The notes under the pieces were generated by a model. The model saw only the letters and a list, made by a program, of their open reading frames with translations. It ran no database searches and was not told the DNA's origin. A stretch of 64,000 nt of DNA, from NCBI RefSeq assembly GCF_036365525.1, contig NW_027140807.1, forward strand, positions 186,001 through 250,000, in the 5' to 3' direction. The translations under genes and the position numbers were made by a program. Positions 1-64,000 of the stretch are shown here, piece by piece. Each line of letters begins with the position of its first letter. The stretch's first letter is position 1. Source of the stretch: Heterodontus francisci. Its lineage: Eukaryota.

Positions 1-23
1 GATCCGCTTTCTCAAACACTGCG

Positions 24-848
24 ATACTGCAAGTGCAGAAATAGACAGCGGTGTGAGATGCAGCAGCGTTTCTCAGTGCCAAAGAAAACAGTGTATCGCT
101 GAATCTGACTGCCATAAATGACTCGGATGTGTAATTGGTAACAGTCACTTCTGTTGCAGAATTGAACAGAGCTTCCAGTGCCCTGTCTGGTTGTTGTCTG
201 TACCAGTACATTAAGGTCCAGCCAGTATTGGTCAGCGTGCATCTGAGTGTTGTCGACTCTCCTTCTGCAATCGATAGGATCGAGGGTGACTGTTCCACAG
301 AAGAGGCGAGTATTCCTGTGGAATGGAACATCGATTAAATTATTATTTCAGTGAATAGCGGATTAGAGGAGGGACTGCATTGCAAGAAAGAAAGGGCTTA
401 CATTAACATAGCGCCGTTCAGGACCTCAGAAAGGGCTTTGCAACCAATGTAGTTACTCAATCAGTACTGCCTCTGCGACAGTGCAGCACGCCCTCAGTAC
501 AGCCTCTGCGACAGTGCAGCACTCCCTCAGTACTGCCGGTGCTACATTGCAGCACTACCTCAGTACTGCCTCTGCGACAGTGCAGCACTACCTCAGTACT
601 GCCTCTGTGACAGTGCAGCACTTCTCCAGTACTGCCTCTGCGACAGTGCAGCACTCCCTCAGTCATGCCACCCGGGGTGTTCAGCCTTGATTTTGAGCTG
701 AAGTGTTCTGGAGTGAGACTCTGACACAGGATTGTTCCGGACAGAATCACCGCTAACATTACAGTACGTTATTCGACACAGTTTCTGACTTTGACTTACG
801 TGGGAAGAATGCAGCCATCAAGATTAGACAGAGAACTTCATGCAACAT
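24..848 (-). pseudogene. TRBV: TCR V segment, family A copy 1 (leader 800-848, V exon 24-315): ORF intact, RSS heptamer defective
   Basis: Leader MLHEVLCLILMAAFFP|GTAAGT. V exon reads ILASSVEQSPSILSIAEGESTTLRC...MYWYRQQ...AVYFCTCSI. The heptamer at 17-23 reads CGCAGTG, a 2-bp loss relative to the paralogs. The nonamer lies outside the window. Confidence 0.85.
461..663. repeat. 33-bp minisatellite in family-A V introns (also 2716-2880, 4929-5030, 26505-26700)
   Basis: Unit CAGTACTGCCTCTGCGACAGTGCAGCACTCCCT, with about 6, 5, 3 and 6 copies in the four paralogs. Confidence 0.9.
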
Positions 849-1134
849 GATTTCTTCACCCGATACCAACTCGATGTGTGAACGTGTGGAGTTTTCAACA
901 ACACACTTGCAGGCGGTTTCTATATTATATCCAATTAAATACCCAGCATCCGGTTGTCATTGTGATTGGCAGTCACTTACTGCGACACTCTGCTCCACCC
1001 CATTACTTTGTATAGCAATGTTGTAGAATGATACAACTTAGGAGGATAGGGGGAGATTGAATAGAGGTGTTCACATTTCAGAAAGCGCTTTGATAGAGTA
1101 TAATTCAGGGAAGCAACCCTCTATACCCAGAGAG

Positions 1135-1500
1135 TGTGCCCATCCCTTATTGCCTCTGAGAAGGTGGTGGTGAACCATCTTCGGGAATTACCTGCTGGGC
1201 CATATCAGAGGGCAGTTAATAGTCAACTACATTGCTGTGGGTCTGCAGTCACATATAGGCCAGACCGGGTAAGAATGGCAGATTTCCTTCCCTGAAGGTC
1301 ATCAATGAATACGTTAGGTTTTTACGACACTCCATGTTCAGAATTGCTCTTACTTTCCATTACAGATTTTATTTATTTACTTAATTAAATTTAAATTCAA
1401 TTTCTGCCCTGGTGAGAATTGAACTCATGTCTGGGGATCATTAGTCCAGGCCTCTGGATTACTAGTCCAGTAACATAACTGCTCTGCTACCGTGCCTCCT
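1135..1500 (-). mobile_element. tRNA-derived SINE (copies also at about 3355-3720 and 27175-27540; plus-strand 3' part at about 25570-25790)
   Basis: B-box-like GAGTTCAATTC head, a conserved body and a 3' end like ...GGCAATAAGGGATGGGCA. Dispersed copies occur in both orientations. Confidence 0.6.
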
Positions 1501-2228
1501 TGCTGAATGGCGGTTAAAGGGTTAAATTGTTCACTGGTCTGAACTGCTAGTTTCTTTGAAGAACACATCAAATGTGACTCGAGTCGAAGATGAAAGTGGG
1601 TAAAGAGTTTTCAGCAGCTTCTGAACTGGAGAGGGGTCTCACTTTGAACAGTGTGAAACAGCGCTCAGATGGTTAATGGTTCTGTGCTGAGTTAGTTCCT
1701 GTGCATGAGGGGGTTGTTCGCCTCTGTGTAGTGAAGTTTAGAGGGAGATTAACCAGACTGGTATCAGGGATGAGGGACTTCAGTTACTGTGGAGAGACTG
1801 GAGAAGCTGGGGGTTTCTGCCCTTGGAGCAGAGAAGGTTAATGGTAGATGTGATACAGATATTGAAGATCATAGAGGATTTTGATAGATAATTGATGACT
1901 AACCACATCTTCTACTGGTCAAGATATAGAAAATCTATGAAAAGATAGTCATTCATTACATTACTGCAGTCTGTTTAATTAGTTCATACAAACTGTAATT
2001 ACCTAAAGATAGAGTTAGATAGATAGAGAGACAGAGAGATAGATAACCAGGTAAAGAGATAGATAGATAGAGAGACAGAGAGATAGATAACCAGGTAGAG
2101 AGATAGATAGATAGAGAGACAGAGAGATAAACAATCAGGTGGACAGATAGATATGAACAATAAGCTTCAATCTACTGCTGACCCCTGCCAGTTGAAGATG
2201 AGCACTGAACTCCCGTTCATCCGCTGCA

Positions 2229-2267
2229 GGTTTTTGCAGCTGCGGATCCGCTTTCTCAAACACTGTG
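2229..2267 (-). promoter_or_regulatory. 23-RSS of family A copy 2
   Basis: CACAGTG, 23-bp spacer, GCAAAAACC. Confidence 0.92.
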
Positions 2268-3069
2268 CGATACTACAAGCGCAGAAATAGACAGCGGTGT
2301 GAGATGGAGCGGCGTCTCTCAGTGCAAAAGTAAACAGTGTATCGCTGGCTCTGTCTGCCTTAAATGACTCGGACGTGTAATTGGTGACAGACCCTGTTCC
2401 AACAGAATAGAACAGAGCTTCCAGTGCCCTGTCTGGCTGTTGTCTGTACTAGTACATTGCAGGATAGCCAGTATTCTTCAGCGTGCATCTGAGTGTTGTC
2501 GACTCTCCTGCGGAAATCGATAGGATAGAGGGCGACTGTTCCACATAGGAGGAGAGTATTCCTGTGGGACGGAACATCGATTAGATTATTATTTCAGTCA
2601 ATAATGGATTGGAGCAGGGGCTGCATTACAAGAAAGAGAGGGCTTACATAAATATATCGCCGTTCAGGACCTCAGGGCATCAGAAACGGCTTTGCAACCA
2701 ATGTAGTTACTCCCTCATTACTGCCTCTGCGAAAGTGCGGCACTCCCTCAGTACTGCCTCTGCAACAGTGCAGCACTCCCTCAGTACTGCCTCTGCGACA
2801 GTGCAGCACTCCCTCAGTACAGCCTCTGCGACAGTGCAGCACACCCTCAGTACTGCCTCTGCGTCAGTCCAGCACTCCCACAGCCCTGACACCTGGGGTA
2901 TTAGTTTTGACTTTGAGCTCAAGTGTTCTGGAGTGAGACTCTGACACAGCAGTGTGATGGAACAGGATCACCGCTGACATTACAATACATTATTCGACAC
3001 AGTTTCTGACTTTGACTTACGTGGGAAGAGTGCAGCCATCAAGATTAGACTGAGAACTTCATGCAACAT
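2268..3069 (-). pseudogene. TRBV: TCR V segment, family A copy 2 (leader 3021-3069, V exon 2268-2561)
   Basis: The conserved Trp codon is TAG (2449-2451; ATG TAC TAG TAC AGA). The RSS is intact. Confidence 0.9.
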
Positions 3070-4441
3070 GATTTCTTCATTCGATACTAACTCGATGTGT
3101 GAACGTGTGGCGTTTTCAACAACACACTTGCAGGCGGTTTCTATATTGTATCCAATTAAATACCCAGCATCCGGTTGTCATTGTGATTGGCAGTCACTTA
3201 CTGCACACTCTGCTCCACCCCATTACATTGTATAGCAATGTTGTAGAATGATACAACACAGGAGGATAGGGGGAGATTGAATAGAGGTGTTCACATTTCA
3301 GAAAGGGATTTGATAGAGTAGAATTCAGGGAAACTACCCTCTATACCCAGAGAGTGTGCCCATCCCTTATTGCCCCTGAGAAGGTGATGGTGAACCATCT
3401 TCGGGAATACCTGCTGGGCCATATCAGAGGGCAGTTAACAGTCAACCACATTGCTGTGGGTCTGCAGTCACATATAGGCCAGACCTGGTAGGAATGGTGG
3501 ATTTCCTTCCCTGAAGGTAATCAATGAAGACGTTGGGTTTTTAAGACACTCCATGTTCAGGATTACTCATACTTTCCATTCTAGATTTTTATTTATTTAA
3601 TTAATTGAATTTAAATTGCATTTCTGCCCCGGTGGGAATTGAACTCAAGTCTGGGGATCATTAGTCCAGGCCTCTGGATTACTAGCCCAGTAACATAACT
3701 GCCCTGCTGCCGAACCTCCGTGGTGAATGGGAGTTAAAGGGTTAAAGTGTTCACTGGTCTGAACTGCTAGTTTCTTTGAAGAACACATCAAATGTGACTC
3801 GAGTCTAAGATGAAAGTGGGTAAAGAGTTTTCAGCAGCTTCTGAACTCGCTGTCAGGAGGCAGGTGTCCCAGAGATGAAGGTATCTGGAGAGGGGTCTCA
3901 CTTTGAACAGTGTGAAACAGCGCTCAGATGGTTAATGGTTCTGCGCTGAGTTAGTTCCTGTGCATTGGGGGGTTGTTCGCCTCTGTTTAGTGAAGGTTAG
4001 AGGGAGATTAACCAGACTGGTATCAGGGATGAGGGACTTCAGTTACAGTGGAGAGACTGGAGAAGCTGGGGGTTTCTGCCCTTAGAGCAGAGAAGGTTAA
4101 TTAGATGTGATACAGATATTGAAGATCATAGAGGATTTTGATAGATAATAGATGACAAACCACATCATCTACTGGTCAATATATAGAAAATCAATGAAAA
4201 GATGGTCATTCATTACATTACTGCAGTATGTTTAATTAGTTCATACAAACTGTAATTACCTAAATATAGATTTAGATAGATAGAGAGACAGAGAGATAGA
4301 TAACCAGGTAAAGAGATAGATAGATAGAGAGACAGAGAGATAAACAATCAGGTGGACAGATAGATATGAACAATAAGCTTCAATCTACTGCTGCCCCCTG
4401 CCAGTTGAAGATGAGCACTGAACTCCCGTTCATCCGCTGCA

Positions 4442-4480
4442 GGTTTTTGCAGCTGCTGATCCGCTTTCTCAAACACTGTG
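4442..4480 (-). promoter_or_regulatory. 23-RSS of family A copy 3
   Basis: CACAGTG, 23-bp spacer, GCAAAAACC. Confidence 0.93.
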
Positions 4481-5216
4481 TGACACTACAAGCGCAGAAA
4501 TAGACAGCGGTGTGAGACGGAGCGGCGTCTTTCAGTGCCAAAGTAAACAGTGTATTGCTGGCTCTGTCTGCCTTAAATGACTCGGACGTGTAATTGGTGA
4601 CAGACCCTGTTCCAGCAGAATAGAACAGAGCTTCCAGTGCCCTGTCTGCTTGTTGTCTGTACCAGTACATTAATGTGTAGCCAGTATTCTTCAGCGTGCA
4701 TCTGAGTGTTGTCGACTCTCCTGCGGAAAGCGATAGGATAGAGGGTGACTGTTCCACATAGGAGGAGAGTATTCCTGTGGGACGGAACATCGATTAGATT
4801 ATTATTTCAGTCAATAATGGATTGGAGCAGAGGCTGCATTACAAGAAAGAGAGGGCTTACATTAATATATCGCCGTTCAGGACCTCAGGGCATCAGAAAG
4901 GGCTTTGCAACCAATGTAGTTACTCCCTCAGTACTGCCTCTGCGACAGTGCGGCACTCCCTCAGTACTGCCTCTGCGACAGTGCAGCACACCCGCAGTAC
5001 TGCCTCTGCGACAGTCCAGCACTCCCTCAGCCCTGACACCTGGGGTGTTAGTTTTGACTTTGAGCTCAAGTGTTCTGGAGTGAGACTCTGACACAGCAGT
5101 GTTATGGAACAGAATCACTGCTGACATTACAATACATTATTCGACACAGTTTCTGACTTTGACTTACGTGGGAAGAGTGCAGCCATCAAGATTAGACTGA
5201 GATCTTCATGCAACAT
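4481..5216 (-). CDS. TRBV: TCR V segment, family A copy 3, apparently functional (leader 5168-5216, V exon 4481-4774)
   Basis: Leader MLHEDLSLILMAALFP and a GT-AG intron. V domain has both canonical Cys and the Trp (LRC, MYWYRQ, YFCACS). Confidence 0.92.
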
Positions 5217-7265
5217 GATTTCTTCATTCGATACGAACTCGATGTGTGAACGTGTGGAGTTTTCAACAACACACTTGCAGGCAGTTTCTATATTGTATCC
5301 AATTAAATACCCAGCATCCGGTTGTCATTGTGATTGGCAGTCACTTACTGCGACACTCTGCTCCACCCCATTGCATTGTGTAGCAATGTTGTAGAATGAT
5401 GCAACACAGGAGGATAGGGGGAGATTGAATAGAGGTGTTCACATTTCAGAAAGGGATTTGATAGAGTAGAATTCAGGGAAACAACCCTCTGTACCCGGAG
5501 AGTGTGCCCATCCCTTATTGCCCTTGAGTTGGTGGTGGTGAACCATCTTCGGGAATGCCTGCTGGGCAGTTAATAGTCAACAACATTGCCGTTGGTCTGG
5601 AGGCACATATAGGCCAGACCGGGTAAGAACGGCATATTTCACTATGTTCACTATGGAGAAGGATGATGTAGGTGTAGATATCAGGGAGGGGGGTTGTGAT
5701 ATACTTGAACATATTTGCTTTTAAAGGGAGGAGTATTAGCTGTTTTAGCAGTCTTAAAAGTGGATAAGACCGCAGCCCGGATGAGACATATCCCAGGCTG
5801 TTATGTGAGGCAAGGGAGGAGATTTCAGGGCCTCCGACACAAATTTTCAATTCTCTCTGGCCACAGGAGTGGTCTCAGAGGACTGGAGGACAGCGAATGT
5901 TGTACCATTATTCAAGAAGGACACTTGTGCTCTTCTGAGCTCGCTGTCAGGAGGCAGGTGTCCCAGAGATGAATTTATCTGGAGAGGGATCTCGCCTTTC
6001 AACAGTGTGAAACAGCGCTCAGATGGTTAAGGGTTCCGAGCTGAGTTAGTTCCTGTTCATTGGGGGGTTGTTCGCCTCTGTGTAGTGAAGGTTAGAGGGA
6101 GATTAACCAGACTGGTACCAGGGATGAGGGAGTTCAATTACTGTGGAGAGACTGGAGAAGCTGGGGGTTTCTCTCCTGAGAGCAGAGAAGGTTAATGGTA
6201 GATGTGATACAGATATTGAAGGTGATAAAAGATTTTGATAGATAATTGATGACAAACCACATCATCTACTGGTCAATGTATAGAAAATCCTGGAAAAGAT
6301 GGTCATTCATTATATTAGTGCAGCATGTTTAATTAGTTCATACAAAGTGTAATCACCTAAATATAAAGTTGGATAGATAGAGAGACAGAGAGATAGATCA
6401 CCAGGTAGAGAGATAGATTGATATCGAGAGAGGTAGAGAAATAGAGAGTTGGAGGGAAAGTCAGACAGGTAGAGAAATAGCGAGCTACATAGAGAGACAG
6501 TCACTGCCCCTGTAAAAGACAGGAATGTTAATTCGCAAACTCCCATTTTACGCCGGCTTTGTAGCTAGTGGTAGAGTGGGGAATAGAGAGAGAGGGAGCG
6601 AGAGAGATGGAGAGAGAGGGATGGAGAGAGAGGGATGGAGAGAGAGGGATGGAGCGAGAGGGATGGAGAGAGGGAGCGACAGAAAGTTATTGATAAGTCA
6701 TGAACTCATTGAAGGGCGGAGTTTTTTCGAGGTGATGAATGTTCTCCTTGTGTTCCCAGGTCACTGTTAAAGTGTGTTCCAGACTCTGATGTTTATCATG
6801 GTCCAACAGCGCACTCTGCTGTCCCTTTGGAGAAAGAAAACGCAGTGAAATAAAACCACACCGTATCTATCTATCTGTCTATCTGACTGTCTGTCTGTCT
6901 GTCTGTTTTTATCTGATCTTCATTTCAGATATTAAAATCTTTAATAATCTCTCTTAGACCGCTGAAAGTTTACCCTTGTCTTCTCCTTTCTGGAGAAATA
7001 ATCCCCCGATGTACAAACTATCTTGATAACTTTAACCTCTGTGTTCTGATATCATTCCTGTCAAGTCTATTTCACAATTCCCCTGTGTTTCTATATCTAA
7101 CCTCTCAATTTCTATTTAAATACGCCCTGTCTTCTTGTGAAAAACATGTTACCAATGATAAAAACACCCAACAGGACGCAGCACCGCCTGGTTTTATCTG
7201 AAACAAGTATTTCCTGCTGCCTTTAGGGTTTTTCTTGAACTGCTCCATCGCTCTGAGTCACTGTG

Positions 7266-7721
7266 AAGACTCCAGGCACAGAAATACACGGCCGAGTGAT
7301 TCTCCCACAGGCTGAAGGACTCCAGGTTGAACTCGCACTAATCAGGTCTCTCGGCGGTGAAACCATCCACCGTCCCCTCTGGATCCACATAGTTAGCAGT
7401 ACTGGAGTAAAACATCAACAGCAGCTCCTTCCCCAGCTCTTGTCTGTACCAGTACATGTTGAAGTTTCTGCGGCTCCCCTCCACAGTGCACCTCAGTTCC
7501 ACTCCTTTCCCGGGAAATCTGGAGACAGCGGCGGGTGTCTGGTGGATAGTCTGTGAGTTCACATCTGGGAGAGAGATGGAGAGAGGAGGAGATCAGTAAA
7601 CAGGGAACATCTGGGAATGAAAGGGAGACAGGGAGAGGAGAGGAAAGTTATTAACGATAATCTTTGTATTTCACACTCACTTACGGTGAAACAGGATTAT
7701 CAGACCCAGTAACAGATTCAT
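7266..7721 (-). pseudogene. TRBV: TCR V segment, family B copy 1 (leader 7685-7721, V exon 7266-7564)
   Basis: VNSQTIHQTP...CTV...MYWYRQ...ERPD* with an in-frame TAG at 7338-7340. RSS at 7227-7265 is CACAGTG-23-AGAAAAACC. Confidence 0.9.
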
Positions 7722-7908
7722 CTTTCACTTCAACTTGTTCTCTTAATAGACACAGGAGTGAGAGCAGGAGCTTAGAGTCTTGTGAAGGTCCAAATCCACT
7801 CTTTACAAATCATTGGGAGGAACATGAAGAGCATTAGGAAGTGATACAATGTTGGAGACGCCCATTCCCCCAGGTCAACAAATCAGAATTGAATTGGCTG
7901 CCAATCTG

Positions 7909-7953
<45 letters not shown>

Positions 7954-8901
7954 ATATCTATCTCTATCAGAGTTTACCTTCCGCTCTCTTGCACTCCCTC
8001 TCTGTCTCTCTCTCTCTCTCACCTCATGTGTCTCGGGATATGTCTCCCACTCTCTTCCTTTCTCAGATTCTCTCTCCCTCTCTATCTCAGTCTGTCTTCA
8101 CTCACTTTCTCTCTCTGACTCTCCCTCTCTCCTCATATATCTAAGGTTATGTCTCCCATTCTCTCCTTCTCTCTGACTCTCCCTCTCTCATACTCTTGTT
8201 ATCTCTTTAGTTATTTCCCTTTCTCTGCCTCTCTCTAGATCTATCTCCCTATCCATCACAGGCTCTTTATCACAGTCTCTCTTTCTCTCCGTCTCTCTCT
8301 CAGTGTCCCTCTCTCTCTCATTATGTGTCTCTTGCTGTCTCACTGTCCTTGCCTCTATCTCCGTCTCCCTCTCTGTCTCAGTCACTTTAACTCTGTCTGT
8401 CGTTTTTCCTCTCAATCACTGAACCTCGCTCTCTCTTTTACACACATGCACTCTCTTTCTCTCTCTAAAGGAGTGGGTGTCCTTGTCCTGCTAATGTGTA
8501 TCAAGCTGGATCGACATGATCTCCTGCTATCTTAGTTGTCTCACTAAATCCTTCTCAAAGCCATTGTCTGGTCCATGGTCCTGGATCCCCCTCTGCTGTC
8601 CCTGTGGAGAAGGTAAACACAGGGTCAGTGCATAAAAACCCAGATTATTGTCATTGATTCCTGATAGTTACATTCTGAGATCTCGTGACATCCTCATTAA
8701 TCGTTCATTGCACCCTCGGCAGCACCTGTAAATCTAGTGTGTCACTATAATCATAACTCAACTCTTTTTTTTTGTAACAAACACTTTCACTCTGCATAAG
8801 GAAACAACAGGTAGAGGCACCAAACGGTTTTATCCCCCACAGGTGTTTCCTGCTGCCTTTGGGATTTTTGTTGAACTGCTCCATCTCTCTGAGTCACTGT
8901 G

Positions 8902-9367
8902 GTCTTTCCAGGCACAGAAATACACGGCCGAGTGATTCTCCCGCAGGCTGGAGGACTCCAGGTTGAACTCAGAGTCAGTCGGTCTCTCGGCGGTGAAACC
9001 CTCCACCGTCCCCTCTGAGTCCACTCTTTGTGCAGTTAGGGAGTAAAACATCAGTTGCAGTTGTACCAGTACATGTAAGGGTTACTGGTACCATCCACGG
9101 TGCATTTCAGCTTCACCTGCTCCTCAGAACATCTGGAGACAGTGGCGGGAGTCTGGAGGATAGTCTGTGAGTTCACATCTGGGAAAGAGACAGGGAGAGG
9201 AGGAGATCAGTATACAGGGAAATTCAGTCCAGTGGGGAGAGAGAAAGAGAGAGAAGCAGAGAACGAAATAAATAAAAACATATCCTAAAGAAATGTTAAG
9301 TAGATTTATTGTTTCAATAAAATTCCTTACGGTGAAACAGGGTGATCAGAGTCAGTAACAGATACAC
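8902..9367 (-). pseudogene. TRBV: TCR V segment, family B copy 2 (leader 9331-9367, V exon 8902-9178)
   Basis: A 19-bp frameshifting deletion in FR2 near 9060 relative to the paralog at 15.5 kb. The start codon reads GTG. RSS at 8863-8901 is CACAGTG-23-ACAAAAATC. Confidence 0.88.
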
Positions 9368-11289
9368 CTTTTACTTGAAGCTGCCTTCTGAATCTGCAAA
9401 GGGGAGAGAGCAGGAGTGATGAGTGTTGTTAATAACCAACCCACTCTTTACAAATCATTGGGAGGAACAGGGAGAGCGTTAGGAAGTGATGCAGAGATGG
9501 TGACGTTCATTTCCCACATCAACAAATGAGAATCGAGTTGGTTGCCAATGTCCCACTTTCTCTCTCTCTCTCTGTCTCTCCCTGTCCTTTACTTGTGATG
9601 CTCCTTTCTTCCTCTCTGTCTCTCTTCTGTGCCTCCCTATATGTCTCAGTCTGTTTATTTCAGACTCTCTCTCACAGATACACACACATTAGGTCTCTCT
9701 CTCTGTCTTTGTTTGTCTCTCTCGCTGTGTGTGTGTGTCTCTCTCTCTCTCTCTTTGTCTCACTCTCTGTCTCTCTCGCTGTGTGTGTCTCTCTCTCTCT
9801 CTTCTCGCTCTCTAAGGATGTGGATTTCCTTCTCCTGGTCATGTATATCAACCTGGAGGACTGTATGTTCTCTCACTGTTTCAGTTTTCCTGTGAACTCC
9901 TTCTCAAAAGCCATTGTACATCACATGGTCCTAGAGCTTCCTCAGCTGTCCCTGTGGTGAAAACATAAACAGTGTCAGTCTATAACAGCCCCAGTCCTTT
10001 TATTGTTATTCTTTCCTGATAGTTACAATCCTGAGATCACGGGATATTCTTCTTCAATGAGCTGGAAGATGAATGGGCACGGATACAAAGCTGTGCATGT
10101 GTGTGCGTGTGTTTTTCACTTGCTCTGTCTTTAGTTCACTGTCTCCCTCTGTTTTACTGCTCTCTGTCTTTCTCGCGCTGTCTCTTTCTGTGTGTGTGTC
10201 TGTTTGTCTTCCAATCTGTCTCAGTCTCTTCCTCTGTGTTTTTTTGTTTTTCTCTCGCACTTCCTTCTTCCCCCTCTCTGTCCTCCTCTCTCTCCTCTGT
10301 CTGTCTCTCTGTCTCAGTCGCTTTCCCTCAGTCGCTTTCTCACAGTCTCTCTCTCTCAGTCTCTCTCTCTCAGTCTCTCTCTCCCTGTCTCTCTCTCTCT
10401 CAGTCTCTCGCTCTCAGTTTCTCTCTCCCTCAGTCTCTCTATCTCTCTGTCTCTCTGTCCCTCTCTCTCTCTGTCTCTCTCTGTCTCTCAGTCTCTCTCT
10501 CTCAGTCTCTCTCACTGTTTCTCTGTCTCAGTTTCTCTGTCTCAGTCTCTTCCTCTGTGTTTTTTGTTTTCCCTCTCGCTCTTTCTTGTTCCCCCTCTCT
10601 GTCCTCCTCGCTCTCCTCTCTCTTCTCTCTGTCTCNNNNNNNNNNNNNNNNNNNNNNNNNNNNNNNNNNNNNNNNNNNNNNNNNNNNNNNNNNNNNNNNN
10701 NNNNNNNNNNNNNNNNNNNNNNNNNNNNNNNNNNNNNNNNNNNNNNNNNNNNNNNNNNNNNNNNNNNNNNNNNNAATCTTGTTCTATCCCTCTCTCACAC
10801 ACGCGGTCTCCCTCTCTTTGTCTCTCTCGTTGAGTGTGTGTGTATCCCTCTCTAAGGTGATGAATGTGCTTCTCCTGTCAATGTGTCGGAAGCTCGAGGG
10901 CTGTTTGACCTCTGCCTCTTTCTGTTTTCCTGTTAAATGTTTGCCCGGCCATTGTGTATTCATGGTCCGAGAGCACCCTCTGTTAACCCTATATAGGAGG
11001 AAAACTCAGTGTCAATGCAGAAAAACTCAAGTCGTTTTATAGTTGATCTTTCCTGATAGTTACAACCTCAGATCTGGCGTCACCTTGTTAATTGTTCATT
11101 GCACAATCTCCACTATCTGTATATCTAATCTCTCACTACCACTCTGACCCATCTCTTCTTGTTATCATAAACACTTTGGCTCTGCAAAACGAAAGAAATT
11201 CGAGGCTTCGGGCAGTTTTACCCTCCACAGGTGTTTCCTGCTGCCTTTGGTGTTTTTGTTGAACTGCTCCAACTCTCTGAGTCACTGTG

Positions 11290-11763
11290 ATCTCTCCAGG
11301 CACTGAAATACACGGCCGTGTGATTCTCCCGCAGGCTGGAGGGCTCCAGATTGAACTGGGAGCTAGTCGGTCTCTCGGCGGTGAAACCGTCCACCGCCTT
11401 CTCCGGATTTATGTGATCAGTACCTGTGGAGTAAAACATAAACTGTGGCTCCTTCCCCGGGTATTGTCTGTACCAGAACATGTCAGGGTTACTGCTGCCC
11501 TGCACGGTGCATTTCAGCTTCACCTGCTCCTCAGAAAATTTGGAGACAGCGGCGGGAGTCTGGTGGATATTCTGTGAGTTCACATCTGGGAAAGAGACAG
11601 GGAGAGGAGGAGATCAGTAAACAGGGAACTTCAGTCCAGTGGGAGAGAGACAGAGAGAAATAAATAAATAAAATCATCACCTAAAGAAATGTTAAGTAGA
11701 ATTACTGTTTCAATAAAATGCCTTCCGGTGAAACAGGTTGATCAGAGTCAGTAACAGATACAT
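11290..11763 (-). pseudogene. TRBV: TCR V segment, family B copy 3 (leader 11727-11763, V exon 11290-11585)
   Basis: The second Cys is Ser (YFSAW) and the leader splice donor GT is GG. RSS at 11251-11289 has a 23-bp spacer. Confidence 0.88.
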
Positions 11764-12369
11764 CATTTACTTTAAGCTGCCCTCTGAATCAGCAAAGGGG
11801 AGAGAGCAGGAGTGATGAGTGTTGTTAATAACCAACCCACTCTTTACAAATCATTGGGAGGAACAGGAAGAGCATTAGGAAGTGATGCAGAGATGGTGAC
11901 GCCCAGGTAAACAAGTCAGAGTGGAGTAGGTTGACAATGTCTCTCTCTCTCTCTCTATCTGCATACATCCAGCTTTATGTCTGCAACTCTTTCACTCTTT
12001 TTTCTCTCTCTGTATCTGTGTGTGTTTGTGAGTGTGTGCATCTTTCTGTCTCTGTCTCCCTCTGTCCCGTACATTTCCACTGAGCCACTACGTCTCCCTG
12101 ATTCACCCTCTCTGTCTCTGTGTTTCATCACCGGATTGATTGAGAACCAGAGGTCACTTATTGATGGTAATTGGCAGAAGATCCAAAGGTGAACTGAGGA
12201 AACGTTTTGACACAGTGAATGGTTAGGATCTGGAATGCACTACCTGAGAGTGCGGGGGAGGCAGTTTCAATCGTCGCTTTCAAAAGGAAATTTGAATAAT
12301 TATGTGCAAGGAAAATATGCAGTGTTATTTAGAAAGGGCAGGAGGAGTGGGACTAGCTGCAGAGACCAA

Positions 12370-12910
12370 GTACAGCAACAGGCTAACAGCATTGTGGAAC
12401 ATCCTGCATTCAGGCTGCAACTGTGACCCTGAGATTCTAGTTAGCGGATACTTTTAATTCTCATTCCCACTCCCACCTCTCTGTACTCGACCTCCTTCTC
12501 TGCTCCAGTGAAGTTCAACAGAAACTCGAAGAAAAGCACATCATCTTTCAATTGGATACTTTGCAGCTTTCTGGGCTCAACAGTGAGTTAAACAATTTCT
12601 GATCGTAACAACTGCTCCGGTTTATATGGGCAGAGGTTTGTTGGTAATAATTGTGTTTCTGCTATTTTCACCTCCTCTAGACCCATCTCTTGTTCTTTAC
12701 TTGACCCATTAACATCTCCTTTGTCTTGCACCAGCCTCAGTTTTGTTATTAAATCTCTCCTGCATTCCTCCCATTCTCCCTCTCCCTGGCTTTCTGCTGC
12801 TTAAAAGCTGATAGATCACTAAATCCTTCCAGTTCTGTTGAAAGGTCTACGACCTGATATGTTAATTTTTCCTCCTCCACAGAGGCTGTCTGACCTGATT
12901 AGTATTTCCA
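12370..12910 (+). mobile_element. Penelope-like retroelement 3' fragment (GIY-YIG C-terminus); duplicate at about 18800-19340
   Basis: The 18.9-kb copy translates FNSHSH...DLSVL...KLEEKHIIFQLDSLQLSGLNNELNNF*, which resembles the Penelope endonuclease C-terminus. Confidence 0.6.
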
Positions 12911-13730
12911 TCCTTATTTATTTATAACCCAGAAACACAATGAGCTCCAATACAGTGACAGAGCGCCCAGAACCTAAACCATCCAGCATCTGCGGTACCT
13001 TGTGTTCAGTTCACCAGACTGTAACCGGGATGTAGTTCTATAATTATCAGGAGAGGTTCATAGACAAGTTTCAAAGTCCCTATTGAAACATCATCAATAA
13101 TCTGATACTTATCACGGTCCTACACCACCCTCTGCTGTCCCTGTGGAGAAAGGCAACACTGTCAGTGAATAAAACACTACAGTGTCTGAATATCTATTTA
13201 CCTATCTATCTCTGTTCCGATCGACCTACTTGTCTGNNNNNNNNNNNNNNNNNNNNNNNNNNNNNNNNNNNNNNNNNNNNNNNNNNNNNNNNNNNNNNNN
13301 NNNNNNNNNNNNNNNNNNNNNNNNNNNNNNNNNNNNNNNNNNNNNNNNNNNNNNNNNNNNNNNNNNNNNNNNNNNNNNNNNNNNNNNNNNNNNNCATTAA
13401 ACACTTTCAGAATCTCTGTATGAACTCTAAAGATTCATCCTTCAGTCTTCTCTTTACTGGAGAAACGATCCCCCAGCCTGTTCAGACTTCCTTGATCGTT
13501 ATGACTTCTCAGTACCGGTATCATTCCTCTAAATTGTATCTCGCAATTTTCCACTGTCTCTGAATCTAATCTCTTTCTATTTCAATCCGCTCTGTCTTCT
13601 TTTGAAAAACATGTTCCCAATGACAAAAACACCCAGCAGGGTGCAGCACCGCCTGGTTTTATCTGAAACAGGTGTTTCCTGCTGCCTTTGGGGTTTTTAT
13701 TGAACTGCTCCATCTCTCTGAGTCACTGTG

Positions 13731-14183
13731 AAGACTCCAGGCACAGAAATACACGGCCGAGTGATTCTCCCGCAGGCTGGAGGACTCCAGGTTGAACTGG
13801 GAGTCAGTTGGTCTCTCGGCGGTGAAACCGCCCACCATCCCCTCTGGATGAACATAGTTAGCAGTACTGGAGTAAAACATCAACAACGGCTCCTTCCCCG
13901 GGTATTGTCTGTACCAGTACATTCTAGCAGTACTGGTGCCCTGCACGGTACACCTCAGTTCCACTGCCTCTCCACGCAATCTGGAGACAGCGGCGGGAGT
14001 CTGGCGGATAGTCTGTGAGTTCACATCTAGGAGAGAGATGGAGAGAGGAGGAGATCAGTAAACAGGGAACTTCTGGGAATGAAAGGGAGACAGGGAGAGG
14101 AGAGGAAAGTTATTAACGATAATCTTTGCATTTTACACTCACTTACAATGAAACAGGATTATCAGACACAGTAACTGATACAT
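13731..14183 (-). CDS. TRBV: TCR V segment, family B copy 4, apparently functional (leader 14147-14183, V exon 13731-14026)
   Basis: Leader MYQLLCLIILFH|GTAAGT. V domain intact (LRCTV, MYWYRQ, YFCAWSL). RSS at 13692-13730 is CACAGTG-23-ATAAAAACC. Confidence 0.9.
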
Positions 14184-15351
14184 CTTTCACTACAATATGT
14201 TCTCTTAATAGACACAGGAGTGGGAGCAGGAACTTAGAGTCTTGTGAGGGTCCAAATCCACTCTTTATAATTCATTCGGAGAAACATGAAGAGCATTAGG
14301 AAGTGATACAATGTTGGAGACGCCCATTCACCCAGGTCAACAAATCAGAATTGAATTGGCTGCCAATCTGCTTCTCTCTCTCTCTCTCCCTCTCTCTCTC
14401 TCTCTATCTCTATCTCAGTTTACCTTCCGCTTTCTTGCGCTCTCTCTCTGTCTCTCTCTCTTTTGCTCTCCTCATGTGTCTAGGGTTATGTCTCCCACTC
14501 TCTTCCTTTCTCAGACTCTCTCTCCCTCTCTATCTCAGTCTATCTTTGCTCAATTTCTCTCTCTGACACTCCCTCTCTCCTCATGTATCTAAGGTTATGT
14601 CTCCCATTCTCTCCTTCTCTCTGACTCTCCCTCTCTCATACTCTTGTTATCTCTTTAGTTATTTCCCTGTCTCTGTCTCTCTCTAGATCTATCTCCCTAT
14701 CTGTCACAGGCTCTTTATCGCAGTCTCTCTTTCTCTCCGTCTCTCTCTCAGTGTCTCTCTCTCTCTCTCTCATTTGTGTCTCTTGCTGTCTCACTGTCTT
14801 TGCCTCTTTCTGCGTCTCCCTCTCTGTCTCAGTCTCTTTAACTCTGTCCGTCGATTTTTCTCTCTCTCTCTAGATCTCGCTCTCTCTTTCACACACATAC
14901 ACTCACTTTCTCTCTCTAAAGGAGTAGGTGTCCTTGTCCTGTTGATGTTTATCAAGCTGGATCTACATGATCTCCTGCTCTCTTAGTTTTCTCACTAAAT
15001 CCTTCTCAAAGCCATTGTCCGGTCCATGGTCCTGGATCCCCCTCTGCTGTCCCTGTGGAGAAGGTAAAAACAGGGTCAGTGTAAGAATACCCAGATTATT
15101 GTCATTGATTCCTGATAGTTACATTCTGAGATCTCGTGACATCCTTATTAATCGTTCATTGCACCCTCGGCAGTTCCTGTAAATCTAGTGTGTCACTACA
15201 ACCATAACTCAACTCTTTTTATTGTAACAAACACTTTCACTCTGCATAAGGAAACAACAGGTCGAGGCATCGAACGGTTTTACCCTCCACAGGTGTTTCC
15301 TGCTGCCTTTGGGGTTTTTGTTGAACTGCTCCATCTCTCTGAGTCACTGTG

Positions 15352-15836
15352 ATCTCTCCAGGCACAGAAATACACGGCCGAGTGATTCTCCCGCAGGCTG
15401 GAGGACTCCAGGTTGAACTCGGAGTCAGTCGGTCTCTCGGCGGTGAAACCCTCCACCGTCCCCTCTGAGTTCACCCTTTGTACAGTTAGGGAGTAAAACA
15501 TCAGCTGCGGCTCCTTCCCCGGGTATTGTCTGTAACAGTACATGTAAGGGTTACTGGTGCCATCCACGGTGCATTTCAGCTTCACCTGCTCCTCAGAAAA
15601 TTTGGAGACAGAGGCGGGAGTCTGGTGGATAGTCTGAGAGTTCACATCTGGGAAAGAGACAGGGAGAGGAGGAGATCAATAAACAGGGAAATTCAGTCCA
15701 GTGGGTAGAGAGAAAGAGAGAGAAGGAGAGAACGAAATAAATAAAACCATATCCTAAAGAAATGTTAAGTAGATTTATTGTTTCAATAAAATTCCTGACA
15801 GTGAAACAGGGTGATCAGAGTCAGTAACAGATACAT
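15352..15836 (-). pseudogene. TRBV: TCR V segment, family B copy 5: ORF with the conserved Trp changed to Cys (leader 15800-15836, V exon 15352-15647)
   Basis: MYCYRQ replaces MYWYRQ and the donor is weakened to GTCAGG. RSS at 15313-15351 is perfect (CACAGTG-23-ACAAAAACC). Confidence 0.82.
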
Positions 15837-17718
15837 CTTTTACTTTAAGCTGCCTTCTGAATCTGCAAAGGGGAGAGAGCAGGAGTGATTAGTGTTGTCA
15901 ATAACCAACCCACTCTTTACAAATCATTGGGAGGAACAGGGAGAGCATTAGGAAGTGATGCAGAGATGGTGACGTTCATTTCCCTCATCAACAAATGAGA
16001 ATCGAGTTGGTTGCCAATGTCCCACTTTCTCTCTCTCTCTCTGTCTCTCCCTGTCCTTTACTTGAGATGCTCCTTTCTTCCTCTCTGTCTCTCTTCTGTG
16101 CCTCCCTATATGTCTCAGTCTGTTTATTTCAGTCTCTCTCTCACNNNNNNNNNNNNNNNNNNNNNNNNNNNNNNNNNNNNNNNNNNNNNNNNNNNNNNNN
16201 NNNNNNNNNNNNNNNNNNNNNNNNNNNNNNNNNNNNNNNNNNNNNNNNNNNNNNNNNNNNNNNNNNNNNNNNNNNNNNNNNNNNNNNNNNNNNNATGTGG
16301 ATTTCCTTCTCCTGGTCATGTATATCAACCTGGAGGACTGTATGTTCTCTCACTGTTTCAGTTTTCCTGTGAACTCCTTCTCAAAAGCCATTGTACATCA
16401 CATGGTCCTAGAGCGTCCTCAGCTGTCCCTGTGGTGAAAACATACACAGTGTCAGTCTATAACAGCCCCAGTCCTTTTATTGTTATTCTTTCCTGATATT
16501 TGCAATCCTGAGATCACGGGATATTCTTATTCAATGAGCTGGAAGATAAATGGGCACGGATACAAAGCTGTGCATGTGTGTGCGTGTGTTTTTCACTCGC
16601 TCTGTCTTTCGTTCACTGTCTCCCTCTGTTTTACGGCTTTCTATCTTTCTCTCCCTGTCTCATTCTGTGTGTGTGTGTGTGTGTCTCCCAATCTGTCTCA
16701 CTCTCTTCCTCTGTGTTTTTTTTTTGCTTTTCTCTCGCACTTCCTTCTTCCCCCTCTCTGTCCTCCTCTCTCTCCTCTGTCTGTCTCTCTGTCTCAGTCG
16801 CTTTCCCTCAGTCGCTTTCTCTCAGTCTCTCTCTCAGTCTCTCTCTCAGTCTCTCTCTCTCAGTCTCTCTATCGCTCTCTCTCTCTGTCCCTCTCTCACT
16901 CTCTGTCTCTCAGTCTCTCTCTCTGTCTCTCTCACTGTCTCTCTGTCTCAGTGTCTCTGTCTCAGTCTCTTCCTCTGTGTTTTTTGTTTTCCCTCTCGCT
17001 CTTTCTTGTTCCCCCTCTCTGTCCTCCTCGCTCTCCTCTCTCTTCTCCTCTATGTCTCAATCTCTCTTTCTCAGTCTCTCTCTCAGTCTCTCTCAGTCTC
17101 TCTCTGTCTCAGTCTCATTCTCTCTGTCTCTTTGTCTCAGTCTATCTGTCTCAGTCTCTGTGTCTCTGTCTCAGTCTCTCTGTCTCTGTCAGTTTTCCTC
17201 TCAATCTTGTTCTATCCCTCTCTCACACACTCGGTCTCCCTCTCTTTGTCTCTCTCGTTGAGTGTGTGTGTATCCCTCTCTAAGGTGATGAATGTGCTTC
17301 TCCTGTCAATGTGTATGAAGCTCGAGGGCTGTATGATCTCTGCCTCTTTCTGTTTTCCTATTAAATGTTTGCCAGGCCATTGTGCATTCATGGTCCTAGA
17401 GCACCCTTTGTTAACCCTGCAGAGGAGGAAAACTCAGTGGCAATGCAGAAGAACTCAAGTCGTTTTATAGTTGATCTTTCCTGATAGTTAGAACCTCAGA
17501 TCTCGTGTTATCCTTGTCAATTGTTCTTAGCACATTCTCTACTACCTCTATATCTAATCTCTCACTACCACTCTGACCCATCTCTTCTTGTTATCATAAA
17601 CACTTTCGCTCTGCAAAACGAAAGAAATTCGAGGCTCCGGGCAGTTTTACCCTCCACAGGTGTTTCCTGCTGCCTTTGGGGTTTTTGTTGAACTGCTCCA
17701 ACTCTCTGAGTCACTGTG

Positions 17719-18192
17719 ATCTCTCCAGGCACAGAAATACACGGCCGAGTGATTCTCCCGCAGGCTGGAGGGCTCCAGATTGAACTGGGAGCTAGTCGGT
17801 CTCTCGGCGGTGAAACCGTCCACCGCCTTCTCCGGATTTATGTGATCAGTACCTGTGGAGTAAAACATAAACTGTGGCTCCTTCCCCGGGTATTGTCTGT
17901 ACCAGAACATGTCAGGGTTACTGCTGCCCTGCATGGTGCATTTCAGCTTCACCTGCTCCTCAGAAAATTTGGAGACAGCAGCGGGAGTCTGGTGGATATT
18001 CTGTGAGTTCACATCTGGGAAAGAGACAGGGAGAGGAGGAGATCAGTAAACAGGTAACTTCTGTCCAGTGGGAGAGAGACAGAGAGAAATAAATAAATAA
18101 AAACATCACCAAAAGAAATGTTAAGTAGAATTATTGTTTCAATAAAATGCCTTACGGTGAAACAGGGTGATCAGAGTCAGTAACAGATACAT
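17719..18192 (-). CDS. TRBV: TCR V segment, family B copy 6, apparently functional (leader 18156-18192, V exon 17719-18014)
   Basis: Intact leader, GT-AG intron, LKC, MFWYRQ and YFCAWRD. Perfect RSS at 17680-17718. Confidence 0.92.
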
Positions 18193-18254
18193 CATTTACT
18201 TTAAGCTGCCTTCTGAATCAGCAAAGGGGAGAGAGCAGGAGTGATGAGTGTTGT

Positions 18255-18335
18255 CAATAACCAACCCACTCTTTACAAATCATTGGGAGGAACAGGGAGA
18301 GCATTAGGAAGTGATGCAGAGATGGTGACGCCCAG
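18255..18335 (-). promoter_or_regulatory. Conserved family-B V promoter block (also upstream of copies 1-5 and 8)
   Basis: CCAAT, AGGAAGTG (ETS-like) and a TGACG CRE half-site about 60-140 bp upstream of the ATG, repeated with some variation in the paralogs. Confidence 0.45.
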
Positions 18336-19991
18336 GTAAACAAGTCAGAGTGGAGTAGGTTGACAATGTCTCTCTCTCTCTCTCTCTATTTGTATACATC
18401 CAGCTTTATGTCTCCAACTCTTTCACTCTCTTTCTCTCTCTTTATCTGTGTGTGTTTGTGTGTGTGTGCATCTTTCTGTCTCTGTCTCCCTCTGTCCCGT
18501 ACATTTCCACTGAGCCACTACGTCTCCCTGATTCACCCTCTCTGTCTCTGTGTTTCATCACCGGATTGATTGAGAACCAGAGGTCACTTATTGATGGTAA
18601 TTGGCAGAAGATCCAAAGGTGAACTGAGGAAACCTTTTGACACAGTGAATGGTTAGGATCTGGAATGCACTACCTGAGAGTGCGGGGGAGGCAGTTTCAA
18701 TCGTCGCTTTCAAAAGGAAATTTGAATAACTATGTGTAAGGAAAATGTGCAGTGTTATTTAGAAAGGGCAGGGGGAGTGGGACTTACTGCAGAGACCAAA
18801 TACAGCAACAGGCTAACAGCATTGTGGAACATCCTGCATTCAGGCTGCAAGTGTGACCCTGAGATTCCGGTTGGCAGATACTTTTAATTCTCATTCCCAC
18901 TCCCACCCTGACCTCTCTGTCCTCGACCTCCTTCTCTGCTCCAGTGAAGCTCAACAGAAACTCGAAGAAAAGCACATCATCTTTCAATTGGATTCTTTAC
19001 AGCTTTCAGGGCTCAACAATGAGTTAAACAATTTCTGATCATAACCACTGCTCCGGTTTATATGAGCAGAGGTTTGTTGGTGATGATTGCGTTTCTGCCA
19101 TTTCCATCTCCTCTAGACCCATCTCCTGTTCTTTACTTGACCCATTAACATCCCCTTTGTCTTGCACCAGCCTCAGTTTTGTTATTAAATCTCTCCTGCA
19201 TTCCTCCCATTCTCCCTCTCCCTGGCTTTCTGCTGCTTAAAAGCTGATAGATCACTAAATCCTTCCAGTTCTGTTGAAAGGTCTACGACCTGATATGTTA
19301 ATGTTTTGTCTCTCTCCACAGAGGCTGTCTGACCTGATTAGTATTTCCATCCTTATTTATTTTTAACCCAGAAACACAATGAGCTCCAATACAGTGACAG
19401 AGCGCCCAGAACCTAAACCATCCAGCATCTGCGGTACCTTGTGTTCAGTTCACCAGACTGTAACCGGGATGTAGTTCTATAATTATCAGGAGAGGTTCAT
19501 AGACAAGTTTCAAAGTCCCTGTTGAAACATCATCAATAATCTGACACTTATCACGGTCCTACACCGCCCTCTGCTGTCACTGTGGAGAAAGACAACACTG
19601 TCAGTGAATAAACCACAACAGTGTCTGTCTGCCTACCAGCTATCTATCGACCTATCTCCCTACCTATCTGATCTTCACTTCACACATTAAACCCTTTTAT
19701 AATCTTTCTAAGAACTATGAATGTTCACCCTTCAGTCTTCTCCTTTCTGGAGCAAAGATGTTCAAACTATCTTTGTTCCGATATCATTCCTGTCAAGTCT
19801 ATTTCACAATTCCCCTGTGCTTCTATATCTAACCTCTCACTTTCTGTTTAAATCCGCCCTGTCTTCTTGTGAAAAACACTTTTCCAATGCCAAAAACACC
19901 AAACTGGACGCAGCACAGCCTGGTTTTATCTGAAACAGGTGTTTCCTGCTGCCTTTGGGGTTTTTGTTGAACTGCTCCATCTCTCACTGTG

Positions 19992-20447
19992 AAGACTCCA
20001 GGCACAGAAATACACGGCCGAGTGATTCTCACGCAGGCTGGAGGACTCCAGTTTGAACTCGTACTTATTCAGTTTCTCGGCGGTAAAACCTTCCACCGTC
20101 CCCTCTGGATCCACATAGTTAGCAGTACTGGAGTAAAACATCAACAGCGGCTCCTTCCCCGGGTGTTGTCTGTACCAGTACATGGAGATGCTACTGCTGC
20201 TCCCCTTGACAGTGCACCTCAGTTCCACTCCTTTCCCGGGAAATCTGGAGACAGCGGCAGGAGTCTGGTGGATAGTCTGTGAGTTCACATCTGGGAGAGA
20301 GATGGAGAGAGGAGGAGATCAGTAAACAGGGAGCATCTCTGAATGAAAGGAAGACAGGGAGAGGAGAGGAAAGTTATTAATGATAATCTTTGTATTTCAC
20401 ACTCACTTACAATGAAACAGGATTATCAGACCCAGTAACTGATACAT
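19992..20447 (-). pseudogene. TRBV: TCR V segment, family B copy 7: ORF intact, RSS spacer only 17 bp, promoter truncated (leader 20411-20447, V exon 19992-20290)
   Basis: Heptamer at 19985-19991 and nonamer at 19959-19967 leave a 17-bp spacer (6-bp deletion). Upstream homology to the paralogs stops at about 20537. Confidence 0.8.
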
Positions 20448-20563
20448 CTTTCACTGTAACTTGTTCTCTTAATAGACACAGGAGTGACAGTAGGAGCTTA
20501 GAGTCTTGTGAGGGTCCAAATCCACTCTTTACAAATCTTTCCTGCTGCCTTTGGTGTTTTTGT

Positions 20564-22195
20564 TATTAGAATTAGAATTAGAACATTACAGCGCAGTACA
20601 GGCCCTTCGGCCCTCGATGTTGCACCGACCTGTGAAACCATCTGACCTACACTATTCCATTTTCATCCATATGTCTATCCAATGACCACTTAAATGCCCT
20701 TAAAGTTGGCGAGTCTACCACTGCTGCAGGCAGGACGTTCCACGCCCCTACTACTCTCTGAGTAAAGAAACTACCTCTGACATCTGTCCTATATCTATCA
20801 CCCCTCAACTTAAAGCTATGTCCCCTCGTGTTTGCCATCACCATCCGAGGAAAAAGACTCTCACTATCCACCCTATCCAACCCTCTGATTATCTTATATG
20901 TCTCTATTAAGTCACCTCTCCTCCTCCTTCTCTCCAACGAAAACAACCTCAAGTCACTCAACATTTCCTCGTAAGACCTTCCCTCCAGACCAGGCAACAT
21001 CCTAGTAAATCTCCTCTGCACCCTTTCCATAGCTTCCACATCCTTCCTATAATGCGGTGACCAGAACTGCACGCAATACTCCAGGTGCAGTCTCACCAGA
21101 GTTTTGTACAGCTGCAGCATGACCTCGTGGCTCCGAAACTCGATCCCCCTACTAATAAAAGCTAACACACCATATGCCTTCTTAACAGCCCTATTAACCT
21201 GGGTAACAACCTTCAGGGATTTATGCACCTGGACACCAAGATCTCTCTGTTCATCTACACTACCAAGAATCTTCCCATTAGCCCAGTACTCTGCATTCCT
21301 GTTACTCCTTCCAAAGTGAATCACCTCGCACTTTTCCGCATTAAACTCCATTTGCCATCTCTCAGCCCAGCTCTGCAGCCTATCTATGTCCCGCTGTACC
21401 CTACAACATCCTTCGGCACTATCCACAACTCCACCGACCTTAGTGTCATCTGCAAATTTACTAACCCACCCTTCTACACCCAATCCAGGTCATTTATATA
21501 AATGACAAACAGCAGTGGCCCCAAAACAGATCCTTGCGGTACACCACTAGTAACTAAACTTCAGGATGAACATTTGCCATTAACCACCACCCTCTGTCTT
21601 CTTTCAGCTAGCCAATTTCTGATCCAAAGCTCGAAATCCCCTTCAACCCCATACTTCCGTATTTTCTGCAATAGCCTACCGTGGGGAACCTGATCAAACG
21701 CCTTACTGAAATCCATATAGACCACATCCACGGCTTTACCCTCATCCACTTGTTTGGTCACCTTCTCGAAAAACTCAATAAGGTTTGTGAGGCACGACCT
21801 ACCCGTCACAAAACCGTGCTGACTATCTCTAATGAACTTATTCTTTTCAAGATGATTATAAATCCTGTCTCTTATAACCTTTTCCAACATTTTACCCACA
21901 ACCGAAGTAAGGCTCACAGGTCTATAATTACCAGGGCTGTCTCTACTCCCCTTCTTGAACAAGGGGACAACATTTGCTATCCTCCAGTCTTCCAGCACTA
22001 TTCCTGTCGACAATGACGACATAAAGATCAAGCACAAAGTCTCTGCAATCTCCTCCCTAGCTTCCCAGAGAATCCTAGGATAAACCCCATCTGGCCCAGG
22101 GGATTTATCTATTTTCACACTTTCCAAAATTGATAACACCTCCTCCTTGTGAACCTCAATCCCATCTAGCCGAGTAGCCTGAATCTCAGTATTCT
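20564..22195 (-). mobile_element. 5'-truncated CR1 LINE (reverse transcriptase part, frameshifted)
   Basis: Motifs KSPGPDG, NYRPVSLTS, DFSKAFD and KFADDTK, split across ORFs 21561-22139 and 20647-21483. (TTCTAA)n 3' tail at about 20564-20585. Confidence 0.93.
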
Positions 22196-22309
22196 TCCAC
22201 TCTGCTAAACGAAAGAAGTTCTAGGCTCCGAGCAGTTTTATCTTCCACAGGTGTTTCCTGCTGCCTTTGGGGTTTTTGTTGAACTGCTCCATCTCTCTAA
22301 GTCACTGTG

Positions 22310-22782
22310 AAGACTCCAGGCACAGAAATACACGGCCGAGTGATTCTCCCGCAGACTGGAGGACTCCAGGTTGAAGTCGAAGATACTCGGTCTCTCGGCG
22401 GTGAAACCGTCCACCGTCCCCTCTGATTTCACGTTTTGTGCAGCGATGGAGTAAAACATCATCTGCGGCTCCTTCCCCGGGTATTGTCTGTACCAGTACA
22501 TGTAGAGGATACTGGTGCTGCTGCCCTGCACGGTGCACTTCAGTTCCACTCTCTCACCAGGCAATTTAGAGACAGCGGTGGGAGTCTGGTGGATAGTCTG
22601 TGAGTTCACATCTGGGAAAGAGACAGAGAGATCAGTAAACAGGGACATTCAGTGCCTTGGGGAGAGAGAAGAGAGAGAGAGAATCAAAAATAAATAAAAC
22701 GAAAGAAATGTTAAGTAGAATTATTGTTTCAATAAAATCCCTTACGGTGAAACAGGGTGATCAGAGTCAGTAACAGATACAT
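22310..22782 (-). CDS. TRBV: TCR V segment, family B copy 8, apparently functional (leader 22746-22782, V exon 22310-22611)
   Basis: Intact leader and V exon (LKCTV, YMYWYRQ, YFCAWSL). Perfect RSS at 22271-22309. Confidence 0.92.
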
Positions 22783-24580
22783 CTTTTACTTTAAGCTGCC
22801 CTCTGAATCAGCAAAGAGAAGAGAGCAGGAGTGATGAGTGTTGTTAATAACCAACCCACTCTTTGCAAATCATTGGGAGGAACAGGGAGAGCATTAGGAA
22901 GTGATGCAGAGATGTTGACGCCCAGGTCAACAAGTTAGAGTGGAGTAGGTTGACAACGTCTCTCTCTCTATCTATCTCAATCCGCCTTCCTCTCTCTTTC
23001 TTACACTTTGTTTCTATCTCTCTCTCTCTCTCTCTGCATGTATCGAGCTTTATGTCTCCAACTCTTTCAATCTCTTTCTCACTCTGTATCTGTGTGTGTG
23101 TGTGTGTCGTTCTCTCTCTGTCTCCCTCTGTCCCGTTCATTTACGCTGAGTTTTTCCTCTCTATGTCTCCCTGATTCACCCTCTCTGTCTTTGTGTTTCA
23201 TCACCGGATGTATTGAGTCCCTGTGCATTGGGGGTTGTTCCCCTCTGTGCAGTGAAGGTGAGAGGGATATTAACCAGACTGGTGCCAGGGATGAGGGACT
23301 TCAGTTACTGTGGAGAGACTGGAGAATGTGGGGGTTTCTCTACTTGCAGCACAGAAGGTTAATGGTAGATGTGATACAGACATTGAAGATCATAGAGGAT
23401 TTTGATAGATAATTGATGACAAACCACATCATATATGGTCAATATATAGTTAATCTATGAAAAGATGGTCATTCATTACATTATTACAGTATGTGTAATC
23501 AGTTCATACAAACTGTAATCAGCTAAAGATAGAGTTAGATAGATAGCGAGAAAGAGCGATAGATAATCAGGTAGAGAGATAGATAGATAGACAGTCAGGT
23601 ACACAGATAGATATATAGAGAGGTAGAGAAATACAGAGATAGAGGGAAAGTCAGATAGGTAGAGATTTAGCGAGCTAGATAGAGAGGCAGTCACTGCCCA
23701 TGTAAAAGACAGGGATGTTAATTGGCATTCTCTCATTTTACACCGGCTTTGTAGCTAGTGGGAGAGAGAGGGAGGGAGAGAGAGGGAGAGTGGGGATGGA
23801 GAAAGAGGGATGGCGAGAGGGGGAAAGAGGGGGATGGAGAGAGGGATGGAGAGAGGGATGGAGAAAGAGGGATGGAAAGAGGGAGCGACAGGAAGTTATT
23901 GATCAGTCCTGATCTCATTGAAGGTCGGAGTTTTTCCGAGGTGATGAATGGTCTCCTTGTGCTCCCAGGTCACTGTTAAAGTGTGTTGCAGACTCTGATG
24001 TTTATCATGGTCCTACAGTGCACTCTGCTGTCCCTTTGGAGAAAGGAAACACAGTGANNNNNNNNNNNNNNNNNNNNNNNNNNNNNNNNNNNNNNNNNNN
24101 NNNNNNNNNNNNNNNNNNNNNNNNNNNNNNNNNNNNNNNNNNNNNNNNNNNNNNNNNNNNNNNNNNNNNNNNNNNNNNNNNNNNNNNNNNNNNNNNNNNN
24201 NNNNNNNNNNNNNNNNNNNNNNNNNNNNNNNNNNNNNNNNNNNNNNNNNNNNNNNNNNNNNNNNNNNNNNNNNNNNNNNNNNNNNNNNNNNNNNNNNNNN
24301 NNCAGTCTTCTCCTTTCTGGAGCAAAGATCCCCCAATGTTCAAATTAATCTTCATAACTTTAACCTCTGTGTTCATGTTAAGTGTATTTCGCAATTTCCC
24401 TGTTCTTCTTTCTAACCTGCGACCTTCCATTTAAATCCACCCTGTCTTCTTGCGGAAAACATGATCCCAATGATAAAAACACCCAACAGGACGCAGCACC
24501 GCCTGGTTTTATCTAAAACAGGTGTTTCCTGCTGCCTTTGGGGTTTTTATTGAACTGTTCCAATTCTCTGAGTCAGTGTG

Positions 24581-25022
24581 AAGTCTCCAGGCTCAGAAAT
24601 ACACGGCCGAGTGATTCTCCCGCAGGCTGGAGGTCTCCAGATTGAACTGGGAGTCAGTCGGTCTCTCGGCGGTGAAACCGCCCACTGTCCCCTCTGGATC
24701 CACATAGTTAACAGTACTGGAGTAAAACATCAACTGCGGCTCCTTCCCCGGGTATTGTCTGTACCAGTACATGGAGAGGTTACTGCTGCTCCCCTCTACG
24801 GTGCACCTCAGTTCCACTCATTTCTCGGGAAATCTGCAGACAGCGGCGGAAGTCTGGTGGATAGTCTGTGAGTTCACATCTGGGAGAGAGATGGAGAGAG
24901 GAGGAGATCATTAAACAGGGAACTTCTGGGAATGGAAGGGAGACAGGGAGAAGACAGGAAGGTTCTGAAGGATAATCTTTGTATCCTTGAACCAGGATTA
25001 TCAGAGCCAGGAACAGATACAT
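24581..25022 (-). pseudogene. TRBV: TCR V segment, family B copy 9
   Basis: TGA stops at 24818-24820 and at the second Cys (24593-24595). The heptamer reads CACACTG and the leader splice donor is deleted. Confidence 0.9.
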
Positions 25023-26056
25023 CTCCCACTTGACACTGCCCTCTCAAACAGCAAAGGAAATGGAACAAAAGAAATCAGTTCTGTGACTAACCAATCCGCT
25101 CTTTACAAGTCATTGAGTAAAACATGAAGGGCATGAGGAAGTAATGCAGTGTTGGACACGCCCCTTCCAGCACCCAACCAATCAGAATGGACGTGGTTGC
25201 TTTTGATGGTTGAGTGACTGGAGTAAGTGTTGTTAACATCCCCAACAAGGGTGTCTGTTGTTCAGTTTCTAATCTGCTGATTAGAAATCTCCAATTGTAC
25301 ATAATGAACCTCATCGGCATTCCCACATTAGCCACATGTAGATTTCCAATTACAGACCTCTGCATTCCAAATGATCTGCTCCTGTAGGGGATGTATTAGT
25401 GTGTGGCTGACTTGACTAGATTCTTAATCCACAGCCTCGGCTAGAGTTATAGCGACGTGGGGCGGGGGAGGGGGGGGGGGGGGTGAATCCCACCAACACA
25501 GATAATGACATTTCAATGACATTAATATTTCTATATTTTCAAAAGAATCTCGTCTAATGGTGACCATTGTTGCAACAATCCCTCTCGTTCACTGATGTTA
25601 GGGAAGGAAATCTACCGCCTTCACCTGGTCTGGTCTACATGTGACTCCGGATCCACACAATGTGGTTGACCGCTAAATGCCCTCTGGAATGACCAAGCAA
25701 GTCACTCAGTTCAAGGGCAATCAGGGATGGGCAATAAATGCTGGCCTAGCCAGCGAGGCCCACATTCCATGAACGAATTAAGAAAAACAGCCAGATGTTG
25801 ATTCATAAATGGTCAGGTGGGACTCCTGGCAAACGTTTTCTGCAACATTGGCCCGAGGGATGTAGGTGCAACAATATCTGGGTCACACTGGGCTGCTGAT
25901 CTATTCTACAGCTTGGTCTGTGCTCATTACTGTGCCCATCACCATCAGGGAGGATCAAATCTACTGCTGCCCCCTGTCGGTGGAAGATGAGCACTGAACT
26001 CCCGTTCATCCGCTGCAGGTTTTTGCAGCTGAGGATCCGCTTTCTCAAACACTGTG

Positions 26057-26891
26057 TGATACTACAAGCGCAGAAATAGACAGCGGTGTGAGATGGAGCG
26101 GCGTCTCTCAGTGCCAAAGGAAACAGTGTATTGCTGGATCTGACTGCCTTAAATGACTCGGACGTGTAATTGGTAACAGACCCTTCTGTAGCAGAATAGA
26201 ACAGAGCTTCCAGTGCCCTGTCTGCTTGTTGTCTGTACCAGTACATATAGGAATTGGCAGTATTGGTCAGCGTGCATCTGAGTGTTGTCGACTCCCCTGC
26301 AGCAATCGATAGGATAGAGGGTGACTGTTCCACATAGGAGGAGAGTATTCCTGTGGGACGGAACATCGATTAGATTATTATTTCAGTCAATAATGGATTG
26401 GAGCAGGAGCTGCATTGCAAGAAAGAGAGGGATTACATTAATATATCGCCGTTCAGGACCTCAGGACCTCAGAAAGGGCTTTGCAACCAATGTAGTTACT
26501 CCCTCAGTACTGCCTCTGCGACAGTGCGGCACTCCCTCAGTACTGCCTCTGCAACAGTGCAGCACTCCCTCAGTACTGCCTCTGTGACAGTGCTGCACTC
26601 CCTCAGTACTGCCTCTGCGACAGTGCAGCACTCCCTCAGTACTGCCTCTGCGACAGTGCAGCACACCTTCAGTACTGCCTCTGTGACAGTCCAGCACTCC
26701 CACAGCCCTGACACCTGGGGTGTTAGTTTTGACTTTGAGCTCAAGTGTTCTGGAGTGAGACTCTGACACAGCAGTGTTATGGAACAGAATCACCGCTGAC
26801 TTTACAATACATTATTCGACACAGTTTCTGACTTTGACTTACGTGGGAAGAGTGCAGCCATCAAGATTAGACAGAGAACTTTATGCAACAT
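26057..26891 (-). CDS. TRBV: TCR V segment, family A copy 4, apparently functional (leader 26843-26891, V exon 26057-26350)
   Basis: Leader MLHKVLCLILMAALFP. Intact V ending YFCACSI. RSS at 26018-26056 is CACAGTG-23-GCAAAAACC. Confidence 0.92.
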
Positions 26892-29800
26892 GATTTCTTC
26901 ATTCGATACTAACTCGATGCGTGAACGTGTGGAGTTTTCAACAACACACTTGCAGGCGGCTTCTATATTGTATCCAATTAAATACCCAGCATCCGGTTGT
27001 CATTGTGATTGGCAGTCACTTACTGCGACACTCTGCTCCACCCCATTACATTGGTTAGCAATGTTGTAGAATGATACAACACAGGAGGATAGGGGGAGAG
27101 TGAATAGAGGTGTTCACATTTCAGAAAGCGCTTTGATAGAGTAGAATTCAGGGAAAAACACTCCATACCCAGAGAGTGTGCCCATCCCTTATTGCCTCTG
27201 AGAAGGTGGTAGTGAACCATCTTCGGGAATACCTGCTAGGCCATATCAGAGGGCAGTTAGTAGTCAACTACATTGCTGTGGGTCTGCAATAAGATATAGG
27301 CCAGACCGGGTAAGAATGGCAGATTTCCTTCCCTGAAGGTAATCAATGAAGACGTTGGGTTTTTACGACACTCCATGTTCATGATTACTCATAGTGTCTC
27401 TGATAGATTTTTATTTATTTAATTAATTGAATTTAAATTGCATTTCTGCCCCAGTGGGAATTGAACTCAAGTCTGGAGATCATTAGTCCATGCCTCTGGA
27501 TTTCGAGTCCAGTAACATAACTGCTCTGCTGCCGAACCAGCGTGGTGAATGGGAGTTAAAGGGTTAAATTGTTCACTGGTCTGAACTGCTAATTTCTTTG
27601 AAAAACACATCAAATGTGACTGGAGTCTGAGATGAAAGTGGGTAAACAGTTTTCAGCAGCTTATGAACTCGCTGTCAGGAGGCAGGTGTCCCAGAGATGA
27701 AGGTATCTGGAGAGGGTATCTGAACAGTGTGAAACAGCGCTCAGATGGTTAATGGTTCTGAGCTGAGTTAGTTCCTGTGAATTGGGGAGTTGTTCGCCTC
27801 TGTGTAGTGAAGGTTAGAAAGAGATTAACCATCTGTTACCAGGGATGAGGGACTTCAGTTACTGTGGGGAGACTGGAGAAGCTGGGGGTTTCTCTCCTTC
27901 GAGCAGCGAAGGTTAATGGTGGATGTGATACAGATATTGGAGATCAGAGAGGATTTTGATACGTAATTGATGACAAACCACATCTTCTACTGGTCAATAT
28001 ATAGAAAATCTATGAAAAGACGGTCATTCATTACATTACTGCAGTATGTTTAATTAGTTCATTCAAACTGTAATCACCGAAAGATAGAGTTTGATACATA
28101 CAGAGACAGAGAGCTAGATAACCAGGTAGAGAGATAGATAGATAGAGAGTCAGTCAGGTTGACAGATAGATATAGAGAGAGGTAGAGATATAGAGAGATC
28201 GAGGGAAAGTCATGTAGGTAGAAAAATAACGAGCGAGATAGAGAGACAGTCACTGCCCTGTAAAAGACAGGGATGTTAATTGGCATTCTCTCATTTTACA
28301 CCAGCTTGGTAGCGAGAGTGAGAGAGTGGGATGGAGAGAGAGGGAGAGAGCATGATGGCGAGAGAGGCAGAGATGGATGGCGAGAGAGGGAGAGAGAGGA
28401 ATGGAGATAGGAAGAGAGAGGGATGGAGAGGAGCAGAGAGAGGGATGGAGAGTGTAGGAGAGAGAGGGATGGAGAGAGATGGAGGGAGAGAGATGGAGAG
28501 AGGATGAGAGAAGGATGGAGAGAGAGAGGGAGAGAGAGGGATGGAGACAGGAAGAGAGAGGATGGAGAGTGGGAGCGAGAGGGATAGAGAGAGAGGGAGA
28601 GAGAGGGATGGAGAAAGAGAGGGATGGAGAGAGGGAGAGAGAGGGTTGGAGAGAGAGAGCGATGGGAAGTTATCGATCAGTCATGATCTCAGTGAAATAA
28701 AGGATTACTGACCCGAAAGAAGGGTCACTGACCCGAAACGTTAACTCAGCTTCTCTTTCCACAGATGCTGCCAGACCCGCAATGTGGTTCCAGGATTTCT
28801 TGTCTTTATTTCATGATCTCAGTGAAGGTCGGAATGTTTCCGAGGTGATGAATGAACTCCTTGTGTTCCCAGGTCACTGTTAAAGTGTGTTTCAGACTCT
28901 GATGTTTATCATGGTCCAACAGCGCACTCTACTGTCCCTTTGGAGAAAGAAAACACAGTGACATAAAACCACACCTTCAATATCCATTCATCAATCCATC
29001 CATCTCTCTCTATCTTTCCCTCTCTCTCTATCTCTCTCTCTACTTCTCTTTATCTCTCTCTCACTGTCTCTGTCTCTCTCCCTCTCTCTATCCGTGTCTC
29101 TCTTTCTCCCTCTCTCTATCTATCTCTCTATCTATCAATCTCTCTCTGTCTCTCTCTATCTATCTATCCATCTCTATTTATTTCCCTCTCNNNNNNNNNN
29201 NNNNNNNNNNNNNNNNNNNNNNNNNNNNNNNNNNNNNNNNNNNNNNNNNNNNNNNNNNNNNNNNNNNNNNNNNNNNNNNNNNNNNNNNNNNNNNNNNNNN
29301 NNNNNNNNNNNNNNNNNNNNNNNNNNNNNNNNNNNNNNNNNNNNNNNNNNNNNNNNNNNNNNNNNNNNNNNNNNNNNTCATCTCTCTCTGTATCTCTCTC
29401 GATCTCTCTATCAATCTCTGTCTCTCTCGCTGTTGTTTCTGATCTTCACTTCACATATTAAAATCTTTAACAATCTCTCTAAGACCGCTGAAGGTTTACC
29501 CTTCATTCTTCTCTTTTCTGGAGCAAAGATACCCCGATATTCAAACTATCATGTTCGCTTTAAACTCTGTGTTCCTGTAAAGTCTAATTCGCAATTCCTC
29601 GGTGCTTCGAAATCTAACCTCTCACTTAGTAAGAGAGTAATTAGCGAAACATATGTGATGTTGGTCTTCAGAGAGGCAGAGAGAGAGAGAGGGAGGGAGA
29701 GATGGGCAGAAAGAGGAAGGGAGAGATGGGCAGAGACAGGCAGATTGTAGAACTTTTACATCGAACTGCGTTAAAAAATATCACAAATTTAAAGGGACTG

Positions 29801-31165
29801 TGCACTGATAAAGATGGCCACACACAACAACTAAAGTCACACACCATCCTGACTTGGAACGATATTGCACTGGGTCACAATCCTGGAACTCCCTTCCGAA
29901 CAGCACTGTGGGTCTACCTACCCCACATGGACTGCAGTGGTTCAAGAACATGGCTCACCACCACCTTCTCAAGGGAAATTAGTGATGGACAATAAATGCT
30001 GGCCTGGCCAGTGACACACACCTCACTCCAATCAAACAAATTAAAATTCAGCACCGAGTCACTTAAGCAGTTATTATGCAAGACGACCAAAATCCTGGTC
30101 AAAGAGCTTGGATTTAGGGAGCGTCTTCAAAGAGGGAAGAGAGTTAGTGAGACGGAGAGGTTTAGGAAAGGAATTCCAGAGTTCGGGCCTTGGCAGTTTG
30201 AAGGCACGGCCACCAATGGTGGAACGATTCAAATTGGGGATGTTCAAGAGGCCAGAATTAGCGGATCACAGATATTGGAGGATTGTGGAGCTGGAGGAGA
30301 TTGCAGAGATAGGGAGGGGTTATTTGTGGAAGACAATTCCAAAATTCTACCACCCTTTGTGTGTAGAAATGTTTATAGATTTCAGCCTGAAAGAATTTTA
30401 GATTAATTTTCTATTTTTAGACTGTGCCCCTCGTCCCAGGTTCCCCCAACCAGTGAGAAGATTTTCTCTCTCTCTACCCCATCAGCTTCCAGGATTATCT
30501 TATAAACTTTCATCAAATCACCCCTTAACCTTCTTAATTCCAGGGATACAGAGTAAAGCTCTGTCTACACGGTCCCATCAAATGCTGCCAAGCCAAGTTA
30601 TCTACAGAGTAAATCTCTGTCTTCTCTGTTCTATCAAACACTCCCAGGGCAGGTACAGTGTGGGGTTAGATACAGAGTAAAGCTGCCTCTGTATATGCCT
30701 CTCATTCTCCTCCTCCATCCAGATGGAGAGAGTAACAGTGAGAAAGACAGGGATACATATAGAGAGAGAATAAGAGAGAGAGGGAAGGATAGCAATGGGG
30801 AGAGAGTACCAGAGAGAAAGAGGAAGAGATTGGGATGGAGAGTGTCGGTCAGTGTTCCTGCAAAGCTGTGTGCAGCAGCCTGGAAGGTACCACGCAGGTC
30901 CTGTTCCCTGATAAATTACACACGTCTGCAAAGATTCTTCAAATGTTTAAAGGGACTGTTCACGAAAAAGAAATGGCTACGAACAACAACTAAATTTTCA
31001 CGGCAACATTGGAGCCAGCTGCGGATACGGGTTTATTACCAGCCTGCATAAGGAAGTGCACCCTCTGCAGATGTGGTGTCACCGAAAGTAGCCGACTTAA
31101 AATGGCAAACTGATGTATGTGGAGTTTTACTGAGGTTCTGAGAGAGGAGAGAGAAACAAGCATAG

Positions 31166-31197
<32 letters not shown>

Positions 31198-33039
31198 CCA
31201 CACAAACACAGAAACAACAGTATAACTAAGGGACAGAGAGTGACAACAGAATATTTCAATTTCCAAAAGGCATCCGAGAAGGTGAATCTCAGATTTAAAA
31301 ATGAATAATTGATTTAACATCAACGTGCGTTTGCAGAAGACAGTTCCAAACTAACACCACCTTTAGTGTGTAGAGGTGTTTCCTAACTTCACTCCTGAAA
31401 GGTCTGCCTCGAATTTTTAGACTATGCTCACTCGTCCCAGAGTCCCCAACCTACCGAAATAGTTTCTCCCAAACTACCCCATCAGATCCACTGCATTGAT
31501 GCATTAAGGGAGAGAGAGAGAGAAAGATAGAGAGATGGGGTGAGGGAAAGAGAGAGAGAGAGAGAGAGAGACGGGCTGAGGGAGGGGGAGAGAGAGACAC
31601 AAAGGGTGAGGGGGAGAGAGAGAGACAGGGTGAGGGGGAGAAAGATAGAGAGAGAGGGAGAGTTAGAGAGAGAGAGATGGGCTGAGGGAGAGAGACAGAA
31701 ACAAGTTGAGGGAGTGAGAGAGAGAGAGTCGGGTGAGGAGGTTCTTCACTTTGGCAGGAAGAATAGAAACACAGAACATTTTTCAAATGGTGAGAAACGA
31801 TGAAATGTTGGTGTTCAGAGGGATTTGGGTGTCCTTGTACACAAAGCACAGAAAGTTAACACACAGGTACAGCAAATGGAGTGTTGGCCTTTATTGCAAA
31901 GGGGTTAGAGTACAAGAGTGAGGAAGTCTTGCTGTAATGGGACAGGGTTTGGTGAGCCCACACCTGGAGTACTGTGTACAGTCCTGGTCTCAGTACTGAA
32001 GGATGGATATACTTGTCTTAGAGGTGAGGAGGAGAGAGAGAGAGAGAGAGACGGACTGGGTGAGGGAGAAGGTGAGGATTAAAAAGTCCCAAAGGTGCTA
32101 CATAGGGTACATTATAAAACACAATCTGACCCCAAACCCACAGAAGTTGAGATTAAGGCTGATGACCAAACGCTTGGTCAAAAAGGTTAGTTTTAAGGAC
32201 CGTCTTTAAGCAGGAATGAGAGACAGAAAGACGGAGAGGTTGAGGGAAGGAATTCCCCAGTGTTAACAGGCAGTGACATTAATTCCTGATTGCTGGTAGA
32301 GATTTGTTAGGAAAGGGTATTAATGTTTACGGAGCAGAGACAGCTCGATGTGGAGAAGGAGTAAATCAGCCATGACCTGAGTGAATGGGCTGGACAGGTT
32401 GGAGGGGCCGAATGGCCTCATCCTGTCTTCCTCAGGGCTTTAGTAATATCACTGCCAATGTACTGATGGTTTCCTGTTCGAAAAGAGCTGACCAGGTCGG
32501 GGGTTCTCTCTGATCTCCCCTAAACCCTCCCGCCAGCCTTGGAACGACTCATAGATTCATGTCTAATGGAACTGAAACATACAAGATTCTGAGGGGACTT
32601 TACAGGGCGGATGCTGGGAGGATGTTCCCCTTGTGGGGGAGTCTAGAACGAGGGGGCACAGTTTAAAAATAAAGGGTCTCCCATTTATGACAAAGATGGG
32701 GAGGAATTTTTTTTATCTCAGTGGGTGGCTAGACTTTGGAATTCTCTTCCCCAGAGAGCAGTGGAGGTTGGGTCATTGAATATATTCAAGGCTGAGTTAG
32801 ACAGATTTATGATCGACAAGGGAGTCAAGGGTTATGGGGGGCAGACAGGAAAGTGGAGTTAAGGTCACTATCAGATCAGTCATGATCTTAGAGAATGGCA
32901 GAACAGGCTCAATGGGCTGAATGGCCTACTCCTGTTCCTATCTCTTCAGATCTTGTGTATAAAATGGAGGGTTTTCTCTCCACTTTTTAAGCCATTTTTA
33001 TAGCAGAGACAGGGCCATGTGTAATATAAACAGAGACAG

Positions 33040-36000
33040 GGTCTAGTGCAGACCTAACTAGTGCATTGATAACTGAGACTAGTGTAAAAGGTATTGAGGA
33101 TACAGAATTCTAAATATACATTCAGGGGAACCTTTTCAGGCCAGTACATAGCAAGGACAACAAGAGATGGGTCAGTTTTACACTTAGTTTTAGGGAATGA
33201 AGCTGGGCCGGTGGAAGGTGATTTAGAAAAAGTGGACTGGAAAAAGCTACTTGAAGGTAAATGAGTGTCAGAGCAGTGAGAGGGAATCATTTCAACTTGG
33301 AGGATTTATTATTCCAGAGTTATTTTTTATTTTCAGAGAAATTCAAATTCACAAGAACCCAATGTGGGATTTGAACTCCTGCTTTTTCAGTCATTAGCTC
33401 AGGCTTTCAGATTACAAACTGTAAAAGACATTCACCTTCCTCCTGTTGTTGTCTGACTGTCTCAGCTTTTGTATATTGTCCCCAATCTTGTTCTTTCATG
33501 TGTCTAAAGACTTTGATGTTATTCAGACATTGGTAAACCACTTCATTCTCTCAGGACATCGGCTTAAAGACATTCAGGGACACAATCCACAATCTAATTC
33601 ACACCCTATTCAAGCAACCAAAATCTTCAACTCCATTCAAACACCCCGATATCCTGTCCCTGCACAGATAACTGACAGTTCCACAAAGCAGGAATGTCTG
33701 AATGAGAAACCACATTTACCTGACACAATCCAAGCTCCAAATTGAATCATTAAGATATCGAAAATACCACAGAAATGTGACTTGTTCCTTGTAACAGTGA
33801 GACTGAAACATTTCAGGGAACTATTCAACCAAGAAGGATTCCGAGAAAAGTCAGGATCAGGATTGAAAGAGAGAGAGAGAGTGAAATGGGGAGAGAAAGA
33901 AAGAGACTGTCAGCTCCTGTATGTGTAAGGCCTCTCTCTTCCTGCACCCATTTTAACATTGTACCATTTAGTTTATATTGCCTCTCCCAGTCTTCCTTCC
34001 AAAATCCATCACTTCACATTTCTCAGCATTGAAGTTAACCTGCCTGTGTCTGTCCAATGATAGGTTGGATAGTAAACTGTCAAGAGGACATAAAGAGTCT
34101 ACAAAGAGATTTCGATAGGTAAAGTGAGTGGACAAACATTTGGCAGATGGAGTAGAATGTGTCAGGAAGAATAAATAGCAGTATATTATTGAAATGGAGA
34201 GAGACTGCAGAACTGTACGGTACAGAGGGATCTGGGGGTCCTGGTACATGAATCACTAAATGTTACTATGCAGGTACAGCGAGTGGTTCGAAGGCAAATG
34301 GAACTGTGTTGCTTATTACAAGGGGAATAGAATATAAAAATAGTGAAGTGTTGTTACAGCTGTACAGGACCTTAGACCACATCTGGAGTAATGTGGACTG
34401 TTTTGGTCTCCTTACTTAATCAAGGATATAACTGCATTAGAAGCAGTTCAGAGAAGGTTCACTCGACTGATACCTGGGATGAAGGGGTTATCTTATGAGG
34501 AAAGGTTGAACAGGTTGGGCCGATACCCACTGGAGTTTAGAAGAATGAGAGGTGATCTTATTGAAACATCTCAGGTCCTGAGGGGAACTGGACAGGGTGG
34601 ATGCTGAGAGGATGTTTCCCCTTGTCGGGGAGTCTAGAACGAGGGGACACAATTTAAAATGAGGGCTCTCCCATTTAAGACTGAGATGAGGAGAAGTGTT
34701 TTTCTCTCAGAGGGTGGTTAGTCTGTGGAATTCTCTTCCCCAGAGAGCAGTGGAGGCTGGATCATTGAATATATTCAAGGCTGAGTTAGATAGATTTATG
34801 ATCAACCAGGGAGTCGAGGGTTATGGGGGGCAGACAGGAAAGTGGAGTTGAGTTCCCAATCAGATCAGCCATCGAATGGGAGAGCAGGCTCGATGGGCTG
34901 AATGGCCTACTCCTGCTCCTAATTCATTTGTTTGTGTGTGTTCCATTTCACCAGACTGCCTCTATCCTCCTGAAGTCTGCTACTAGTCCCTTCCCTGTTT
35001 ATTACATTATAGATGTCACAAACATTGGTAAACATTGAAGTTATGCCCTGGAAACCCAAGTCCAAGTTATTAGTATATATCAAAAAGATCAGTGGTCCTA
35101 ATAAGATCCTCCACTGTATATCTCCCTCCAGTCTGAAACAACCATTGTCCACTCTCTCAGCCAATGTCATATCCACTCAGCCACTGCCCCTTTCATCCAT
35201 GGAGCACCAATATTGATAACTAGTCAATTAGGAGGCACCATTAAGTCCTTCCCATGAGGACACTGGTCCCAGACCTCTCTGCTTGCACTCTCCCATCAAA
35301 ATTCCCCAGACAGGTACAGCATGGATTAGATACAGAGTAATGCTCCTTCTACACTGTCCCATCCAACACTCCCAGGGCAGGAACATCATGGGGTGGATAC
35401 AGAGTGAATCTCACTCTACACTGTCCGAAACAGACAGAGAGAGAGAGACAGAAAGAGAAAGAGAGAAAGAGAGAGACACAGACAGACAGGGTGACAGGGA
35501 GTGAAAGAAGGATATTTAACATCGGATATAGGAAGAGGAGGAGGCAATTTAACCCCTCAACCCTGTTCCCGCATTCAATGAGATCAGGGCTGATCTGTGA
35601 TCTAACTAACACCATATATCCCACCTTTGACCCTTATCTCTTAATACCTTTTGTTAACAAGAATCTATCAATCCCAGATTTAAAAATTAACAATGAAGCC
35701 AGCATGAATTCCTGTTTGCAGAAGAGAGATCTAAAATGACAAAGAAATCCAAAGGAATGATTGGACAGGCTGGGGTTGTTTTCTTTGGAACAGAGGAGGT
35801 TGAGGGGAGATGGAGTTGAGGTGTATAAAATTATGAGGGGCCTCGATAGAGTGGATAGGGAGGACCTATTTACCTTAGCACAGAGGTGCATAAAAAAGGG
35901 CACAGATTTCAAAATGTCCACAACCAATATCATGAGGGTGTGATGGCTCCCGCAGTGGAATAGCTTGCTGGATGTTTAAAATGGAGGATATTCCCTCTGG

Positions 36001-36635
36001 ATCTCTCCGGATGTTTCTCTCTCCATATCTATCTCTTATATGTTTGTACACACAGCAGTGAAGGATTACATCAAATTATTATATCTGACATTCTCCCTTT
36101 CAATCCACCCCAACAATATCTCTCTCTCCAACCTTGTCCCTCTCTACAGCCCTCTCTCTCTGTCTGCATATCTAACCCTCTCTCCCTCTGTCTCTCTCCT
36201 AGTGTCAGAGATAGCAGGAGGGAGAGACAGAGAGAGGAAGACAGAGAGAGAATGTTGAAGGAACTGTACTCTCTTCCTAAGCTGTGCTGAACCTGCTCTC
36301 GGAGTGTTTGATGGGCTACATTAATCGGCCGTGTGCAGTCCTGTATCAGGCTGTGAAGAAGCAGAGCATGTTCAGTACACAACGGGTCAAAGGGAACGAT
36401 TCACTCCTCTCTGCTACTGGGAAGAGAGACTGACCTTAACATCAAGGCAGCGCTTGACCGAGTGTGGCCTGGAGGAGCCCGAGTAAAACTGAAGTCAGTG
36501 GGAATCTGCTGGTTGGAATCAAACCGAGCACAAAGGAAGATGGTTGTGGTTGTTGGAGGTCAATCAGCTCAGTCCCAGGACATCACTGCAGGAAAATAGA
36601 GACAAGATAGATGAAAACTTTCAGTCTGTCATAAA
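33040..36635. repeat. Left arm of a large inverted duplication (right arm about 61365-64000, continuing past the window)
   Basis: Near-identical ORF translations on opposite strands: 33054-33290/63753-63989, 33446-33745/63298-63597 and 36071-36382/61614-61910. Confidence 0.9.
34055..34930 (+). mobile_element. CR1 LINE 3' fragment inserted into the left arm of the inverted duplication
   Basis: Degenerate RT C-terminus (PHLE, QRRFTRLIPGM, SYEERL, RRMRGDLIE). Absent from the homologous arm near 62.99 kb. Confidence 0.75.
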
Positions 36636-37515
36636 AAGTCCATACAAATTGGAAATGGTTGATCTTGGAACCTTTAATCATGTCTCTGATGATTCATACA
36701 GTGCAAAGGCGAAACACCTCTCCAGATCCGTCTCTGACTGGAACACCTGCCTCCAGACGGCGGCTTCAGCATCTGTTCAAAACTGTTAATCCACTTGTCT
36801 CTCAGTCTGTCGGTGTCTTTTGAAGAATTTTCACAATGACTGCAGTTCAGTGCGGTGAAGAACTTAACCCTATAACTCCCGTTTAGCAGAAGGGGGGGAA
36901 ATGAAACTGTCTTGGCCCTGAAACAAGGCAGCAGGTTGACGGGTCTTATTGGATCATAGAATCATGCGGGATAAATCCAGGCCATTCAGCCCATCGATCC
37001 TGGCCTAGCTGTTTGAAAGAGCGACCTCCTCCCATCTCTCTTCATCTTACCCTATCAACAGATTCTTCTATTCCTTTCTCACTCATGTATTTATTCAGCT
37101 CCCCTTTAACTGCATCGTCTCTATTCGACCTCAACCCATTCCATTGGTCGCTAATTCCACATTCTCACCGCTCCCTGGGTTAAAGAACCTCCTCCTGAAT
37201 TCCCAATTGGATTTATTAAGTACTACCTTAAATTTATGATCCCTGGTTTTCATCTTCCCTGTCCAATTACTGCCACTCCCTGTTCTTTCTGAATATCCCT
37301 GCACTTGATCTTGCAGCGTGTCTGTCTCCTTCCCTACATTACAACAGTTACTGCATTTCAAAATATATTTGACTGGTTGAGGCTGGAGTGAAGCAGAGAG
37401 CTGTCGGGCCGAATGGCGCCGATCTGTGCATTAGCTTCCATCGACTTCTGTGCCACAAGCGCCAACACGAGTCGAGTAGAAGATTATAACTAATGGCTGA
37501 AACAGGTTCAGGGTC
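36636..37515. repeat. Direct duplicate of about 45473-46375
   Basis: Nearly identical sequence from AAGTCCATACAAATTGG to GGGTCTGAC. Confidence 0.9.
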
Positions 37516-38214
37516 TGACTCTGAAACGCCTGCAGAATCGGTGCTTGCAGTTACACCTGGAGCCACTAGGTGCCAGTGTTACTCCACTGTCGCCGCTGCC
37601 CAGAACATGCTCAGACAGAGTGAGCTTCACCCACAGCAGCTCCACAGGTCAACTTGGCTGCTTCTGAAATGTTTCACTTCTCAACTATTTCACACAAAAT
37701 ATTCCGGCAATGGAAGATGAGGTAGATGAGTTTTTAATCTGATCGTTTACGGGTCATTAAGTATCAATTATGTCAGTGCAACCTTGAAATATTTGCACCC
37801 AGATGCCAGTTTGTAGATTTCCAGGTTCTATTTTACAATTGCACTGTCCCAGGTGTTTGTAGGAAACTAGGAGAGAGCCTGAATGTCCATCCTGACTTTC
37901 GCACAACTCCCACATCTATCGTGCCAAGTGTAAAGTAACATTTTCCCCCCATGCTCCCTGTTTCCAGGTTGAATAACGGGAGATCTGGTGCTCACTTCAT
38001 GTGATCAAGTGAGAGACAGTTTTCAGAACAGAAGGCTTCACACTGACATGTTGTGATATCCTCACCCTGCTGGTGGAAGGGCTGTATTAATCAGGTCTGT
38101 TCATTGAGGAGGTGAAACTCAGTATGTTGAGGTTTTAAGAGCGGATTTGCTTTTGCAGAACATTGCAAAACATTAAATTAACACAGAAGCTGGAGAGAGT
38201 TCACCTTCTTAGGC

Positions 38215-38810
38215 AGTTCCCCGGGGTTGAGGATGACTTGCTTCCACTCCGGTTCAATGGGTTCTGAGATGGCTGATGAGTCCAGTGTATGATCTGCAGA
38301 CTCTGTCACATGAGGTGCAGGTGGTGCTTGTAGGATCAGGTAGGTGATTAGTTTGCAGGTTTGTGTGCTCCCTCCGATGCCTCGGCCTTACCTCTGCATG
38401 TTCCTTAAGTTCCTCGAGGTGTCCAATGCCTTCCCGTTTGTCCTTTCTCCATCTGGGCTTGGTCAGGAGCCATGTTCTCCAAGGAGTCGACGTGGATGTT
38501 TCATCTCTCCAGGGATGTTGTGAGGACATCTCTGAAGCATTCCCGCTGTCCTCCTGGGGGTCTCCTGCAACGACCAAGTTCTGAGTAGATCAGTTGCTAT
38601 GAGGAGTCTGGTGGCAGGAATGTGAATGACATGTCCCAGCCAGTGGAGCTCTTTTTGGGTGTTTCGCGCCCTGACACTAGACAGGTTGGTTTGGGAGAGG
38701 ACGATGCTGTTGGACTATCTGTCTTGCCACTGGATTTGGAGGATAATGCGGAGGCACCTCTGGTGCTACTTCTCCTGTGCTTCGAGGTGTCTACTGTCGG
38801 TTCTCCAAGG
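38215..38810 (-). mobile_element. RTE-clade LINE 3' fragment
   Basis: C-terminal CTSCDRVCRSYTGLISHLRTH* zinc-finger motif preceded by a degenerate ORF. Confidence 0.65.
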
Positions 38811-39294
38811 TAAGGTCAGTGTGGAGGTGTATTTGTGAGCAGTGACTGATGGGACAAAGCAGTTCAGAGTTATCCACTGTCTGGACAAAGAATCACACAC
38901 AGACTGACCTCAAACTCACGTAATTTTACCAAGGAGTCAAAGAGCAGGGCCTGATCCATAGTTTTATCCTCATGTACCTGGGTTTCACACTTGGACTGTA
39001 CATATTTTTTGGTATCCAACCTCCTTGGTTAAAACACACTGGGTGCACTGTGAACATTTCAGGTCTCCTCATACCTTGGTTAGACTTCATTTGGAGAACG
39101 GTGCACAGTTCTGGTCTCATTATACTTTGGTTGGACGAAGACTGGAGCACTGTGCACAGTTCTGACCACATTTAGATCACGGTATAGAACATAGAACATA
39201 GAACATAGAACATACAGCACAGAACAGGCCCTTCGGCCCACAATGTTGTGCCGATCCTTTGTCCTCTGTCAAGGACAATTTAATCTATACCCCA

Positions 39295-42189
39295 TCATTC
39301 TCCTTTATCCATATACCTATCCAAAAGCCTTTTGAAAGTCCCTAAAGTTTCTGACTCAACAACTTCCCCGGGCAAGGCATTCCATGCCTCGACCACTCTC
39401 TGGGTAAAGAACCTTCCCCTGACATCCCCCTTATATCTCCCACCCTTCACCTTAAATTTATGACCCCTTGTAACGCTTTGCTCCACCCGGGGAAAAAGTT
39501 TCTGACTGTCTACCCTATCTATTCCCCTGATCATCTTATAAACCTCTATCATGTCACCCCTCATCCTTCTCCTTTCTAATGAGAAGAGGCCTAGAATGTT
39601 CAGCCTTTCCTCGTAAGACTTATTCTCCATTCCAGGCAACATCCTGGTAAATCTCCTCTGCACCCTCTCCAAGGCTTCCACATCCTTCCTAAAATGAGGC
39701 GACCAGAACTGCACACAGTACTCCAAATGAGGCCTTACCAAGGTCCTGTACAGCTGCATCATCACCTCACGGCTCTTAAATTCAATCCCTCTGCTAATGA
39801 ACGCTAACACCCCATATGCCTTCTTCACAGCCCTATCCACTTGAGTTGCAACTTTCAACGATCTATGCACATAGACCCCAAGGTCTCTCTGCTCCTCCAC
39901 ATGCCCAAGAACCCTACCGTTAACCCAGTATTTTGCATTCATGTTTGTCCTTCCAAAATGGACGACCTCACACTTTTCAGGGTTAAACTCCATCTGCCAC
40001 TTTTCAGCCCAGCACTGCAACCTATCCAAGTCCCTTTGCAGACGACAATAGCCCTCCTCGGTATCCACAACTCCACCAACCTTTGTATCATCTGCAAATT
40101 TACTGACCCACCCTTCGACTTCCTCATCCAAGTCGTTAATAAAAATCACAAACAGGAGAGGACCCAGAACTGATCCCTGCGGCACGCCACTGGTAACTGG
40201 GCTCCAGGCTGAGTATTTACCATCTAAGACCACTCTCTGCCTTCTATCAGTTCGCCAATTCTTAATCCAACTGGCCACATTCCCCACTATCCCATGCCTC
40301 CTGACTTTCTCCATAAGTCTACCATGGGGGACCTTATCAAATGCCTTACTAAAATCCATGTACACCACATCCACTGGTTTACCCTCATCCACTTGCTTGG
40401 TCACCTGCTCAAAGAATTCAATCAGGCTTGTGAGGCAAGACCTACCCCTCACAAAACCGTGCTGACTGTCCCGAATCAAGCAGTGTCTTTCCAGATGCTC
40501 ATAAATCCTATCCCTCAGCACCTTTTCCATCAACTTGCCTACCACCGAAGTAAGACTAACTGGCCTGTAATTCCCAGGGTTGTTCCTATTCCCTTTCTTG
40601 AACAGGGGCACAACATTTGCCACCCTCCAATCACCTGGTACCACCCCCGTCAGCAGAGAAGATGAAAAGATCATTGCCAGCGGCTCTGCAATTTCATCCC
40701 TTGCTTCCCATAACATCCTTGGATATACCCCGTCAGGCCCGGGAGACTTGTCTATCTTCAAGTTATTCAAAAACCCCAACACATCTTCCCTCCTAACGAG
40801 CACTTCCTCGAGCTTACCAGTCTGTTTCACACCGTCCTCTTCAGTAATACACCCCTTCTCATTCGTAAATACCGAAGAGAAGTACTCATTCAAAACCTCA
40901 CTTATCTCTTCCGGCTCAACACACAGTCTCCCGCTATTGTCCTTGACCGGACCTATGGTCCCCCTAGTCATCCTCATATTTCTGACATACGCGTAAAAGG
41001 CCTTGGGGTTTTCTTTTATCCTACCCGCCAAGCATTTTTCATGCCCTCTCTTAGCTCTCCTAATCCCTTTCTTCAGATCCTTCCTGGCCATCTTGTATCC
41101 CTCCAGAGCTATGCCTGTGCCCTTTTTCCTCAACCTTATATACGCATCCTTCTTCTTCCTAACAAGACTCTCAACCTCTCTTGTCAACCACGGTTCCCTC
41201 ACATGACCATCCCTTCCCTGTCTGACAGGGACATGCTTATCAATGGCCCCTACTATCTGCTCCTTGAAAAAGTTCCACATTTCGACCGTGCCCTTCCCTG
41301 CCAGCATATGCTCCCAACTTATGCTCCTCAGTTCCTGCCTGACAGCATCATATCTACCCTTCCCCCAATTGTAAACCTTGCCCTGTTGCACATACCTATC
41401 CTTCTCCATTACCACAGTGAATGCTACAGAATTGTGATCACTATCTCCAAAGTGCTCGCCCACCAACAGCTCTATCACTTGCCCTGGTTCATTACCTAGT
41501 ACCAAATCCAATATTGCCTCCCCTCTGGTCGGGCAGTCTACATACTGAGTCAGAAAAGCTTCCTGGACATACTGCACAAACACTACCCCATCCAAACTAT
41601 TCGATCTAAAGAGTTGCCAATCAATATTTGGGAAGTTGAAATCCCCCATAATTACTACCCTGTGACTTCTGCTCCTTTCCAAAATCTGTTTCCCAATCTG
41701 CTCTTCCACCTCCCTGCTGCTATTGGGGGGCCTATAGAAAACTCCCATCAAGGTGACTGCTCCTTTCCTGTTCCTGACCTCAACCCACAGTGCCTCAGTC
41801 GGCAGATCCTCCTCGAAAATTCTTTCAGCAGTTGTTACACTATTTCTAACTAACAATGCCACCCCCCCACCTCTTTTACCACCATTCCTAATCTTATGAA
41901 AACATCTATAACCAGGTACCTCCAAAAACCATTCCTCCCCCTCACCTATCCACGTTTCAGTGATGGCCACAACATCGTAGTTCCAAGTGCCCATCCACGC
42001 CTTCAATTCACTCACCTTATTCCTGATGCTTCTTGCGTTGAAGTATACGCACTTTAACCCTTCTCCGTGCCCATCTGTCCTCTGTGACAGTGCTACCTTC
42101 CCCAATACCTCACTACACTCTTTGTCTTTCTGAGTGGACCCACTGGTCCCTGGATTACAAGTCCGGTTCCCATCCCCCTCCCAAACTAG
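39295..42189 (-). CDS. CR1 ORF2p: APE endonuclease plus reverse transcriptase
   Basis: YFNARS, ITETW, GDFN and SDH endonuclease motifs; GVPQGSVLGP and FADD RT motifs. The frame is open up to the end of ORF1 and has no AUG before the first endonuclease motif. Confidence 0.95.
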   Translation of the reverse strand, partial: LVWEGDGNRTCNPGTSGSTQKDKECSEVLGKVALSQRTDGHGEGLKCVYFNARSIRNKVSELKAWMGTWNYDVVAITETWIGEGEEWFLEVPGYRCFHKIRNGGKRGGGVALLVRNSVTTAERIFEEDLPTEALWVEVRNRKGAVTLMGVFYRPPNSSREVEEQIGKQILERSRSHRVVIMGDFNFPNIDWQLFRSNSLDGVVFVQYVQEAFLTQYVDCPTRGEAILDLVLGNEPGQVIELLVGEHFGDSDHNSVAFTVVMEKDRYVQQGKVYNWGKGRYDAVRQELRSISWEHMLAGKGTVEMWNFFKEQIVGAIDKHVPVRQGRDGHVREPWLTREVESLVRKKKDAYIRLRKKGTGIALEGYKMARKDLKKGIRRAKRGHEKCLAGRIKENPKAFYAYVRNMRMTRGTIGPVKDNSGRLCVEPEEISEVLNEYFSSVFTNEKGCITEEDGVKQTGKLEEVLVRREDVLGFLNNLKIDKSPGPDGVYPRMLWEARDEIAEPLAMIFSSSLLTGVVPGDWRVANVVPLFKKGNRNNPGNYRPVSLTSVVGKLMEKVLRDRIYEHLERHCLIRDSQHGFVRGRSCLTSLIEFFEQVTKQVDEGKPVDVVYMDFSKAFDKVPHGRLMEKVRRHGIVGNVASWIKNWRTDRRQRVVLDGKYSAWSPVTSGVPQGSVLGPLLFVIFINDLDEEVEGWVSKFADDTKVGGVVDTEEGYCRLQRDLDRLQCWAEKWQMEFNPEKCEVVHFGRTNMNAKYWVNGRVLGHVEEQRDLGVYVHRSLKVATQVDRAVKKAYGVLAFISRGIEFKSREVMMQLYRTLVRPHLEYCVQFWSPHFRKDVEALERVQRRFTRMLPGMENKSYEERLNILGLFSLERRRMRGDMIEVYKMIRGIDRVDSQKLFPRVEQSVTRGHKFKVKGGRYKGDVRGRFFTQRVVEAWNALPGEVVESETLGTFKRLLDRYMDKGE

Positions 42190-43106
42190 TTTAAACCCTC
42201 CCGAACAGTACTAGCAAACCTCCCTCCCAGGATATTGGTGCCCCTCTGGTTCAGATGCAGCCCGTCCTGTTTGAACAGGTCCCATCTTCCCCAGAATGCA
42301 GTCCAATTATCCAAGAACTGGAAGCCCTCCCTTCTACACCATTCCTGCAGCCACGTGTTCAGCTGTGCTCTCTCCCTATTCCTAGCCTCACTATCACGTG
42401 GCGCCGGCAACAAACCAGAGATAACAACTCTGTCCGTCCGAGCTTTCAGCTTCCAGCCTAACTCCCTAAACTCACTTCTAACATCTGTGCCACCCTTCCT
42501 TCCTACGTCGTTGGTGCCAATGTGCACCACGACCTCTGGCTGCTCCCCCTCCCCTTTAAGGATCCTGAAGACGCGATCACAAACATCACGGACCCTGGCA
42601 CCAGGGAGGCAACAAACCATCCGTGCGTCTCGCCTGCGCCCACAGAACCGCCTGTCCGTACTCCTCACCATCGAGTCCCCGATGACTAGTGCTCTCCCAT
42701 TCTCCCTCCTTCCCTTCTGAGCCACAGTGCAGGACCCCGTGCCAGAGGCCCGGTCACTGCAGCCTGCCCCCGATAGGCCGTCCCCCCCAACAGTATCTAA
42801 AACTGTATACTTGTTGTTGAGGGGAACGACCACAGGAGATCCCTGCACTGACCTCTTCCCACCTCTAACTGTTACCCAGCTGCCTTTGATTTGTGGAGTA
42901 ACGACCTCCGTGTAGCTTCTATCTATCAACCCCTCAGCTTCCCGAATGATCCTCAGTTCATCCAGCTCCAGCTCCAATTCCCTAACACGGTCTGATAGGA
43001 GCTGGAGACGGATGCACTTCCAGCAGGTGAAGTCGGCAGGGCCACCGGAGGTTTCCCTCACCTCGAACATTCTGCAGGAGGAGCAATACACTACACTGGC
43101 TGCCAT
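42186..43106 (-). CDS. CR1 ORF1p: zinc finger/coiled coil plus SGNH (GDSL-type) esterase domain, 306 aa
   Basis: CxxC...CxxC N-terminus and a leucine-rich helix, then LVIGDSMVR, CLPGA, VHIGTND and DGLHL esterase blocks. Confidence 0.92.
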   Translation of the reverse strand: MAASVVYCSSCRMFEVRETSGGPADFTCWKCIRLQLLSDRVRELELELDELRIIREAEGLIDRSYTEVVTPQIKGSWVTVRGGKRSVQGSPVVVPLNNKYTVLDTVGGDGLSGAGCSDRASGTGSCTVAQKGRRENGRALVIGDSMVRSTDRRFCGRRRDARMVCCLPGARVRDVCDRVFRILKGEGEQPEVVVHIGTNDVGRKGGTDVRSEFRELGWKLKARTDRVVISGLLPAPRDSEARNRERAQLNTWLQEWCRREGFQFLDNWTAFWGRWDLFKQDGLHLNQRGTNILGGRFASTVREGLN

Positions 43107-44194
43107 TTCTTTTATTCAATTACCCCTTAGTTAAGTACAAATATAGATATTAACAAAAACAGTAAATAGCTTACCTGCTCAGTCCTTTTTGGTTAGAGGA
43201 GGAGGGTAAAAAGGGTCTTATTATTAGGTTAGAGGAGGAGGATGGGTGGGAGACACTACATGTGTAGTGGCTCGAGTTTACTCAGCTCCGCACCTTTAAG
43301 GAAAATACCTACCCAGGAATCCTCGCTGCCGACCAGCTTCCGGTTCCTCCGGCGCCAAAAGAAACTCAAAGACAAGGAAAACAGTAAGTAAAACAGTAAG
43401 TACTTACTTTTAAAACACAGCTCCTGATGCCTTCACTCACCCACCGAAGAGTCGCTACCTTCTCCTGCTGCTCCGCCGGGAAATTATACATAACAGTAAG
43501 GATCGAACAGGCTGGGGTCCTTCTCCAGAAATGAGGGGTGCCCAGATAAGAAGTCTTTAATATTATTCATAGGTTTGATAGGATAGATGTAGAGAAGATA
43601 TTTTCACTTGAGGCCCAAGACCAGAATTATAAGCTATAAAATAGTCACGAAAAATCCAAATTCAGGACAAACCTCATTTCCCAGAGATTGGTGAGAATGG
43701 GGAACTAACCACAATAGGCAGTGGTAGAGGCAAATTGTATTCAGTGGGAAACCAGTAGACATACGAGGCAGAAAGGATTGACAGGAGATGCTGAGAGGTT
43801 GAGATAAAGAGGGATGAAAGGATGTACCTGTGGAACATCAACACCTGTATAGATCCGTTCACCTGATGCTGTGTTCTATATTGTCTGCAATTCTATATAG
43901 TCAACATCAGTATCTGAAAGAGGGGAGAAAGTTGGAAAGCCGATCTGGAACTTCCCAAGGAGTTCTACAGCCAATGAAGTGCTTCTGTTGAATTACAGGC
44001 ATGTTGGTCTTTATTGCAAGGGGGATGGGAGAACAAGAATAAGGAAGTCGTGTTACACTTGTATTGGGTCTTGGTGAGAACACACCTGGAATACAGTGTG
44101 CACATATTTGGACAGGGCTCCGAATGATCGGGCTGCACATGTCAATGACACTGAACTGCAGTTCCAGAAAGCGATTAACAGGCGTCTAACATTG

Positions 44195-44345
44195 GTCCCT
44201 CCCCGGAAATGAAAGAAAACTGGGTCCCGCCTATCCGAATGATAAAGTGATGGAGAGGGAAGCTGTGAATTTCAGTCAGTGCCCAGAACTTTGAGATATT
44301 CGACAATAAAAGTGCTCAGTCATTTCATATAAAACCACACGTATC
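44195..44345 (+). promoter_or_regulatory. Putative promoter of the inverted V
   Basis: CCGGAAAT (ETS-like), TATAAAA and AACCACA (RUNX-like) directly upstream of the leader ATG. These are motif matches only. Confidence 0.4.
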
Positions 44346-44360
44346 CTTCACCCTCCAGAG

Positions 44361-44980
44361 ATGTCTGTGTCTCAGCTCTGGGTTGTGTTGTTGGTGTTAA
44401 GGGGTAAGGAGGTGTCTGAACTGTGAGGTTACAATGATGTACATGTGTCTCTGATTCTCAGTCTCTGTCTGTCTTTGTCTCTCTCCTTCTCCCTCTATAT
44501 TTCTTTCTCTGTCTCTCATTATCTCTCGCTCTCTGCCTCTCTGCCTCTAACTGGTCTCCACCGCTCTCTCTCTATCTCTGTCTGCCTGCCCACTTCTACC
44601 ACTTCTTGTTGATAACAATATAGATATTGTCCCTGGGTTAATCTCTTTCTTTCTCTCTCTCTCTCTCTCTCTGTTTTACAGATGTGAGGGCTGTGTTGAT
44701 CCAACAGACTCCCTCTTCCATATCCCATTCCCCAGGCTCTCCAGTCAGGATCCAATGGACTTACACTGAAGCAACAGCTGGCTCCTATTTCTACTGGTAC
44801 CGATGGCGTCCGGACCGTGAGCCCCAGAACCTTTCCTATTCCTACGGTGCTGGAACGGTCAGTCCCTCTGGTGAGGTGGACGGTTTCACCGCCAGGAGAC
44901 CCGACAACACCCATTTTTACCTGGAGTCCTCCAGCCTGTGGATGAATCAATCAGCCATGTATTACTGTGCCTGGAGACAG
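44361..44980 (+). pseudogene. TRBV: Isolated inverted TCR V segment of a third family (leader 44361-44403, V exon 44682-44980): open frame but first Cys changed to Trp
   Basis: Leader MSVSQLWVVLLVLR|GTAAGG and acceptor TTTTACAG. V reads VLIQQTPSSISHSPGSPVRIQW...FYWYRW...MYYCAWRQ. Confidence 0.87.
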
Positions 44981-45019
44981 CACAGTGACTCAGAAAGGCG
45001 CTGGAGTTCAGCAAAAACT
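44981..45019 (+). promoter_or_regulatory. 23-RSS of the inverted V
   Basis: CACAGTG, 23-bp spacer, GCAAAAACT. Confidence 0.92.
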
Positions 45020-47419
45020 CTGAACATTGACAGAGCTCACTTGTGGGAGATAGACCTGTCTATCTGGGATGTCATTCTATCACTCTGACTATCTGTCAGT
45101 TTCTATGTCTACTGTTGAATGAACTGGCTCTTTGACAGAGTTGTCTAACTAGTTCCCATTCACTGACTAGTTCTCCATTGCACTAATAAATCTCCCCTTC
45201 ATCTACTTCTCCAATTGACATCTGGAAGTTACTATTGGATGGTCTTCCACCGCCCTTTCAGTCAGTGTCCTCCACATGATAACAATTCACTGAGGAGAAA
45301 GATTCCACTCATCTCCCACTCTGGTTCCTTTCCCAATTACCTTCAATTCTTGGTCCCTGGTTTATCGACCCTCCTGACAGTAGATACAACCATCTGGATA
45401 CAGTTTCTCTATCAAGACACTTCTAACCACATCTTTCAAATCTCCCCTTACCCTCATTACTCTAATGGACACAAGTCCATACAAATTGGAAATGGTTGAT
45501 CTTGGAACCTTTAATCATGTCTCTGATGATTCATACAGTGCAAAGGCGAGACACCTCTCCAGATCCGTCTCTGACTGGAACACCTGCCTCCAGACGGCGG
45601 CTTCAGCATCTGTTCAAAACTGTTAATCCACTTGTCTCTCAGTCTGTCGGGGTCTTTTGAAGAATTTTCACAATGACTGCAGTTCAGTGCGGTGAAGAAC
45701 TTAACCCTTTAACTCCCGTTTATTGCAAGGGGGTGGGGGGCGGGGAAATGAAACTGTCTTGGCCCTGAAACAAGGCAGCAGGTTGACGGGTCTTATTGGA
45801 TCATAGAATCATGAGGGACAAATCCAGGCCATTCAGCCCATCGATCCTGGCCTAGCTGTTCGAAAGAGCGACCTCCTCCCATCTTTCTTCATCTTACCCT
45901 ATCAACAGATTCTTCTATTCCTTTCTCACTCATGTATTTATTCAGCTCCCCCTTTAACTGCATCGTCTCTATTCGACCTCAACCCATTGCATTTGGTCTG
46001 TAATTCCACATTCTCACCGCTCCCTGGGTTAAAGAACCTCCTCCTGAATTCCCAATTGGATTTATTAAGGACTACCTTAAATTTATGATCCCTGGTTTTC
46101 ATCTTCCCTGTCCAATTACTCCCACTCCCTGTTCTTTCTGAATAACCCTGCACTTGATCTTGCAGCTTGTCTGCCTCCTTCCCAACATTACAACAGTGAC
46201 TGCATTTCAAAATGTATTTGACTGGTTGAGGCTTGAGTGAAGCAGAGAACCGTCGGGCCAAATGGCGCGGATCTGTGCATTAACTTCCATCTAGTTCTGT
46301 GCCACAAGCGCCAACACGAGTCGAGTAGGAGAATATAACTAATGACAGAAACAGGTTCAGGGTCTGACACTGAATGGCCTGCACAGCACTGTGCACAGCA
46401 CTGCAGATTTGGTCCAACCAAGGTCGATGGAGACCAGAACAGTGCACAGGGCTCCAGAAGAGCTCTAAGTAAGGTATTTGTAAGTATGAACTGTCCTCAG
46501 CACTTCAGGCGTCGTCAACACAAGGCATATCGAGCTGAGAATTGTGCACAGTGCTCCAGGTGTGGTCTATCTGAGGTTCTTTATATAAACTGGAGGTGAA
46601 AAGTGGAAGATCTTTAATACAATTTGTGTTAAATGTCCATTTCCCAGCTTTGTAAACCCTTGTAACATTAAACTGGTAAATGTTAAGAAGGTTTTTTGGA
46701 TTGAATACAGGCTAATGGATAAATACAGCAGCAGCAAATAATGTGCAAAGTATCATTGAGAAATATAACTGTAAATATGGGTGAGAATTGTGTGAAATGT
46801 CACCAGTTGTTAAAGTTCTCTTGGCTGCACCATTTAACCTGTCTCTAGTTTCAGTCTTTGTAACACAGTGGAATTGAAAATCTGAATAAAAACTGCATGT
46901 TTATTCTGCAGTCAAACCGGCCTCTCCAGCAAAAACTCTTTTGTCACAATTTCAAGGTAACTGCAGTGAGTCATTTTCTGAACTGTCTGTTAACTGGAGG
47001 TGAATAGTGAAAGACATTGAATACAATGAGTGTTAAATGGTCATTATCCAAACTGGTCCCTCCAGGTTTTAAATGACAGCAGCTTTTCTGCCCTGTGAAT
47101 GAGGTTTTTGGGGGAGGGAGAGAGAGACAGACAGGTTTCTGTGTGGAATGGTCCATTTGGGATATGGCTGGAATATCCCTCTCTCCCTCACTCCCTGTTT
47201 CCACAGAGACTCACCTTGGACTGTCCCATACCTGGGAGGGAGTGTCCAGATGGAGGAAGCTGAATGCTGTATTTTGGGTGGACTGTCTGTTTTGAGTGAC
47301 AGGTTCCGGGATATATTAGGAGAACATCAGTCTCCATTCTTTCTTTCCATGCGGCTGGTTTGTGAAGGTGAGTTTTTGTGTCTCAGTCTCTGTGCCCAGG
47401 TGAATTGCAAGCTGATTAC

Positions 47420-47455
<36 letters not shown>

Positions 47456-47619
47456 TCCAGTCTGAATCCCCCACTCTGTCCCACTCCTGACCCTTTTCTC
47501 CAATTCCCACCACAATCTCCCACTCCAGGATCTTTTCCCCATGGACAAGCTGATGGAGGGAAGGTGTTGGAGTCCAACGATGGAGCGCAGACCATGTGGG
47601 ATGGTGAGTATCACATCTT

Positions 47620-48400
47620 TATTGTCTCTCTCTCTGCCTTTTTCCCTCCTTCTCTCTCAGTCTCTCTCTCAATCTGTGTGTTTCAGTGTGTGTTTTTTTC
47701 CCCTCTCTCTGTGTTTTCTCTCTCTCTCCCCGTGTTTCTCTTCCCCCCTCTCTGTTTTTTCTCTCTCGGTTTTTTTCTCTCGCTCTCCCCGTGTTTCTCT
47801 CCCGCTCTCTCTGTTTTTTCTCTTTCTCTCTCGTGTTTTCTCTCTCTCTCTCTCTGGGTTTTCTCTCTCTTGTGTTTTCTCTCTCTCTCTCTGGGTTTTC
47901 TCTCTCTTGTGTTTTCTCTCTCTCTCTGGGTTTTCTCTCTCTTGTGTTTTCTCTCTCTCTCTCTCTGTTTTCTCTCTCTCCCCATGTTTCTCTCCCTCTC
48001 TGTTTTTTCTCTCTTGGTTTTTTCTCTCTCTCTCCCCGTGTTTCTCTCCCGCTCTCTCTCTCTCGTGTTTTCTCTCTCTGTCTGGGTTTTTTCTCTCTCT
48101 GGGTTTTTTCTCTTTCTCTCTCTTGTGTTTTCTCTCTCTCTGGGTTTTTTCTCTTTCTCTCTCTTGTGTTTTCTCTCTCTCTCTCTGGGTATTTTCTCTC
48201 TCTCGTGTTTTCTCTCTCTCTCTCTCTCTGGGTTTTTTCTCTCTCGTGTTTTCTCTCTCTCTCTCTCTGGGTTTTTTCTCTCTCGTGTTTTCTCTCTCTC
48301 TCTCTGGGTTTTCTCTCTCTCGTGTTTTCTCTCTCTCTCTGGGTATTTTCTCTCTTGTGTTTTCTCTCTTTCTCAGGGTTGTTTCTCTCTCTGGGTGTTT
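47620..48400. repeat. Pyrimidine-rich compound microsatellite (GTTTT(CT)n units)
   Basis: Seen directly. It accounts for the spurious F/S/L-rich ORFs. Confidence 0.9.
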
Positions 48401-48404
48401 CTGC

Positions 48405-49350
48405 CCCCCCTCCCCGGGAACAGACTCCTATCTAAATACAAGACCCCCCGGGGACTGACCCCCCCCCCCCCCCCCCCCCCAGTAAATACCCCACAGGGAC
48501 AGACCCCCATCTAAATACCCCTCCCCCCCTGGGAACAGACTCCTTTCTAAATACCACCCCCCCCCCCCCCCCAGGAACAGACTCCTATCTAAATACCCCA
48601 CCACCCCCGAGGAACAGACCCCCATCTAAATACCCCCCCCTGGGAACAGACTCCTTTCTAAATACCCCCCCCCCCCCCCCCGGGAACAGACTCCTATCTA
48701 AATACCCCACCACCCCCGAGGAACAGACTCCCATTTAAATCCCCCCCCCCCCCCCCCCCCCCAGGATCAGACTCCTATCTAACTACCCCACCACCCCCGA
48801 GGAACAGACTCCTATCTAAATCCCCCCCGGGAACAGACCCCCATCTAAATGCCCCCCCTGAACAAACTCCCATCTAAATACCCCCCTGTGAACAGACTCC
48901 CATCTAGATACCACCCCCCCCCCTTATCCAGACCCCCATCTAAATACCCCCAGGAACAGACCCCCCCCCTTTCTCATTGTCTTTCTCCATCACTGTCTCT
49001 GTTTCTCTCTCTCTCTTTCTCTGTCCGTGACTCCATTTGTTCCTCCCTTACACCATCTCCCACTCTCTCTGATTATGTCTCTCTCTCTCTCTCTCTCTGT
49101 GTCCCTCTCTTGTGCTGTCTGTCTCTCTCATTGCCTCTCTTTCTCTCCCTGCAATTTTTTAACACCCCCCAGACTCACATCTAAATACCCCACAGGGACA
49201 GACTCCTATCTAAATACCCCCCGGGAACAGACTCTCATCTAAATACCCCCCGGGAACAGACTCTCATCTAAATGCCCCCCCGGGAACAGACCCCCATCTA
49301 AATAACCCCCCCCCCCATTAACTGACCCCAATCTAATTCTCCCCCCCAAT
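48405..49350. repeat. C-run minisatellite (GGAACAGACTCCTATCTAAATA(C)n)
   Basis: About 20 degenerate units with poly-C tracts, interrupted by a CT tract. Confidence 0.88.
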
Positions 49351-51325
49351 GTAAACACCCCCCTCCTTTCTGAATACCGTCCCTGTCCCTTCCCCCATTG
49401 AGCCACAAGGAGACAGGCAGAGACAGTCGGGGAGCAGATACACAGAGAGGCAAAGAAACACTGGGCTGGACTCGGACTTGGTACCAATGGTGCAAACCAG
49501 GATGGAGGGCAGGAGGGTGGTTGTGAATCCGGCTTCCCGTTCAGCATCTCTCCCCTGTTTTTACCTCAATGGGACCAAAACTGGGCAGAGATGGAAAGCA
49601 GGATCCCAGTTTACAATCACCCTGTGCACACACCAAGGCAGTGAGTTCAAATCCACCCCCAGACAGAGGGACAGAGACACAGAAAACAGATCCTGGGATT
49701 AGGACAGAACAGAGAGAGAGAGAAATAAATGGAAAGAGAGATGGAGAATGACATGCAGGGAGTCCGAAACCAGTGAGAGAAACTCAGAACAGAGGGTCAG
49801 AATACCGAGAAGGACAGAGAGAGACATGGAGACATACAGAGAGAGAGAGCTGGAGGTGTAGTGAGAGAATGCAGCAGCGATGAAGATATTGAGAAAGATC
49901 CCAGACAAAGAGAGATACAGAGACAGAAAGATGTGGCGGGGCAGAGATACAAAGTAAGATGTGTTTACAGAATAGCAAGAGGTGTCCTGGGACAGGGGGG
50001 AGGGAAATGCAGAGATAATCTTGCAGGAAAGGAGGAGCAGAGCTGGAAAGATTCAGGGATTTGGAAGTGATTGAGAGAACAAGTGGAGAGAGAGAGAGAG
50101 AAAGATGCAGAGAGTCGCAGAAAGAGTGGCAATGGAAACGTGAGACTCCAGAGACAGGCAGAGATAGAAAGGATGTTGAGAGATACAGTGATAGGAATTT
50201 AAAGATGTGAAGAAACAGAGCTAGGAGGAAGGTGCAGGGAACAAGTGCAGCAAGAGATGGAGAGGGGGAAATCTAGGGGATTACATTGACTGTTCTGGAG
50301 CAGCTCTTTCCCAAACTATTCCCTTCGGGAGCTCCCTCCAGCCCCCTCCCTTGTGGCAAAAAAAAAAATCCACAGAGCCTCTGAAAACACAAAATCAAAA
50401 TACTGCAGATGCTGGAAATCTGAAATAAAAAGTGTGTTAGAAATACTGAGCATTTCCAGCACTTTGTTTTTCTATCAGCCCCGAAAACACACCGTTTTCT
50501 TTTCTGTATCTTGAAATGAATTTGACAATGACACATATATATTTATTATTATTTTCCTCTCTGGTTATAGCTCTTGTCTGAGAATTCCAGGTGGCCAAAC
50601 GATTCTTCCTCTGCATCATCACAGCTGCAGCTTCCGAAAAGATTCTCCTTGGGAATAAGAGAAATAAAATTGATTCAAACACAGCAAAGCATTTTGGAAC
50701 AGAAATAAAACACAGCAAGAGCCCAGAGCTCTTTCTCTCACTCACTGACATAAAACAATCTCTCAGTGACTCCCCGTCTTGCAAATACATCCCCCGACAC
50801 AGAGCCAGAGACTGGGAAGTGTGGATGTGTTTACCCTGTCCTTTCCTGCTGTCTCTCAATTTCTCTCTCTCTCTATTTCTCTGTGTGTCTCTCTCATCTG
50901 TTTCTGCCTCATTCTAAAAACACACAAACACTGGTGACCCCCATCCCCTATCCTGTCGAAGGATAGAAAGAAATTGCCACATTCCCATCCCTGAAAATCA
51001 GAATTCAAATGGCCCCCAGGTGTTTCATTTCACTGTCAAATTAACCCACAGTCTAAAACACCAGCATTATTCGGGAATGAGAACAAACCTTCACATTTCA
51101 CCCATTTCATTGCTGATTCACAGAAGTATCTGACACTCAATGAATTCATTTTTAAAGTGGTCGGCAATGTTGGAAATGCTGTCGGCCACTGTTGCACAGC
51201 AAGATCCCACAAGCAGCAGTGTGATCAAAGTCGGCTATCCCTCCTCCCCCTCTAATTCCCTCCATGTTTCCCTCACTCCTGCGTCTCTCCCTCCTGTTAC
51301 TCTCATTCAGATGGGGAGAGAGAGA

Positions 51326-52965
51326 GAATCACAGAATAATACTGTGCAGAAGAGGCCCTTCGGCCCATCGAGTCTGCACCGATGCATTAAAGACACCTGA
51401 CCTGTCTACCTAATCCCATTTACCAGCAATTGGCCCATAGCCTTGAATGTTATGACGTGCCAAGTGCTCATCCAGGTACTTTTTAAAGGATGTGAGACAA
51501 CCTGCCTCTACCACCCTCCCAGGCAGGGCATTCCAGACTGTTGCCACCCTCTGGGTAAAAAAGCTCTTCCTCAAATCCCCCTTAAACCTCCCGCCCCTCA
51601 CCTGAAACTTGTGACCCCCTCGGAACTGACCCTTCAACTAAGGGGAACAGCTGTTCCCTATCCACCCTGTCCATACTCCTCATAATCTTGTACACCTCGA
51701 TAAGGTCACCCCTCAGTCTTCTCTGCTCCAGTGAAAACAACCCAAGCCTATCCAACCTCTCTTCATAGCTTAAATATTCCATCACAGGCACCATCCTGGT
51801 GAATTGCCTCTGCACCCCCTCCAGTGCAATCACATCCTTCCTATAATGTGGTGACCAGAATTGCACACAGTACTCCAGCTGTGGCCTTACCAAAGTTCTA
51901 TCCAACTCCAACATGACCTCCCTGCTTTTGTAATCTATGCCTCGATTGATAAAGGCAAGTGTCCCATATGCCTTTTTCACCACCCTATTAACCTGCCCTT
52001 CTGCCTTCAGAGATCTATGGACAAACACGCCAAGGTCCCTTTGTTCCTCGGAACTTCCCAGTGTCAGGCCATTCATTGAATACTTCCATGTCACATTACT
52101 CCTTCCAAAGTGTATCACCTCACACTTTTCAGGGTTAAATTCCATCTGCCACTTTTCTGCCCATTTGACCATCCCATCTATATCTTCCTGTAACCCAAGA
52201 CACTCCACCTCACTGTTAATCACTCGGCCAATCTTTGTGTCATCCCCGAACTTACTGATCCTACCCCCCACATAGTCATCTATGTCGTTTATATAAATGA
52301 CAATCAATCGGGGACCCAGCACAGATCGCTGTGGTACGCCACCGGACACTGGCTTCCAGTCACTAAAACAGCCGTCTGACATCACTCTCTGTCTCCTACA
52401 GCTAAGCCAATTTTGAATCCACCTTATCAAGTTACCCTGTATCCCATGTGCATTTGCTTTCTTGATAAGTCTCCCATGTGGGACCTTGTCAAAGGCTTTG
52501 CTGAAATCCATGTAAAATACATCAACTGCACTACCCTCATCTACACACCTGGTCACATGCTCAAAAATTCAATCAAATTTGTTCGGCATGACCTCCCTCT
52601 GACAAAGCCATGCTGAATATTCCTAATCACATTTTGCCTCTCCAAGTGGAGATAGATTCTCTCCTTCAGAATTCTCTCCAATCGTTTCCCTACCACTAAC
52701 GTGAGACCCACTGGTCTGTAGTTCCCTGGCTTATCTCTACAACCTTTCTTAAATAGTGGGACCACATTAGCTGTTCTCCAGTCCTCTGGCACCTCCCCCT
52801 TGGCCAGAGAGGAATTAAAAATTTGGGTCAGAGCCCCTGCAATCTCCATCCTCGCCTCCCACAGCATCCTGGGAGACAAATGGTCCAGCCCTGGAGATTT
52901 GTCCACTTTTAAGCTGCCAAAACCTCCAATACCTTCTCACTCCCGATGACAATTTGCTCAAAAAC
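51326..52965 (-). mobile_element. 5'-truncated, frameshifted CR1 LINE
   Basis: ORF pieces 52553-52906, 51582-52556 and 51410-51637 carry CR1 RT motifs. Confidence 0.92.
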
Positions 52966-54294
52966 CTCAGTCAGATCCCAGCAATGGTGACACTTCAACA
53001 TTCAGTTTACCAAGGTTTTGAGTGTGGATTTCTCTCTCTCTCTCTCTCTCTTTTTCTCTCCATCTATTTCTGCCCCAGTGTTGTAATGTGGGAATGGATG
53101 CAAGGAATGTATGCACAGCAGGATCCCACAATGTGATGATAGCCAGATATCCCATCACAGTCCTCAGAAAATGCTAAACTCCATCTTTAAACTTTTCACA
53201 AGCCTTTATACAGCTTCACGTTCAGCTCTTGTAATTATTGGCCCTCAGGCGCAGTTGACACTCAATGAATTAATTTTGAAAGTGGTCTTCGCTGTTGTAA
53301 TGCAGGAAACCAGCAGGCAATCTGTGCACAGAAAGATCCCACAGGCAGCAATATGATAACATGCAGATAATCTGTTTTTAGTGATGTAAGTTTGGAGATC
53401 CCAGAGAGAGGAACATTCCTGCTGTTTGAAAATCTCAAACACTCCTCTCCCTGTCTTTCTCCTGCTCTCCTCTCCTCCCCCCCCCCCCACACACTCATCC
53501 ACATCTGTTTCTTTTTCTCTCGATCTGGCATTTAATCTGGATTGAAACGTCCTCTGCAGTGTTTCTGTCACCGTTTAAAATAACCACACGTCACATTGTG
53601 GCTCCTATTGATTAATGGTTAAAATAGAGAAAGTGCGGGGGGAGAGAAAAGCAGAGGAAGATGGAGAGAAAACAGAGAAATCCACACTCAGACCCTCAGG
53701 AAGCTGAATTTTAACGTGCCCTCATTGTTGTCATGTAGGAAATGCTCCAGGGCACTAGATGCACAGCAAGATCCCACAAGCAGCCATGTGATATTTGCTA
53801 GATTTCAGTCCCCAGAAAGGGCAAAACACCCTCTTTAAACTGGGAACAAGCTGCAGATTCTGTCTCACCATTTCAAATAACGACAAATCACATTGCTGTG
53901 TGTGGCATGTTTTTTTATTTATTAAAGTTTGAAATGGAAAAGGTGAGTGTGAAACAGACAGAGAAGAGAAAGCATGGGGGGAGATGGGGACATAGGGAAA
54001 GAATGTGGAGACAGAGAGAAAGCTAACTTCAGAACTACAGTAAAATGAATTAAAATGGGCACCGTGCATCTTATTTAACTGTTAGCTTCATAGCATTGCC
54101 CAAAACAGCAGCAAACCTCACAGACAGGGCTGGAAGGAGCAAGTGGTAAATGGGACTCCCTCCTGGGGCTGCTCCTTTAACCCCAGGCTTTCAACCTGTT
54201 TAAAACTCCAGGGCCCCAATCCGACAGGAACTAGTTTAACCCAGGGCCCCAGAGAGGAAATTAAACCTCGGGCTAATAAACAGACACAACTCAC

Positions 54295-54427
54295 ATGGGC
54301 CCTTTGGGTGCAGCCTGTGGACAAGGCCTCAGTCTGTCCCCTCTGAAGGAAGCTCCTGTCCAAGGATTCCTCGTCCCAGACTTTCTCTCTTTTCAACTTC
54401 ACCATGCAGTTTTCAGAGTGAAAATTC
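54295..54427 (-). other. 133-nt exon-like unit of an unidentified gene (copy at 55294-55426; diverged copy at about 50545-50650)
   Basis: Polypyrimidine-AG acceptor, GTGAGT donor and a single open frame NFHSENCMVKLKREKVWDEESLDRSFLQRGQTEALSTGCTQRAH. Confidence 0.4.
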
Positions 54428-55796
54428 CTAAGGCAATTGGGAAAGAGAGAAAATTGATTAAAAGGCATTGTTAATCAAAATAGCACAGCAAGAGCCCAGG
54501 AATTGCCCTCTGTTACACAGACACTCTCTCAACAACACCAATACAAACAAATCACAGTTAATAAACCAGACACTAAAAGGGTACAGACAGTTCCCTCCAC
54601 CAGTGTGTGTCTGTCTCTTAATCTCTCTGTATCTCTCTCTCTCTCTCTGTCCGTATCAGGTTTTTTCCCCTGTATTTCATACATAGTCTTTATTGAAATA
54701 AGCTATGAAATATTTCTGTCTCACCATTTAAACAACAACAAATCTCTGTTTTGAACGATTAAAGGTTTAGATAGAGAGACAGAGGGAAAGAAAGCTGGAG
54801 AGAGACAGAGAGAGAAATCGAAACTCAGAACTTCAGTAAAATGAATTGAAATGAATCGGGAACATTTGACTCTCAGTGAGTTAATTTTTAAAGTGGTCGT
54901 CACTGTTGCAATGTTGGAAAAGCTGCAGGCCGTTTGTGAACAGCAAGATCCCACAAGCAGCAGTGTGATAACAGCTGGCTATCCCTCTCTCCCCCTCTCA
55001 TTCAGTCCATGTTTCCCTCACTCTCCTGCCTCTCTCTCCCTCCTGTTACTCTCATTCAGAGAGACAGATGGAGAGAGAGAGAGAGAGAGAAATTCACTCT
55101 CCTGCCTCACTCTCAATTCAAACGGCTGCTGCACATTTCATTTCACCCTCAAATTCCACAAAACACCAGCATTATTCAGGAATTATAACAAGGCTTTAGA
55201 CAGCTTCACCTTTCGGATGTTTAATTTCCTCGAGCAAGGTGGGCCCCAGAGAGAGGGAATTAAACCTCGGCCTAATGAACAGACACAACTCACGTGGGCC
55301 CACTGGGTGCAGCCTGTGGACAAGGCCTCAGTCCGTCCCCTCTGGAGGAAGCTCCTGTCCAAGGATTCCTCGTCCCAGACTTTCCCTCTTTTCACCTTCA
55401 CCATGCAGTTTTCAGAATGAAAATTCCTCGGGAAAGAAGGAGAAAAAATTGCATTAAAATACAAAGCAAGGACATTTTAAAACAAAATAGCACAGCAAGA
55501 GCCCAGGGTTTCCCCTCTCAGTTACAGAGGCAATCAGCAATATTCAAAGCGAATCAAATCACAGTTATAAACCAGATTGAGACAGAGAGAACACACACAC
55601 ACAGATACACAGACACACACACTGAATCAGACTGGGGAATGTGTCTACTCTCGAGAGAGAGAGAGTGAAAGGTGGGTTTTGTGATTGGAACTGGGATCTT
55701 CCTACCCAGATATATACTGAGTGAGCTGTTTGTAAACTCCACCCCTTGAGTCTCTGACATGTTGGGCTGTCTCTCAATCTCTTGCCTCGGGGGCCT

Positions 55797-55965
55797 GTCC
55801 ATTGATATGTTAATCCCAGGACAGGACCTTCCTGACTCTTCCAGTCCATTGATATGTTAATCCCAGGACAGGACCTTCCTGACTCTTCCAGTCCATTGAT
55901 ATGTTAATCCCAGGACAGGGCCTTCCTGACTCTTCCAGTCCATTGATATGTTAATCCCAGGACAG
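55797..55965. repeat. 47-bp tandem repeat, about 3.6 copies
   Basis: GTCCATTGATATGTTAATCCCAGGACAGGACCTTCCTGACTCTTCCA at 55797, 55844, 55891 and 55938. Confidence 0.93.
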
Positions 55966-57436
55966 CAATGCTTTCAGCCATTTCTTGGTTAATTTTAAAC
56001 CTTTAATGCTTTCCCTGCAGTTTGAAAATATCAAACACTGATCCAACACTCCCCCCTAAAACCTTCACACTAAACTTCTTTAAACTTTTCACAAGCCTTT
56101 ATAAAGCTTCACGTTCAACTCTTGTAATTATTGGCCCTCAGGAGCAGTTGACACTCAATGAATTAATTTTGAAAGTGGTCCTCAGTGTTGCAATGCAGGC
56201 ACTGTGTGCACAGCAAGATCCCACAGGCAGCAATATGATAACATGCAGATAATCTGTTTTTAGTGATGTAAGTTTAGAGATCCCAGAAAGAGGAACATTC
56301 CTGCAGTTTGAAAATCTCAAACACCCCTCTCCCTGTCTTTCTCCTGCTCTCTGTGTGCCTGTCTCTCTCTCTCTCAATCTGTGTGTCTCTCTCTCTGTGC
56401 CTGTCTCTCTCCCTCTCTCTAAATCAGAGTCACTCTCTCTCTCTCTCTGCCTGTCTGTCTCTCTCTCTTCTCAGAATCTGTCTCTCCCTCCCTCTTTCTA
56501 CCCATCTCTCCCTCCCTCTTTCTGCCTGTCTCTCCCTCGCTCTCTGTCTCTCTGAAGACCAATATCACGTATGTTTCGCCAATTACTCTCTTACTAAGTG
56601 CTGCCGCCTTCAAAGATCACTGCTCGTGAACCTCCAGCTCCCTCTGTACCTGCACACTCTTGAGAAATATGTCATAGTATCATCAAACAAAGTCAACATG
56701 GTTTCACGAAAGGGAAATCTCCTTTTAATCTTCTCTGCTCTAAGGAGAACAAGCCCAGCTTCTCCAGTCTATCAGTGTAACTGTAATAATCTCATCCAGG
56801 AACCGTTCCAGTAAATCTCTTCTACACATTCACCAAAGCCTCCATGTCCTTCCAAAAGTGTGATCCCAGAATTGGACACAATACTCCAACTGGAGACAAA
56901 CTATTATTTTATAAAGGTTTAACATCACTTCCTGACTTTTGCACTCTCGATCTCTGTTTATAAAGCTCAGGATCCCATCTGCTTTATTAACCCATCAGCG
57001 AAGAGAGAAATTCTCTCCATTGACCGGTTCCATTAGACATGAATCCTTGAGTCATTCCAAGGCTGGCGGGAGGGTTTAGGGGAGACCAGAGAGAACCCTG
57101 ACCTGGTCAGTTTTTATCAAACAGGAAACCATCAGTACATTGGCACCAATGTGGTGGAAGGAAGCTTCCTATCGTGATAACATTCCCAGCTGCGGATCAG
57201 TGGATACAGGGGTCAAATCCATCTCCACACCATCCCAGTGACTGTACACTGGAGATCTGCCTGTCAATTCTGTGTAACATCTAGAGAGCTATTCAGCTGT
57301 GTGATCCATCCCACCTTTCTCTCACTACCTGTCCACCTCGCCCTCTGCCTCTCCCCCTCACTCGCTGTGTCTCTCCCTCTTTCAACACCACTTTCTCTCC
57401 CTCTCTCTCTCCCTCTCTCTATCTCTCTCTCTTTGC

Positions 57437-58180
57437 AGTGTCCCACTAGTCACAGCCTGCCAACCTGAAAATGACCCATTTATTCCTACTCTCTGTTTCC
57501 TGTCCATTAACCAGTTCTCAATCCATGCCAGTATCTTCCCCCCAATCCCATGTGCTCTCATTTTGTTTACTAACCTCTTGTGTGGGATCTTATCAAAAGC
57601 TTTCTGAAAATCTAAATCTATCACATCCACCGGTTCCCCCTTATCTATTCCGCTAGTTACGTCCTCAAAAAAACTCCAACAGGTTTGTTAAAGATGATTT
57701 CCCTTTCATAAATCCATGTTTACTCTGACCAATCCTACCATTATTTTCGAAGTGTCTGCTTATCACATCCTTTATTATAGATTTGAGAATTTTCCCTCTG
57801 ACTGATGTTAGACTAACAGGTCCGTAGTTCCCCATTTTCTCTCTCCCTCCTTTTGTAAATAGTGAGGTTACAATTGCTACCTTCCAATCTGCAGGAACCA
57901 TTCCAGAGTCTATTGAATTTTGAAAGATGACCACCAATACATCAACTATCTCTACAGCCACCTCTTTCAACACTCTGGGATGTAGATCATCAGGTCCAGG
58001 GGATTTATTTACTTTCAGACCCATTCATTTGTCTCGTACTTTTTTTACTAATATTTATATTTTGCAGTTCATCATTTACACTAGTTCCCTGATTCTCCAT
58101 TATTTCTGGGAGGTTTTCAGTATGTTCCTCTGTGTAGACAGACACAAAGTATTTGTTTAGTTTCTCTACCATTGTCCTAG
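57437..58180 (-). mobile_element. Internal CR1 LINE fragment
   Basis: KSPGPDDLHPRVLKE, NYGPVSLTS and DFQKAFD in ORFs 57665-58024 and 57382-57630. Confidence 0.88.
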
Positions 58181-58211
58181 GATGAGAGACTGAGTAAATT
58201 GGACCAGTATT

Positions 58212-58891
58212 CTCTGTTACCCTCTGAATCCCAGTCTCTCCCCCTCTGTTACCCTCTGAATCCCAGTCTCTCCCCCTCTGTTACCCTCTGAATCCCAGTC
58301 TCTCCCCCTCTGTTACCCTCTGAATCCCAGTCTCTCCCTCTCTGTTACCCTCTGAATCCCAGTCTCTGCCTCTCTGTTACCCTCTGAATCCCAGTCTCTC
58401 GCCCTCTGTTACCCTCTGAATCCCAGTCTCTCCCCTCTGTTATCCTCTGAATCCCAGTCTCTGCCCCTCTGTTACCCTCTGAATCCCAGTCTCTGCCCCT
58501 CTGTTATCCTCTGAATCCTAGTCTCTCCCTCTCTGTTACCCTCTGAATCCCAGTCTCTCCCTCTCTGTTACCCTCTGAATCCCAGTCTCTCCCTCTCTGT
58601 TACCCTCTGAATCCCAGTCTCTCCCTCTCTGTTACCCACTGAATCCCAGTCTCTGCCCCTCTGTTACCCTCTGAATCCCAGTCTCTCCCTCTCTGTTACC
58701 CTCTGAATCCCAGTCTCTGCCCCTCTGTTACCCTCTGAATCCCAGTCTCTCCCTCTCTGTTACCCACGAATCCCAGTCTCTGCCCCTCTGTTACCCTCTG
58801 AATCCCAGTCTCTCCCTCTCTGTTACCCTCTGAATCCCAGTCTCTGCCCCTCTGTTACCCTCTGAATCCCAGTCTCTCCCTCTCTGTTACC
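58212..58891. repeat. 31-bp minisatellite, about 22 copies
   Basis: Unit CTCTGTTACCCTCTGAATCCCAGTCTCTCCC. Confidence 0.95.
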
Positions 58892-60519
58892 TAATCCGAA
58901 ATTTATAAATGTTCAGCATAACCTCCCTGATAGAGGCGGTCTGGTGAAATGGAACACACAAGAACACGAAACCCCCAACACCGGATTGGACAGAACATGG
59001 GAATATTTTATGAAGGGTCTGTTGGTTGATTTTTACTGATGTGTAGATTTTGCAGTCTCTGTGTGTCGGTTTGTGTGTGTATCGGTGTCTGTATCTGTGT
59101 GTGTGTCTCTGCTTCTGCTGCGTTTCACCCGGTCTCAGTTTGTGCTGCACAAGACCATTTCTCTGTTTATAATATAATAGGCCCTGTCTTTACTCTGTAT
59201 CTAACCCCATGCTGCCCCTGTCCTGGGAGTGTATGATGGGACAGTGCAGAGGGAAATTTACTCTGTCTCACCCCACACTGTGCTTGGCTTGGGAGTGTTT
59301 AATGGGACAGTGTAGATGGAGCTTTACTCTGTATCCCTGGAATTTAGAAGATTAAGGGGCGATTTGATCAAAGTTTTCAGAATATTAAGGTAAACTGATC
59401 GGGTGGACAGAGAGAAACTATTCCCACTGGCTGCAGAGTCTAGAACTTGTGGACATAGTCTAAAAATCTAAATGTAGTCTAAAAACCATTCATGAGTGAA
59501 ATGAAGAAACATTTCAACACACCAGGTGTGGTATCAGTTTGGAACTCTCTTCCACAAACAGCAATTGATGCTGAGACACTTGTTCATTTTTAAATCTGAG
59601 ATTGATGGATTTTTACTGACAAAAGTTATGAAGTGATATGGGGCAAAGACAGGTATATGGAGTTAGATCACAGATCAGTCATGATCTCATTGAATGACAG
59701 AACAGGGTTGAGGGGCTAAATGGCCTCCTCCTCTTCCTCTGTCCTCTGACAAATATCCTGCTATCACTCTCGGTGTCTGGGTCACTCTCTCGGTCTGTGT
59801 CTCCCTCTTTGTGTCTCTTTCTGTCTGTCTGTCTCTCTTTCCCTCCTCTCTCAGAACATCAGTCAGCCATTTTAGGTTTTCAGTGGCCATTTTATGTTAC
59901 CACAGCACTGGGACATTTATATCAGAGACTGACTCCTCACTAATGTAAGGTTAGTGTTTTAAACTTGACCGAGAAACAGATCCTGGGATTCAGTTGAATG
60001 TAGATTCTCATCCTGAAAAGTGTTAGCTAACGTGTTGGGAAATGTGTCAAAAGCTGTTTCCATTCAGACATTCCTGCATTGTGGAAGTGTGAGCTATCTT
60101 TGCAGAGACAGGAAATACGGGTGTTTGAATGGACCTGTAGCTTTTGGTTGATACAATAAGGTGAGAATTTGAATTGTGTCCCTTGCAGATCCACAGAATG
60201 GAAGTTATTTACAGAACACCACATGAAGTAGTTTACCAATGTCTGACAAACTTCAAAGACTTCCGACACATGGAAGAAGAGAATGGAACAATATACAAAA
60301 CCTGAGACAGTCAGACAACAGCAGTAGGAAAATGAATCTCTTTTTCTGGGTTTTAATTTGAAGGCCTGAGCTGATGATTGAAAAAGCAGGAGTTCAAATC
60401 CCACACAGGGATGTTGTGAATTTGAATTCTGTTATTACGCAAACAAGCCTCCCACTCTCTCACTTGCCCTCCCTCTCTCCTTCCCACTCGCTCTCTCCTT
60501 CTCCCCCTCCCGCCCCCCC

Positions 60520-60551
<32 letters not shown>

Positions 60552-62211
60552 GTCTGTCTTTACGTCAGTTCTTGCAGATATATGGAGATATTGGAGAGCT
60601 TGGGTTGTTCTCCACTGGTCCTTCCTATCTACTCTATCTGGGCCCATCATCATTTTACACACCTCCATTAAATCTCTCCTCAGCCTCCTCTGTTCCAAAG
60701 AAAACAATTCCAGCCTGTCCAATCTTTCCTCCTGGTTAAAATTCTCCATTCCTGACAACATCCTCTGTAAATCTCCTCTGTACCCTCTCTAGTGTGATCA
60801 CATCCTTCCTGTAATGTGGTGACTAGAACTGTACACAGTACTCTAGCTGTGGTCTAACTAGTGTTTTATACAGTTCCAGCATAACCTCCCTGCTCTTATA
60901 TTCTATACATCGGCCAATAAAGGAAATTACAATCGAAAATCCTGTGAGAAAAATAATCCCTATTGTTAATTAAAAAAACAGCTAACAATTGTTACAGTGC
61001 AACACAAGTATGATTTATTAAACTTTAACACAACAGAGTTTGTTACTCGGTCGTGTAAAGTGCATTGCACTATTACTGACCTTTATTCCAGTCCCTCAAT
61101 CCCACTTCATCTCGGGGAGATTGTTATAAGATTCACCCCATCATTTCAAACATAAATATTACCCACATCAAACCAGAGCAATTAGAAATTGTACACAGCT
61201 GCTGATAGCTAGTAACAAGACCGAAGGGAATGTTCAGTCTTCCATCTGTAACCCAGACAAATATATGTCTTCATTTATATTGATATCTGTCTGTCTGTCT
61301 GAATGGAATCAGATGGAGGCCAGGCGTCTCCCATAACAACATTGTTTGACCATTTCACTTTTTCTGACAGACTGAAAGTTTTCATCTATCTTGTCTCTAT
61401 TTTCCTGCAGTGATGTCCTGGGACTGAGCTGATTGACCTCCAACAACCACAACCATCTTCCTTTGTGCTCGGTTTGATTCCAACCAGCAGATTCCCACTG
61501 ACTTCAGTTTTACTCGGGCTCTTCGATGCCACACTCGGTCAAACGCTGCCTTGATGTTAAGGTCAGTCTCTCTTCCCAGTAGCAGACAGGAGTGAATTGT
61601 TCCCTTTGACCCGTTGTGTACTGAACATGCTCTGCTTCTTCACAGCCTGATACAGGACTGTACACGGCCGATTAATGTAGCCCATCAAACACTCCGAGAG
61701 CAGGTTCAGCACAGCTTAGGAAGAGAGTACAGTTCCTTCAACATTCTCTCTCTGTCTTCCTCTCTCTGTCTCTCCCTCCTGCTATCTCTGACACTAGGAG
61801 AGAGACAGAGGGAGAGAGGGTTAGATATGCAGACAGAGAGAGAGGGCTGTAGAGAGGGACAAGGTTGGAGAGAGAGAGATTGTTGGGGTGGATTGAAAGG
61901 GAGAATGTAAGATATATGAATTTGATGGAATCCTTCACTCCTGTGTACACAAACAGATAAAGATAGGTGTGTAGAGTGAAATATTGGTGGAGAGGGAGAA
62001 ATGTGGATGAAGTTGGGGCCCAAGCGACCCATTCTGATGATCCAGAAGGAAAGCACTCCATTGTAAACATCCAGCAAGCTATTCCACTGTGGGAGCCATC
62101 ACACATTCATGATATTGTTGTGGAAATCTTGAAATCTATGTCCCTGGTTATTGACCCCTCTGCTAAGGGAAATGGGTCCTTCCTATCCACTCTCTCTAAG
62201 CCCATCAGAGT

Positions 62212-62406
62212 TTCACTCTGTATCTAACCCCGTGCTGCACCTGACCTGGGAGTGTTTGATGGGGACAGTGTAGAGGGAGCTTTACTCTGTATCTAACCCC
62301 ATGCTGTATCTGTCCCGGGAGTGTTTGATGGGGACAGTGTAGAGGGAGCTTTACTCTGTATCTAACCCCATGCTGTATCTGTCCCGGGAGTGTTTGATGG
62401 GGACAG
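62212..62406. repeat. 69-bp tandem and dispersed repeat (also about 30545-30690, 35290-35425, 59190-59335)
   Basis: TTTACTCTGTATCTAACCCC...GGGAGTGTTTGATGGGGACAGTGTAGAGGGAGC in both orientations. Confidence 0.85.
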
Positions 62407-64000
62407 CATTCTCCATTTTCACTCTCTTTCTGCGACTCTCTACATCTTTATCTGTCTCTCTCTTTCCCTGTACCTGGACCCCTCCCTCTGGTCTCTTTAG
62501 TTGTGATTCGGTGAGTTCACAGCGGACTGTCTTCAATCTCATTGAAAAACTGTTTCCTCTGGTTTGTGATTCTCCCTCGGAGCTAAACCCTTGGAGTGCA
62601 GGTATCATTCTACTCTCTTAATACCACCCAATATTTCACACTCCTCCTTAACCACAATGTTTGCCTCATCCCCCTCTTTTATGACTATTTCACAATATTG
62701 TTACTCCTGTGATTAAAGGGACAGGGACAGAGGGGTTACGACATTGGGTAAGAGACAGAACACAGAGAGTAGTGGTGAACGGTTGTTTCAGACTGGAGGG
62801 AGGCATAGAGTGGTATCACCCAGAGATTTCTATTGGGACCACTGCTCTTTATGATGACATGACTTAGGTTTACAGAGCAGAACTTCAAAGTTTGCAGATG
62901 ACACAAAACTTTGGAAATGTAGTAAAGAGGGAAGAGAATAGTAGCAGACTTCAGGAAGCTATTGGCAGTCTGGTGAATTGACAGACACATGGCAGGTTAA
63001 ATTCAATGCTGAGAAATGTGAAGTGATGGATTTTGGAAGGAAGACTGGGAGAGGCAATATAAACTAAATGGTACAATGTTAAAATGGGTGCAGGAAGAGA
63101 GAGGCCTTACACATACAGGAGCTGACTGTCTCTCTCTCTCTCTCTCTCTCCCCATTTCACTCTCTCTCTTTCTCTTTCAATACCGATCCTGACTTTTCTC
63201 GGAATCCTTCTTGGTTGAATAGTTCCCTGAAATGTTTCAGTCTCACTGTTACAAGGAACAAGTCACATTTCTGTGGTATTTTCGATATCTTAATGATTCA
63301 ATTTGGAGCTTGGATTGTGTCAGGTAAATGTGGTTTCTCATTCAGACATTCCTGCATTGTGGAACTGTCAGTTATCTGTGCAGGGACAGGATATCGGGGT
63401 GTTTGAATGGAGTTGAAGATTTTGGTTGTTTGAATAGGGTGTGAATTAGATTGTGGATTGTGTCCCTGAATGTCTTTAAGCCGATGTCCTGAGAGAATGA
63501 AGTGGTTTACCAATGTCTGAATAACATCAAAGTCTTTAGACACATGAAAGAACAAGATTGGGGACAATATACAAAAGCTGAGACAGTCAGACAACAACAG
63601 GAGGAAGGTGAATGTCTTTTACAGTTTGTAATCTGAAAGCCTGAGCTAATGACTGAAAAAGCAGGAGTTCAAATCCCACATTGGGTTCTTGTGAATTTGA
63701 ATTTCTCTGAAAATAAAAAATAACTCTGGAATAATAAATCCTCCAAGTTGAAATGATTCCCTCTCACTGCTCTGACACTCATTTACCTTCAAGTAGCTTT
63801 TTCCAGTCCACTTTTTCTAAATCACCTTCCACCGGCCCAGCTTCATTCCCTAAATCTAAGTGTAAAACTGACCCATCTCTTGTTGTCCTTGCTATGTACT
63901 GGCCTGAAAAAGTTCCCCTGAATGTATATTTAGAATTCTGTGTCCTCGATACCTTTTACACTAGTCTCAGTTATCAATGCACTAGTTAGGTCTGCACTAG

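Follow-up and report, generated by a model that had tools for sequence, protein, structure and literature searches.

Known routes to the ORF2 protein of LINEs are reinitiation (L1, SART1) and 2A peptides, and a review of the field (PMC3894237) regards the translation of LINE ORF2 as an open question. For TRE5-A and TRE3-A, non-LTR retrotransposons of Dictyostelium, a review (PMC5911963) states that the APE-RT ORF2 requires a -1 frameshift. Among slippery heptamers, U_UUA_AAC is one of the most shift-prone (PMC5009743).

CR1 elements are among the major LINEs of vertebrates. They account for 11.8% of the annotated chicken chromosomes (PMC11835228). Subgroup 7 of the vertebrate CR1, with an ORF1 of type IVB (zf/lz and esterase), resembles the element analyzed here in the Cys motif and esterase of ORF1, the APE and RT of ORF2, and a microsatellite tail (PMC4120745). 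Frameshifting is mentioned neither in that study (no matches to 'frameshift') nor in PMC3905857. Our literature search, the reach of which did not extend to the older CR1 papers, identified no paper on frameshifting in CR1. Chicken and turtle CR1 sequence papers from the 1990s could contain an earlier mention of the overlap or of a frameshift. Here we analyze a CR1-type LINE in a 64,000-nucleotide stretch of the Heterodontus francisci genome (hereafter, the window), in which an earlier note proposed a -1 frameshift between ORF1 and ORF2.

Architecture of the CR1-type element

The element (Table 1) is abundant in the H. francisci genome, and no relatives were detected in the viral_contigs or genome_contigs collections. 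Inspection by eye revealed no clear target-site duplication around its ends. Members of the CR1 clade carry a short-repeat 3' tail in place of poly(A), and the (GTTCTAT)4 tail fits this pattern. The assignment to CR1 rests on architecture and homologues.

ORF1 starts with the ATG at 43106 and ends with the codons GAG GGT TTA AAC TAG. It combines conserved Cys residues (8, 28 and 31) with an SGNH esterase domain (Pfam PF13472, E 6e-14), that is, the Cys/zinc-finger motif and esterase of type IVB, and in a profile search it matches PDB 4c1b, 'ORF1-encoded protein' (E 2e-44). Alignment A1 shows no variation at Leu305 and Asn306, and a Leu-Asn C-terminus is present in 77 of the 85 homologues with the DxLH motif among the 120 listed (175 were found). 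Named sources of the ORF1 homologues include sharks, rays, coelacanth, a teleost, frogs, turtles and squamates.

In a Pfam search, ORF2 contains only PF03372, PF14529 and PF00078, with no RNase H; this combination of APE and RT without RNase H is that of CR1 clade ORF2. The APE region matches ExoIII and L1 EN, and the endonuclease Asn, codon 53 within the YFNARS motif that starts at codon 51 (42045), aligns to ExoIII residue 7. The annotated starts of ORF2 homologues are scattered, some of them beyond the catalytic Asn. A search for ORF1-ORF2 fusions among longer proteins yielded three matches, one of which, the gene model P0121 of 594 aa, has an esterase domain joined to an APE domain and is uninformative.

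Table 1. Features of the CR1-type element and its ORF1-ORF2 junction (window coordinates)
Feature	Position	Strand	Remarks
Full-length young LINE, CR1-type; ORF1 and ORF2 both intact	39184..43484	(-)	blastn against sister copies: 3' end at 39184, 5' end up to 43484
5' UTR	43107..43484	(-)	differs among copies; unit of ~200 bp, repeated in some copies
Pyrimidine-rich 5' UTR motif	43227..43260	(-)	near-invariant in families F1, F3, F4, F5
ORF1, 306 aa	42186..43106	(-)	N-terminal Cys motif and SGNH/GDSL esterase; C-terminus ...EGLN*
-1 frame stop (TAG)	42211..42213	(-)	five codons upstream of TTT; limits ORF2 entry
Overlapping canonical heptamer G_GGU_UUA	42192..42198	(-)	families F1, F3, F5 only
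Slippery heptamer U_UUA_AAC	42189..42195	(-)	predicted -1 shift site
ORF1 stop TAG	42186..42188	(-)	adjoins heptamer
Conserved G-run	42174..42178	(-)	+11 to +15 after heptamer; candidate 3' stimulator
Hairpin GGACC-AGTG-GGTCC	42136..42149	(-)	rejected as stimulator
Linker, slip site to endonuclease	42046..42189	(-)	-1 frame without stops and without AUG
ORF2, -1 frame	39295..42195	(-)	966 codons from TTT; APE endonuclease and RT
3' tail, four GTTCTAT repeats	39184..39211	(-)	without poly(A)

The predicted slip site and its conservation

Re-reading of the minus strand confirms the description of the junction in the earlier note: T_TTA_AAC lies in exact X_XXY_YYZ register of the ORF1 frame before the stop, a TAG closes the -1 frame five codons ahead of TTT, the first in-frame AUG of ORF2 (codon 68, at 41994) lies beyond YFNARS and the endonuclease Asn, and the predicted fusion comprises 1270 aa (306+964). 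ORF2 is indeed open in the -1 frame from the heptamer, being stop-free as far as 39298, but the count of 936 codons given previously has to be corrected to 966 from TTT. Also overlooked was the second heptamer, G_GGU_UUA; the two are the only canonical heptamers in register in the whole of ORF1. Given the base composition of the element, the chance of TTTAAAC at a given site is 4e-5, and that of any canonical heptamer is 1.7e-3.

The heptamer is conserved as nucleotides, at synonymous positions, across deep lineages. In a codon control that covered 20 of the 25 representative loci, some of them only 34% identical in APE, the final Leu codon of ORF1 is TTA in 20/20 and the final Asn codon AAC in 19/19, compared with TTA in 2/64 at other conserved Leu columns and AAT 11 / AAC 8 (AAC 8/19) at another Asn column. 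The base preceding TTA is T in 19 of 20 representatives, spanning seven different amino acids, and the sole exception yields G_UUA_AAC; GUU is tolerated as XXX in equine arteritis virus (PMC3542737). After the heptamer, T follows at +1 and A at +2, each in 19/20.

Among own-genome copies, 118 of 124 in five families carry the heptamer (F1 30/30, F2 25/30, F3 31/32, F4 20/20, F5 12/12), the F1 copies having been chosen by similarity to the junction itself and those of the other families being top-scoring matches. It is also present in 14 of the 18 foreign loci that hold the junction. The carriers belong to several deep APE clades whose identity to the window is 34-68%; these lineages share ancestry, so that the conservation counts are not independent.

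The -1 phase was found in 101 of 114 scorable own copies and persists despite changes in linker length: all linker-length classes with at least three copies are in phase, and the out-of-phase classes hold 1-2 copies each. Ten of 12 scorable foreign loci are likewise in the -1 phase and open, with linkers of 38-90 codons. The copies that are out of phase (13/114 own, 2/12 foreign) are read as decayed. The earlier note had asked whether TTTAAAC-stop and the -1 phase are conserved among CR1 elements, and the comparison, performed on natural copies instead of Repbase/Dfam consensus sequences, strongly bears this out.

In 16 of 24 junction-holding representatives, a stop closes the -1 frame 1-2 codons ahead of TTT, and ORF2 therefore cannot start upstream. 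Downstream, no Met precedes the APE Asn in F1 (30/30), F5 (8/8) and 8 of 10 intact F2 copies, and comparison of the linkers revealed no shared near-cognate start codon ahead of this residue. The linker does hold an in-frame Met in F3 (27/27 intact copies) and F4 (14/14). The F3 junction forms a SART1-like UAAUG stop-start overlap that is confined to this family; that of the window is TAG TTT. What the sequence establishes at the junction is thus a heptamer in register, the -1 phase with an open linker, no usable AUG, and conservation of the nucleotides themselves across deep lineages.

Candidate downstream stimulators

The usual distance between a slippery heptamer and its stimulator is 5-9 nt. 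No conserved local fold that would represent a stem-loop or pseudoknot at this distance was found in the representatives. Folding was performed with ViennaRNA, which does not model pseudoknots, and the region is C-poor; under these conditions, the region in the window is no more stable than its shuffled versions (z +0.76 over 60 nt, +1.43 over 100 nt), z <= -2 was reached in 2/17 (60 nt) and 1/16 (100 nt) representatives, and local MFE structure was rejected as the stimulator because the 17 representatives have no common fold. The classical second element of -1 signals is thus missing.

Both G-runs and a hairpin had been put forward as stimulators. The hairpin exists but begins 40 nt past the heptamer and is not conserved, with the contigs of other families losing similarity at 42165, short of it. 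The G-run withstood the comparison, being conserved at a fixed spacing: G is present at +11, +12 and +14 in 20/20 representatives, at +13 in 19/20 and at +15 in 17/20. In 14 of 17 representatives, the G4Hunter-type score reaches at least the element's 95th percentile, but L033-L035 and L057 lack four tracts. In G-quadruplex-stimulated frameshifting, as described in PMC3919603, four G-tracts are located just downstream.

Both in the window copy and in L210, the best partner of the junction G-tract is the pyrimidine-rich 5' UTR motif, which is complementary to it (-29.3 kcal/mol). Long-range pairing was rejected as the stimulator because the F3 and F4 letters are non-compensating and there is no covariation; furthermore, the motif was not found in F2, and the foreign loci have no common partner of the G-tract. 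We regard this pairing as a weak lead.

Translation of ORF2

These observations suggest that the endonuclease-RT of this CR1-type LINE is produced by -1 programmed ribosomal frameshifting as a 1270-aa ORF1-ORF2 fusion, a reading of the sequence to which we assign a probability of roughly 0.8. Most ribosomes would halt at UAG, releasing the 306-aa ORF1p, and a minority would slip back one base via tandem tRNA slippage and continue through the linker, APE and RT, so that the slippage rate would set a gag/gag-pol-like ratio. Less firmly, ribosomes might be made to pause by the 0-frame stop codon ahead of them in combination with the G-run 10 nt downstream (a protein-bound or G-quadruplex-like block), rather than by a local stem-loop or pseudoknot. 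Counted against frameshifting are the lack of a conserved downstream structure, the linker Met in F3 and F4, and UAAUG in F3. Moreover, mammalian L1 ORF2 can reportedly arise without its AUG (PMC1965478), and a missing AUG alone therefore does not demand a frameshift.

Termination-reinitiation is the strongest of the alternatives, though unlikely. Translation would terminate at the ORF1 stop and resume in the -1 frame, with an AUG (UAAUG in F3) or any codon as the start, yielding a separate ORF2p, and the conserved letters would be a restart signal. This mechanism is known for SART1 and proposed for L1 (PMC5972666; PMC3894237), and UAAUG in the ORF2 frame of F3, the early Met in F4 and several foreign loci, and the conserved stop directly after the motif all speak for it. 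However, reinitiation leaves unexplained why TTA and AAC, with a T ahead of them, should be fixed in precisely the register needed for slippage, and F1, F5, L033 and L042 have neither an AUG nor a shared near-cognate codon. A TURBS-like restart signal was rejected, given that the calicivirus-like UGGGA occurs at -90 to -20 in only 7/20 representatives and at scattered positions.

It is very unlikely that the motif reflects mere protein conservation (the Leu-Asn C-terminus of ORF1, or F-K-L and Gly in the ORF2 frame), with ORF2 translated by unrelated internal initiation. The invariance of Leu305 and Asn306 agrees with such conservation, but the synonymous positions are fixed as well; GGG is used for the Gly of the ORF2 frame in 19/20, compared with 72/256 Gly codons across the APE region, and the codon before it always ends in G, over seven amino acids. 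Nor can upstream translation reach F-K, that frame being closed.

Least probable of all is an RNA-level fix, whereby splicing, editing or polymerase slippage would frame ORF2 in a minority of transcripts: the site does contain T and A runs, and two genomic copies, both on one contig, carry an extra base there, but repaired RNAs would be expected to be copied back in cis, and the unshifted junction has 2,393 exact copies in the genome, which argues against such repair, as does the lack of an indel or joint across the stop among the listed matches from four runs (the run contigs drop rare variants, 14 matches with indels lie outside those listed, and the RNA status of three runs is presumed), including a run X1 contig that covers 41300-42555 with four substitutions and no gap.

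If frameshifting is correct, CR1 ORF2 would be mis-annotated wherever a Met start was chosen, the active CR1 enzyme would carry a lipid-binding esterase, retrotransposition assays of CR1 would have to keep the junction in its native form, and host factors that counter frameshifting would be candidates for LINE restriction. Deeply conserved -1 sites are rare in vertebrates, and this one, with its unusual stimulator, would join them; the fusion would be made retrovirus-style, unlike the restart mechanism described for human LINE-1. More speculatively, and with considerable doubt, the CR1 RT could be a gag-pol-like fusion made by structure-free -1 frameshifting that is switched on in trans, the G-run at its fixed 10-nt spacer either folding into a G-quadruplex or being bound by a protein, which could be ORF1p itself or a G-run binder of the host. 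The mechanism would then be a cellular equivalent of nsp1beta/PCBP-driven frameshifting in PRRSV, maintained in deeply separated lineages, with a sister esterase-LINE lineage reaching the same fusion by UGA-C readthrough.

The frameshift interpretation of the earlier note is thus supported, as far as sequence allows, and a LINE that frameshifts has a precedent in TRE5-A and TRE3-A, as stated in PMC5911963. As described there, these elements differ from CR1 in having another ORF1 (no esterase is described), an ORF2 zinc finger, a poly(A) tail and tRNA-gene targeting. SART1 and mammalian L1 (UAAUG coupling and termination-reinitiation, respectively) are, like CR1, bicistronic APE-type LINEs that need low ORF2 output; they yield a separate ORF2p, whereas CR1 has a conserved slip site and no conserved AUG. 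PRRSV nsp2 -1/-2 frameshifting, in which nsp1beta and PCBP act on a C-rich motif, resembles CR1, according to PMC4937337, in the lack of obvious RNA structure and in a short motif at a fixed spacer of ~10 nt; the CR1 motif is G-rich, the heptamer is different and there is no known trans-factor, which makes this an analogy only. With canonical viral and retroviral -1 frameshifting at U_UUA_AAC (IBV, SARS-type), CR1 shares the X_XXY_YYZ register, the short overlap, and the order of a structural ORF followed by a polymerase ORF in the -1 frame, and its one exceptional locus shares the G_UUA_AAC-type deviation of equine arteritis virus. In contrast to these systems, CR1 is a cellular non-LTR retrotransposon in which the stop adjoins the heptamer and a G-run at +11 stands in place of a conserved stem-loop or pseudoknot at 5-9 nt.

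The element and the junction of its reading frames

The CR1-type LINE lies among antigen-receptor-like V segments in a genome of 6.0 Gb. Its ORF1 encodes 306 aa with an SGNH/GDSL esterase domain (profile match to PDB 4c1b, E 2e-44), and ORF2 encodes APE and RT domains; among the matches listed, the closest named animal homologues of ORF1 come from sharks and rays. ORF1 contains two in-register canonical heptamers, G_GGU_UUA and U_UUA_AAC, which overlap at its very end, the second directly preceding the stop codon, as the earlier note had read it. The -1 frame is closed just upstream, likewise as described, and then open through ORF2, which from the TTT of the heptamer comprises 966 codons, not the 936 claimed; the proposed fusion length of about 1270 aa holds (306+964 = 1270 aa). 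The YFNARS motif starts at ORF2 codon 51, and its Asn (codon 53), aligned with ExoIII residue 7 and presumably catalytic, precedes the first AUG (codon 68), again in agreement with that note.

Coordinates of the LINE, its junction and neighboring features in the window
Feature	Position	Strand	Remarks
LINE element	39184-43484	minus	3' end (GTTCTAT)4
Pyrimidine-rich 5' UTR motif	43227-43260	minus	34 nt
ORF1 start	43106	minus	ATG
-1-frame stop	42213-42211	minus	TAG
-1 open frame	42210-39295	minus	
End of ORF1	42200-42186	minus	...GAG GGT TTA AAC TAG
Hairpin GGACC-AGTG-GGTCC	42136-42149		proposed earlier
V-segment matches	35-26333	minus	
V-segment match	44687-45019	plus	orientation opposite to others
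ORF2 fragments of related families	20662-22181, 51455-52930, 56714-58018, 60627-60930	minus	and others

The V cluster is an antigen-receptor (TCR-like) one, comprising at least 12 immunoglobulin-superfamily matches and 11 RSS-like signals whose spacers are 23 nt long. The ORF2 fragments are 5'-truncated or decayed, and none extends to ORF1. The 5' UTR motif hardly varies between families with ORF1s only ~40-60% alike and probably serves as a promoter or RNA element.

Conservation of the heptamer and of the -1 phase

The junction is a real, strongly conserved recoding signal; its conservation, which the earlier note had proposed as a test, is evident at several levels. Five own-genome families, represented by their top-scoring loci, were compared: F1 was gathered by DNA similarity to the junction and is circular for this purpose, and F2-F5 were gathered by ORF1 protein searches, which take no account of codon choice or ORF2 phase. 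Of the 124 copies, 118 carry TTTAAAC. Among 80 metagenome relatives kept of at least 139, at least 18 have a junction of this type, 14 of these 18 with TTTAAAC and the others with GTTAAAC, TTTAAAT, TTTCAAC and TTTACGA. Carriers span several deep APE clades (in a tree with long branches and unsure deep order), with identity to the window as low as 34%; because they share ancestry, these counts indicate long-term constraint, not independent origins.

Among the 120 listed of 175 ORF1 homologues found, a DxLH-type motif occurs in 85; in this group, 77 have Leu-Asn as their last two residues, with the Asp exactly 26 residues away in 74, two end in IN or VN, and six end otherwise. Named sources include sharks, rays, Latimeria, Paramormyrops, Xenopus, Hyla, turtles, lizards and a snake. 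Two homologues (P0037, P0084) continue beyond the site as FKL, which is how the heptamer reads in the -1 frame. P0001 (labelled Pseudomonas aeruginosa, 89% to ORF1), P0126 (labelled Carnobacterium maltaromaticum, nearly identical to F3 APE) and P0070 (labelled flatworm) look like vertebrate LINE contamination of public records.

Codon choice was assessed in 20 of 25 representative loci (L037, L041, L050 and L053 were left out for ORF1 frame breaks, L032 for truncation). The final Leu is TTA in 20/20 and Asn is AAC in 19/19, compared with TTA in 2/64 at four other conserved Leu columns and AAT 11, AAC 8 at another Asn column; TTA is preceded by T in 19/20, though the codon to which this base belongs specifies seven different residues.

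Measured from the heptamer to the APE Asn, the spacing fits the -1 phase for 101 of the 114 own copies that could be scored (another 10 lack a recognisable motif); every linker-length class with at least three copies is in phase, and those out of phase comprise one or two copies each. Of 12 scorable foreign loci, 10 are in the -1 phase with an open linker of 38-90 codons. The -1 frame is closed 1 or 2 codons upstream of TTT in 16/24 representatives.

Termination-reinitiation at the ORF1 stop draws its main support from a Met before the APE Asn in F3 (27/27) and F4 (14/14), and from the F3 junction (e.g. L141-L160, L181-L192), where, besides the heptamer, stop and start overlap in a SART1-like TAATG whose AUG is in frame with ORF2, so that two routes to ORF2 may coexist there. 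No such Met occurs in F1 (30/30), F5 (8/8 intact) or F2 (8/10 intact), and no near-cognate start common to the families was found. Against a correction at the RNA level (splicing, editing or polymerase slippage) stand 2,393 exact genomic copies of the 36-nt junction in its unshifted form, as opposed to 2 that carry an additional base, and a gap-free X1 contig across the junction, although rare variants are concealed in contigs and it is a guess that the sequencing-run contig sets X1, X5 and X6 derive from RNA. In a different family, an X6 contig has 513 nt in place of 525 nt, with phase kept. Loci L211 and L212 (G000:C1323) carry one additional T at the slip site, by which ORF1 and ORF2 come to share a frame; they probably represent a single duplicated locus that failed to amplify.

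The downstream G-run and the proposed frameshift

In an ungapped alignment of 20 representatives anchored at the heptamer, +1 is T and +2 is A, in 19/20 each, +4 to +10 are variable, and G occupies +11, +12 and +14 in 20/20, +13 in 19/20 and +15 in 17/20. The ORF2-frame Gly here is GGG in 19/20, compared with 72/256 in the APE region, implying constraint on the RNA. Summed depth of the sequencing-run contigs is highest in the junction bin, and contigs of related families stop matching at 42165, directly past the G-tract (22 in X1, 35 in X5); the conserved block thus ends there. Of the stimulators suggested in the earlier note, the G-run, fixed in position, stands as a candidate, and the hairpin, outside this block, is excluded as part of it. 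No shared RNA fold was found downstream of the heptamer; in the window itself, shuffled sequences fold better than this region. Of 17 representatives, 14 have a high G4-type score, four G-tracts not being present in all.

We infer, with a probability of about four in five, that a ribosome at U_UUA_AAC, facing UAG as its next in-frame codon and the G-tract just past the mRNA entry channel, would mostly terminate to yield ORF1p, and that a minority would slip by -1 to produce an esterase-linker-APE-RT fusion. The least secure part of this mechanism is what acts as the stimulator.

Other LINE lineages and known recoding systems

A separate clade of esterase-ORF1 LINEs lacks the heptamer (32 hand-picked loci: L056, L060-L063, L065-L069, L072-L074, L077-L079, L083, L087, L088, L090, L091, L093, L094, L099, L102-L107, L109, L110). 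Its ORF1 stop is TGA in 31/32, within TGA-CTA or TGA-CCA in 27/32, and of the 27 loci that could be scored, 21 have ORF2 in the frame of ORF1, making stop-codon readthrough a candidate route to the same kind of fusion; with a linker Met in 18/21, reinitiation may be the route instead. In two further lineages, ORF2-like frames likewise continue in frame past a single stop, in L052 (near 2735, TGA-CTA) and L064 (near 4547, TAG-G).

Our literature search, which extended neither to papers under subscription nor to Repbase notes or the first descriptions of CR1, found no report of frameshifting in CR1; an earlier mention in print is quite possible. A full-text search of the Atkins 2016 review gave no mention of CR1, and the whole text of a review on non-LTR protein biogenesis mentions neither frameshifting nor readthrough. 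Passages of other papers were also drawn on (PMC4120745, PMC3905857, PMC4255032, PMC11835228, PMC5972666, PMC1965478, PMC3542737, PMC5006619). In passages of the Atkins review, HeT-A is the listed frameshifting non-LTR case and L1 is said to use unusual initiation; according to a figure legend, TRE5-A and TRE3-A depend on a -1 frameshift (PMC5911963). The CR1 signal, from one of the major LINE clades of vertebrates, combines a canonical heptamer with a candidate stimulator that is non-canonical. As analogies, G-quadruplexes, according to part of one paper, can stimulate -1 shifts (PMC3919603), and the 10-nt spacer of the G-run equals that of the C-rich, protein-bound stimulator of PRRSV, as described in part of another (PMC4937337).
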